Positions 1 through 54,395 of a stretch of DNA of 54,395 bases are shown piece by piece; positions within the stretch are counted from its first letter, which is position 1, and the number at the start of each line of letters is the position of its first letter. The position numbers were made by a program, and so were the translations under genes. The notes beneath the pieces are model-generated. The model saw only the letters and a list, made by a program, of their open reading frames with translations. It was not told the origin of the DNA and made no database searches. Origin of the DNA: a virus; UHGV virus genome UHGV-0107341. One strand, written 5' to 3'.

Positions 1-137
1 AACGTCAATATCCTGACGTCCTGGCTCGTGAAAAATACCTTCTTTCCGAAGTTCAAGATAAGGTGATCGATTTCGTTAAATCTCATCCCCTGCATTGAGA
101 GCAGGTGTTCCTCTTTGAAACAAAGATGCCACCAGCA

Positions 138-404
138 TTATGGTTCGCATTTCCAAATGGTGTTCTGAACGCCCGTGCCGGGCGCGAGATGTGGATTAGC
201 GTTCGCGCTATGCTGATATACGGCTTTAGACTTTCCATATTGCTGACAGGCTTTATCTGCGGTTTTTTGCAGACTATCCAGCCCATACCAGCCATCTGAC
301 TGGATGCTTACCTTTTCACCGTCGTTGTATTGCACCATTGCACACCCAGACATAGCCAAGATCGCGCCGACAATAACGCTTTTCCATAAAACTCTATGCA
401 ACAT
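138..404 (-). CDS. small lipoprotein (signal peptide with lipobox AMSGC)
   Basis: ORF track 138..410; start moved to the ATG at 404 giving MLHRVLWKSVIVGAILAMSGC..., a classic lipoprotein signal with Cys; no recognisable catalytic motifs. Confidence 0.4.
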   Translation of the reverse strand: MLHRVLWKSVIVGAILAMSGCAMVQYNDGEKVSIQSDGWYGLDSLQKTADKACQQYGKSKAVYQHSANANPHLAPGTGVQNTIWKCEP

Positions 405-409
405 ATACA

Positions 410-439
410 AAAATCCCCTCTGTGAATTGAGGGGATTTT
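410..439 (-). terminator. GC-rich hairpin (aaaatcccctc...gaggggatttt) flanked by A/T runs; terminator or translational control element
   Basis: Perfect 11-bp inverted repeat with U-run on the minus strand, directly upstream of the lipoprotein start; GAGG of the 3' arm could serve as a sequestered RBS. Confidence 0.35.
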
Positions 440-513
440 AGCATGGTGATCAGATATCAGCTTTATTCAGAATTTTACCCACCAGCTATGTGATTTTTTC
501 TGACAGGTCATCT

Positions 514-1320
514 TTAATACTTGCACTTATGACATGCGAATCTCCACTGTTCATGGTCAAAGCACCAGAATACTTCCCTGGGCAGATTGTGTTTTTTCAT
601 TTGCGCCAGCACGTGCGTTGGCGTATTTGCGGGGATTTCTGGTAGCAAAGCCTTAGCCATTTCATGAATTAACATAGCATCTATTACCCCAAGCGTATGC
701 CCAGCCTTAATCTTTAATGCGGTTTCAAGATGGCTCCTTTCCAGAGTTGTACTCACTCTTGGCTTCGGCGCTTGTGGATGGGTATCCAGACGGTTGCCAG
801 ATTCATAGGCTACCCGCAGCCAGTGCATGAATGTTTCCGTAGACACACAACCGCAGTCCTGGTCGATTTTTTCGTGTTGCTGCCCCAGCCACTGCTCAAA
901 ATTTAACTTGTTGGATGCTTCTAGAGCCTCTTCGTATTGTTTGCGCGAAATTATTTCCGTGTATTCCTCACGATCAAGGTTACTTATCGGGAGTCTGACC
1001 TCAAGGCAAAAATGGCGTCCTCGCAGGCTTTTTGCCGGGTCAGAGCCAAAAGCAAAGAAGCCATATGATGGTTCATACTCGTCCTCTCTAACCATGCGAC
1101 AATCGAGCACATCATCAGGCCACCCTCCACGCTTTGGCAGCTCCTGCACCAATAAGTCAATCAGCTTTATTGTTTCACCATCCTTGCAGGTTGCTAACGC
1201 TATTTTGGCAAGCTCCAACACCTCATCTGCCGTATATCCAGCACCGTGACCATACATTTCTATTCGTGCGATAATGTCCAATAAACGAGTTTTAGTTATC
1301 CTCATATCGCTCACCATCAT
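514..1320 (-). CDS. hypothetical protein
   Basis: Long ORF in track (514..1419); start placed at internal MMVSD to avoid overlap with upstream gene; no recognised domain. Confidence 0.4.
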   Translation of the reverse strand: MMVSDMRITKTRLLDIIARIEMYGHGAGYTADEVLELAKIALATCKDGETIKLIDLLVQELPKRGGWPDDVLDCRMVREDEYEPSYGFFAFGSDPAKSLRGRHFCLEVRLPISNLDREEYTEIISRKQYEEALEASNKLNFEQWLGQQHEKIDQDCGCVSTETFMHWLRVAYESGNRLDTHPQAPKPRVSTTLERSHLETALKIKAGHTLGVIDAMLIHEMAKALLPEIPANTPTHVLAQMKKHNLPREVFWCFDHEQWRFACHKCKY

Positions 1321-1625
1321 AGATACACAAAAACCAAAACCCAAAGGCAGGCGACAGTAGGGACGGTAAAATCCTGCAAGCTCGCCATATCCCATACGCG
1401 TGGATCGAAACCGCCCCACCAGGGCATATTGCTGCGCTTACCGTTCCCGAACTTGTTTATCCATCGGTATTCAGCCTGGGTGTGTTCGCGCGCAATAAAG
1501 AACGTGATCCCTGCTATTGCTCCATAAATCCAGTTACCAGTTAATGTGCCCATAATCACCTGAGCTAAAACGGCACAAGCCGCATGTAATAATGGGGTAA
1601 AATTAAAAGATTTATTATTTTTCAT
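1317..1625 (-). CDS. small membrane protein
   Basis: ORF track; hydrophobic segments (AVLAQVIMGTLTGNWIYGAIAGITFFIA, ACLWVLVFVYL). Confidence 0.4.
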   Translation of the reverse strand: MKNNKSFNFTPLLHAACAVLAQVIMGTLTGNWIYGAIAGITFFIAREHTQAEYRWINKFGNGKRSNMPWWGGFDPRVWDMASLQDFTVPTVACLWVLVFVYL

Positions 1626-1918
1626 TATGGTTGACTCCAGTTATCTTCAATAACAATACTTAACCTCTGAAGCCATTCTGCTAATTTCAACATAGCTTCT
1701 CTTTCGCTTAAACCACGAGGAAAATCATCAAGCGAAATTGTTGGCTTGAATCCCCCGTAATTATCCATTTCAACAGTCAGATTTTGCTCCAGCACGGTAT
1801 TCCTTACGCGGCTATTGTGCCGAAGCAAATATACTGAACGTGATTTATTGGTTTTGTGGTCGAATGTATATTCGGTAAGTATCATCTGGCTTCCGCCATG
1901 ATTATTACCTCGCCACAT
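1625..1918 (-). CDS. hypothetical protein
   Basis: ORF track, 97 aa, tightly packed in the leftward operon. Confidence 0.35.
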   Translation of the reverse strand: MWRGNNHGGSQMILTEYTFDHKTNKSRSVYLLRHNSRVRNTVLEQNLTVEMDNYGGFKPTISLDDFPRGLSEREAMLKLAEWLQRLSIVIEDNWSQP

Positions 1919-1930
1919 AATTACTCCGTG

Positions 1931-2347
1931 TTAATAAGAGAAATATACCGTTGCAACACTGTTATATTGGTCGAACGAAATAGCATTTACTTCATAGCTG
2001 GTGGGCAGCTTCTTACCAAGAATGTAGCCAGGCCATGAGTTCCACGGAATTTCTGTACGGTCGTCGTCTTGCCACATTACGCAACCAAGAGAGCCAACCA
2101 TTTCACCATATCGCTTGCCACAAGTAACAAAGCCGATATTCGGCTTTTCTTGTGTTGCTGATACCATGGTGGTATTGGCAGATGCATTGATTGCAGTACG
2201 CCGCGCTTGCTCGCTAGCGATAGAAGCATTTACTGCCGCCGTGGTCGCTGCTGTTGCCGCCGCTCCAGCGGCAATAACTGACGCGTGGGATAAATGACTG
2301 GCTGATAACATAGCCAGAAAAATAATAGCTCTTTGAAATTTAGCCAT
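1931..2347 (-). CDS. secreted protein (N-terminal signal peptide)
   Basis: MAKFQRAIIFLAMLSASHLSHA signal-like N-terminus followed by Ala/Thr-rich region. Confidence 0.4.
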   Translation of the reverse strand: MAKFQRAIIFLAMLSASHLSHASVIAAGAAATAATTAAVNASIASEQARRTAINASANTTMVSATQEKPNIGFVTCGKRYGEMVGSLGCVMWQDDDRTEIPWNSWPGYILGKKLPTSYEVNAISFDQYNSVATVYFSY

Positions 2348-2621
2348 TGATATTCACCTTTATTGCATACACCTTTACCGGATTCTCTCCAAAGTGCGGA
2401 TGTGTAATTGTCTTTATTTCATACCCTTCATACGGGACGTCAATTCTGCGGCTGGAATCGTCGCGCTTCGGATATCCCTTCGTGATAATCAGGCGGTCAT
2501 ACTCCCTGAACATAATTCGCTTATTCCAGTAGTCATTACACAGGCGATACTCTTCCGTTTTCTCTCCGCGAATGATGGCATCGAAGTATTCACCTTTAAC
2601 GGCTAGTTGCAGGTTAGCCAC
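2340..2621 (-). CDS. hypothetical protein
   Basis: ORF track, 93 aa, overlaps neighbours by a few nt (operon packing). Confidence 0.35.
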   Translation of the reverse strand: MANLQLAVKGEYFDAIIRGEKTEEYRLCNDYWNKRIMFREYDRLIITKGYPKRDDSSRRIDVPYEGYEIKTITHPHFGENPVKVYAIKVNING

Positions 2622-3417
2622 GGTTAACCTCCTGCGGCGGTTCCGGTAGCGGCATCCAATTGATTACATCGCATTCAGGGATGCTGATATCATCACCAAG
2701 CCACCCTTGACCTTCAGACCAGCATTGCACGTAATACCCGTATTTTGTGTTCACTACGCACCACTGCGCGTCGTTCGGCATTCGCTCACTACAGCTTATC
2801 CAACCATCCGGAGTTACCGGATAGTTGCGCATTGCGACCTTTAATGCCTCATAGAAGCAACCTTTCAGATTGTTGAACTGACGCCCATTAAGAGGACCGT
2901 GTTCAGTAAGCATGTTGCGTAATTTCCATGCCGCGTCGTTTACTTCGTTGGATGACAGGGGAGGCAACTTGTAAGTTTGGCTTACAGGTTCGGCACCATG
3001 AAGCATGGCGCCGCTCCGCTCTATGCCATCCAGCGCGATTCGCAGTGCCTGAATTGTGGTAGAGCTATCGTTTGGGGCTATTCCATATCGCTCGAATACA
3101 GCTAAATGGTTGCGCATAATCTCAGGCGTAAGCTCTTTGTAAGCATAAGCAAGAGGCTCTGATGCATTATCCGGCACAACCGACGCAGGCGCGGCAGCAT
3201 AAACAGGAATAACGTCAGCTTGCTCTTTATTGCTTTCATCCGTTAAAGCCCAGAATAATTTCCCGGCCGGATGTTTGAAAATATAAGCAACTGGATCTGC
3301 TTCCAGCGATGCCAGTGCAATTTCATAAGCACGGCGCTCAATATTGTCTCGAACGTCCAAGCTGCCTATGCGCTCTTTGATTTCTTTAATCAGTTCTTTG
3401 TCGGTAAAAGTGGTCAT
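2614..3417 (-). CDS. phage protein with DUF551-like C-terminal domain
   Basis: C-terminal WISCSERMPNDAQWCVV...WMPLPEPP resembles the DUF551 module common in enterobacterial phage accessory genes. Confidence 0.45.
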   Translation of the reverse strand: MTTFTDKELIKEIKERIGSLDVRDNIERRAYEIALASLEADPVAYIFKHPAGKLFWALTDESNKEQADVIPVYAAAPASVVPDNASEPLAYAYKELTPEIMRNHLAVFERYGIAPNDSSTTIQALRIALDGIERSGAMLHGAEPVSQTYKLPPLSSNEVNDAAWKLRNMLTEHGPLNGRQFNNLKGCFYEALKVAMRNYPVTPDGWISCSERMPNDAQWCVVNTKYGYYVQCWSEGQGWLGDDISIPECDVINWMPLPEPPQEVNRG

Positions 3418-3418
3418 G

Positions 3419-3982
3419 TCACTCTCCTTTGATGCGAATGCCAGCGTCAGACATCATATGCAGATACTCAACTGCATCCTGAACCCATTGACCGCCAATC
3501 CCGTAATAGCGATGCGTAATGATGTCGATAGTTACTAACGGGTCTTGTTCGATTAACTTCCGCAGAAACTCTCCCAGGTCACCAGTGCAGTGCTTGATGA
3601 CAGGAGTTTTCCCAGGATGGCGAACAACAAGAAACTGATTTCCGACTTCACGGACTTCGTTGCTTTCCAGTTCTGCAATGCGCTTCTCTGCGGCTTCCAG
3701 CTCAACGCGCAGCTTCCCTACCGTTAGCGCAATATCCTCGTTCTCCTGGTCACGGCGTTTTATGTATTGCTGGTTTCTTTCCCGTTCATCCAGCAGCGCC
3801 AGCACGGTTTCTGGTCCGGTCAGAAATTTGAAGGCGTTGAGCGCATCAATATCCACACCGTAATCTTTAAGTTCCTGTTCACTTAACAAATCATCATCAG
3901 ATGGCAACATTAACAGGCGTTCCATTGCTGGAATTGCACGTTCCGCCGCCTCACGCAGTGCCTGGTAATTAATTTCGCTCAC
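3419..3982 (-). CDS. Ead/Ea22-like coiled-coil protein
   Basis: N-terminus EINYQALREAAERA mirrors the next gene (TIDYQVLREAAEKA); coiled-coil rich; family typical of lambdoid early-region accessory genes. Confidence 0.4.
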   Translation of the reverse strand: MSEINYQALREAAERAIPAMERLLMLPSDDDLLSEQELKDYGVDIDALNAFKFLTGPETVLALLDERERNQQYIKRRDQENEDIALTVGKLRVELEAAEKRIAELESNEVREVGNQFLVVRHPGKTPVIKHCTGDLGEFLRKLIEQDPLVTIDIITHRYYGIGGQWVQDAVEYLHMMSDAGIRIKGE

Positions 3983-4599
3983 TGGTTGCCTCCTTTGCGA
4001 AGCTGTTCAGCAATACTTACGCATATCTCTGCGCCTCTAATCAGCCCCGGAACGTTCTTGTTTGGCCCAACTTCACCATCAACAAAATCAATCATCGCGT
4101 TACGAGCCATATCCACCCCCTGCGCCCGCACTTCCGCCAGGAAAGCGTCGGTAGCTGGCGTTTCGCTGTGGTGCAGGGCATCATTAATAATCATCGCAGC
4201 AACTCCGGCCTGCCCTGCATCCGTGACCGACACATGCTCAAGAGTTACGGCCATTGCGTGTTTCAGCCCGGCGTTCTCTGCCACCAGCGCCGCGAGATTA
4301 GTCTCAAGCTCTGCAATTCGACACATAGCATCAATATTTGTGTCCTCCAGGCACTTAATTTCACCAAGCAGCTCCAGTGCAACCTTTGGGTTGAACGCGG
4401 CAACATAACGAGCGTTGTTCTCTGCATTTTTCTGTCCATCAAAGCCGGTCCATTTGATAACGTCTTCACATCGTTCATCACCGGGCGTGTGCACCGCATA
4501 AGTACCAGTATCCGTCGAAATAAATGCGACCCATTCGTCTGGTGTTGCCTTTTCTGCCGCCTCACGCAGTACCTGATAGTCAATTGTCATTCTCGCCAT
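3979..4599 (-). CDS. Ead/Ea22-like protein (paralog of 3419..3982)
   Basis: Shared N-terminal motif with the adjacent gene; tandem paralog. Confidence 0.4.
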   Translation of the reverse strand: MARMTIDYQVLREAAEKATPDEWVAFISTDTGTYAVHTPGDERCEDVIKWTGFDGQKNAENNARYVAAFNPKVALELLGEIKCLEDTNIDAMCRIAELETNLAALVAENAGLKHAMAVTLEHVSVTDAGQAGVAAMIINDALHHSETPATDAFLAEVRAQGVDMARNAMIDFVDGEVGPNKNVPGLIRGAEICVSIAEQLRKGGNQ

Positions 4600-5231
4600 C
4601 CTTCACAGTTGTAATCACTACAGCCTTCAAAATCATATGGGCTGTACTGCCAGGTTATTTTTCCGCAATGCGGACAATTCCAACGCACCTTCCCGCTTCG
4701 CGACTTCTTTCTTCTGTTCTGCTCTTTCAACCAGTCAGGCATGACCAAACCTGCGCCCTGAACCATTGTTCTGCGGTTAAAGTTATTGATATTGAACGTC
4801 CGGCGCTTTGCTGCATCAGCAATGGAAAATGGCAACCAAACTATTCCTGGTTCGTTTTTGTTGGCGACGCTAAAGATGGTCGCTTTACTGAAGTCATCTG
4901 TTGGCAATCCACCGTGTTGAAGCCAGTAAACATCGTTGCCGTTCCAGCTACCTTTTTTGTAGGCCACATACGCAGTGCAATCTGACTCAATCAGGCTTTC
5001 TGTAGGGATGTACTGGCAATCAACGTGCCACACAGCCATTGCATCCACACTATCGGCACAAACAGGCTGATCGATATCTCGCCCACAATTCCAGGCTTTT
5101 TGGGCTTCTTCCAGCGTGTAAACATGAGCGCGATCGATATCAGAACTGTAACCATTGCCGTTATGGCAATGGAATGAGGCGTTATTACCCACAGTTTCAC
5201 GCAAGCACATCATGTAAAAACGGTTACTCAC
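4587..5231 (-). CDS. hypothetical protein with C-terminal Cys-rich zinc-ribbon-like motif
   Basis: C-terminal WNCPHCGK...CSDYNCEGW (CxxC...CxxC). Confidence 0.4.
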   Translation of the reverse strand: MSNRFYMMCLRETVGNNASFHCHNGNGYSSDIDRAHVYTLEEAQKAWNCGRDIDQPVCADSVDAMAVWHVDCQYIPTESLIESDCTAYVAYKKGSWNGNDVYWLQHGGLPTDDFSKATIFSVANKNEPGIVWLPFSIADAAKRRTFNINNFNRRTMVQGAGLVMPDWLKEQNRRKKSRSGKVRWNCPHCGKITWQYSPYDFEGCSDYNCEGWRE

Positions 5232-5439
5232 TGGATGCCTCCCAGCAAATTTGTCTTATATAAGAACTGTTAACGCGCTTTACTTTCCCGTCGAACTCCA
5301 GTTTCTTTAGACGACGCAAAACGTATGCCGTTTTGAGTGTGCGATATTTATCCCTAAGCCAGTTGGTCACGACGTAAGTCATACAGCGCCCGTGTTCTTC
5401 CAACACCCGAACTATTTCTTCGTCGGTTGGCTTGCTCAT
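5224..5439 (-). CDS. hypothetical small protein
   Basis: ORF track 71 aa, operon context. Confidence 0.3.
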   Translation of the reverse strand: MSKPTDEEIVRVLEEHGRCMTYVVTNWLRDKYRTLKTAYVLRRLKKLEFDGKVKRVNSSYIRQICWEASSE

Positions 5440-5657
5440 TTTGTCGCTCCTTCAGCTTTCTCTACTTTCGCTGCCATGATTTCCAGCTTTTGTGCTGCCG
5501 ATGCCGCTAACCTGTGAAATTCTTCATCTGTTTCAACTGGAATTGGTACAAACCTGACACCAATTTGAGCAAGGCTATGCGCCATTTCGAGACTTGCTCT
5601 TAACTCTGCTGGGGATGCTTTATTCAGGCCGACTTCCTCACAAATAACAGATTGCAT
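5436..5657 (-). CDS. hypothetical small protein
   Basis: ORF track 73 aa, operon context. Confidence 0.3.
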   Translation of the reverse strand: MQSVICEEVGLNKASPAELRASLEMAHSLAQIGVRFVPIPVETDEEFHRLAASAAQKLEIMAAKVEKAEGATK

Positions 5658-5666
5658 ACGCTCGCC

Positions 5667-6392
5667 CTACTGAATAAGCTCAAACTCGATTACCCACACC
5701 CAGGGATTAGCGTTCCAGCTTTCTTCACCATAGATGGATTCCCACAGGCGCTGGAACGCAACCTTGGCCATTGCGAAATCCCCCTTGGGAGTAAGGAATG
5801 TTCCCGGGTGATCAGGAAGCAAACTTCCAGCAGGCGGAACGCCCTCATCCCTTGCATCGCATTCGCTGATATTGTTCAACCGCTCAACGCGCACGTTGGT
5901 AATTTCCAACAGGATGCGTGATGCCCATCGCGGCATGTGAATTGATGGACGCCACCCACCATCAAACTTTTCATTCACAGTGTGAGGTTTCCAGTCGGCA
6001 TCATCGGGTATCGACCATAAACCGTAATCACCAGGCTTTTGCTCACAACTGGCCCGATAAATCCTTGCTGCGTTCTTCTCATCGCCACGACAAAGGTTGT
6101 CGTTCCAGTCCACACTGCAACCATCTTCATTGCCTAATATCGCCCATGTTTCACGAACCCAAATTCGATCGCCGACGATACCAAAGGGGCAATTGAAAAC
6201 ACTGCTTACACCATCAGCCCCGTACCACTGAAAACCTGCACCAATTTCCCTAACCATCACTGGTGCTTCTGGACCAACTTCCGCAGGCTGATTTTTCATT
6301 ATCCGCCGCGTCTGCGTTTTCCTTCCTTCGAGGATGGCTCGGACCATCTCATCGTTGAAAATCATGCCGCGCTCTTTCACTTCGCCTTTCAT
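5667..6392 (-). CDS. conserved phage protein of unknown function
   Basis: N-terminal MIFNDEMVRAILEGRKTQTRR motif seen in many enterobacterial prophage proteins; no catalytic assignment possible. Confidence 0.45.
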   Translation of the reverse strand: MKGEVKERGMIFNDEMVRAILEGRKTQTRRIMKNQPAEVGPEAPVMVREIGAGFQWYGADGVSSVFNCPFGIVGDRIWVRETWAILGNEDGCSVDWNDNLCRGDEKNAARIYRASCEQKPGDYGLWSIPDDADWKPHTVNEKFDGGWRPSIHMPRWASRILLEITNVRVERLNNISECDARDEGVPPAGSLLPDHPGTFLTPKGDFAMAKVAFQRLWESIYGEESWNANPWVWVIEFELIQ

Positions 6393-6401
6393 GCATCCCC
6401 C

Positions 6402-6488
6402 TTACCCATGCGCGACGATGCCGCCAAAAGTGATAGAGAACAGCCAGAAATAGATCGCGGCCATAATGATTTTGAATGCCGTGTTCAT
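6402..6488 (-). CDS. 28-aa hydrophobic peptide (not in ORF track)
   Basis: ATG preceded by AGGAG at proper spacing; encodes MNTAFKIIMAAIYFWLFSITFGGIVAHG, a single transmembrane helix; lies between an operator-like site and the next gene. Confidence 0.3.
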   Translation of the reverse strand: MNTAFKIIMAAIYFWLFSITFGGIVAHG

Positions 6489-6570
6489 ATTTTCAGCTCC
6501 TGTGATTGATTGGATACATGCCGCGCCTTGCGGCATGTTTTTATTTTCACTTTCTCTGTTTTAAAAATCA

Positions 6571-6587
6571 ATATTTATTAGAGCAAT
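6571..6587 (-). promoter_or_regulatory. C1-repressor operator-like 17-mer (ATTGCTCTAATAAATAT on minus strand)
   Basis: 16/17 match to the recalled P1 C1 operator consensus ATTGCTCTAATAAATTT; abuts the stop codon of the HAD phosphatase gene. Confidence 0.5.
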
Positions 6588-7093
6588 TATTGTTGGTGGA
6601 GAAGCGCGTTTTCATACTCCCTGACCATTAACGTAAGTACGCCGTGACTCCTGAAAACACGCGCCACTTCAATCTTATCTTCCAGCGCGAACGCAATTTT
6701 ACTTAGACCAATTTTCTTCAGGAGATCAATCTTTGCTGGACCGTCATTTCTGTCATCGGTGGCAGGACGCATAGATAGCAAAGGCTCAGCCCCGTTTGTT
6801 ACGTACTTCCGCAGCCAGGCTCGTGTTTTATCCCTTGCGATCTCACAGCGCCCGGTTACAAACCAGACCGTGTAAACGTTAAATAACTGGCGCACCATAT
6901 CAATCACTGGAGTGATGGGAGTATCGGTGTCACAGGCGAGATTAAACTCGTTCCAGTCCTTTGTTAATGCACCTTTACCTGGTGGCGGAAGCAAATGCAG
7001 TCTGTCTTCAGTTGCCTCTGATATTGTTCCATCAATATCGACTATGACGATATACGGACGTTCCTGGTGTGCATGTTTATTGAAAATACTCAA
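6587..7093 (-). CDS. HAD-superfamily phosphatase (polynucleotide 3'-phosphatase-like)
   Basis: Motif I VIVDIDGTIS (DxDGT) near N-terminus plus downstream conserved TGR and lysine typical of HAD phosphatases. Confidence 0.5.
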   Translation of the reverse strand: MSIFNKHAHQERPYIVIVDIDGTISEATEDRLHLLPPPGKGALTKDWNEFNLACDTDTPITPVIDMVRQLFNVYTVWFVTGRCEIARDKTRAWLRKYVTNGAEPLLSMRPATDDRNDGPAKIDLLKKIGLSKIAFALEDKIEVARVFRSHGVLTLMVREYENALLHQQ

Positions 7094-7165
7094 ATGCCCT
7101 CCTCATTGGACGAAAAAAATGCTGGTGGGCGCACTCCACCAGCATTAAAAGTGACACTGTAACTA

Positions 7166-8428
7166 TCAGCGGACGTAAATAGTGCCGCCGTTCTCTTTTT
7201 CCCATGCATCGCTACGTGCATAGCAAACATCGAGAAGTCTTCTTGCCGCTGTTTCCTCTAAACCCAATTCGACAACCAACTGCTCATGACGGCGGGTAAC
7301 CACATCAAACAGGGTATGCAACCCTTTAGTTGCCAGATCATCAATGAATTCCGGTTCGAACGGCAGCTCTGCATCTGCCAACATAACCTCTTGCGCCCAC
7401 TCAACTCGACGGACCAATTCCGGGCGGCGGCTTTCCATCTCTTTACAGATCAATTCATGGAAGAACTCTACCCAACCTTCCGGCTGGAACTCGCGGAAAA
7501 TTGCCAACGGCTGGAAGTTTGGCATCAACCATTCGTTGATTCGGATATCAATGGCATAGCCCATGTCGCAGCAGAACTGATAAGCAAAGTCCAGCTTAGA
7601 AACGATATAAGGACGCTCGTTATTGAACTCTTTAGGCGATGAGATCCCATAAGCCAGGAGGCGCGGGAAGAAGGAGATTTGCCCTAACGTCGGATGAAGT
7701 TTGCTTGCAGGGAAACGGCGCTCAGTAATGCCATACATTTCCTTCTTGAGCGTCGCAAATTTGGCGTTTTCATTAACCAGCTCGGTAACCTCTGCTTTTT
7801 TATTAGCAAATGCCACGCGCGCCTCGCTTGCATCTTTAATAGCCTTTTTGAGCTGTTGGTTAAGATCGGTGACCTGCTTACGCAGTTCCTGTCGCTCGCT
7901 TTTAGCTTTGTTATAGCGTTTCTCAAGGTTAAAAGGATCAAGTTTCATGATCTCTTTATATTGAGATTTTAGCGTTGAAATCTGTGAGTTCCGCAGTTCA
8001 ACCATCGCGGTCATTTCATTAAGTTTTGTTTCCAGCTCAATGCTTATACGTTCGGCATTATCAGCACGCTGGTTGGCGTCATGCATCGCATCGTCGATCG
8101 CGTCCTGTTGCTGGCGTTTCAAATGTTCAATTTGCAGCTGAAGCTCTTCGATTTCTTTACCCTTCAGACCGAGATCCAACTGCATATTTTCAGCTGCATC
8201 TACCAGGGAGTTATGGCTATCAGCTTCTGCGTTATAAACATCAATAAGCTGTGCGTGAAGCATCTCCGCTGACTGAACCGCATTATCAAAAAAACGCGCT
8301 GTGAGGTCATCACAACTAACGCGGCGTTGCGCGGCCCGGATGTTCTGGATAATGGCCGGGATACCGGCATTCAGGACGTCAGGGATAGATACATTTTCGA
8401 TTGATTGGTTTTGTGCTGAAGTGCTCAT
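7166..8428 (-). CDS. coiled-coil protein of unknown function
   Basis: 420-aa ORF; long heptad-rich central region (residues ~80-230) and globular C-terminal domain. Confidence 0.45.
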   Translation of the reverse strand: MSTSAQNQSIENVSIPDVLNAGIPAIIQNIRAAQRRVSCDDLTARFFDNAVQSAEMLHAQLIDVYNAEADSHNSLVDAAENMQLDLGLKGKEIEELQLQIEHLKRQQQDAIDDAMHDANQRADNAERISIELETKLNEMTAMVELRNSQISTLKSQYKEIMKLDPFNLEKRYNKAKSERQELRKQVTDLNQQLKKAIKDASEARVAFANKKAEVTELVNENAKFATLKKEMYGITERRFPASKLHPTLGQISFFPRLLAYGISSPKEFNNERPYIVSKLDFAYQFCCDMGYAIDIRINEWLMPNFQPLAIFREFQPEGWVEFFHELICKEMESRRPELVRRVEWAQEVMLADAELPFEPEFIDDLATKGLHTLFDVVTRRHEQLVVELGLEETAARRLLDVCYARSDAWEKENGGTIYVR

Positions 8429-8429
8429 T

Positions 8430-8648
8430 TCAAAGTTCCGTATTAGCTTGTGCTTCGGTCATTTTTCCTAAGTATGAAGGTGGAAGGACTACGCAATTTG
8501 TATCCAGTCCCTCACCTATGGCAGCCTGTAAAATTCTGGCTAAGGTGAGTCTCTTGTTGCGATACCTGGTGATGACATGCCTGATACCGCCGGTCGGCGT
8601 AACAAAGGCGATCAGCCAGTAGTGATATTTCCGTCGGAATGGCCACAT
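8430..8648 (-). CDS. hypothetical small protein
   Basis: ORF track 72 aa. Confidence 0.3.
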   Translation of the reverse strand: MWPFRRKYHYWLIAFVTPTGGIRHVITRYRNKRLTLARILQAAIGEGLDTNCVVLPPSYLGKMTEAQANTEL

Positions 8649-8662
8649 AGTGCACCTTATAG

Positions 8663-8679
8663 ATTGCTCTAATAAAAAA
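8663..8679 (+). promoter_or_regulatory. C1 operator-like site (ATTGCTCTAATAAAAAA)
   Basis: 15/17 match to C1 operator consensus, plus-strand orientation. Confidence 0.4.
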
Positions 8680-8704
8680 CGTGATGAGTGTACATCACGT
8701 TTTA
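8680..8704. terminator. palindromic hairpin cgtgatg-N-catcacg flanked by A and T runs (bidirectional terminator-like)
   Basis: 7-bp perfect inverted repeat with T-run on both strands, between two leftward genes and bracketed by two inverted operator-like sites. Confidence 0.4.
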
Positions 8705-8711
8705 AAAATAT

Positions 8712-8728
8712 GGAATTATTAGAGCAAT
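8712..8728 (-). promoter_or_regulatory. C1 operator-like site (ATTGCTCTAATAATTCC on minus strand)
   Basis: 13/17 match to consensus; inverted relative to the site at 8663. Confidence 0.35.
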
Positions 8729-8729
8729 A

Positions 8730-9431
8730 TTATTCTGATTCTCGCTCAAAAAACGAGCTAATAAGGGGAAGCCAATCCTCTGACACTTCGCGAGGTCGCG
8801 GTTTGCCGTGGAAAAAGATTATTCGGCAGTCTTTTGGTAATGCCCCATTCCCCCTGGAGTAACGCGCGCTCGCATATTTCGAACCAGGTTCCACAACATC
8901 GGCCTTGTAACTTACAAACCATCCCGGATACAGATCCTGAAATGCTGGTGTATCATCACCCATAACCTTCCGCAAAAACCCCTGATCACCCCAGCATTCA
9001 GTAGTAACACAACGAGCAATCCAACCTTCCGGATCTTGCCAGAATGCACTCCAGATATGCGCTTTTACACTATTTGGTATCCACAGGGCACCGCTACCAC
9101 GATATTGTGGATGGTAAAAATCCCTAAGCATGGTGAAGCTGGTTGGTGGATTCTCAAGGATTGGGCGTATATCACCGGCAATAACCGTGTCCAAATCCAG
9201 ATAGAACAGATCATCGGTTATATCCGGTCGGAACAACTCGATTTTCGCCCACCAGCCACGGCACTTTTGCCACTGGTTGATCAATGGGACAACTTTGACG
9301 CCAGGTACATGTAAACGCTTCAGGTCTGTCAGGCAAATAATTTCATAGCCTTTTGGCAGTTGATTAACCAGCCACTGCACATCGGAAGCGTTATAGTCAC
9401 CACCAGAGCGAAGAACTAAAGCAATCTTCAT
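8730..9431 (-). CDS. hypothetical protein, possible DXD-type nucleotide-sugar transferase
   Basis: LDLDTVI (DxD-like) motif in a ~230-aa protein; assignment tentative. Confidence 0.35.
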
Positions 9432-10120
9432 GCTGCACCATCACCTTTCACTTTCATCAATGTCAGGTTTCCGCAAAATACGGCACCAGTGTCGATATAA
9501 TGCTGATTCCAGAATGTCTTCGGGCTTTTCACCGGAGTGTGACCAAAGATAAAACGATCTGCGCCCGAAATTTCGCCACCAATATCATCCATCGAATCAC
9601 TGATACGCTCGCGCGCCCAGACAACGTTGAAAAGCGGCACCTCCTTACCGAATTGATATTCATTATCCGGATAGTCGGCATGGGCTATAACGATAGTTTC
9701 TTGCCCGATGTTCAACTCAATGATATAGGGCAGTCGTCTTACCAACTCCACCAGCGCCCTGGCTAATATTTCCTGATCAGCGTCCAGCATGAAGAACCAT
9801 TGACCGCCATTCATTAGCCAGTTATTCACGTTGCCATCAGGACTTAACGCATCAATCATCAGCCGCTCATGGTTGCCCATAACCGCTCTGAACCATGGCA
9901 TCTGCAATAGCTCCAGGCATTTAACATTTTCGGTGCCGCGATCGATAATGTCGCCGACCGATATCAGTAAATCCTGCGCAGGGTCAAAATCCACACGATG
10001 GAGTTCGGACATCAGTCTGGTGTAGCAACCATGCAGATCACCAACAACCCAGACATTCCTGTATTTGGTACCGTCGATACGGTGATAAATTGTGGGTGCT
10101 ATCATGTATTCTTCAGCCAT
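9428..10120 (-). CDS. Ser/Thr protein phosphatase, PP-lambda / PrpA-PrpB family (likely ortholog of P1 ppp)
   Basis: Calcineurin-like metallophosphatase motifs GDLHG, GDIIDRG, GNHE present in order. Confidence 0.85.
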
Positions 10121-31959: not shown

Positions 31960-32961
31960 ATGTCAAAGAAAAACAGACCAACAATTGGGCGAACCCTTAA
32001 TCCTTCAATATTAAGCGGATTTGATAGTTCTTCAGCCTCTGGCGATCGAGTCGAGCAGGTATTCAAGTTATCAACTGGTCGCCAGGCCACATTTATTGAA
32101 GAGGTAATACCTCCGAACCAGGTAGAAAGCGATACCTTTGTTGATCAGCATAACAACGGGCGTGACCAGGCATCTCTTACGCCAAAATCATTAAAAAGTA
32201 TCCGAAGCACTATTAAGCATCAGCAATTTTACCCTGCAATAGGTGTTAGACGGGCTACAGGGAAAATTGAAATTTTGGATGGTTCCCGGCGTCGAGCTTC
32301 TGCCATCTTAGAGAACGTAGGGTTGCGGGTTTTAGTCACGGACCAGGAGATCAGCGTTCAGGAAGCGCAAAATTTAGCGAAAGACGTTCAGACAGCATTG
32401 CAGCACAGCATTCGAGAAATAGGTCTGCGTTTGATGCGAATGAAAAATGATGGGATGAGTCAGAAGGATATTGCAGCCAAAGAAGGGCTGTCTCAGGCGA
32501 AGGTCACGCGTGCTCTCCAGGCAGCGAGTGCTCCGGAAGAATTAGTCGCCCTTTTCCCTGTTCAGTCGGAATTAACCTTTTCGGACTACAAAACGCTTTG
32601 TGCTGTTGGCGACGAAATGGGGAACAAGAATTTAGAGTTTGATCAGCTTATTCAAAACATATCCCCGGAAATAAACGACATCTTATCCATTGAAGAAATG
32701 GCCGAAGATGAAGTTAAAAATAAAATCCTGCGCTTGATAACAAAGGAAGCCTCACTACTCACGGATAAAGGTTCTAAAGATAAGTCCGTAGTTACTGAAT
32801 TATGGAAATTTGAGGACAAGGATCGCTTTGCAAGGAAGCGCGTGAAAGGCCGTGCATTTTCTTATGAGTTTAATCGACTTTCAAAAGAGCTACAGGAAGA
32901 ACTCGACAGGATGATTGGGCATATCCTTAGAAAGAGCCTCGATAAAAAGCCGAAGCCTTAA
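31960..32961 (+). CDS. parB: partition protein ParB (centromere-binding)
   Basis: 333 aa, immediately downstream of parA and upstream of a P1-type parS. Confidence 0.85.
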   Translation: MSKKNRPTIGRTLNPSILSGFDSSSASGDRVEQVFKLSTGRQATFIEEVIPPNQVESDTFVDQHNNGRDQASLTPKSLKSIRSTIKHQQFYPAIGVRRATGKIEILDGSRRRASAILENVGLRVLVTDQEISVQEAQNLAKDVQTALQHSIREIGLRLMRMKNDGMSQKDIAAKEGLSQAKVTRALQAASAPEELVALFPVQSELTFSDYKTLCAVGDEMGNKNLEFDQLIQNISPEINDILSIEEMAEDEVKNKILRLITKEASLLTDKGSKDKSVVTELWKFEDKDRFARKRVKGRAFSYEFNRLSKELQEELDRMIGHILRKSLDKKPKP

Positions 32962-32964
32962 ACT

Positions 32965-33050
32965 TTCGCCATTCAAATTTCACTATTAACATACTGTTTT
33001 TAAAGTAAATCACTCTAAAATTTCAAGGTGAAATCGCCACGATTTCACCT
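32965..33050. other. parS centromere (P1 type: box B TCGCCA, box A ATTTCAC, AT-rich IHF-like core)
   Basis: TTCGCCATTCAAATTTCACTATTAAC...TGAAATCGCCACGATTTCAC directly after the parB stop; heptamer/hexamer boxes visible. Confidence 0.7.
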
Positions 33051-33186
33051 TGGATTTTACCTTCCTCCCCTACTCCCGAAAAAAATAAAAAAATTACTTG
33101 TCACGAGAAAGTCAACAAGTGACTTTCAATAAAATCTCTTCCGAAAAGGGATTCACACAAGTGCCTTGTGTTTAAGGAAGAGTAAA

Positions 33187-34893
33187 TTGAGTAACTTACG
33201 CGAATACCAGAATCGTATTGCAGATATCGCAAAACGCTCTAAAGCTGTGCTTGGCTGGGCAAGCACTGCGCAGTTCGGTACTGATAACCAATTCATTAAA
33301 GATGATGCCGCGCGTGCCGCATCTATCCTTGAAGCTGCACGTAAAGACCCGGTTTTTGCGGGTATCTCTGATAATGCCACCGCTCAAATCGCTACAGCGT
33401 GGGCAAGTGCACTGGCTGACTACGCCGCAGCACATAAATCTATGCCGCGTCCGGAAATTCTGGCCTCCTGCCACCAGACGCTGGAAAACTGCCTGATTGA
33501 GTCCACCCGCAATAGCATGGATGCCACTAATAAAGCGATGCTGGAATCCGTCGCAGCAGAGATGATGAGCGTTTCTGACGGTGTTATGCGTCTGCCTTTA
33601 TTCCTCGCGATGATCCTGCCTGTTCAGTTGGGGGCCGCTACCGCTGATGCGTGTACCTTCATTCCGGTTACGCGTGACCAGTCCGACATCTATGAAGTCT
33701 TTAACGTGGCAGGTTCCTCTTTTGGTTCTTATGCTGCTGGTGATGTTCTGGACATGCAATCCGTCGGGGTGTACAGCCAGTTACGCCGCCGCTATGTGCT
33801 GGTGGCAAGCTCCGATGGCACCAGCAAAACCGCAACCTTCAAGATGGAAGACTTCGAAGGCCAGAATGTACCAATCCGAAAAGGTCGCACTAACATCTAC
33901 GTTAACCGTATTAAGTCTGTTGTTGATAACGGTTCCGGCAGCCTACTTCACTCGTTTACTAATGCAGCTGGTGAGCAAATCACTGTTACCTGCTCTCTGA
34001 ACTACAACATTGGTCAGATTGCCCTGTCGTTCTCCAAAGCGCCGGATAAAGGCACTGAGATTGCAATTGAGACGGAAATCAATATTGAAGCCGCTCCTGA
34101 GCTGATCCCGCTGATCAACCACGAAATGAAGAAATACACCCTGTTCCCAAGCCAGTTCGTTATCGCGGCTGAGCACACGGTACAGGCGGCGTATGAAGCA
34201 CAGCGTGAATTTGGTCTGGACCTGGGTTCCCTACAGTTCCGCACCCTGAAGGAATACCTGTCTCATGAACAGGATATGCTGCGTCTTCGCATCATGATCT
34301 GGCGTACTCTTGCGACCGACACCTTTGACATCGCTCTGCCGGTTAACCAGTCCTTTGATGTATGGGCAACCATCATTCGTGGCAAATTCCAGACTGTATA
34401 TCGCGACATTATTGAGCGCGTTAAATCTTCTGGTGCGATGGGGATGTTTGCTGGTGCTGATGCAGCATCTTTCTTCAAACAGTTGCCGAAGGATTTCTTC
34501 CAGCCAGCCGAAGACTATATCCAGACTCCGTATGTTCACTACATCGGTACCCTGTTCGGTAACGTGAAAGTGTACGAAGTACCTGCTGGTATTTGTAAGA
34601 ACTTAACGACAGAGAACATTCAGTTCAGCTCGATGGATGTGCTGTGCTACGTCCGTGATGAAAATCCGGGTAAAGCAGGCTTCGTGACTGGTGATGCTGT
34701 CCCGGCTATCCCGTTCCAGCATCCGACCACTCCGGCGCTGGTCAACCGTACCACACTGTGGGGTTCGGCTATCAACGATATGCACCCACGCAACGGCGCT
34801 GATTACTTCACTCGTGTAACGCTGACAATGGCCAAAAAAGGCGGGCTTAACTTCATTAGCGGCGACACGATTGATGCCGGTGACTCTGAGTAA
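33187..34893 (+). CDS. large virion structural protein (possibly major head protein, P1 gp23 position)
   Basis: Start at TTG after AAGGAAG RBS; located where P1 carries gene 23; sequence alone not diagnostic. Confidence 0.35.
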   Translation: MSNLREYQNRIADIAKRSKAVLGWASTAQFGTDNQFIKDDAARAASILEAARKDPVFAGISDNATAQIATAWASALADYAAAHKSMPRPEILASCHQTLENCLIESTRNSMDATNKAMLESVAAEMMSVSDGVMRLPLFLAMILPVQLGAATADACTFIPVTRDQSDIYEVFNVAGSSFGSYAAGDVLDMQSVGVYSQLRRRYVLVASSDGTSKTATFKMEDFEGQNVPIRKGRTNIYVNRIKSVVDNGSGSLLHSFTNAAGEQITVTCSLNYNIGQIALSFSKAPDKGTEIAIETEINIEAAPELIPLINHEMKKYTLFPSQFVIAAEHTVQAAYEAQREFGLDLGSLQFRTLKEYLSHEQDMLRLRIMIWRTLATDTFDIALPVNQSFDVWATIIRGKFQTVYRDIIERVKSSGAMGMFAGADAASFFKQLPKDFFQPAEDYIQTPYVHYIGTLFGNVKVYEVPAGICKNLTTENIQFSSMDVLCYVRDENPGKAGFVTGDAVPAIPFQHPTTPALVNRTTLWGSAINDMHPRNGADYFTRVTLTMAKKGGLNFISGDTIDAGDSE

Positions 34894-34953
34894 TCAGGGG
34901 AAGTTCTCCGTTTAACATAGCGCCCCCGTGCGGGGCGCATAACAGGGAAAGTT

Positions 34954-36543
34954 ATGTCTCAATATTCAATTCAACAGTCATTAGGTAATGCATCCGGCGT
35001 CGCGGTTAGCCCGATCAATGCCGATGCGACGTTATCTACCGGTGTTGCATTAAATAGCAGCTTGTGGGCTGGTATTGGCGTATTTGCGCGTGGCAAGCCG
35101 TTTACTGTTCTTGCGGTTACTGAGTCCAATTACGAAGATGTTCTCGGCGAACCGCTGAAGCCGTCTTCCGGCTCACAGTTCGAACCAATTCGCCATGTAT
35201 ACGAAGCTATTCAGCAAACATCTGGTTATGTTGTTCGCGCTGTTCCGGATGATGCGAAGTTCCCGATTATTATGTTCGATGAATCAGGCGAACCGGCTTA
35301 CAGTGCGTTGCCATACGGTTCTGAAATTGAACTTGATAGTGGCGAAGCCTTTGCTATCTACGTTGATGATGGTGATCCGTGTATTTCACCTACCCGTGAG
35401 TTAACCATCGAAACGGCAACAGCGGACAGCGCGGGTAATGAACGCTTCCTCTTAAAACTGACCCAGACGACTTCGCTCGGCGTGGTAACGACCCTGGAGA
35501 CACACACTGTGTCTTTGGCGGAAGAAGCGAAAGATGACATGGGCCGCTTGTGTTATCTGCCTACGGCTCTGGAAGCCCGTTCTAAATATCTGCGCGCGGT
35601 TGTTAATGAAGAGCTGATTTCGACAGCGAAAGTAACAAACAAAAAATCGTTGGCGTTCACTGGCGGTACCAACGGCGATCAGTCGAAAATCTCAACCGCT
35701 GCGTACCTGCGTGCGGTGAAAGTGCTGAACAATGCGCCGTACATGTACACCGCTGTTCTCGGCCTGGGGTGCTATGACAATGCGGCGATCACTGCGTTAG
35801 GTAATATCTGTTCTGATCGCCTGATTGATGGCTTCTTTGATGTCAAACCGACATTGACGTACACGGAAGCGATCTCTGCTGTTGAAGATACCGGTTTACT
35901 TGGTACCGATTATGTAAGCTGTGCTGTCTATCATTTCCCGTTCTCCTGCAAAGACAAATGGACCCAATCCCGCGTGGTCTTCGGTCTGTCTGGCGCGGCG
36001 TATGCGGCGAAAGCTCGTGGCGTCAAGAAAAACTCCGATGTCGGCGGTTGGCATTACTCACCGGCTGGTGAAGAACGTGCCGTCATAGCTCGTGCATCAC
36101 TTCAGCCGCTGTATCCTGAAGACACCCCGGACGAAGAAGCTATGGTCAAGGGCCGACTCAATAAAGTATCTGTAGGTACTTCGGGCCAGATGATCATCGA
36201 TGATGCTTTAACTTGCTGCACGCAGGACAACTATCTGCATTTCCAGCACGTCCCATCCCTGATGAACGCAATCAGCCGTTTCTTTGTCCAGTTAGCCCGA
36301 CAGATGAAGCATAACCCGGACGGCATTACTGAGTCTGGCCTGACTAAAGGGATGACCAAACTTTTGGATCGCTTTGTCGCCTCCGGCGCTCTGGTGGCTC
36401 CTCGTGATCCTGATGCTGACGGTACAGAACCGTATGTGCTGAAAGTTACGCAGGCGGAATTCGATAAATGGGAAGTAGTCTGGGCCTGCTGCCCGACTGG
36501 CGTAGCCCGTCGTATCCAGGGCGTACCGCTGCTTATTAAGTAA
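34954..36543 (+). CDS. contractile tail sheath protein
   Basis: N-terminal GIGVFARGKPFTVLAVTESNYEDVLGEP...YVVRAV follows the conserved sheath N-terminal pattern (compare T4 gp18 FQWGPAF...VVRAV). Confidence 0.6.
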   Translation: MSQYSIQQSLGNASGVAVSPINADATLSTGVALNSSLWAGIGVFARGKPFTVLAVTESNYEDVLGEPLKPSSGSQFEPIRHVYEAIQQTSGYVVRAVPDDAKFPIIMFDESGEPAYSALPYGSEIELDSGEAFAIYVDDGDPCISPTRELTIETATADSAGNERFLLKLTQTTSLGVVTTLETHTVSLAEEAKDDMGRLCYLPTALEARSKYLRAVVNEELISTAKVTNKKSLAFTGGTNGDQSKISTAAYLRAVKVLNNAPYMYTAVLGLGCYDNAAITALGNICSDRLIDGFFDVKPTLTYTEAISAVEDTGLLGTDYVSCAVYHFPFSCKDKWTQSRVVFGLSGAAYAAKARGVKKNSDVGGWHYSPAGEERAVIARASLQPLYPEDTPDEEAMVKGRLNKVSVGTSGQMIIDDALTCCTQDNYLHFQHVPSLMNAISRFFVQLARQMKHNPDGITESGLTKGMTKLLDRFVASGALVAPRDPDADGTEPYVLKVTQAEFDKWEVVWACCPTGVARRIQGVPLLIK

Positions 36544-36552
36544 GGAAATACA

Positions 36553-37368
36553 ATGAGCAAAAACTTTTTTCAATCCGGGGCATTTTTGGGGAATGGACTG
36601 TCTCGTTTCGCTTTGAACTCTGATCCTGTGCAGTTGATGGAGTCTGCCCGAGCAAGCGCCGAACCGACAACAGATCCGGTTATTAATAATAATCCGGAAC
36701 CGGAGGCACAGACTAACGATAACGTTCCATCTGCCACGGCTCCTGAGCAAATCCTGGAAGGGAAAGACGGTAAAGAATGGACCGTCGAACAGGCGCACCA
36801 GATGATTCTGGAAGCTGCAAATCGAAGTGCTATGCAGAATGCGTTGAGTGATGCGGCCGACGCCGTTTTCGCCTGGGCTGATAGCGGTGATCTGACTTTC
36901 GACTCCCTTGATGGTTTCGTTCAGGCTATCGCTGGTATCTCTGATGACGACGACTCCGAAGTTACAGAAGAACAGGACGATGCCTATAACGAAGCATGGG
37001 CAAATGTTGCTGACTTCCTCGCGGCATGCGGTGTAGATGATGACCTGATCGAAGCACTGGCTGACGATGAAGACGACGACGCAGCTGCTGATGTTGGTGC
37101 CTCTATCGCTGGTTTAGATAGCGACGACCGTGACGAACTGGAAGCGGCGTTTGTTGTTGCTGGCACTTCTGATGAAATGCTGACTGAAGCATTTAAGAAG
37201 GTTGTTCGTAACGGTGAGATCAAACTCATCCGTAAACGCCTGCGTAAAAAACGTCTGACTGCGGCTCAAAAATCGGCGCTGAAAAAAGCGCGTCGAAAAG
37301 CCCAGACCGGCGCGGCAAAACTTGCCCGCAAAAAGTCAATGAAACTGCGCCGTAAGCGCCTTGGCTAA
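36553..37368 (+). CDS. hypothetical acidic protein with strongly basic C-terminal tail
   Basis: Asp/Glu-rich body, C-terminal KRLRKKRLTAAQKSALKKARRK...RRKRLG. Confidence 0.4.
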   Translation: MSKNFFQSGAFLGNGLSRFALNSDPVQLMESARASAEPTTDPVINNNPEPEAQTNDNVPSATAPEQILEGKDGKEWTVEQAHQMILEAANRSAMQNALSDAADAVFAWADSGDLTFDSLDGFVQAIAGISDDDDSEVTEEQDDAYNEAWANVADFLAACGVDDDLIEALADDEDDDAAADVGASIAGLDSDDRDELEAAFVVAGTSDEMLTEAFKKVVRNGEIKLIRKRLRKKRLTAAQKSALKKARRKAQTGAAKLARKKSMKLRRKRLG

Positions 37369-37403
37369 AGGAGGAGGCCGGAGAACTCCGGCCTTTAACT
37401 TGA

Positions 37404-37985
37404 ATGGCTCCTATAGCTTATGGGGTTTACAGCCAGGCTGACGGTGTATCGCCATATCTGAAAGTTACTTTAACGAACTCTCAGTACCAGGTTACCGGAT
37501 ATATCAGCCAGGGGGCAGCAATGAACATGGCCCAGAATTGGGAAGCGCCGTTTACCGGTATGTCCATGGGGTCTGTTTCTGGTGCTCTGGGTGGTTTTGT
37601 GCAAGTAGGTACTGAAACAACGTCGGTTGCCCGTTGGAATAGCTTAATGGTTTGGGAAGGGGGGACACCGCCGACGTTCACGCTGCCCGTAACTTTCATT
37701 GCTTTGAACAATCCATTCATTGAAGTTTCAGGCGCTATCGCCGCGTTGACAGCCATGATTAGCCCGGAACTAAAAGCGGCCAATGTTGGTGGTCGAATCC
37801 CGGAGCGTGTGACGCTAAACATTGGTCGCCGGATCAACATCACCGATGTCGCTATCCAGGACTTAAGTTTTGATCTCGATGCGCCAAGGGACAGTAATGG
37901 ATATTTCCTGAAAAACACCGTCAACCTCCAGTTGACCGGTTCTTCGATATATAACAGCTCCGATATTGTTCGGGCGTTCCAGTAA
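37404..37985 (+). CDS. tail tube-like protein, tentative
   Basis: 193 aa, adjacent to sheath and tube genes; beta-rich composition. Confidence 0.3.
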   Translation: MAPIAYGVYSQADGVSPYLKVTLTNSQYQVTGYISQGAAMNMAQNWEAPFTGMSMGSVSGALGGFVQVGTETTSVARWNSLMVWEGGTPPTFTLPVTFIALNNPFIEVSGAIAALTAMISPELKAANVGGRIPERVTLNIGRRINITDVAIQDLSFDLDAPRDSNGYFLKNTVNLQLTGSSIYNSSDIVRAFQ

Positions 37986-37996
37986 AAGGATTTTAT

Positions 37997-38506
37997 ATGG
38001 GGCACAATAACACTAAGGGAAACCGTAAATTTATTAAGGGCCGCTATACTGCCAACGCGGCCAAAGGCGAACGACTGGTATCTTCTGAATTCCAGCTCAC
38101 TTTTGCAGGCCATGAAGATATCAGCGTACTGGTTCGCACGTCGCAAATTCCTGAAATGACCCGCGAGGATGTGGAGGACTATGGTCCGAATGGTGTGAAG
38201 TTCAACCAGCACGGTCCAATTCGAAACTCTGGGGAAATCCAGGTCCAGTGCGTGGAGACTATCGAAGGCGATATTCTTCAGTTCATCAAGGATCGCATTG
38301 CGGCGAAGGACTATGTTGATATCACGATGGCTGCGACCCCTGAATCCAAATCTTCCGGGGTTAACGCTGTGACAAAAGCTGCTACAACAATTGAAATGTT
38401 GGACTGCAAAATCTACAGTGATGCAATCGACTTTAGTACCGAAGATGTGACTGCCGCTGTGCGCCCGTCACTTCGTATCGTCTACAACTGGATTGAGTGG
38501 GATTAA
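37997..38506 (+). CDS. tail tube protein (T4 gp19-like)
   Basis: 169 aa; overall pattern and C-terminal ...LRIVYNWIEWD resemble the gp19 C-terminus ...LALDYWE. Confidence 0.45.
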   Translation: MGHNNTKGNRKFIKGRYTANAAKGERLVSSEFQLTFAGHEDISVLVRTSQIPEMTREDVEDYGPNGVKFNQHGPIRNSGEIQVQCVETIEGDILQFIKDRIAAKDYVDITMAATPESKSSGVNAVTKAATTIEMLDCKIYSDAIDFSTEDVTAAVRPSLRIVYNWIEWD

Positions 38507-38525
38507 GAGTCATCCCTTGTATTTT

Positions 38526-38550
38526 AAAGCTCCTTCGGGAGCTTTTTTAT
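38526..38550 (+). terminator. rho-independent terminator (aaagctccttcgggagcttttttatt)
   Basis: 8-bp GC stem, TTCG tetraloop, T6 run just after the tube gene. Confidence 0.8.
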
Positions 38551-38622
38551 TTGGAGAGGAAAGGGTGCATTGAGGATACCTGACACACGAAGAGTGGCGG
38601 GGATCTCTCCCCGCCAGGTCTC

Positions 38623-38778
38623 TTACCTTTCAGATTCGTAGGCTGTGAAGACAGTGACCTCCGTCTGGCCGGTTCGGATTCGTACCTCGCAGAGGTCTTT
38701 CCTCGTTACCAGTGCCGTCACAATGACGGTTAAACAGATGACGATCAGAGCGATTAACATCGCTTTTTGCTGCTTCAT
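38623..38778 (-). CDS. hok: Hok/Gef-family type I toxin (51 aa)
   Basis: Not in ORF track; encodes MKQQKAMLIALIVICLTVIVTALVTRKDLCEVRIRTGQTEVTVFTAYESER, matching the Hok family pattern (TM helix, RK.LCE.R...EV.AF.AYES); GGAG RBS. Confidence 0.7.
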   Translation of the reverse strand: MKQQKAMLIALIVICLTVIVTALVTRKDLCEVRIRTGQTEVTVFTAYESER

Positions 38779-38836
38779 AGCCTGCTTCTCCTTGACCTTT
38801 TGGTCGGTAAGAGGCTAATCTACGTATGCTAAGCAT
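38630..38836 (-). CDS. mok: mok-like overlapping reading frame
   Basis: 68-aa ORF overlapping hok in the +1 frame and starting upstream of it, as in hok/mok/sok loci. Confidence 0.4.
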   Translation of the reverse strand: MLSIRRLASYRPKGQGEAGYEAAKSDVNRSDRHLFNRHCDGTGNEERPLRGTNPNRPDGGHCLHSLRI

Positions 38837-38860
38837 AGATATGGCCTCAGATTAATGTTA
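38790..38860 (+). ncRNA. predicted Sok-like antisense RNA region (position approximate)
   Basis: Inference only: hok/mok loci carry a short antisense RNA complementary to the mok translation-initiation region. Confidence 0.2.
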
Positions 38861-38959
38861 AGCGTCTTGCAGGACGCGTGATGTTATCTGGGGCTTTCTT
38901 CTATCTGCTTTTCGGGTAATGCCTGAAGCAGATAGCCTCAAGCACCCGCAACGATTGTA

Positions 38960-39205
38960 TCAATGTCTGGCTTTTTTTCTATAGAAATCACCAGGAAGGG
39001 TGAATATCCACATCAGAAGAAATGTTGCAGCAAACATGATCCCTAATGGCCAGACCGCGCCAAAGAAAATCCATACTAAGATCTCCTCTGCTTGTTCTTT
39101 GCGGTCGATATCGACAAGCATTTTTCGGCTGATCATGTATACACAGAAGCCAATACAAACATATCCTGCAAAAGCGATCGCTAACTGTAAAAAATCAGAT
39201 TGCAT
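38960..39205 (-). CDS. small inner-membrane protein
   Basis: Track ORF 38960..39286 trimmed to internal ATG (MQSDFLQLAIAFAGYVCIGFCV...); two TM helices. Confidence 0.35.
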   Translation of the reverse strand: MQSDFLQLAIAFAGYVCIGFCVYMISRKMLVDIDRKEQAEEILVWIFFGAVWPLGIMFAATFLLMWIFTLPGDFYRKKARH

Positions 39206-39241
39206 CTCCGACCTCAAACTGAAAACGCCAGGTGACTCCAG

Positions 39242-39252
39242 ATTAGAGCAAT
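39242..39252 (-). promoter_or_regulatory. partial C1 operator-like half site (ATTGCTCTAAT)
   Basis: 11-nt match to the conserved left half of the operator consensus; right half diverges. Confidence 0.25.
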
Positions 39253-39255
39253 CTA

Positions 39256-40101
39256 TCACCCTCTGAATCCTGCCGGTATACCCCATTGTTCGTTATCTTT
39301 ATTTTTGGCTAAAACCGCATTAAGAGCTTCGTTTACCGTCATGCAATGCGGCAGATTATCGAAGTTTGATACACCGCCAATATCAGGAGAACGCTTGTTC
39401 TTCAGGTAAGCATATTTCCGCGCTGCCGCCTCTACTTTCTGCTTGAACTCATGTTTTTGAGCGCGTTTTTTGGATAACCGCAGATTGTCAGCCTTTGTTT
39501 TTGCCTCAGCGATCCATGAAGTCAATTTTTTGAGTCTGGTCGTTCCGGCACCGCCGGAAACTGATCTTTTTGTTTTTTTAACTTGTGACTTCTTATTCTT
39601 TATTGCCACGTCATCCTGACAGGGGGAGGGGGTATCATTTTGACATGGGGGTGTGGATAAAAAATTAAATAAAGCCAATGTCTTAGCGAGAACAGCTTTA
39701 ACCTTGGTTGCCGCTGAAGAGATCTTTAATTTGCTTTCAATCAGCGCATTTTTGGCTTGTTGTGCGAAGGCCAAAAAGGATGGTGTAAACCGGTACAGGT
39801 TAGCGCGACGTTCACGGTGATCGCCGATAACAATCTCTACAGACAGAATTCCTTTGTTTACAGCTTCACGGAATGCACGAACGACGGTTGATTGGCTATA
39901 ACCAGTTTCTGCCGCGATCAGGCGGTGAGGCTTGTGAATGAAGTATTCACTGGTTGTTGCCGCGAGATTTGCACATTGCGACAGGATATGCCCGGCGCTA
40001 CGGGATAGACCGGAGTGTGTTACAAAGCAGGCCAATTCATAGCCAGAAAAAGTAAAATCGCTCATCGTTATACAGCTCAGGAAAGTGACTTTAGCCAGCA
40101 T
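39256..40101 (-). CDS. repL: lytic replication protein RepL-like (HTH domain)
   Basis: 281 aa, directly downstream of kilA in the same operon as in P1 immI/repL; HTH-like GYSQSTVVRAFREAVNKGIL. Confidence 0.5.
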   Translation of the reverse strand: MLAKVTFLSCITMSDFTFSGYELACFVTHSGLSRSAGHILSQCANLAATTSEYFIHKPHRLIAAETGYSQSTVVRAFREAVNKGILSVEIVIGDHRERRANLYRFTPSFLAFAQQAKNALIESKLKISSAATKVKAVLAKTLALFNFLSTPPCQNDTPSPCQDDVAIKNKKSQVKKTKRSVSGGAGTTRLKKLTSWIAEAKTKADNLRLSKKRAQKHEFKQKVEAAARKYAYLKNKRSPDIGGVSNFDNLPHCMTVNEALNAVLAKNKDNEQWGIPAGFRG

Positions 40102-40130
40102 TACAATGCTGGTGGTTCTTACTACGTCTG

Positions 40131-40931
40131 TTAGCGCGTTGCCGCGACAGGTACCAGCACACCAGCATCAAGCAATCGCTTCATCAGCCACTGCTGACCT
40201 TTGCCGGTTATACGAGTCGTGAAAGAAATCCTGCTTCCATTGCTTGTATCGATCACGGTTTCTTTAAGGGTGAAATACCCACGGGATATGTATTCTTGTT
40301 TGGGGACGTTCCTGCGTTCACCGGTTGCGATCAGAATTCCGTTATCACGCAACCAGGTGAAGAGATAGTTTTGGCCCAGGCCGAGCACTTTGGCATAGTT
40401 GCCGATTAGAACCCCGCTGGCGGTAGCAACGCGTTCGGCGAATTCGACTTTAGGTGCATCCATCAGCATTTTTTGCTCCAGCCGTTGCTTTTGCTCTGCC
40501 AGGTCGGCAGCCAAACGGAGAGCTTCAGGGAGACTCTGCGGAATAGCAGGTTGTAATCTTCCGGCTCGATAGTCGATAAATGTCTGGTTTACCTTCAGCC
40601 GAAACGCGGGAGAAATCCAGCCTGCGTACTCCACAGCGAGCAATTCATGGGCAAAAGTGCCGCCGCCACGGCCTTCGAACGAAACTATGCAATTCTGCAT
40701 AGTTTCTTTTTCAAGCTCTTCGATGAGCTGTTTGGCTGACAGCGTTCTTAGCCATTGAGCTGGCGCTTTATGGGCACCGAGTCCGCTCGCTCTGTGTAGA
40801 GCATTAAGGTTGTAACGGCCAGCGCGGTCGGTCGTAATTTCAACACCACAAATAACAGGCAGAGTGGTTGAAGGATCGACATTTTGATGAAGGTTTGATA
40901 TATTCATATCCGCATTGAATGTTTGTTGCAT
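40131..40931 (-). CDS. kilA: KilA protein (KilA-N domain plus KilAC/ANT C-terminal domain)
   Basis: 266 aa; N-terminal KilA-N-like region; C-terminal region shared with the upstream antirepressor (PEALRLAADLAEQKQRLEQ...). Confidence 0.65.
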   Translation of the reverse strand: MQQTFNADMNISNLHQNVDPSTTLPVICGVEITTDRAGRYNLNALHRASGLGAHKAPAQWLRTLSAKQLIEELEKETMQNCIVSFEGRGGGTFAHELLAVEYAGWISPAFRLKVNQTFIDYRAGRLQPAIPQSLPEALRLAADLAEQKQRLEQKMLMDAPKVEFAERVATASGVLIGNYAKVLGLGQNYLFTWLRDNGILIATGERRNVPKQEYISRGYFTLKETVIDTSNGSRISFTTRITGKGQQWLMKRLLDAGVLVPVAATR

Positions 40932-41000
40932 TTTTTCTCCAAATTTGCATCAACCTTCAATCACCAGCTCGAAATGGTGATTCTTTGCACTTAGAAAACG

Positions 41001-41017
41001 AAATTTATTAGAGCAAA
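41001..41017 (-). promoter_or_regulatory. C1 operator-like site (TTTGCTCTAATAAATTT) upstream of kilA
   Basis: 16/17 match, 70 bp upstream of the kilA start; matches the P1 arrangement of a C1-controlled kilA-repL promoter. Confidence 0.5.
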
Positions 41018-41095
41018 TTTTTCTAACTCGATCCAGATCGGGTTGGTCGATCTGCTCAGAAACCTGCCAGTTTGCTGGCAGGTTTTTTTCTTTTG

Positions 41096-42139
41096 TTAAC
41101 CTATTGCTACTGGTTTTAACAAACCAGCATCAAGTAGCTTGCGAGTTAACCACTGCTGGCCTTTACCCGTTAATTGGGGCGTCAGCCGTATCTGGTAGCC
41201 ATTTTCATCATCCAGCACCACTTCTTTCACCGTGAAATACCCGGCGTTGATGTACTGTTGGCGCGGTACGTTTTTGCGCGCTCCAAAAGCCATGAGAATG
41301 CCATTCTGGCGCAACCATGAGAAAAGGACGTTTTGCTTAAGTCCAACGACCTTTGCAAAGTTCCCGATCAGGATTCCATTGGCCACTGATACCCGGTCGG
41401 CAAAATCGACTTTAGGGGCTGCGGCCACCAGCTGCTGTTCCAACTGCATTTTCTGTTCTGCCAACTCGGCAGCCAGGCGTAGAGCTTCTGGTAATGTTTG
41501 GGGGATCGATGGGGCAGGGGAGTTTGCCTGCTGCAATTCTTCCAGTTTGTCGATCAGCGAACGGTGGACCGCTTTTGACTCGCGCGCGGCGACTCGCAAG
41601 GCTTGTTTGTAGGTCATGGTGATGACCTCAAAAGAGCGCCCAGCCCTTGTGCCATGGGATTTTGCACTTTTTGTGTAAAATTCACCTTCAAGTTCATCGA
41701 GTATTTTTTCGATGAATTTATTGTTTCTAACCTCTGGTTCTCCACATAACTTGCGTGCCTCATTGACCATCTTCAACAATGTTTGGCTGTCGATTGTGTC
41801 TCCGGTGTTGGGGATGACATTCACGGCTGGTGTTGGCGTAGCTGACGTAACAGGTGCTGGTTTCTCAACATTCAAATTTTTACCGGTCACTCTATGTGCC
41901 TCCTTTCTCATTTCTGCTGCCACCGTTGCGTAACGTAGACGTCCTTGTTCAATCAAATAATCCCTGATCTCGGCTATCAGTAGCCTGTTGATCACAGCCT
42001 TATCTGTTCGGGTATAAAAACGCCTGGTTATCATGAAATAGTTGGCAATTGCGCCGGGGATCTCCCGTGTCGGCATACAGGCAGTATGCAGGGCGATTGC
42101 TTCGGCTATGTCATTACGGGTGACGAGAGGTTTTTTCAT
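41096..42139 (-). CDS. ant: antirepressor Ant (C-terminal KilAC/ANT domain)
   Basis: C-terminal 150 aa paralogous to the KilA C-terminus (IPQTLPEALRLAAELAEQK...); position downstream of icd. Confidence 0.6.
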   Translation of the reverse strand: MKKPLVTRNDIAEAIALHTACMPTREIPGAIANYFMITRRFYTRTDKAVINRLLIAEIRDYLIEQGRLRYATVAAEMRKEAHRVTGKNLNVEKPAPVTSATPTPAVNVIPNTGDTIDSQTLLKMVNEARKLCGEPEVRNNKFIEKILDELEGEFYTKSAKSHGTRAGRSFEVITMTYKQALRVAARESKAVHRSLIDKLEELQQANSPAPSIPQTLPEALRLAAELAEQKMQLEQQLVAAAPKVDFADRVSVANGILIGNFAKVVGLKQNVLFSWLRQNGILMAFGARKNVPRQQYINAGYFTVKEVVLDDENGYQIRLTPQLTGKGQQWLTRKLLDAGLLKPVAIG

Positions 42140-42357
42140 AAAACCCCCTGAACGTCGGCAGAGAAGGGGAGGTTCCAGTAACTAAGTGAATTGCGCGAGT
42201 TAGTTGAAAAACGGGCAGTAAAAATGCAGGGGCCATCAGGCAATTGAGAGCGTGCTTCGTCTTCTGTTGCTGCGATAACGAAGTGATAGTGGTGTTTTTT
42301 ACAGGAATAGAAACGCCAGATGAATTCTTGGCGTGCGCAAGGATTGGCATTAACCAT
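42136..42357 (-). CDS. icd: Icd-like small protein overlapping the ant start
   Basis: Internal Met of track ORF 42136..42555 gives a 73-aa protein (MVNANPCARQEFIW...) whose stop overlaps the ant start. Confidence 0.4.
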   Translation of the reverse strand: MVNANPCARQEFIWRFYSCKKHHYHFVIAATEDEARSQLPDGPCIFTARFSTNSRNSLSYWNLPFSADVQGVL

Positions 42358-42379
42358 AGTTACGGCCTCATTCGTAGGT

Positions 42380-42560
42380 TTAACAACCTGCGCCCCGCTG
42401 CTAAACGGGTGGCAGGACGTGACGGGGTTAGCAGACTGGCACGAATGAAACCAGCAGGCCGAAGCCTCCCCATCACGCCCCACCATAATTCGGGCGTAAC
42501 GTGGTTTTACGGACACAAAAATACCGCAATATCGGATATCTGCGGTTGTCCGCATTCGTA
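42380..42560 (-). ncRNA. candidate c4-like antisense regulatory RNA region
   Basis: Non-coding stretch between the operator at 42672 and icd; repeated complementary motifs (ctgctaaac at ~42398 and ~42568, gttagcag at ~42427); boundaries not determined. Confidence 0.25.
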
Positions 42561-42671
42561 TTCAGGCTGCTAAACCCGGTCGCAGAATTTTCTACGACGG
42601 CGGAACTATAAGCCTGAACGATTAAAAGGTCAATATGATGCGAAAAGATAGCATTCGCGACTTAAAAATAC

Positions 42672-42688
42672 AAATTTATTAGAGCATT
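42672..42688 (-). promoter_or_regulatory. C1 operator-like site (AATGCTCTAATAAATTT) at the head of the immI-like operon
   Basis: 16/17 match; followed by palindrome-like atttgtgcaataaatgcacaaat. Confidence 0.5.
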
Positions 42689-42784
42689 ATTTGTGCAATA
42701 AATGCACAAATGGATCTAATAACCTCTTTTTTTTAAAGGCGAAAATATGTACCCTAAATGGGTTATAAGGCAGGTGAGATTATA

Positions 42785-42916
42785 ATGAGAATACTATTAC
42801 TACCGTTATTATTTATGGCCGGGACTGTTAATGCAGCATCAAGCGTAAAGGAGATTTGTACCGATTATACGAAATACCTTGGGCACGTTTACGCCTTTGC
42901 GATCAATGACTATTAA
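42785..42916 (+). CDS. small secreted peptide (43-aa precursor, not in ORF track)
   Basis: ATG after GGTGAG; MRILLLPLLFMAGTVNA signal peptide then a 26-aa mature region with one Cys; AT-rich codon usage. Confidence 0.3.
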   Translation: MRILLLPLLFMAGTVNAASSVKEICTDYTKYLGHVYAFAINDY

Positions 42917-42937
42917 TCCATGCGTAGGAGTGGATTT

Positions 42938-43255
42938 ATGCTGATTCGTTTGTTTTTAGTGCTTTCCTTTTCAACATTTAATGTTTTTGCTGATGAAGTT
43001 GACTTTTCGAAGGTAGATTGCAATTCAGTGGAAACAAGAAAAGCTCTTATTGAAGAATATAACGAAATATTATCGTCATATGGAATAACAGTGGTTGATT
43101 CTTATAATCAAAAAACTATTCAGAAAGGAATAAATAAACTGGTTTGTTATGGTGTTTACCAATATTCAGATGGCTCTTCGGAGTATGTTATTTATAAAGC
43201 ATACCCAAATAGTCTTGGTGAATTGATTAGTGAGTTTAAACCGATTAATGAGTGA
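42938..43255 (+). CDS. secreted protein (signal peptide)
   Basis: Start at ATG with AGGAG RBS; MLIRLFLVLSFSTFNVFA signal peptide; AT-rich. Confidence 0.45.
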   Translation: MLIRLFLVLSFSTFNVFADEVDFSKVDCNSVETRKALIEEYNEILSSYGITVVDSYNQKTIQKGINKLVCYGVYQYSDGSSEYVIYKAYPNSLGELISEFKPINE

Positions 43256-43262
43256 ATGGAAA

Positions 43263-44042
43263 ATGAAATTATTTAATGTAATAACATTTTGTTGTGCTAT
43301 TTTTGCTGGAAGCGCGATAGCTGATAATAAATTGCCAGATTGGCTTTCTACTTCAAAAAAAGATTATGATTTAGTAAGGGTATTCTATTTGTCTGGATTT
43401 GCCTCGAAAGCAATGAATAATCAATTTGGTTATCATTTTCCATCTGAGTTGGTTAATGATTTTAAAGATAATGAATTTGCCGCTCAGGAAAAATGGAATA
43501 CAATTTCAATTGTATATGGTGAAATAAAATCCATAAGAATGGTGAATAATGAACCAATTGTAGAGTTATTTACTCCAGGGGAAAATGCAACGCCACTAAA
43601 TTATATCAAATTGAAAGTGTTGGATTCAAAACAAAACTCTCTGTTAAAACTAAAAAAATGGGATGATATATATGCAGTGTGCTCCGGTGCTAATTTTAGG
43701 TTAGTGCCAATTCTGAGCAACTGCACTCCAGCAACTGACGTCATTGATGCTGCACTCTCTTTTTCTGGTGAATATATGTTCCCTGCTTTTGATTCTTTTT
43801 CACCTACTAAGCAAAACGTCAAATATATATTCACAAATCAAGATCCTGTTCAGATGATGAATTTTATAGGGTACCTATCCTTAGTCGATACAACGAAGGA
43901 TAAGAATAAAATGGATATGGTTCGTAAGTGTACGCCTTGGAAGCCGGAATGTTCACAACAATTCGTTGATGTAATGGAAGGATTTGATAACATCATGTAT
44001 AAATATGAGAGGGAATTTAAAAATTACATAGAATTAAAATAG
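43263..44042 (+). CDS. secreted/periplasmic protein (possible superinfection-exclusion protein, Sim-like position)
   Basis: MKLFNVITFCCAIFAGSAIA signal peptide; about 30 kDa precursor; AT-rich islet. Confidence 0.4.
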   Translation: MKLFNVITFCCAIFAGSAIADNKLPDWLSTSKKDYDLVRVFYLSGFASKAMNNQFGYHFPSELVNDFKDNEFAAQEKWNTISIVYGEIKSIRMVNNEPIVELFTPGENATPLNYIKLKVLDSKQNSLLKLKKWDDIYAVCSGANFRLVPILSNCTPATDVIDAALSFSGEYMFPAFDSFSPTKQNVKYIFTNQDPVQMMNFIGYLSLVDTTKDKNKMDMVRKCTPWKPECSQQFVDVMEGFDNIMYKYEREFKNYIELK

Positions 44043-44228
44043 TATTTGAAAGGATAGTCAATTTAAGTTTTAACAAAACGCCCATTAAAGGGCGTTTTAT
44101 TGTTTTACTCAAAACAATCTGATTATGTGATAACCATATCATATTCCTCATTCCACCTACACTGATTACCCCCCCAGACAACAACATTCCTACTCAATGA
44201 ACAAATGACTACTCGTAGAATCGGTTAA

Positions 44229-44819
<591 letters not shown>

Positions 44820-44829
44820 GGGAGCTGAT

Positions 44830-45441
44830 ATGGGGCTTAATGTTGCTTCAGTAAAGTCTTATGTTTCTTCGGCATTAACGACGACATTATTTGGCTCCGG
44901 CGTTGGTGAGCGGGAAGTTGGTAAGCTGACGTCAATCATCATGAACAAAATGCTGTTCGCGCAAGGATGGCAGTTCTCTGTCGAAGTTGATGGACTGGAG
45001 GGAGCAGACTTCTTTGCCAAAGATATTACCTACCACGATTACAGCATCGAATATGAAACGATTAAAATCGGCGGAGGGAATATCCTTCAGCCAACGGAGC
45101 GTTCGCCAGGGCAGATAACAATGATGGTCAGGGATACCGTTGATGGCCTCGTTTTGGACTGGTTTAAGACGGCAAAAAGTCGGGTGATTAATCCAGACGG
45201 TACCGGGAATATACCGTCTAAATATTTGCTCAATGTGCGTATTTATCGGTTGCTGTCTTCCGGCTTAACCAAACTGGAAAATGAGATGACTGTATTTCCG
45301 GTCACTACCGGCGATGTCACCTATGCGCGGGATCAGGTTACGGAATTTAAGTCATTCCCAATGACCTTCGCATTGCACAGCACGTTTAACCAATCCTCAA
45401 GTTCTTTGGCTTCCCTTCTGGGCTTTAGTTTTTCTCTTTGA
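44830..45441 (+). CDS. tail tube-like protein, tentative
   Basis: 203 aa, beta-rich; position upstream of the tape-measure-like gene. Confidence 0.35.
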   Translation: MGLNVASVKSYVSSALTTTLFGSGVGEREVGKLTSIIMNKMLFAQGWQFSVEVDGLEGADFFAKDITYHDYSIEYETIKIGGGNILQPTERSPGQITMMVRDTVDGLVLDWFKTAKSRVINPDGTGNIPSKYLLNVRIYRLLSSGLTKLENEMTVFPVTTGDVTYARDQVTEFKSFPMTFALHSTFNQSSSSLASLLGFSFSL

Positions 45442-45455
45442 ATTAAGGAGCAAGG

Positions 45456-46337
45456 ATGCTTTTACCCCTTTTCCCGCTACCATCGCGGCCAACTGAATTG
45501 ATCCAGTTCCGTCAGCCAAATATTGCTGATGCGATGCGTTTCAACTCGATAACACCGGAGGAACAAGAACAACAGACAACGGCGTATTTAAAAGCCTTGC
45601 TGGCTGAACCCGCGAAATATGATCCCCTGACATGGACGGCGCAGGACCGGATTACCGCGTTATGGTGGATATTTACTGGCTCCCGTGAAACACCGGTCGA
45701 GACATTCACCTACACCTGTAAACATTGCGGTAAAGAGCATTATTACGATTGCGATATGAATGCTCTGGCTGAAGATATCCAGGTCCTGGAAGTGGAACCG
45801 TTCATTGACGATATTGAGGTGTCTGTAGAGGGCGTGCCTTATCAATGGCGTATCGTGCCGCTTGATGGTTGGGCAATGGAAATGCTGGAGATGCGCCGTG
45901 CAGCATTGCCACCTGAAGACGACGAGGAATTCAACGAAGCGATCGTTGATTTGCGTTTTTGGGAATTCGCTTATCAGTGTGAACTTTATAACGATGTTAG
46001 CGGTACTCGTGAAGAGCAGGCTGAGCGTCGTTATGAAACGATCAAACGGATGGCCATTGATACTGAATTTATGAAGCTGGCGGCACACATCCGGCTGGCT
46101 CATGAAAAGCTCGAACATGGTTTACCGTGCTACATCGATAAAGGCGAAATGCGTCTTCGTCTCCCGCCGCACAAATGCCCAAACCAGGATAAAAAGGAGT
46201 CCACAGAGGGTGCGTATACCCGTCTGTGGGTGCCCTTTCGGGCTACCGACTTCATTCCACAGGTGGGGATTGAAAAGCTATCAGACCTTAGTGTCCAACC
46301 TGGTTTTGTATGGGGGTATACCGATTCAGGACGCTGA
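45456..46337 (+). CDS. hypothetical protein (possible tail assembly factor)
   Basis: 293 aa immediately upstream of the tape-measure-like gene; contains CKHCGKEHYYDCD Cys cluster. Confidence 0.35.
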   Translation: MLLPLFPLPSRPTELIQFRQPNIADAMRFNSITPEEQEQQTTAYLKALLAEPAKYDPLTWTAQDRITALWWIFTGSRETPVETFTYTCKHCGKEHYYDCDMNALAEDIQVLEVEPFIDDIEVSVEGVPYQWRIVPLDGWAMEMLEMRRAALPPEDDEEFNEAIVDLRFWEFAYQCELYNDVSGTREEQAERRYETIKRMAIDTEFMKLAAHIRLAHEKLEHGLPCYIDKGEMRLRLPPHKCPNQDKKESTEGAYTRLWVPFRATDFIPQVGIEKLSDLSVQPGFVWGYTDSGR

Positions 46338-46418
46338 AAGGCTCACTGAATCCTATGCGTTTTTCCTGTTGGAGAAACTGGAAGAAAAACTTAAACCGAA
46401 GCGGTAGGCGATAAGATC

Positions 46419-49400
46419 ATGGAAAGAAAAAACGCCAACATTGACGATGTGATAAGGACGGTTGAAACCGCCAGCGCAAAAGAGCTGGAAGAGCTTGCAG
46501 GTATTCGGGAAGCCGTTGAAGATTTGAAAGGGGGGCGAGTTGCTACTGTTGATCCTGTCTCTCGCAGTGTGTCGGCATTAAATCGCACAATCGAAAATTC
46601 CCGGCCTGACTTTGTGGCCAAAGCGCCATCCGTAGACCCTATTGTTGACGCAATGAAACGGCTTAATTTAGGGGACGTTTCTCGTGTAGTTCAGGAAGAT
46701 GTTGCTCTACAGGAACCGCAGGCCAAATCAACTACGCGAAAGGATAAAAAACGACGCAAGAAGGCTATAACAGAAGATGTAAAGGCGCAACGGACCGAAG
46801 CAGCCGAACACGCTCGCGAAATGTTCGGTCAAAAAGGCGGTGCGCAAAAAAGCCAAAACCAACGCGATGCGCGTGGTCGTTTTATTGGAAAATCAGGGAG
46901 TAAGGCCGCAGCGGAAGATGCCCGTGCTGAACGTGCTGAAAAGGCCAGGCGCAAAGAGGATGATGAGCGTCTAAATGCTGAATCAGGTTTATTAAAAAAA
47001 CTGTCAAAAGTAGCTGAAGGCATAGGTAACCCTTCAGAGACTCGTGCCGTCGATGCGTTAGGTTATGCCGTTGCTGGTCCATTGTGGGCAGCAGGGAAGG
47101 AGCTTGGCGGGATATCAAAAGAAGTTGGTGGATCGCTTAATGGTGCCAGAAAGTCTATTGCCGATGTGATTCGTGGCAATGACGATAACAGCCGTAGAAA
47201 AGGTTTTTTTAGGCGTAAATCGCAAAATAGTGCCGATGTCGTTCAGGTTAACACCCAAAAACGGACGGTTCAGGAACTTCAGGAGCAGACCAGCGAAATT
47301 AAAGAGGGCAATGACAAGATTCTCCGCGCCCTTGATCAGATAGCCAAAAACACCGGTAAAAAGAAGGGCGGCTTGCTGTCCAAACTATTTAGCCTGTTAG
47401 GGAAGGGGGCCGGTGGCGTCGCGTCGTTGTTAATGGGGCGTGGCATGCTGAAAAAAGCTGGAGCACTCGCTTTTGGCGCTCTGGGGGCAAAGAAACTTGT
47501 AGGAATGCTACGCGGTGGTGGCAAGAAGACTCTCGCTCATGAAGGCGGAGATTTGGCTGCCCGGGCAGCCGGTAAACTTGGATTAAAGGCAGTTGGTAAA
47601 GGGGCGTTACGCGCAATTCCCCTAGTCGGCACAGTGGCTGGAGGTATTTATGATGCGGTAACCGGTTGGAATGATACAGAAGCGCAACGTCGAGCGTTTG
47701 GGCTTAAATCAGGACAAGATCCATCATTCCAGCAAAAAGCCGCTTATACGTTAGCCAATGTTCTTGATTTGGGGGGACTGGTATCTGGTATTAGCAGTGC
47801 TATTGGTGATGTTCTCAAATCACTTGGATTTGAGGATATCGGCAATATGTTGCAATCATTTTCGACGGAAAGTATTGCCCAGGCCATTGATAGCGGGGTT
47901 ACCAACTTAGAAACATATATTTCTAACCTTGGCGACACCATTTCTACCAAGTTCGATGATTACACAGCAAAGATTGGTGATGCTGTTTCAGCATGGTTTA
48001 GCGATACATCTAATAAGTTGCTTGAAAAGCTGGATGCCATAAAAGACTTCTTTACTGTCGATAACCTGAAACAGGTTTTCAGTGATGCAATTGATAGTGC
48101 AATTGACTTCATTAAGAACCCAGGGAAACACATTAAAGAGGCGGCTGGTAATATTTTGGATGGGGTTAAAAATTTACCCGGTAAAGCATTAGATGCAGCG
48201 GTTGATGCCGTTAAAAATACCCCTGCGGCAATGATTGTATCAAAAATACCCAATCCGATCGGCGAGGCTAATGCGAAAGAAATCACTCCAGAGTTAAAAG
48301 CTCCGGTTAATAGCCACCAGGAGACATCTGATTCTAAAACTGAATCCGATGCCAAACAGACTAATATTGTTACCCGCGTGATAAATGCGGCACTGGACAC
48401 GGCGAAAGATAGCAATAAAACAGTTAAAGAAACTGCTAATCAGATTATCAATGCAAATGCCGTAGAAACGGGCAATAGCGCGTTGCAGAAAATTGATAAA
48501 GCTATTGGTCAAAATAGCTCGTCATCATCGTCGCTTAATACCACTGGCACCAGGAATGACATTCAGAAAGCTGCGGATACCTACAACAATGGCCGCTTGG
48601 ATGTAAAAGTCGGAAGTCTTGGAGCTGAAGGTAAGGCAAATCTCGATAAGTTGGCTCCGTATTTTGCTGAACTAGAGAATAAATATGGTCTTCCAGAAGG
48701 CACTCTTTACGCGATTGCTGCAACTGAATCTGGTGGTAATCCGTATGCAAAATCCCAAACCGGTGCTCTGGGAATGTTTCAGTTCACGGGGATTGCTCGT
48801 GAAGAGACTGGCTTAGCTGAAGGTGAATCGTTTGATCCTGTGAAATCGGCAGAAGCTGCGGCTCTTCTCATGAGCAAGTATCTGAAGCAAGCCAATGGAG
48901 ACTTAAACGAGGCCATCACTGCATATAACGCTGGGTTTGGCACTATCAATAAGTGGAAAAAAGGCACAGGTGACTTATCGAAAGAAAACCGTGAGTACGC
49001 GATCAAGGTCAATACTCATCGTGCTCGCTATTTAGGTGGTGAAATCTATACACCTGGAGCAGGAGCACAGGGTGGGGCGCAATATGGAGTGAGGGGACCA
49101 CTGCCTGATAACGCTGTTATCGATCAGTCTACTGGCCTGGCGTTTACCCCTGGTGATAGCCCGTTTGAGAAAGGCGGTCTGGTAGACAAAATCGGCAATG
49201 CTGTTGGCGTTAACGATCTGGTCAACAAATTCATGAATGGCCGGGGGATGCGTCGGGAAGTCGTTCAGGGAACGCTCGAAGAACGTGCACGAGGGAAGGG
49301 GACCGCAACAGCAGCTGGCAATGTGTATGTTGATACTCCGATGCCAGTTGAAGAGGCGCGTCCGGTGGCCAGCAACTCAAGTTACTTTGACCAACTCGGC

Positions 49401-49811
49401 GCACAAATGGGGATTGATGGACTATTCGATAAACTCCGCAACTCGCCGGGGATGCGGAAAAATAATGCGCCTGAACCAGCCTCCACGTCCAAGGTGACGA
49501 CTGCCGCCAACGATTTGCAGCAACCAACCGGTCGTATGCAGATAGACGGGCAGGTTATTAGTGACCTTGGCGGTTCCGGTGCCAAGCCGACAATGCAGTT
49601 GGCTGATAATACCGTTTCACTTGATGGTGAAACGAAGCGGCTGTTTGCGCAGATGACCTCATTGCTTGCCAGGATTGAAGAGCACACTAAAGACTCGGCG
49701 AAAGGCCAGGGAACTGTCGTAAAGGTCAGCACGCCTCAACCGGGCGTTATGCGCACGGTGCCACTGTCAATTGATGATCCGTTGATGAATGACTACGCGA
49801 GAGTTGATTGA
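46419..49811 (+). CDS. sit: tape-measure-like injection protein with lytic transglycosylase (SLT) domain (P1 Sit-like)
   Basis: 1130 aa; Gly/Ala/Lys-rich repetitive central region; SLT signature ESGGNPYAKSQTGALGMFQF...AYNAG. Confidence 0.7.
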   Translation: MERKNANIDDVIRTVETASAKELEELAGIREAVEDLKGGRVATVDPVSRSVSALNRTIENSRPDFVAKAPSVDPIVDAMKRLNLGDVSRVVQEDVALQEPQAKSTTRKDKKRRKKAITEDVKAQRTEAAEHAREMFGQKGGAQKSQNQRDARGRFIGKSGSKAAAEDARAERAEKARRKEDDERLNAESGLLKKLSKVAEGIGNPSETRAVDALGYAVAGPLWAAGKELGGISKEVGGSLNGARKSIADVIRGNDDNSRRKGFFRRKSQNSADVVQVNTQKRTVQELQEQTSEIKEGNDKILRALDQIAKNTGKKKGGLLSKLFSLLGKGAGGVASLLMGRGMLKKAGALAFGALGAKKLVGMLRGGGKKTLAHEGGDLAARAAGKLGLKAVGKGALRAIPLVGTVAGGIYDAVTGWNDTEAQRRAFGLKSGQDPSFQQKAAYTLANVLDLGGLVSGISSAIGDVLKSLGFEDIGNMLQSFSTESIAQAIDSGVTNLETYISNLGDTISTKFDDYTAKIGDAVSAWFSDTSNKLLEKLDAIKDFFTVDNLKQVFSDAIDSAIDFIKNPGKHIKEAAGNILDGVKNLPGKALDAAVDAVKNTPAAMIVSKIPNPIGEANAKEITPELKAPVNSHQETSDSKTESDAKQTNIVTRVINAALDTAKDSNKTVKETANQIINANAVETGNSALQKIDKAIGQNSSSSSSLNTTGTRNDIQKAADTYNNGRLDVKVGSLGAEGKANLDKLAPYFAELENKYGLPEGTLYAIAATESGGNPYAKSQTGALGMFQFTGIAREETGLAEGESFDPVKSAEAAALLMSKYLKQANGDLNEAITAYNAGFGTINKWKKGTGDLSKENREYAIKVNTHRARYLGGEIYTPGAGAQGGAQYGVRGPLPDNAVIDQSTGLAFTPGDSPFEKGGLVDKIGNAVGVNDLVNKFMNGRGMRREVVQGTLEERARGKGTATAAGNVYVDTPMPVEEARPVASNSSYFDQLGAQMGIDGLFDKLRNSPGMRKNNAPEPASTSKVTTAANDLQQPTGRMQIDGQVISDLGGSGAKPTMQLADNTVSLDGETKRLFAQMTSLLARIEEHTKDSAKGQGTVVKVSTPQPGVMRTVPLSIDDPLMNDYARVD

Positions 49812-50167
49812 TGGCCAACAATAACGAAATTGATCCTTTGCTGACGCTGGAGTTATCCGGCGTAAAAACGTATGAGTCCCAGGAGGAGGCCTGGGGCGCT
49901 CGTTTATATGAGTGGCTAAACACTTATCAGGGTGAGGTATACGGAGATCCGTCATGGGGCAATGTTTTACCGCAGTTTAAACACGAACCGACCAACTTGT
50001 CGCATGTTCAAATTGCGGTTGAGGCAATGCTTTTGCAAAAACTGACGGTAGATTTACCCGACATACCGATTTCTGGCTTGTCAGTAGCCGAGGGAGATGC
50101 TTTTGATAAGTTGAAAATATCCATTCGTATAAGGGATATAACTATCACACAGGACGTGGTGCTATGA
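49808..50167 (+). CDS. baseplate wedge protein (gp25/gpW-like), tentative
   Basis: 119 aa, overlapping stop/start with the tape-measure gene; size and position typical of gpW. Confidence 0.4.
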   Translation: MMANNNEIDPLLTLELSGVKTYESQEEAWGARLYEWLNTYQGEVYGDPSWGNVLPQFKHEPTNLSHVQIAVEAMLLQKLTVDLPDIPISGLSVAEGDAFDKLKISIRIRDITITQDVVL

Positions 50168-51597
50168 GTAAAACAACACCGACTAAAGACAGTATTCGTG
50201 CAGAGTTTGAAGAGCTTGTCGAGAAAGATTCATTCTGGTCGAAGTTTGTCGGCTCTCAATTTGTCTCGATGCTGATATTGTTTATTACCCAGATTGTGTA
50301 CAGGTGTTTTCAATATGCCGATGCGGCGCTGGCTGAAGGCTTTATATCGACCGCGACGCGGCGTTCCTCTATCCTGGCTGCGGCAGAAACGAACAATTAT
50401 GTTGGTACCAAGCCAACACCGTCATCGGGGATGATTGAGATCACCGCCACAAGTGAAGATGCCCCAGCGGTAATTCCCAAAAACATGCCTTTAATATCTG
50501 ACGACCAGTACCCTTACATGACTATGGATGTATGCAGGTTGGTTGACGGCACCGGTACGGTAGAAGTGGCACAGTTGGAAATCCAAGAGGTGACATATAC
50601 CGTTACGGCTGCCAAAGAATTTCTGGAAGTCGTGTTATCAAAGGCTCTCACTGCTGTCTGCTATAAGCTGGAAGTATTCGTGACGACCGATGGTAAGACC
50701 ACGCAGTGGTCTTCCGGCACAATGTTCCGGTTAGCTGGTAGTAAAAGCCAGGTCTACGTTGAGTTTTATAAACCATCCGAACAGTTGGGTGTCCGATTCG
50801 GCGATGGGCTAATTGGACAAATACCGCCAGAAGGTTCGACAATTACGCTTAAGGTATGGTGCACCAACGGCGATATAACCCTGGTTGCTGGCCAAAACCT
50901 GACGCCTGTCGATTCTGCGGCTAATTTAGCTAATTTGATTTCAGTTAAGACAACGACACCTATAACCGCAGGTACCGATGCTGAAACAACGGAGATCACA
51001 CGTAACCGTGCACAATATTACCTTGCCTATGATGATCAGGTCGTATGGGGCGGGGACTATACGTATTTTCTGGTTCGTAACATCCCGGGGCTGTCCTGGG
51101 TAAAGGCATGGGGCGAAGGCCAGCAAGAGAAATTAGATGGTGCTTATAATGTTCAGAATATCAATAAGATATTTATTTCAGGATGGCATCCGAATAAAAG
51201 TCAGTCAGAGCTTGAAGAAATGATCCTGACCGCCTTTAAGAAGGTGCCGAATGAGTTGAACAAGAAATTCTCGTATAAAGAGGTCAGAAAACTACCATTT
51301 AAGATAACCATCACCGGACGGATATCGGCAAGCCTGACCATTGAGAATGTGACCGATGAGCTGAAGTCGGCACTGGAAACAAAATTTGGGCGCGATTCAA
51401 CTTTCTTTGATCCGAACCGCGTCGGAAAGTACATCCTGATTAAGAAAAAAGATGTTTGGGCGTTTATCGAAACGCTGGGTTATTTCCGCGACTTTTATCT
51501 GGAATTTGTCGAGTGGAATGAGTCCAACGGCTTTTACGATTTCGTTTATCTGGATACAGAAAACTCCACCTTTAATATTTCGTATGAGGAGGAGTGA
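50164..51597 (+). CDS. baseplate wedge protein (gpJ/gp6-like), tentative
   Basis: 477 aa, translationally coupled after the gpW-like gene. Confidence 0.4.
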   Translation: MSKTTPTKDSIRAEFEELVEKDSFWSKFVGSQFVSMLILFITQIVYRCFQYADAALAEGFISTATRRSSILAAAETNNYVGTKPTPSSGMIEITATSEDAPAVIPKNMPLISDDQYPYMTMDVCRLVDGTGTVEVAQLEIQEVTYTVTAAKEFLEVVLSKALTAVCYKLEVFVTTDGKTTQWSSGTMFRLAGSKSQVYVEFYKPSEQLGVRFGDGLIGQIPPEGSTITLKVWCTNGDITLVAGQNLTPVDSAANLANLISVKTTTPITAGTDAETTEITRNRAQYYLAYDDQVVWGGDYTYFLVRNIPGLSWVKAWGEGQQEKLDGAYNVQNINKIFISGWHPNKSQSELEEMILTAFKKVPNELNKKFSYKEVRKLPFKITITGRISASLTIENVTDELKSALETKFGRDSTFFDPNRVGKYILIKKKDVWAFIETLGYFRDFYLEFVEWNESNGFYDFVYLDTENSTFNISYEEE

Positions 51598-52433
51598 TGC
51601 AGCGTTCCTGGTTTAATAACCGGCTTACATCAGCTAAGCAAAAGTCATTGCTCTATAAATCATTGGCTGATTTGGTTCAGTCAATGATGGACACCTTTGT
51701 TGACCCATGGTTGGAGCGAATTACCAACCGGAAGTCTATTTTCTCCATGAGCAAGGAGGATCTGGAGACCAGGACAAATGAACTTGGCCAGTTCTTTACT
51801 ATCAGAACCTCGAACTCATCTTCCGTTCCGATGTTGTTACAACAGCGGCTTGATGAGATCCACTTTAAGGGAACTGAACGTCCTATAAACCAGACAATTT
51901 ACCGCGAATTTAACGGTATTTCTGTTTTATGGGATCCGATATATGCACCGGTGGACCTTGAGCGTCATCCCTATGGCACAGTTCTAATACCAGAAAGCAC
52001 ACTGGAGACTACCGGCGGCACATTCGGCGAGATGTTTCTGACTTCCAGAGGGATGATCAGTATTCCCATAAACGACCTGGCCCGGACAATGGGTATTACT
52101 GGCACGATAGATCAGTCCGCAATTACAGAAGAAATTCTCAGAAAGTTTAATCAGTTCGTAAAGCCTCTACTGCCACTGCATATAGTGTTTGATGGGCTTA
52201 CGCTCTATTTGTCGGTTGTTGTAAATGAACAGGCCGACATGATCACTTTGAACGAGATTTCTGATACCGAAAAAGCATTCTGCTGGTTTGAAACTTCGGA
52301 TACAACTTCGCTTACTGGAGTTACGTCGATTAGCGCCCCGATCACCGCAACGCCTGGTGGCACTATTGTGAAAGCGACACCTACGTTTGATCGCACACGC
52401 GCAGATGATTTGTTGCTGGATAGCGACGCCTGA
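51594..52433 (+). CDS. baseplate/tail protein (gpI-like position), tentative
   Basis: 279 aa, translationally coupled; synteny only. Confidence 0.3.
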   Translation: MMQRSWFNNRLTSAKQKSLLYKSLADLVQSMMDTFVDPWLERITNRKSIFSMSKEDLETRTNELGQFFTIRTSNSSSVPMLLQQRLDEIHFKGTERPINQTIYREFNGISVLWDPIYAPVDLERHPYGTVLIPESTLETTGGTFGEMFLTSRGMISIPINDLARTMGITGTIDQSAITEEILRKFNQFVKPLLPLHIVFDGLTLYLSVVVNEQADMITLNEISDTEKAFCWFETSDTTSLTGVTSISAPITATPGGTIVKATPTFDRTRADDLLLDSDA

Positions 52434-52511
52434 CAATCACCCCGTCCGCAGGGCGGGGTGACAAGTTACTTCTCTTACAATGAGGCTTCACAACATTGAT
52501 TAGGGAAAATC

Positions 52512-52946
52512 ATGTCTGACGTCTCAACAAACCTCTATAAGAGTCAGTTGTTGGACTATTACTATCAGCGGCGCGCTGAATCGTCCATTAACAAAGGCTC
52601 TCGATTTTTAATCAGCAAGGCCGTTTTCGGTACCAGTTCACTGGTTACCAAAAATGAAGATGGTACTTATGACATTGGAGAACTGCCAAAGGCTTTCGAG
52701 TTGGCAGAACTGACCAGTCAATTTTGCACCATAAACCTCGTCCCAACCTACTCTGGCGGGATAATTACTGTCCGAATGGACCTTGATCAAAGCCAGTTGC
52801 AGGAAGGGAAAAACTACCCATTCAACACTCTGGTTGTTCTGGATAACGAGAACAAGCCAATCGCCATTATTTGTGTCCAGGAAGACTCGCTGTATGTGGG
52901 CAAAACATATACCGCAGTTATGGCCATAAACACGACAACAGCATAA
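52512..52946 (+). CDS. hypothetical tail protein
   Basis: ORF track 144 aa between baseplate genes and tail fiber. Confidence 0.35.
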   Translation: MSDVSTNLYKSQLLDYYYQRRAESSINKGSRFLISKAVFGTSSLVTKNEDGTYDIGELPKAFELAELTSQFCTINLVPTYSGGIITVRMDLDQSQLQEGKNYPFNTLVVLDNENKPIAIICVQEDSLYVGKTYTAVMAINTTTA

Positions 52947-52967
52947 GGATATGCTTGATGAATGACG

Positions 52968-54395
52968 TTACAGTTGTTACATCAGTTACTTACCCATCAC
53001 CCGAGTCGTTGGCTCTGGTGGCTGATGTGCAATACCACGAACCATATCTGTCAGCCGCGCTAAACCGAAAATTCAGGGGGATTGTTGACCCGGGATTTTA
53101 TGCCGGTTTCTTACCTAAGCCTGGCGGTGGGATGAACCTGTTAATCACCTCAGTGGATGGTGATAAAACCGCAGGCGCGGCGTCGGTGGATATTGGTGAA
53201 TTCTACCAGGTAACTATTCAGCAACGTACGGATATTTCTCTTGCACTTAGTGCAGGCAAGAAATATGCAATTGTGCTGAAGGGAAGATACCTCCTTGGGG
53301 AAGATACCTATCAGGTGAATACCGCGTCACATATTCATGCGGCTGAATTTGTTGCCAGAACCTATACCGATTCATATCAGTTAGGAGATGGGGAGCTGCT
53401 TGTTTGTACGGTGAATATCCCTGCTGGTGTATCTGCCATTACCCAGGAGATGATTGATACATCCGATCGCATCAACCGCACGATCGGTATTGATATTTCA
53501 GACTCTGTAACCAGTACCAGAAGTGATGTTGCTGCAAGTTCGCTGGCAGTTAAAAAAGCCTACGATCTGGCGAAAAGCAAGTATACGGCGCAGGATGCAA
53601 GCACAACGCAAAAGGGATTAGTTCAGCTCAGTAGCGAAACTAACAGCGACAGCGAAACAATGGCGGCTACCCCTAAAGCCGTTAAGTCTGTAAAAGATCT
53701 TGCTGATACCAAAGCGCCAATAGAAAGCCCGAGTCTGACAGGAACGCCAACCGCGCCGACGGCAGCGCAAGGTACAAACAGCACGCAGATCGCAAATACA
53801 GCCTTTGTTAAGGCAGCTATAACTGCACTTATTAACGGTGCGCCTGGCACACTGGATACGCTGAAAGAAATAGCGGCTGCGATCAATAACGACCCGAATT
53901 ACAGCACAACTATCAACAATGCCTTGGCTCTCAAAGCGCCTTTGGCAAGCCCTGCATTAACGGGTGTCCCTACTGCGCCTACGGCTGCACAGGGCACAAA
54001 CAATACGCAGATTGCTACGACTGCTTACGTACGGGCTGCTATCTCTGCATTGGTCGGATCATCACCTGAAGCTCTTGATACCCTGAATGAGCTTGCAGCA
54101 GCACTGGGCAATGACCCGAACTTTGCGACAACAATGACAAATGCGCTGGCAGGGAAACAGCCACTTGATGCAACTTTAACCGCGCTTGCTGGTCTTGCGA
54201 CAGGCGCAAATAAATTGCCGTACTTTACCGGTACAGACACTGTTTCTCAGACTGACTTAACGTCAGTCGGTCGCGATATTCTGGCCAAAACAAGCGTTCT
54301 TGCTGTTATCCAATACCTTGGTTTAAGAGAACTCGGCACAAGCGGTGAAAAGATCCCCCTGTTGAGCACGGCTAACACATGGAGTGCACGCCAGA
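52968..54395 (+). CDS. tail fiber protein (5' partial; runs off the window)
   Basis: ATG after AAGGAT RBS; open to the window end; tandem fiber repeats (TAPTAAQGTN(S/N)TQIA(N/T)TA(F/Y)V...LDTL.E(I/L)AAA...NDPN(Y/F)). Confidence 0.6.

Follow-up and report, generated by a model that had tools for sequence, protein, structure and literature searches.

Identity, position and extent of the locus

The virus genome UHGV-0107341, whose 54,395 nucleotides were analysed as one stretch (hereafter the window), very probably carries a complete hok/mok/sok type I toxin-antitoxin module of the hokD/hokW subgroup at 38563-~38981, as cargo of a P1-like phage-plasmid. This degree of confidence applies jointly to what the locus is and to how it is regulated. 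The cassette is ordinary and already known, and the locus holds no novelty. Reading along the minus strand, it is bounded by the hok promoter at ~38981 and the 3' fold-back element ending at 38563. A first-pass annotation of this DNA had recognized a hok/mok/sok locus and given its extent as 38600-38900; the toxin open reading frame (ORF), the mok frame, an Rfam-matching leader, the tac/fbi pairing and an antisense gene with a hairpin terminator were all found here, and the place was right, but the functional locus is larger, reaching from ~38981 to 38563. Its position between the tail-tube gene and repL was also borne out. The tail-tube/BplB gene (37997..38506, plus strand; PHROG 1120 "tail tube protein", 8.6e-83) has its stop on one side, and repL (39256..40101, minus strand; RepL by annotation in near-identical records) lies on the other.

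Alignment to hok/sok loci including their RNA elements, the check that the annotation had proposed, gave 87% DNA identity to the locus of phage 933W and allowed the regulatory elements of the plasmid R1 model to be placed. The annotation had further described the locus as unannotated, which is correct for its own ORF track only: in hundreds of plasmid records the NCBI pipeline PGAP gives the identical gene the name hokD and the description "type I toxin-antitoxin system toxin HokD", and one Punavirus P1 record names it MokW. The window copy shows no disabling change. A single base, which improves the 3' hairpin, sets it apart from the most frequent plasmid allele.

The Hok toxin and the overlapping mok frame

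The toxin gene hok (38623..38778, minus strand; 51 aa, MKQQKAMLIALIVICLTVIVTALVTRKDLCEVRIRTGQTEVTVFTAYESER) is preceded by the Shine-Dalgarno (SD) sequence AAGGAG (38793-38788), 7 nt before its ATG, just as the earlier claim of a minus-strand Hok-family peptide with a ribosome-binding site had it. Residues 6-47 of the peptide match the full 42-position model of Pfam HOK_GEF (E = 2.4e-22, 78.7 bits against a cut-off of 22), and the peptide also matches PHROG 251, "MokW-like host killing" (E = 4.9e-32). It is identical to K-12 HokD at 48/51 residues and to HokW of phage 933W/Sp5 at 47/51. The NCBIfam Hok HMMs scored this peptide below their curated cut-offs (49.5 vs 73 bits), so the PGAP name "hokD" apparently does not rest on them. 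In the consensus fold, the hok start region is paired with downstream coding sequence, and two of these pairs covary. A chance small ORF with a fortuitous likeness to Hok, for which the shortness of the frame is the sole point, is for all practical purposes ruled out by the Pfam and PHROG matches, the Rfam match of the leader (2.8e-26), 87-100% DNA identity to annotated hok loci and RNA covariation.

The mok frame comprises 68 codons (38630..38836, minus strand; PHROG 37205, 8.3e-21), with its ATG at 38836 and the SD sequence GAGG at 38848-38845. It reads through the SD sequence and start codon of hok and stops 7 nt before the hok stop. In the window the two ATGs lie 58 nt apart, which leaves mok one base out of frame (+1) with hok. 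The overlapping 68-aa +1-frame ORF in the first-pass annotation is real, but its out-of-frame arrangement, taken there as a hallmark of such loci, is not one in this subgroup. The mok ATG is kept in 28 of the 31 aligned sequences, and in 22/31 it stands 57 nt upstream of hok and in frame, making the arrangement of the window a minority variant.

Elements and folding of the hok mRNA

The Rfam family RF01794 ("sok") matched 38773..38947 over its full model (positions 1-157) with 112.2 bits (gathering threshold 59; E = 2.8e-26); the model matches the strand of the hok mRNA, not the Sok strand. Sub-threshold Rfam matches (CRISPR-DR46, sbrA, ceN48 and a plus-strand "sok" match of 20 bits), located in the terminator hairpin of bplB or in the hok leader, were dismissed as chance. 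A promoter scan predicted a hok/mok promoter at 38954..38981 on the minus strand (TAGAAA, 16 nt, TG-extended TACAAT). Its -10 element ends 7 nt before the putative +1, and the spacing to the GG start equals that of the R1-type locus L055. This promoter lies outside the block common to the window and 933W.

By homology, the hok/mok mRNA unit would span ~385 nt (38563..38947, minus strand), with GGGUGCUUGAGG at its 5' end and the fold-back element as its 3' limit. Transcription as far as a hairpin at 38545-38526 is possible, and because the hairpin after the fold-back element has no U-tract on the hok strand, the true 3' end of the mRNA is uncertain. Folding of the full-length mRNA yielded a closed structure of -167.2 kcal/mol (z = -9.1; -7.3 in a second run), with the 5' end paired with the 3' end. 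The two partners are tac, which forms the 5' end (GGGUGCUUGAGG; 38936..38947, minus strand) and is identical at 12/12 positions in eight hokD/hokW-type relatives compared by region, and the fold-back inhibitory element fbi (CCUCAAUGCACCC; 38563..38575, minus strand), which is complementary to tac with one bulged U. Their 12-bp duplex (-21.0 kcal/mol) is present in the minimum-energy fold and was predicted independently by RNAalifold. Alternative partners of tac are the segment just downstream (-19.4 kcal/mol) and the ucb box (-10.7 kcal/mol).

The tac/fbi duplex is retained in 29/31 relatives, and the exceptions are visibly disrupted, by an IS186 insertion after hokC or by a replaced leader. 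The pair at alignment columns 58:462 revealed covariation across the 31 sequences: U-A in 16, C-G in 12, U-G in 2 and broken in 1. Other compensatory changes appear as GAGA/UCUC and GAAG/CUUC and as replacement of G-C by A-U. A bulged base in the Escherichia-type sequences puts the MAFFT alignment out of register for the inner half of this helix; counting on the alignment was confined to the six outer pairs, and the remainder was assessed by duplex folding, sequence by sequence.

The internal boxes of the R1 model were also located. The ucb or anti-Shine-Dalgarno box (AAAGCCCC; 38890..38897, minus strand) is complementary to tac, and in the full-length fold it pairs with the mok SD sequence (mRNA nt 54-62 with nt 96-104; duplex -10.5 kcal/mol). 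The dcb box (GCCUC; 38811..38815, minus strand), which in the R1 model (PMC9841398) is downstream of the mok SD region and pairs with it in the open form, lies opposite the spacer of the Sok promoter and ends one base before the Sok -10. This SD/dcb helix (-9.3 kcal/mol; RNAalifold columns 156-161 with 193-197) is 98.1% paired across relatives. The tac/ucb complementarity comprises 7 bp with U4 bulged (-10.7 kcal/mol) and is kept in 97.7% of cells; its columns are near-invariant and show no covariation. When the truncated mRNA was folded with no structure forced, the minimum-energy fold contained a local 5' hairpin and no tac/ucb stem. A 3' stem-loop (GGCGGGGAGAGAUCCCCGCC; 38596..38615, minus strand), whose helix is conserved (columns 396-403 with 415-427), is presumed to form the protective end of the processed mRNA.

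The Sok antisense gene

The first-pass annotation held that the antisense Sok gene could not be delimited. We placed it on the plus strand at 38828..38900 (~71-77 nt, with a 3' end at ~38898-38904) by mapping from the annotated starts of sokW (933W) and sokC (K-12), both of which lie 8 nt inside mok, and by its covarying hairpin. The predicted RNA consists of a single-stranded 5' tail (38828-38842), which is complementary to mok codons 1-3 and the bases just upstream, a long hairpin and the tail CUUUCUUCU. At the level of the sequence, it has the make-up of a cis-encoded antisense gene facing the mok start, with a promoter of its own, a 5' tail and a terminator hairpin.

The terminator hairpin (38843-38894, plus strand; -33.3 kcal/mol, z = -5.9) is more stable on the antisense strand than on the sense strand in 29/29 distinct relatives, with strand-specific G-U pairs. 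Its stem is 96.5% paired, compared with 38-57% in slid controls, and compensatory changes occur in 5 of its 13 pairs. There were 37 double-change cells, and the observed values were reached by 0/500 shuffles. The predicted Sok promoter (38792..38821, plus strand) was placed by hand from the sequence, where the annotated starts of sokW and sokC would lead one to expect it. It comprises a -35 element TTGACC (38792-38797), an 18-nt spacer and a -10 element TAATCT (38816-38821). The consensus promoter scan did not call this promoter because its -10, behind an 18-nt spacer, matches the consensus at only 3/6 positions.

Proposed mechanism

The following scheme is inferred by analogy with plasmid R1 and hokW-sokW; every element that it calls for has been located in the window. 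A weak constitutive promoter (38981-38954) would produce a stable hok mRNA of ~385-425 nt, in which tac (38947-38936) at the 5' end would pair with fbi (38575-38563) at the 3' end to close the molecule. In the closed form, the mok ribosome-binding site would be buried against AAAGCCCC and the hok start within the coding region, allowing neither translation nor Sok binding. Slow 3' trimming to the hairpin at 38615-38596 would then remove fbi, and the 5' end would refold and expose the mok start, the translation of which would open the hok start. As long as the element is present, the short-lived Sok RNA (~38828-38900, plus strand), made from its own promoter, would pair across the mok start, and the duplex would be destroyed. 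Should Sok no longer be made, because the plasmid prophage is lost or transcription is blocked generally, the stored mRNA would yield Hok, a 51-aa inner-membrane peptide predicted to kill the cell.

The cargo segment and its distribution

The module belongs to a 693-bp cargo segment (38549..39241, minus strand) that replaces rlfA-rlfB-pmgF of phage P1, its ends being the BLAST breakpoints against NC_005856 and RCS47. The right border is the hairpin AAAGCTCC-TTCG-GGAGCTTT (38526..38545), which scored as a good bplB terminator in the plus-strand scan and is common to the converging bplB; it is conserved in P1 and RCS47, and the sequence beyond 38548 differs. The site corresponds to variable region 5, one of eight hypervariable regions in P1-like phage-plasmids (PMC9603915), and the phage-plasmid pSvP1 has been described as carrying "2 orfs including antibacterial toxin" in place of rlfA, rlfB and pmgF (PMC6906374).

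Besides hok/mok/sok, the segment contains an ORF of 81 aa (38960..39205, minus strand; 108 aa from the ATG at 39286) with two hydrophobic stretches, suggesting a membrane protein. PGAP lists it as hypothetical (WP_001369095.1); it matches PHROG 3772, of unknown function (7.9e-54), and had no Pfam or NCBIfam match. This ORF is not linked to hokW in 933W; it belongs to the cargo segment without being a component of the toxin-antitoxin module.

Most of the locus is carried by ~414-449 of the 680 P1-type plasmids in PLSDB, and these copies are 99-100% identical. In about one-third of the sampled carriers IS186 lies between the hok stop and fbi, and others retain a leader-only remnant. The insertion in locus L057 falls in the 3' hairpin with 38611-38600 duplicated, identifying the 3' stem-loop as an IS186 target in related plasmids. 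Because so many sister plasmids have an IS186-broken or leader-only locus, the element evidently does not need it. It is conceivable, though in our judgement unlikely, that the cassette is a neutral passenger that is intact, expressed and self-silenced, brings neither killing nor any benefit to the phage, and persists by hitch-hiking in a recombination hotspot. The hypervariable site and the frequent disruptions fit such a history, and with copies this similar, conservation could reflect recent spread. In addition, as cited in a preprint (10.1101/2025.08.07.668861), chromosomal hokA, hokB and hokC with intact elements and native regulation reportedly fail at post-segregational killing. Against this stands the observation that the regulatory pairings of the window are all intact and are maintained by compensatory changes across genera. 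This points to purifying selection acting on the RNA system across the family, though not necessarily on the window copy.

Possible biological roles

The most likely role of the module is that of an extra stabiliser of the low-copy plasmid prophage, although taken by itself we give this role somewhat below even chances. Post-segregational killing, the function named in the first-pass annotation, would be the means, by analogy with R1. The tendency of Hok to be enriched on large, partition-bearing plasmids and in prophages (preprint 10.1101/2025.08.07.668861) is consistent with this role. A tblastn search of the window with approximate sequences of P1 Phd and Doc gave no match and is unreliable on the presence of phd-doc in the element.

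A contribution to lysis on induction is possible too. The stronger version, in which the module does not stabilise the plasmid but acts in the lytic cycle, is a minority reading that we consider somewhat unlikely. It is modelled on hokW-sokW of the Stx2 prophage Sp5: induction would lower Sok, Hok would accumulate in the inner membrane, and lysis and phage release would be accelerated. That system is the closest tested relative of the window locus (87% DNA identity, 47/51 aa) and acts in lysis, not maintenance; deletion of hokW-sokW halves Sp5 release after mitomycin C (PMC8621323). The layout of the window also agrees with such a role, as hok lies on the same strand as, and directly downstream of, the C1-controlled kilA-repL lytic operon, with only a weak terminator-like site (39003-38988) between them. 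However, P1 has its own holin/endolysin system, reference P1 lacks the cassette altogether, and the cassette is disrupted in many P1-like plasmids. Moreover, the signal in Sp5 is RecA-dependent, and no such coupling is visible for the window locus. The lytic and stabilising readings are not mutually exclusive.

Quite unlikely, in our estimate, is coupling of the cassette to the lysis-lysogeny switch of P1-like phage-plasmids, in place of action as a free-standing addiction module. The location of hok on the kilA-repL strand, directly behind that operon, would fit this reading too. The left recombination junction cuts the C1 operator Op55, which follows repL in P1 and of which only ATTGCTCTAAT is left, and there is no strong terminator between repL and the hok cassette. 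Under this arrangement, read-through on induction could out-titrate Sok or bypass the tac/fbi lock, turning Hok into a timed exit or lysis accessory, and the recurrent IS186 insertions in the 3' hairpin would serve as a natural off-switch.

Very unlikely, finally, is a function in abortive infection, in which the shut-off of host transcription by a virulent phage would let Sok decay, and Hok would kill the cell before the invading phage has finished its cycle, protecting clonal carriers. The hok/sok system of R1 excludes phage T4, and hotspots of this kind in prophages and phage-plasmids frequently house defence cargo. According to the preprint (10.1101/2025.08.07.668861), toxin-antitoxin systems have three documented roles, phage defence among them, and Hok has been reported to take part in it. 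The Hok survey in the same preprint, however, found no enrichment of hok beside defence systems, and nothing in the window links the hok locus to a sensor.

Whichever role applies, little discovery value attaches to the locus: hok/sok is one of the most closely studied toxin systems under RNA control, annotation of the identical gene is routine, and the variable region at the insertion site has been published. The value lies in annotation, since a length-filtered ORF track had missed both the toxin gene (51 aa) and the gene for an antisense RNA of ~70 nt, and every regulatory element now has coordinates. The natural series of intact, IS186-split and leader-only loci could be used to test stabilisation of the plasmid prophage against help in lysis.

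Comparison with known hok/sok systems

The founding member of the family, hok/mok/sok (parB) of plasmid R1, shares with the window the tac/fbi closure, the ucb and dcb boxes and the position of Sok opposite the mok start. It is also similar in that mok is out of frame with hok, the 5' end starts GG.GCUUGAGGC, and the leader matches the Rfam family. In contrast, the R1 toxin is only ~42% identical to the window Hok (tblastn with the peptide), and the Sok hairpin is longer in the window. The DNA has diverged too far for a blastn search of plasmids with the locus in "distant" mode to find R1-type hok/sok. Among the systems compared, post-segregational killing has been shown for R1 only.

The K-12 gene hokD (relF, Qin cryptic prophage), the source of the PGAP name, encodes a toxin identical at 48/51 residues, and HokD is toxic (preprint 10.1101/2025.08.07.668861). 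K-12 hokD is located immediately behind relBE and differs from the window copy, in which the regulatory set is complete. K-12-type hokD copies (H246-H249) match the window only from hok mRNA position 156 onwards and consequently lack tac, ucb, mok and sok; relBE-flanked loci (L014, L029 and L041) have relE-type sequence in place of the leader. The K-12 locus hokC (gef)/mokC/sokC shows ~75% DNA identity, and its sokC is annotated at the same relative position. There, IS186 in the 3' hairpin has severed hokC from its fbi, an interruption that the window copy does not have, although the same type of insertion recurs in many sister plasmids.

The closest counterpart is hokW/mokW/sokW of the Stx2 phages 933W and Sp5 (E. 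coli O157:H7), with 87% DNA identity over the whole mRNA unit. The homology to 933W covers 38959..38563, and the common block ends at tac and fbi, the promoter regions being unrelated. The mok frame of 933W is in frame with hok (57 nt), whereas that of the window is one base out (58 nt). Within the target of the Sok 5' tail only 10/15 positions are identical, and cross-silencing with sokW may therefore be limited. 933W and Sp5 are lambdoid integrated prophages, whereas the window element is a plasmid prophage. The two loci nevertheless share a phage-borne setting, a Hok identical at 47/51 residues, the start position of Sok and the long Sok hairpin, and hokW-sokW is a validated type I system in which HokW is toxic, sokW acts as the antitoxin, and RNase III and Hfq are involved (PMC8621323).

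A hok toxin gene and an overlapping mok frame on the minus strand

The minus strand of the window carries a 51-codon hok ORF (38623..38778; product MKQQKAMLIALIVICLTVIVTALVTRKDLCEVRIRTGQTEVTVFTAYESER; AAGGAG 7 nt 5' of the ATG), overlapped by a 68-codon mok ORF (38630..38836) that is one base out of frame with it, both in the stretch 38600-38900 and matching the first-pass description. Profile searches matched the 51-aa product to Pfam HOK_GEF (E = 2.4e-22) and to PHROG 251 'MokW-like host killing' (E = 4.9e-32). The Rfam model RF01794 'sok' scores 112 bits against window 38773-38947 (gathering score 59), but it matches the hok-mRNA strand and its consensus ends in the hok Shine-Dalgarno (SD) sequence and AUG, so that this match proves homology of the leader, not an antisense transcript or its strand. 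These three matches exclude a chance likeness to Hok and argue for real homology.

For comparison, we gathered 47 hokD-like loci from Escherichia, Shigella, Kluyvera, Citrobacter, Pantoea, Photorhabdus and others, and aligned 31 sequences (the window and 30 relatives), requiring complete flanks and leaving out the relBE-flanked type. The mok ATG is kept in 28 of the 31, and its frame always enters the hok start. The out-of-frame overlap, earlier regarded as the hallmark of such loci, is indeed present, but it is one variant: in the majority of relatives, including hokW of Stx2 phage 933W, K-12 hokC and every Photorhabdus copy, the mok ATG lies 57 nt before that of hok, in the same frame, whereas the window and its closest copies, along with two Kluyvera/Enterobacteriaceae loci, have a 58-nt, out-of-frame spacing. 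This variability fits the published view that it is the act of translating mok that matters, not its product (PMC9841398). Separately, TACGAA (38635-38640; UACGAA in RNA), which covers the Tyr47 codon and the next and thus places a UACG motif at Tyr47 in the window, is invariant in 31/31 aligned sequences, synonymous codons never being used.

Predicted fold of the hok mRNA

A predicted TG-extended -10 box, TACAAT (38959-38954, minus strand), with TAGAAA 16 nt upstream, lies 7 nt before 38947, a -10-to-start spacing identical to that in an R1-type locus. The block common to the window and 933W, where annotation names hokW, mokW and sokW, extends from GGGTGCTTGAGG (38947) to CCTCAATGCACCC (38563) at 87% identity, with unrelated flanks. 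The RNA of 38947..38520 folds at -167.2 kcal/mol (z = -9.1) and is closed end to end, its first 12 nt (the 5'-terminal tac element) pairing with 38575-38563 (the fold-back element fbi). In the same full-length fold, the mok SD GAGG (38848-38845) pairs with the conserved AAAGCCCC box (38897-38890), and the hok start base-pairs with the coding sequence that follows it. Without its last 40-odd nt, the RNA refolds locally at its 5' end and keeps the 3' hairpin 38615-38596, while mRNA nt 118-134, just 3' of the mok start, become single-stranded. Predicted duplex energies for the alternative partners of tac are -21.0 kcal/mol for fbi, -19.4 for the adjacent segment and -10.7 for ucb. These predicted elements are those of the R1 plasmid model, which comprises tac/fbi, the anti-SD box ucb, its counterpart dcb (the downstream partner of the mok SD), a metastable 5' hairpin and a protective 3' stem-loop (PMC9841398).

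Of the 31 aligned sequences, 29 retain the tac/fbi duplex, and changes on its two sides compensate each other: Photorhabdus and Pantoea have GGGC.../...GCCC in place of GGGU.../...ACCC, and GAGG/CCUC is replaced by GAGA/UCUC or GAAG/CUUC. The two exceptions are informative, being the K-12-type hokC, whose 3' end is severed by IS186, and a Photorhabdus copy with a replaced leader. RNAalifold independently recovered the outer tac/fbi pairs, and alignment columns 58:462 pair as U-A, C-G and U-G in 16, 12 and 2 sequences, respectively. Three helices pooled were 97.5% paired (39-53% with a slid partner) and held 30 double-change cells, a number reached in 0/500 shuffles. The tac/ucb complementarity is conserved in invariant columns, so covariation speaks neither for nor against it.

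Delimitation of the Sok antisense gene

The antisense gene had been left undelimited. Annotated sokW (933W) and sokC (K-12) each start on the strand opposite mok, 8 nt within that frame, a position equivalent to G38828 in the window. A predicted plus-strand promoter consists of TTGACC (38792-38797), which overlaps the hok SD of the opposite strand, an 18-nt spacer and TAATCT (38816-38821), the latter at positions -12 to -7. This -10 box is the weak point of the delimitation: it fits the consensus at 3/6 positions, and a consensus promoter scan did not call the Sok promoter. Downstream lies a long hairpin (38843-38894, plus strand; -33.3 kcal/mol, z = -5.9), followed by CUUUCUUCU. Because of the sokW/sokC starts, the promoter and the hairpin, Sok can be provisionally delimited at about 38828 to 38898-38904 on the plus strand.

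In 29/29 distinct sequences the antisense strand gives a more stable fold than the sense strand (mean gain 9.6 kcal/mol), in part because an invariant U-G pair becomes a C-A mismatch in the mRNA. The Sok stem is 96.5% paired, against 38-57% when slid, and 5 of its 13 pairs show compensatory changes (37 double-change cells; reached in 0/500 shuffles). Ahead of the hairpin, an unpaired 5' tail (38828-38842) complements mok codons 1-3 together with the bases immediately before them, and the adjoining hairpin arm complements the mok SD. Compared with hokW/hokD-type relatives, the target of this tail is the most diverged part of the locus (9-12/15 identical), against about 90% identity in the Sok hairpin and about 93% in the hok coding sequence. 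Such divergence would limit cross-silencing by Sok RNAs of resident prophage copies, which are found in most E. coli genomes.

Insertion site on a P1-like phage-plasmid

The window is a P1-like phage-plasmid. It shares 98-99% identity with P1, P7 and many P1-like records over the kilA-repL-...-bplB-pmgG stretch, and Rfam hits above gathering scores, namely the P1 immunity C4 antisense RNA with its a1/b1 target (42405-42490 and 42559-42611, minus strand) and three tRNA genes (19875-19947, 21951-22023 and 22029-22101, minus strand), fit a P1-type genome. The neighbours named at first pass do flank the locus: the plus-strand tail-tube gene (37997..38506; PHROG 1120, 8.6e-83; BplB in the records), which converges on hok, and minus-strand repL (39256..40101), annotated as such in the records.

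Homology to the P1 reference stops at 39242 and restarts at 38548, 693 bp of the window standing in for 1826 bp of P1 with rlfA, rlfB and pmgF. The left junction (39242-39252) lies within the C1 operator found after repL in P1 (Op55/Orlf, ATTGCTCTAATTATAAC), of which the window retains ATTGCTCTAAT before diverging, a junction common to RCS47; the right junction is the hairpin after bplB. RCS47 has a different filling between identical borders, and the site is the published variable region 5 of P1-like phage-plasmids (PMC9603915). The putative morphogenetic gene pmgF is absent along with rlfA and rlfB (window 38549-39241 versus 3398-3694 of comparison locus L004), and is evidently dispensable for many P1-like elements with this cargo. 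Accompanying hok in the cargo segment is a small minus-strand ORF (38960-39286; start at 39205 for 81 aa or at 39286 for 108 aa) containing two hydrophobic segments. It hits PHROG 3772, a family of unknown function, and nothing in Pfam or NCBIfam, and it is not linked to hokW in 933W.

Distribution and broken copies

A 501-bp region of the locus is 99-100% identical in hundreds of plasmids: 669 records match and 414 cover at least 80% (449 with the 391-bp locus as query). As P1-type bplB is carried by 680 PLSDB plasmids, most of the locus is present in roughly 60-65% of P1-type plasmids. Among 5426 complete E. coli genomes, 4739 contain relatives of 87-92% identity, mainly chromosomal and at a median of two places per genome. 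The locus is absent from reference P1 and P7.

Many sister copies are broken. In Cronobacter plasmid pCrono684-2 (L057), IS186 (3851-5188) interrupts the 3' hairpin GGGGAGAGATCCCC of the hok transcript (window 38600-38611), duplicating 38611-38600 and placing about 1.3 kb between the fold-back element and the remainder. Loci split in this manner make up about 18 of 60 evenly sampled plasmid matches, the IS itself being verified in L057 only. In K-12 hokC (L053), IS186 has inserted at precisely the homologous site, and pSvP1 has the same insertion with a 10-bp repeat, GGATCTCTCC (PMC6906374). Some P1-like plasmids lack hok and retain only its promoter, the leader and the Sok-coding portion (L058 2961-3138, window 38990-38813; L005, RCS47, 3263-3529, window 39075-38810), a different 198-aa gene following on the other strand; the breakpoint at 38813 deletes the Sok -35 box in these putative 'orphan sok' remnants.

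Function and relation to known systems

HokW arrests growth on induction and is counteracted by sokW RNA, with contributions from RNase III and Hfq (PMC8621323), and HokD was toxic in a recent survey (10.1101/2025.08.07.668861). Since the window toxin differs from K-12 HokD at 3 and from HokW at 4 of 51 residues, we regard this locus as an active type I toxin-antitoxin module, presumably working as in R1. Large plasmids that carry partition systems are enriched in Hok (10.1101/2025.08.07.668861), so the most economical reading is that the locus stabilises the low-copy plasmid prophage. Caution is nevertheless called for: hokW-sokW aids lysis and phage release on induction, not maintenance (PMC8621323); native chromosomal hokA, hokB and hokC reportedly gave no post-segregational killing (cited in 10.1101/2025.08.07.668861); and the locus is broken in many sister plasmids.

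Taken together, the homologies, the RNA pairings and the delimited Sok support the first-pass identification of a hok/mok locus. Its description as unannotated holds only for the first-pass ORF track, since the gene is already named 'hokD: type I toxin-antitoxin system toxin HokD' in RefSeq and MokW in a Punavirus P1 record. The locus belongs to a well-known family and is itself already known: public records annotate it, and its site is a published variable region.

Follow-up and report, generated by a model that had tools for sequence, protein, structure and literature searches.

P7 is the classic heteroimmune partner of P1, and the heteroimmunity of the two phages rests on differences in the segments a and b. 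The established C4 model for P1 and P7 reportedly goes back to Citron & Schuster (1990/1992) and Biere et al. (1992). The product of c4 in these phages is a processed, trans-acting RNA of 77 nt behind superinfection immunity and heteroimmunity (PMC8546580, PMC12197685), and the mechanism of C4 has been summarised in several places (PMC8198154, PMC8546580, PMC12197685). A related logic is found in the CI RNA of the satellite phage P4, which we compare here at the level of its description. Like C4, P4 CI arises by processing of the leader of an operon under its own control and has complementary targets (seqA/seqC) both upstream and downstream. In contrast to C4, it ends the transcription of replication genes prematurely instead of blocking the translation of a leader ORF in front of an antirepressor gene. 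A third system is the IsrK / STnc1160 / anrP locus of the Salmonella prophage Gifsy-1 (RF01394 for the IsrK RNA; PMC4825925), and a parallel between IsrK and seqA of P4 has been drawn (PMC4825925). In a 2025 review, IsrK and c4 are listed as unrelated items (PMC12197685).

We analysed the complete 54,395-nt stretch of the virus genome UHGV-0107341 (termed the window), in which a first-pass annotation had proposed a c4-like antisense-RNA immunity leader at 42357-42700. We identify this locus, with a probability of roughly 93%, as the part of the immI ('second immunity') operon of a P1-like phage-plasmid that comprises the leader and the gene for the regulatory RNA, with transcription on the minus strand. 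An Rfam scan of the whole window at curated thresholds returned two matches inside the proposed region, both on the minus strand, i.e., the C4 RNA (RF01695) and the c4-a1b1 leader motif (RF03163). These matches, together with a base-for-base alignment with the immI regions of P1 (AF234172) and P7, bear out the proposed kinship to P1 c4. All annotated immI features of P1 could be transferred onto the minus strand of the window by alignment: the operator, both promoters (P51a and P51b), a1, b1, c4, a2, b2, icd and ant1 align, with the order and spacing of a1, b1, c4, a2, b2, icd and ant as in P1 and with the stems of the 77-nt C4 RNA preserved. The operon orientation corrects the earlier reading in this respect, as all features described below lie on the minus strand unless stated otherwise.

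Over a region of 661 nt, the window is 98.6% identical to Escherichia phage vB_EcoM-813R1, 94.9% to P7 and 94.1% to P1. The architecture is shared with P7 as well, although the sequence upstream of the operator (i.e., on the sim side) is unrelated between P7 and the window. In PLSDB, 575 plasmids matched a 361-nt leader query; most of these come from E. coli, are non-mobilizable and measure about 90-100 kb, and 22 of the 575 showed at least 99% identity to the query. About 20 P1-like plasmids from E. coli and Salmonella are 99.1-99.7% identical to the window. Judging from the identities to P1, P7 and vB_EcoM-813R1 and from the plasmid matches, the window belongs to the P1-like (Punavirus) phage-plasmids.

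The operator-like site of the first-pass annotation, AATGCTCTAATAAATTT at 42688..42672 (-), agrees at every base with the operator Oc4 (formerly Op51) in the P1 annotation and carries a single mismatch to the consensus of C1 repressor operators. Across the window, nine C1-operator-like 17-mers were found with 0.34 expected. Two promoters follow by homology to P1, and both are identical to their P1 counterparts. The first, P2c4 (P51a), has a -35 element TTTGTAT at 42674..42668 that overlaps the C1 operator and a -10 element TATCTT at 42650..42645, with both hexamers identical to P1. The second, P1c4 (P51b), is formed by TTGACC (42633..42628) and TATAGT (42610..42605) with a 17-nt spacer, and was the only sigma-70-like site in a scan of 42000-42800 (10/12 matches). 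The operator is separated from the start codon of icd (42357) by 314 nt, in agreement with the approximately 300 nt of non-coding sequence noted previously.

Downstream, icd (42357..42136) encodes a cell-division inhibitor of 73 residues (NCBIfam phage_ICD_like, 52.7 bits vs 25) and shares 70 of these residues with P1 Icd and 72 with P7 Icd. Its stop codon overlaps the start of ant1 as ATGA. The antirepressor gene ant1 (42139..41096; 347 aa) matches the Pfam ANT/KilAC models with 104.6 bits and is positionally homologous to ant1/ant2 of P1. An in-frame start for ant2 lies inside ant1 on the same strand, a GTG at 41890 preceded by GAGG, again at the position homologous to P1. Furthermore, kilA is found downstream of ant, and simA/B/C lie across the operator, an arrangement as in P1.

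The C4 RNA itself matches RF01695 at 42490..42405 (-) over the full length of the model (positions 1-87) with 71.9 bits, compared to a gathering score of 45. The first-pass annotation held that the RNA boundaries cannot be fixed from sequence alone. Homology to the 77-nt P1 RNA with its mapped ends (misc_RNA c4), however, allows the ends of C4 to be predicted at 42484..42408. In folding calculations, this 77-nt RNA reached -45.7 kcal/mol (z = -6.3), a stability that none of 200 shuffled sequences equalled. The predicted fold consists of a closing stem of 17 bp, two hairpins, the first capped by UUCG and the second with a loop of 9 nt, and an unpaired junction of 7 nt, and leaves both recognition segments unpaired. 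The segment b' (UCAUUCGU; 42448..42441) occupies C4 positions 37-44, wholly within the 9-nt loop, while a' (CUGCUAA; 42434..42428) occupies positions 51-57 and is exactly the predicted 7-nt junction. The architecture, the fold and the membership in the C4 family are shown directly by the sequence, as are the complementarity and the covariation described below.

Four target sites map onto the respective annotations of P1. In the leader, a1 (UUAGCAG; 42573..42567) carries the P7-type allele and is followed by b1 (ACGAAUGC; 42559..42552), of which 7 nt are complementary to b'. In the icd-ant mRNA, a2 (UUAGCAG; 42404..42398) co-varies with a' and is followed by b2 (ACGAAUGA; 42375..42368). The segment a' is complementary to UUAGCAG of a1 and a2 at 7/7 positions, and b' matches b2 at 8/8 and b1 at 7/8 positions. 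The repeats reported earlier, CTGCTAAAC on the plus strand at 42398-42406 and 42567-42575, are present as described, and their near-complement CTGCTAAC occurs once in the window, on the minus strand at 42427-42434 between both copies. In the whole window, CTGCTAAAC gave three matches with 0.37 expected, a count reached in none of 100 shuffles. By their positions, these repeats are a1 and a2, and their complement is a' of C4, viewed on the opposite strand. The first-pass annotation had named a lack of conservation in relatives as grounds for refuting its proposal; the repeats are conserved there, however, and co-vary with the C4 loops.

A second complementary set, in which b' is matched by b1 and b2, had been missed by the earlier reader and overlaps the ribosome-binding site of icd. 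The core ACGAATG is found at 42559..42553 and 42375..42369 (-), with its complement in C4 at 42448..42441. As in P1, b2 overlaps the icd Shine-Dalgarno sequence, GAGG at 42369..42366, which lies 9 nt upstream of the ATG.

Extrapolating RNA processing, the block of translation, the polar effect on ant and the resulting immunity from the work on P1 and P7, the locus would operate as follows. Transcription would start from P51a and P51b under the control of C1, the repressor whose operator overlaps P51a, and would proceed from the structured a1/b1 leader through c4 and icd into ant1/ant2. The 77-nt C4 RNA would be excised from this operon transcript, with its 5' end generated in P1 by RNase P. 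The fold of C4, with its long closing stem and its pair of internal hairpins, would leave b' and a' unpaired and available to pair with b2 and a2 on the icd-ant mRNA. As b2 extends into the Shine-Dalgarno sequence of icd, this pairing would block icd translation. Transcription would then stop short of ant, no Ant antirepressor of C1 would be made, and lysogeny would be maintained. Superinfecting phages with the same a/b code would be repressed in trans. On the sequence level, the locus carries each of the testable defining features of the P1/P7 C4 antisense immunity family.

Two other readings of the locus have to be weighed against a diffusible C4 RNA. In one of these, the action of a' and b' would be confined to cis, and the primary transcript would be a self-contained riboregulator that makes no diffusible immunity RNA. 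As the order b'...a'...a2...b2 is nested, the transcript can indeed fold back on itself, and the order of sites permits a' and b' to pair in nested fashion with a1/b1 or with a2/b2 of their own molecule; covariation, moreover, is blind to the difference between pairing in cis and in trans. However, the c4 RNA of P1 and P7 is processed and trans-acting (PMC8546580, PMC12197685), and only 8 of the 77 positions in the C4 domain of the window deviate from the P1 RNA. Seven of these differences fall into a' and b', and the eighth changes a G-U to a G-C pair in the closing stem. Since C4 also folds as a very stable independent unit, we regard an action restricted to cis as highly improbable.

The other reading takes the region as protein-coding, with icd extended to a 139-aa 'Icd' at 42555..42136 (-). 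An uninterrupted ORF of this length is present in the window, where it extends the icd frame up through c4, and an 'Icd protein' is annotated in this way in vB_EcoM-813R1. Among 35 distinct relatives, however, the frame is closed within 11-28 codons upstream of the icd ATG in 26, P1 and P7 included, and both of these phages are annotated with an Icd of 73 residues. Moreover, the stretch in question matches RNA covariance models and shows compensatory changes of the RNA type. We give this reading next to no credence and treat the extension to 139 residues as an annotation artefact, given that the upstream frame is not conserved. An RNA gene that encodes C4, followed by a short icd, is thus the reading retained here.

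To place the a and b segments of the window among those of its relatives, we scanned IMG/VR for exact matches to a conserved 25-mer of C4, which yielded at least 120 loci. The resulting allele table comprises 116 complete loci among the matches listed (113 from IMG/VR, vB_EcoM-813R1, P7 and the window itself). Over the 7-nt core, a1, a' and a2 matched each other in all 116 of these listed loci, and b1, the complement of b' and b2 were the same in 115 of them. Among the matches listed, a occurs in two alleles (UUAGCAG and UUGACAG) and b in six (GAUUGUG, ACUUACG, GUUAGUG, ACGAAUG, GUACAUG and ACUUGUG). A seventh b allele, GUUCAAG, is present in the more distant L106 and is matched at all three sites, so that at least seven b alleles exist in total. 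Of the 12 possible combinations of a with the six common b alleles, 11 were seen among the listed matches. The combination of the window, i.e., the P7-type a with the ACGAAUG b, was found in 12 of the 116 listed loci, the window and vB_EcoM-813R1 included.

The covariation was further quantified in 37 distinct sequences. Here, a' and b' were paired with their targets in 99.9-100% of cells, and compensatory changes were found in 6/8 pairs between b' and b2, in 6/7 pairs between b1 and b' and in 2/7 pairs of a. In these 37 sequences, 131 compensatory cells were observed compared to about 41 in shuffled data, and none of 500 shuffles reached the observed number; such shuffle-based statistics are inflated by the relatedness of the sequences, which affects neither the count of independent alleles nor a control in which the partner was slid by 1-3 columns and only 0-7 compensatory cells remained. 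The polymorphisms flanking the a and b segments are mosaic relative to the alleles, and this suggests frequent recombination in the immI leader region. In the literature searched, which did not include the likeliest source (Gilcrease & Casjens 2018), we did not find this population-level picture of the alleles.

The comparison of the alleles sets the window apart from both reference phages. P1 carries UUGACAG as a and GUUAGUGA as b, in place of UUAGCAG and ACGAAUGA in the window, and these changes of the code are matched at all three copies of a and b; the window thus does not fit the P1 specificity type. P7 shares the a allele of the window (UUAGCAG / CUGCUAA), but its b allele (GAUUGUGA) differs from ACGAAUGA at 5/8 positions, so that with respect to the P7 type a fits and b does not. 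As the b allele of the window differs from those of P1 and P7, the window is predicted to have an immI specificity distinct from both. In vB_EcoM-813R1, the a and b alleles are the same as in the window. The predicted duplex energies point in the same direction for b: the window b' reaches -11.1 kcal/mol on its own target, compared to -4.5 kcal/mol on the P1 or P7 targets, and across the alleles the predicted energies of cognate b-loop duplexes (-11 to -12 kcal/mol) are well below those of non-cognate duplexes (-2 to -7 kcal/mol). For the a junction, duplex energies did not separate a P7-type C4 from the P1 target, and we discarded the a-site energies as evidence because P1 and P7 have a second UAGCAG between a2 and b2.

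From these alleles, the element should escape P1-type C4 control and fail to impose its own on that type, and probably the same applies to control of the P7 type. More generally, the a/b code predicts the pattern of mutual exclusion among P1-like phage-plasmids, many of which carry resistance genes. The locus as such belongs to a known system, and only the allele series and the IsrK-like leader described below exceed textbook knowledge. By base-pairing prediction, the at least seven b codes look orthogonal, and they provide matched antisense/target pairs with which the limits of RNA-RNA specificity could be approached; this natural allele series could also supply parts for synthetic biology. 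For annotation, the stretch should be labelled as c4 RNA and its targets. In the records of vB_EcoM-813R1 and of the plasmids, c4 is unannotated, and the stretch either carries no feature or falls within an 'Icd' CDS that is too long.

The leader upstream of c4 matches the c4-a1b1 motif (RF03163) at 42611..42559 over its full length with 52.8 bits (gathering score 46.7). Its first hairpin lies at 42598..42579, and a second hairpin presents a1; in one divergent relative, the first hairpin shows four compensatory pairs. Between b1 and c4, we found a terminator-like hairpin (ACCGCAG...UUGCGGU; 42546..42523) followed by a U-tract (AUUUUUG; 42522..42516), together a putative terminator. The hairpin is kept in the consensus of the relatives, with one A-U to U-A change; a single-sequence minimum free energy fold favours a different pairing. 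Furthermore, the isrK model (RF01394) matches the window over its full length at 42598..42517 (-) with 45.3 bits and an E-value of 2.4e-8, which is below the gathering score of 50. The isrK match is also found in P1, P7 and D6, with scores of 35-51 bits among the relatives, and only L106 scores above the gathering threshold. The isrK-like span extends from the predicted start of the P51b transcript to the U-tract.

This resemblance extends to the arrangement of the operon. Gifsy-1 and the window both have a leader RNA, a processed RNA of about 80 nt and a short ORF that is coupled through ATGA to an antirepressor gene, and the leader RNA of Gifsy-1 has been reported as a trans-acting activator (PMC4825925). 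Specifically, Gifsy-1 IsrK is a terminated RNA of 77 nt with the read-through transcript as its target in trans (PMC4825925). By analogy, partial termination at 42546..42516 could release an IsrK-like RNA of about 82 nt, on which a1 and b1 would titrate C4. Such an RNA would add to the C4 mechanism set out above and not replace it. Its boundaries at the predicted P51b start and the U-tract, the recurrence of the isrK match in P1, P7 and D6 with a score above threshold in L106, and the conservation of the leader hairpins with compensatory changes are all consistent with this idea. In addition, a1 and b1 follow the changes of a' and b' perfectly in all seven b alleles, although they are termed 'putative' in the P1 annotation, and would therefore appear to be selected to pair with C4. 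Together with the likeness to IsrK, this covariation suggests that a1 and b1 are functional and may form a decoy RNA for C4.

Several observations weigh against a separately terminated leader RNA. The isrK score of the window is under the Rfam gathering threshold, the U-tract is interrupted (UAUUUUUG), and the leader hairpin is not among the three calls of a terminator scan. These calls comprise an artefact on the plus strand, caused by this same inverted repeat, and a weak site where icd and ant meet. As C4 has to be made from read-through transcripts, termination at this site cannot be efficient. Finally, the covariation of a1/b1 could be explained equally well by pairing in cis that guides the processing or folding of the precursor. 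We thus consider titration of C4 by a terminated leader RNA rather doubtful. The same caution applies to the combined proposal, in which a combinatorial a/b immunity code would be joined to a1 and b1 on a separately terminated, IsrK-like decoy leader, and which we put forward only tentatively. If it were true, the decoy leader would make the immunity switch a three-RNA circuit. To our knowledge, a separate leader RNA has not been described for P1-type phages.

Besides the two Rfam matches above threshold, the miRNA and snoRNA models gave weak matches over C4 or over the AT-rich promoter, with E-values of 0.02-7 and scores far under their thresholds, and on account of these scores we treated them as chance. 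Two ORFs of 109 and 42 residues on the plus strand were likewise set aside as gene candidates by their position, antisense to the minus-strand RNA elements mapped here.

Among the 116 complete c4 loci tabulated for alleles, comprising the IMG/VR matches listed together with phage vB_EcoM-813R1, P7 and the window, a mismatched C4 target was found in a single case. This locus (L044, IMGVR_UViG_2565956613_000015; operon strand 1-250) carries the ACGAATG allele at the b' segment of c4 and at the upstream target b1, but the P1 allele GTTAGTG at the downstream target b2. The apparent crossover lies within the 22-nt spacer between a2 and b2, and icd is intact. L044 may represent a natural recombinant predicted to evade its own C4 at b2, or else an assembly chimera. 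In P1 and P7, the a2-b2 spacer contains a second UAGCAG (GGGTAGCAGG), which could pair with the P7-type a' segment. The window reads GGGGCGCAGG at 42385-42394 and its spacer lacks the second UAGCAG, as is likewise the case for the ACTTACG-type loci. Duplex energies at the a sites did not discriminate between targets.

The a1/b1 leader, together with a hairpin and a U-tract, is matched by the covariance model of isrK, a small RNA of Salmonella Gifsy-1 (42517-42598, minus strand). The same model also matches the P1-type c4 loci of P1, P7, D6 and the more distant relative L106, with L106 being the only one of these five sequences, the window included, to exceed the gathering score. Despite this overlap of isrK with c4-a1b1 matches, the Rfam clan C4 does not include isrK. 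A 139-aa open reading frame joins the C4 region to icd (42136-42555, minus strand; counterpart in vB_EcoM-813R1 at 1705-2121 of locus L003) and is labeled 'Icd protein' in the record of that phage; in many plasmid records, 'Icd-like' coding sequences overlie the leader. We rejected this long Icd as a real gene since its reading frame is not conserved, and therefore regard it as an over-annotation that masks an RNA gene.

The sim and c4 promoters diverge, and between them a perfect 8-bp inverted repeat, TTTGTGCA-N5-TGCACAAA (42690-42710), directly precedes the C1 operator on its upstream side. This position is variable in relatives, where the palindrome is only imperfect; the repeat could be a protein-binding site or have arisen by chance. 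Across the window, we counted nine C1-operator-like 17-mers versus 0.34 expected. One precedes kilA and corresponds in position to OrepL/Op53 of P1 (41001-41017, minus strand), two form an overlapping divergent pair (22759-22786), and six further sites were found.

A few kilobases from immI, on the kilA side, the Rfam model for sok, the antitoxin RNA of hok/sok-type toxin-antitoxin systems, is matched over its full length (38773-38947, minus strand; RF01794, 112 bits vs 59); this locus is probably accessory cargo of the P1-like element. Furthermore, the Rfam tRNA model identified three tRNA genes on the minus strand (19875-19947, 21951-22023 and 22029-22101; 65-75 bits), an expected content of a P1-like genome.

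What the first reader, a model, noticed from the sequence alone, without database searches (positions are those of the whole stretch)
42740..44050. AT-rich islet encoding three signal-peptide proteins next to the immunity operon
Composition drops sharply (clearly AT-rich against a roughly 50% GC background) over three consecutive rightward genes: a 43-aa precursor peptide (not in the ORF track), a 106-aa protein and a 260-aa protein, all with N-terminal signal peptides. The location corresponds to where P1 carries sim (superinfection exclusion), but the content could equally be a secreted toxin/immunity or exclusion system of a different type. The composition shift suggests horizontal acquisition.
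Basis: partly seen in the sequence, partly recalled or inferred. Interest (0 to 1): 0.55.

Follow-up and report, generated by a model that had tools for sequence, protein, structure and literature searches.

The report
Phage P1 sim superinfection-exclusion operon
The AT-rich islet is the already-described simA-simB-simC operon of a P1-type phage-plasmid, which exports proteins thought to stop a second P1 from injecting its DNA, so it is real but ordinary.

Summary
Positions 42740-44050 have 33% GC against a window mean of 47.5% (z = -4.8, the lowest 1.3-kb stretch in the window). They carry three rightward genes, each with a Sec-type signal peptide.

The islet is not a new system. Its DNA is 97.5% identical to the sim region of phage P1. 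The proteins match P1 SimA, SimB and SimC at 49/52, 110/111 and 254/264 residues, in the same slot between the C1 operator of c4 and the late promoter before pmgC. The low GC and the variability of this region among P1-like phage-plasmids are already published (PMC9603915).

Three modest refinements came out of the work:
- The "43-aa precursor peptide" (SimA) is most likely the 5' stump of a 179-215-aa exported protein that is intact in related elements.
- SimC has an OB-fold core of the tRNA_anti-like lipoprotein type, followed by a C-terminal helical domain.
- The slot holds at least five alternative cassettes. The annotated, characterised products all carry export signals.

Verdict: already known, low interest. 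How SimC blocks DNA entry remains unsolved.

The parts
42600..44150 (.). Extent of the AT-rich islet (GC about 0.25-0.43 in 100-bp windows)
   Evidence: Composition profiles. It is the lowest-GC 1.3-kb stretch of the 54-kb window (z = -4.8).
42672..42688 (-). C1 repressor operator Oc4 (AAATTTATTAGAGCATT on the + strand), just inside the left edge of the variable slot
   Evidence: Position transferred from the P1 annotation. The sequence was read. Homology to P7-type elements ends about 15 bp to the right, at ~42703.
42694..42720 (+). Predicted sigma-70 promoter PsimA (a prediction in the P1 annotation only)
   Evidence: Transferred from NC_005856 by alignment offset. My own consensus scan did not pick it up, so it is unverified.
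42758..42916 (+). simA: 52 aa as annotated in P1, more likely 43 aa from ATG 42785 (signal peptide plus 26 residues). Probably a truncated remnant of a 179-215-aa exported protein.
   Evidence: 49/52 identical to P1 SimA. GGTGAG Shine-Dalgarno before 42785. Residues 10-50 are 90% identical to the N-terminus of Ro157c2YLVW gp35 and 67% to the 179-aa L007 protein. It matches PHROG 3933 positions 1-41 of 213.
42914..42931 (+). Truncation junction. The simA TAA stop aligns with GAA/GAG codons of the long gene. Homology to the long gene continues through TCCATGCG.A.G, in frame, and then breaks.
   Evidence: DNA alignments A1 and A3. blastn homology to Ro157c2YLVW ends at window 42924.
42920..43255 (+). 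simB: 111 aa as annotated, more likely 105 aa from ATG 42938. Signal peptide, then an 87-aa mature protein with 2 conserved Cys.
   Evidence: 110/111 identical to P1 SimB. AGGAG Shine-Dalgarno 7 nt before 42938. Homologues start at the equivalent Met. dN/dS 0.09-0.16.
43248..44042 (+). simC: 264 aa as annotated in P1, more likely 259 aa from ATG 43263. A 20-aa signal peptide (MKLF...AIA|D), N-terminal helices, an OB fold at about residues 83-149 of the 259-aa form, and a C-terminal helical domain; 4 Cys in the mature protein.
   Evidence: 254/264 identical to P1 SimC. The 259-aa form equals ORF 2 of M34382 and the 777-member cluster P0001. OB fold. dN/dS 0.20-0.41.
44075..44098 (+). Terminator-like GC hairpin (AAAACGCCC-ATTAAA-GGGCGTTTT) with a T-rich tail, 33 nt after the simC stop
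   Evidence: Consensus scan. Sequence read.
44201..44221 (+). Right edge of the variable slot, where homology to other cassette types resumes; late promoter LPsit by transfer from P1
   Evidence: blastn homology to Ro157c2YLVW resumes at 44201 at 100% identity. The LPsit position comes from the P1 annotation offset.

Best explanation
This is the simABC operon of a P1-type phage-plasmid, and simC is the superinfection-exclusion ('superimmunity') gene.

Shown here: orthology, synteny and gene structure. The operon is read rightward from next to the C1 operator of c4 and ends at a hairpin before the late tail operon.

Inferred from sequence: SimB and SimC are made with Sec signal peptides, cleaved after VFA and AIA, and released into the periplasm. 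Their conserved cysteine pairs can form disulfides there.

From the literature on P1 Sim: periplasmic SimC prevents DNA of a superinfecting P1 from reaching the cytoplasm, at a step after adsorption.

My inference on mechanism: SimC uses its OB-fold core and C-terminal helical domain to bind a periplasm-exposed part of the incoming injection apparatus. Candidates are the tail-tube tip or the Sit tape-measure/transglycosylase. Less likely targets are the DNA itself or a host inner-membrane entry factor.

SimB co-occurs with SimC in P1, L007 and L008 and is under purifying selection, so it is probably an accessory partner. The short SimA of P1-type elements is most likely a non-essential stump of a longer exported protein.
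For: - DNA identity is 97.5% to P1 NC_005856 over 42602-44250, and 99.6-99.9% to other P1-like phage-plasmids.
- Proteins are 49/52, 110/111 and 254/264 identical to P1 SimA/B/C.
- Flanking order is the same: ant1-icd-c4-Oc4 | sim | pmgC-tub-pmgB-sit.
- All three have signal-peptide architecture. The title of Maillou & Dreiseikelmann 1990 reports purification of the processed protein.
- Sim is cited as acting to prevent superinfecting phage from injecting DNA into the cytoplasm (citing Devlin 1982 and Kliem & Dreiseikelmann 1989).
- simA/B/C are dispensable for plaque formation by CRISPRi, as expected for an exclusion function.
- dN/dS is 0.09-0.41, and full-length homologues at 36-39% identity keep length and cysteines.
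Against: - No phenotype can be tested here.
- From memory, not verified here: the Sim phenotype in P1 was seen with multicopy clones, so the strength of exclusion from a single-copy prophage is uncertain.
- The target of SimC is unknown, and my binding model is inference only.
- The SimC model is of moderate quality (mean pLDDT 64.6, 7-sequence alignment). SimC itself scores below the Pfam cutoff (13.5 bits against 23.5).
- The SimB fold is unresolved (pLDDT 48).
- SimB is absent from one SimC-like locus (L009), so it is not an obligatory partner.
Confidence: 0.93

Rival explanations
1. The sim products mainly serve the lysogen in some other envelope role, such as lysogenic conversion, stress or serum resistance, or exclusion of unrelated phages or of conjugation. 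On this view, exclusion of P1 is a side effect of overexpression.
For: - The same slot in P7, SJ46 and RCS47 holds an outer-membrane lipoprotein with sub-threshold TraT and glycine-zipper similarity, plus a DUF5384 protein. The slot is therefore a general site for exported 'moron' proteins.
- The sim genes are dispensable for lytic growth.
- From memory, not verified here: the classical Sim phenotype needed multicopy clones.
Against: - The only experimentally reported phenotype for this gene is superinfection exclusion of P1 (references).
- SimC is almost confined to P1-like elements: 13 hits among 1.84 billion representatives and 141 PLSDB plasmids. That fits a phage-specific target better than a general envelope function.
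Confidence: 0.12
2. The islet is a secreted toxin/immunity or bacteriocin-like module, with the 43-aa ORF as precursor peptide and the larger proteins as processing or immunity factors.
For: It has a small exported peptide followed by two exported proteins, an AT-rich foreign composition, and no Pfam, NCBIfam or PADLOC family for any of the three above threshold.
Against: - All three are orthologues of P1 SimA/B/C.
- The small ORF is the N-terminus of a 179-215-aa protein that is intact in Ro157c2YLVW, L007, L008 and L009. Its stop codon aligns with a Glu codon in that gene.
- There is no transporter, protease or modification enzyme in the slot, and every ORF between Oc4 and pmgC is accounted for.
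- Nothing in the papers read here reports a toxic phenotype for sim clones; I did not search for one.
Confidence: 0.02
3. The islet is a decaying, non-functional relic of horizontally acquired DNA.
For: simA appears truncated. The composition is low-GC and foreign. The genes are non-essential.
Against: - simB and simC are intact in 138 of 141 PLSDB records that carry simC.
- dN/dS is 0.09-0.41, similar to flanking pmgC and ant1.
- Homologues at 36-63% identity keep length, signal peptides and cysteines.
Confidence: 0.03

Closest known systems
Bacteriophage P1 simABC (SimC = Sim superimmunity / superinfection-exclusion protein; GenBank NC_005856 P1_gp041-043, M34382)
   Same: Same genes, order and position: 97.5% DNA identity and 94-99% protein identity. 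It also has the same flanking regulatory elements (Oc4, c4, LPsit).
   Different: Only allelic differences: 3, 1 and 10 amino-acid changes. My preferred start codons for simB (42938) and simC (43263) are shorter than in the RefSeq P1 annotation. They agree with the original M34382 ORF 2 and with homologues.
Long 'SimA-domain' proteins of other P1-like elements (Ro157c2YLVW gp35, 215 aa; PHROG 3933)
   Same: They share the promoter region, ribosome-binding site, signal peptide and first ~41 residues with SimA. They occupy the same slot and precede SimB/SimC-like genes in L007 and L009.
   Different: The window's SimA stops after 52 codons, so about 130-170 residues are missing. A weak Pfam T4_Spackle hit of the L007 protein (E = 0.048) was not confirmed by a family profile against the PDB.
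PF12869 tRNA_anti-like OB-fold proteins (PDB 3f1z, putative nucleic-acid-binding lipoprotein of Klebsiella)
   Different: SimC itself is below the Pfam cutoff. It has no lipobox and so is not a lipoprotein. It also carries extra N-terminal helices and a ~100-residue C-terminal helical domain with a second Cys pair.
T4 Sp (Spackle) and Imm; other injection-blocking exclusion proteins (T5 Llp, TP-J34 Ltp, HK97 gp15, P22 SieA), named from general knowledge
   Same: Phage-encoded proteins located outside the cytoplasm that stop DNA of a related superinfecting phage from entering after adsorption.
   Different: No sequence or fold relationship to SimC was found. Sp is a small helical lysozyme inhibitor, Llp and Ltp are lipoproteins, and gp15 and SieA are inner-membrane proteins. 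SimC is a soluble periplasmic OB-fold protein whose target is unknown.
P7 / SJ46 / RCS47 cassette upf50.5 (lipoprotein) + upf50.0 (DUF5384)
   Same: It occupies exactly the same slot between Oc4 and LPsit and also encodes two exported proteins. It is common, at about 205 PLSDB records against 141 for simC.
   Different: The proteins are unrelated. The lipoprotein has glycine-zipper and sub-threshold TraT similarity.

Membership tests
P1 simABC operon | SimC orthology (full-length, high identity to P1 SimC) | tested here: met
   254/264 identical with no gaps. PHROG 14355 E = 2.8e-183 over 1-264 of 264.
P1 simABC operon | SimB and SimA orthology | tested here: met
   SimB 110/111 and SimA 49/52 identical.
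P1 simABC operon | Position between the ImmI region (c4, with its Oc4 operator) and the late operon pmgC-tub-pmgB-sit, transcribed divergently from c4 | tested here: met
   C4 RNA at 42405-42490 (-). ant1/icd to the left and pmgC/tub/pmgB to the right.
P1 simABC operon | SimC made as a precursor with a cleavable Sec signal peptide | tested here: inconclusive
   The sequence has an n-h-c architecture and an AIA|D site 20 residues from Met 43263. No dedicated predictor or experiment was available. Processing is reported in the title of the 1990 paper.
P1 simABC operon | Confers exclusion of superinfecting P1 after adsorption | not testable with these tools
   Literature only (references).
PF12869 tRNA_anti-like OB fold (SimC central domain) | Score at or above the Pfam gathering threshold | tested here: not met
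   13.5 bits against a cutoff of 23.5 (E = 0.056) for the window protein, and 15.4 bits for P0002.
PF12869 tRNA_anti-like OB fold (SimC central domain) | Significant sequence link to a bona fide member, and five-strand OB topology matching the family's solved structure | tested here: met
T4 Spackle (PF25676), considered for the long SimA family only | Pfam threshold or a profile match to solved Spackle structures | tested here: not met
   14.7 bits against a cutoff of 27 for L007 SimA-long. A profile of 5 family members against all PDB sequences found no Spackle.
   The short ORF is a truncated copy of a 179-215-aa gene. No enzyme or transporter gene lies in the slot.
Known anti-phage defence systems (PADLOC-DB 2.0) | Match to any PADLOC model | tested here: not met
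   No hits for SimA, SimB, SimC or the alternative cassette proteins at E <= 0.1.

The most novel reading that the evidence does not exclude
SimC may represent a mechanistically undescribed class of exclusion protein. It would be a soluble periplasmic OB-fold protein that captures the tip of the incoming injection machinery, or the DNA itself, in the periplasm. The Oc4-LPsit slot of P1-like phage-plasmids would then be a hot-swappable 'periplasmic anti-injection' locus. Its alternative cassettes (long SimA + YfjT-like protein, TraT-like lipoprotein + DUF5384, divergent SimB/SimC sets) would each set a different exclusion specificity between competing phage-plasmids.
Probability: 0.2. Interest if true: 0.5.

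Novelty: already known. Interest (0 to 1): 0.15.

Why it matters
As a finding it matters little. The locus is a textbook accessory operon of P1, and its odd composition and variability are already published.

Some value remains. The way Sim blocks DNA entry has not been worked out in any paper I could find, while periplasmic blocking of phage DNA entry is a current topic (PMC13128918).

Three results give concrete starting points for that old question:
- the OB-fold assignment for SimC;
- the evidence that P1's SimA is a stump of a larger protein still intact in relatives;
- the catalogue of alternative cassettes in the same slot.

They also bear on how co-resident P1-like phage-plasmids, many of which carry resistance genes, exclude one another.

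Tried and rejected
- **Toxin/immunity or precursor-peptide reading:** rejected on orthology and on the truncation evidence.
- **T4 Spackle link for the long SimA family:** a weak Pfam hit was not reproduced by a family profile against PDB sequences, so I dropped it.
- **PTP-like phytase hit of Ro157 gp35:** 26.6 bits against a cutoff of 27, in a helical region. I treated it as unconvincing and did not pursue it.
- **SimB structure:** the AF2 model had pLDDT 48, so I ran no fold search because matches would be meaningless.
- **afdb50 fold library:** unavailable.
- **Adding L007 and L008 translations to the SimB alignment for AF2:** I worked around this with a third homologue search.
- **Lobocka et al. 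2004 (PMC523184):** not held, so statements about the P1 annotation come from the GenBank record.
- **Promoter scan:** promoter-like sites were no more frequent than in shuffled sequence (8 found against 7.9 expected), so I make no promoter claim of my own.
- **Positive selection on SimC:** rough codon counts and then NG86 estimates show purifying, not diversifying, selection.

Full report
**1. The observation**

The window is a P1-type phage-plasmid. Positions 42740-44050 have a GC content of 0.330, against a window mean of 0.475. Among all 1311-bp windows the standard deviation is 0.030, so the islet lies 4.8 sd below the mean. The only windows that low are those overlapping the islet. At 100-bp resolution the dip runs from about 42600 to about 44150.

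Three + strand ORFs fill the islet: 42758-42916, 42920-43255 and 43230-44042.
- These starts carry the best Shine-Dalgarno motifs (GGTGAG and AGGAG before the first two).
- They coincide with the starts of homologues and with ORF 2 of the original GenBank entry M34382.
- The true lengths are 43, 105 and 259 aa.

Each product has a basic n-region, a hydrophobic core and a -3/-1 cleavage site: VNA|A, VFA|D and AIA|D. This was a heuristic check only, because no dedicated predictor was available.

**2. What it is**

A megablast of 42600-44250 matches phage P1 (NC_005856) end to end at 97.5% identity, over genes annotated simA, simB and simC. It also matches many P1-like phages and plasmids at up to 99.9%.

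Protein identities to P1 are 49/52 (SimA), 110/111 (SimB) and 254/264 (SimC).

The surroundings are those of P1:
- ant1 and icd lie on the minus strand to the left.
- The C4 antisense RNA is at 42405-42490, and its a1b1 target element is at 42559-42611 (Rfam).
- The C1 operator Oc4 is at about 42672-42688.
- pmgC, tub and pmgB follow to the right.
- A GC-rich hairpin with a T-tail at 44075-44098 follows the simC stop.

That condition is met.

**3. What is already published**

- sim was defined genetically as 'superimmunity' and shown to cause superinfection exclusion. The gene was then sequenced and the processed protein purified. The references are Devlin et al. 1982, Kliem & Dreiseikelmann 1989 and Maillou & Dreiseikelmann 1990, and their titles were seen.
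- A 2021 study summarises Sim as possibly preventing superinfecting phages from injecting DNA into the cytoplasm.
- A genome-wide CRISPRi screen found simA, simB and simC non-essential for plaque formation.
- A comparison of 77 P1-like phage-plasmids lists simC-simB-simA as one of eight highly variable regions. It notes that the variable regions, simABC included, have low G+C.

So both the composition shift and the variability have been described. From memory, not verified here: adsorption was normal, transfection bypassed the block, and the phenotype was seen with multicopy clones.

**4. Refinement: SimA is probably a stump**

- SimA residues 10-50 match positions 1-41 of a 213-position PHROG.
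- They are 90% identical to the N-terminus of a 215-aa exported protein (gp35) of phage vB_EcoM-Ro157c2YLVW.
- DNA homology between the window and that phage runs from the c4 side through simA to about 42924-42931 and then breaks. It resumes at 44201 at 100% identity.
- In three-way alignments the simA stop TAA (42914-42916) aligns with GAA or GAG codons of the long genes. The next conserved block, TCCATGCG, contains the ATG annotated as the simB start, and that ATG is in the same frame as simA.
- A divergent Salmonella phage-plasmid (L007) carries, in the same slot, a 179-aa long SimA (67% identical to SimA over 42 residues, 59% to gp35). It is followed by a SimB homologue (63%) and a SimC homologue (38-40%).
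- An E. coli plasmid (NZ_CP027575, L009) carries a 212-aa long SimA followed by a SimC-like protein at 36% identity, with no SimB.
- In PLSDB, 267 plasmids contain the SimA N-terminal module. Of these, 84 have the full 215-aa form and others have variants matching to residues 161-170. In the sampled rows, sim-carrying records match only residues 1-48.

The simplest reading is that P1-type elements lost the body of a longer simA gene. This is inference from comparison. The stump may still be translated and exported.

**5. Refinement: SimC has an OB-fold core**

SimC is close to an orphan. A word-indexed search of 5.8 billion proteins found 4 clusters. An exhaustive HMMER search of 1.84 billion representatives found 13 hits.

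Four lines of evidence point to an OB fold:
- One of the 13 hits, P0022 (E = 1.8e-6, SimC residues 66-160), is named 'OB-fold protein' by NCBI. It scores 53.8 bits on Pfam PF12869 tRNA_anti-like, whose cutoff is 23.5. SimC itself reaches only 13.5 bits.
- An AlphaFold2 model from a 7-sequence alignment is of moderate confidence (pLDDT 64.6, pTM 0.54). It shows the classic b1-b2-b3-helix-b4-b5 order at residues 83-149, preceded by helices and followed by a helical domain at 183-257.
- Foldseek against viral models gives 'tRNA_anti-like' and 'putative nucleic acid-binding lipoprotein' among the best hits.

The Cys pair in b4/b5 is shared with P0022, and the C-terminal CTPW..C pair is kept in the 39% homologue.

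SimB gave a poor model (pLDDT 48), so its fold is unresolved.

dN/dS is 0.09-0.16 for simB and 0.20-0.41 for simC. Flanking genes give 0.03-0.24. Both genes are therefore maintained by selection.

**6. Refinement: the slot**

The interval between Oc4 and the late promoter LPsit holds at least five arrangements:

| Element | Slot contents |
|---|---|
| P1, this window | short SimA + SimB + SimC |
| L007 (Salmonella) | long SimA + SimB + SimC |
| L009 (E. coli NZ_CP027575) | long SimA + SimC-like |
| Ro157c2YLVW | long SimA + a 158-aa YfjT-family protein |
| P7, SJ46, RCS47 | lipoprotein + DUF5384 protein |

One metagenomic contig (L008) has SimB + SimC placed upstream of long SimA + the YfjT-like protein.

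In PLSDB, simC occurs in 141 records and the P7-type lipoprotein in about 205. The annotated, characterised products carry signal peptides or lipoboxes. The 107-aa L008 protein was not examined for export signals. The P7 lipoprotein has sub-threshold TraT similarity.

None of these proteins matches a PADLOC model.

**7. How it most likely works**

Shown here: identity with sim, operon structure, signal-peptide architecture, purifying selection, and an OB-fold core (moderate confidence).

From the literature: SimC is processed and causes exclusion of superinfecting P1 at DNA entry.

Inferred:
- Mature SimC (239 aa, about 27.7 kDa, pI 5.4) sits in the periplasm.
- Through its OB fold and helical domain it binds a periplasm-exposed element of the incoming tail, or less likely the DNA or a host entry factor.
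- SimB assists.
- Short SimA is dispensable.

Rivals and my confidence in each:
- A different primary envelope role, with exclusion as an overexpression effect: 0.12.
- A toxin/immunity module: 0.02.
- A decaying relic: 0.03.

**8. Verdict**

The feature is real and correctly located, but it is the known P1 simABC operon. Novelty: already known. Interest: 0.15. The small additions (SimA as a truncated gene, the OB-fold core of SimC, revised start codons, a catalogue of slot cassettes) are useful leads, not discoveries.

Noticed in passing
window 38623-38947 (- strand): A hok/sok-type toxin-antitoxin module lies next to repL. It comprises sok RNA (Rfam RF01794, 112 bits) at 38773-38947, a 51-aa Hok-like peptide at 38623-38778, and an overlapping mok-like ORF. 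It lies just beyond repL, where I recall P1 carrying rlfA/rlfB (another published variable region); I did not check the P1 record there.
   Followed up: partly
L003 (P7) 4371-5435; L005 (SJ46) and L006 (RCS47) equivalent positions: The alternative cassette in the sim slot encodes a lipoprotein and a DUF5384 protein. The lipoprotein has glycine-zipper and sub-threshold TraT (surface-exclusion protein) similarity (E = 7e-5, 23 bits against a cutoff of 31). RefSeq names it 'DNA methyltransferase', which looks like an annotation error.
   Followed up: partly
L008 1-3110 (Logan contig SRR14689322_4989): Here an 82%-identical simC and its simB sit upstream of an intact long simA (215 aa) plus a YfjT-family gene, preceded by an unrelated 107-aa protein. 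This is a tandem arrangement of two cassette types, and it shows that the modules shuffle independently.
   Followed up: partly
L007 4059-4598 (Salmonella enterica GCA_005690115.1): The 179-aa long SimA gives a weak full-length hit to Pfam T4_Spackle, the T4 periplasmic exclusion protein (E = 0.048). A family profile against the PDB did not support it. It may still be worth a structure-based test.
   Followed up: yes
window 42920-42937 and 43230-43262: The RefSeq P1 gene models for simB (111 aa) and simC (264 aa) probably start too early. Shine-Dalgarno motifs, homologue N-termini and the original M34382 ORF 2 favour starts at 42938 (105 aa) and 43263 (259 aa).
   Followed up: yes
window 19872-22101 (- strand): Three tRNA genes (Met-CAT, Thr-TGT, Asn-GTT). 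I recall P1-type phages carrying three tRNA genes; this was not checked against the P1 record.
   Followed up: no
P1 coordinates 47270 and 47906 (window about 43559 and 42922, by offset): A 2008 paper predicted ArgR boxes inside simC and exactly at the simA/simB junction. That junction is the truncation junction described here. In AT-rich DNA these may be chance matches.
   Followed up: no
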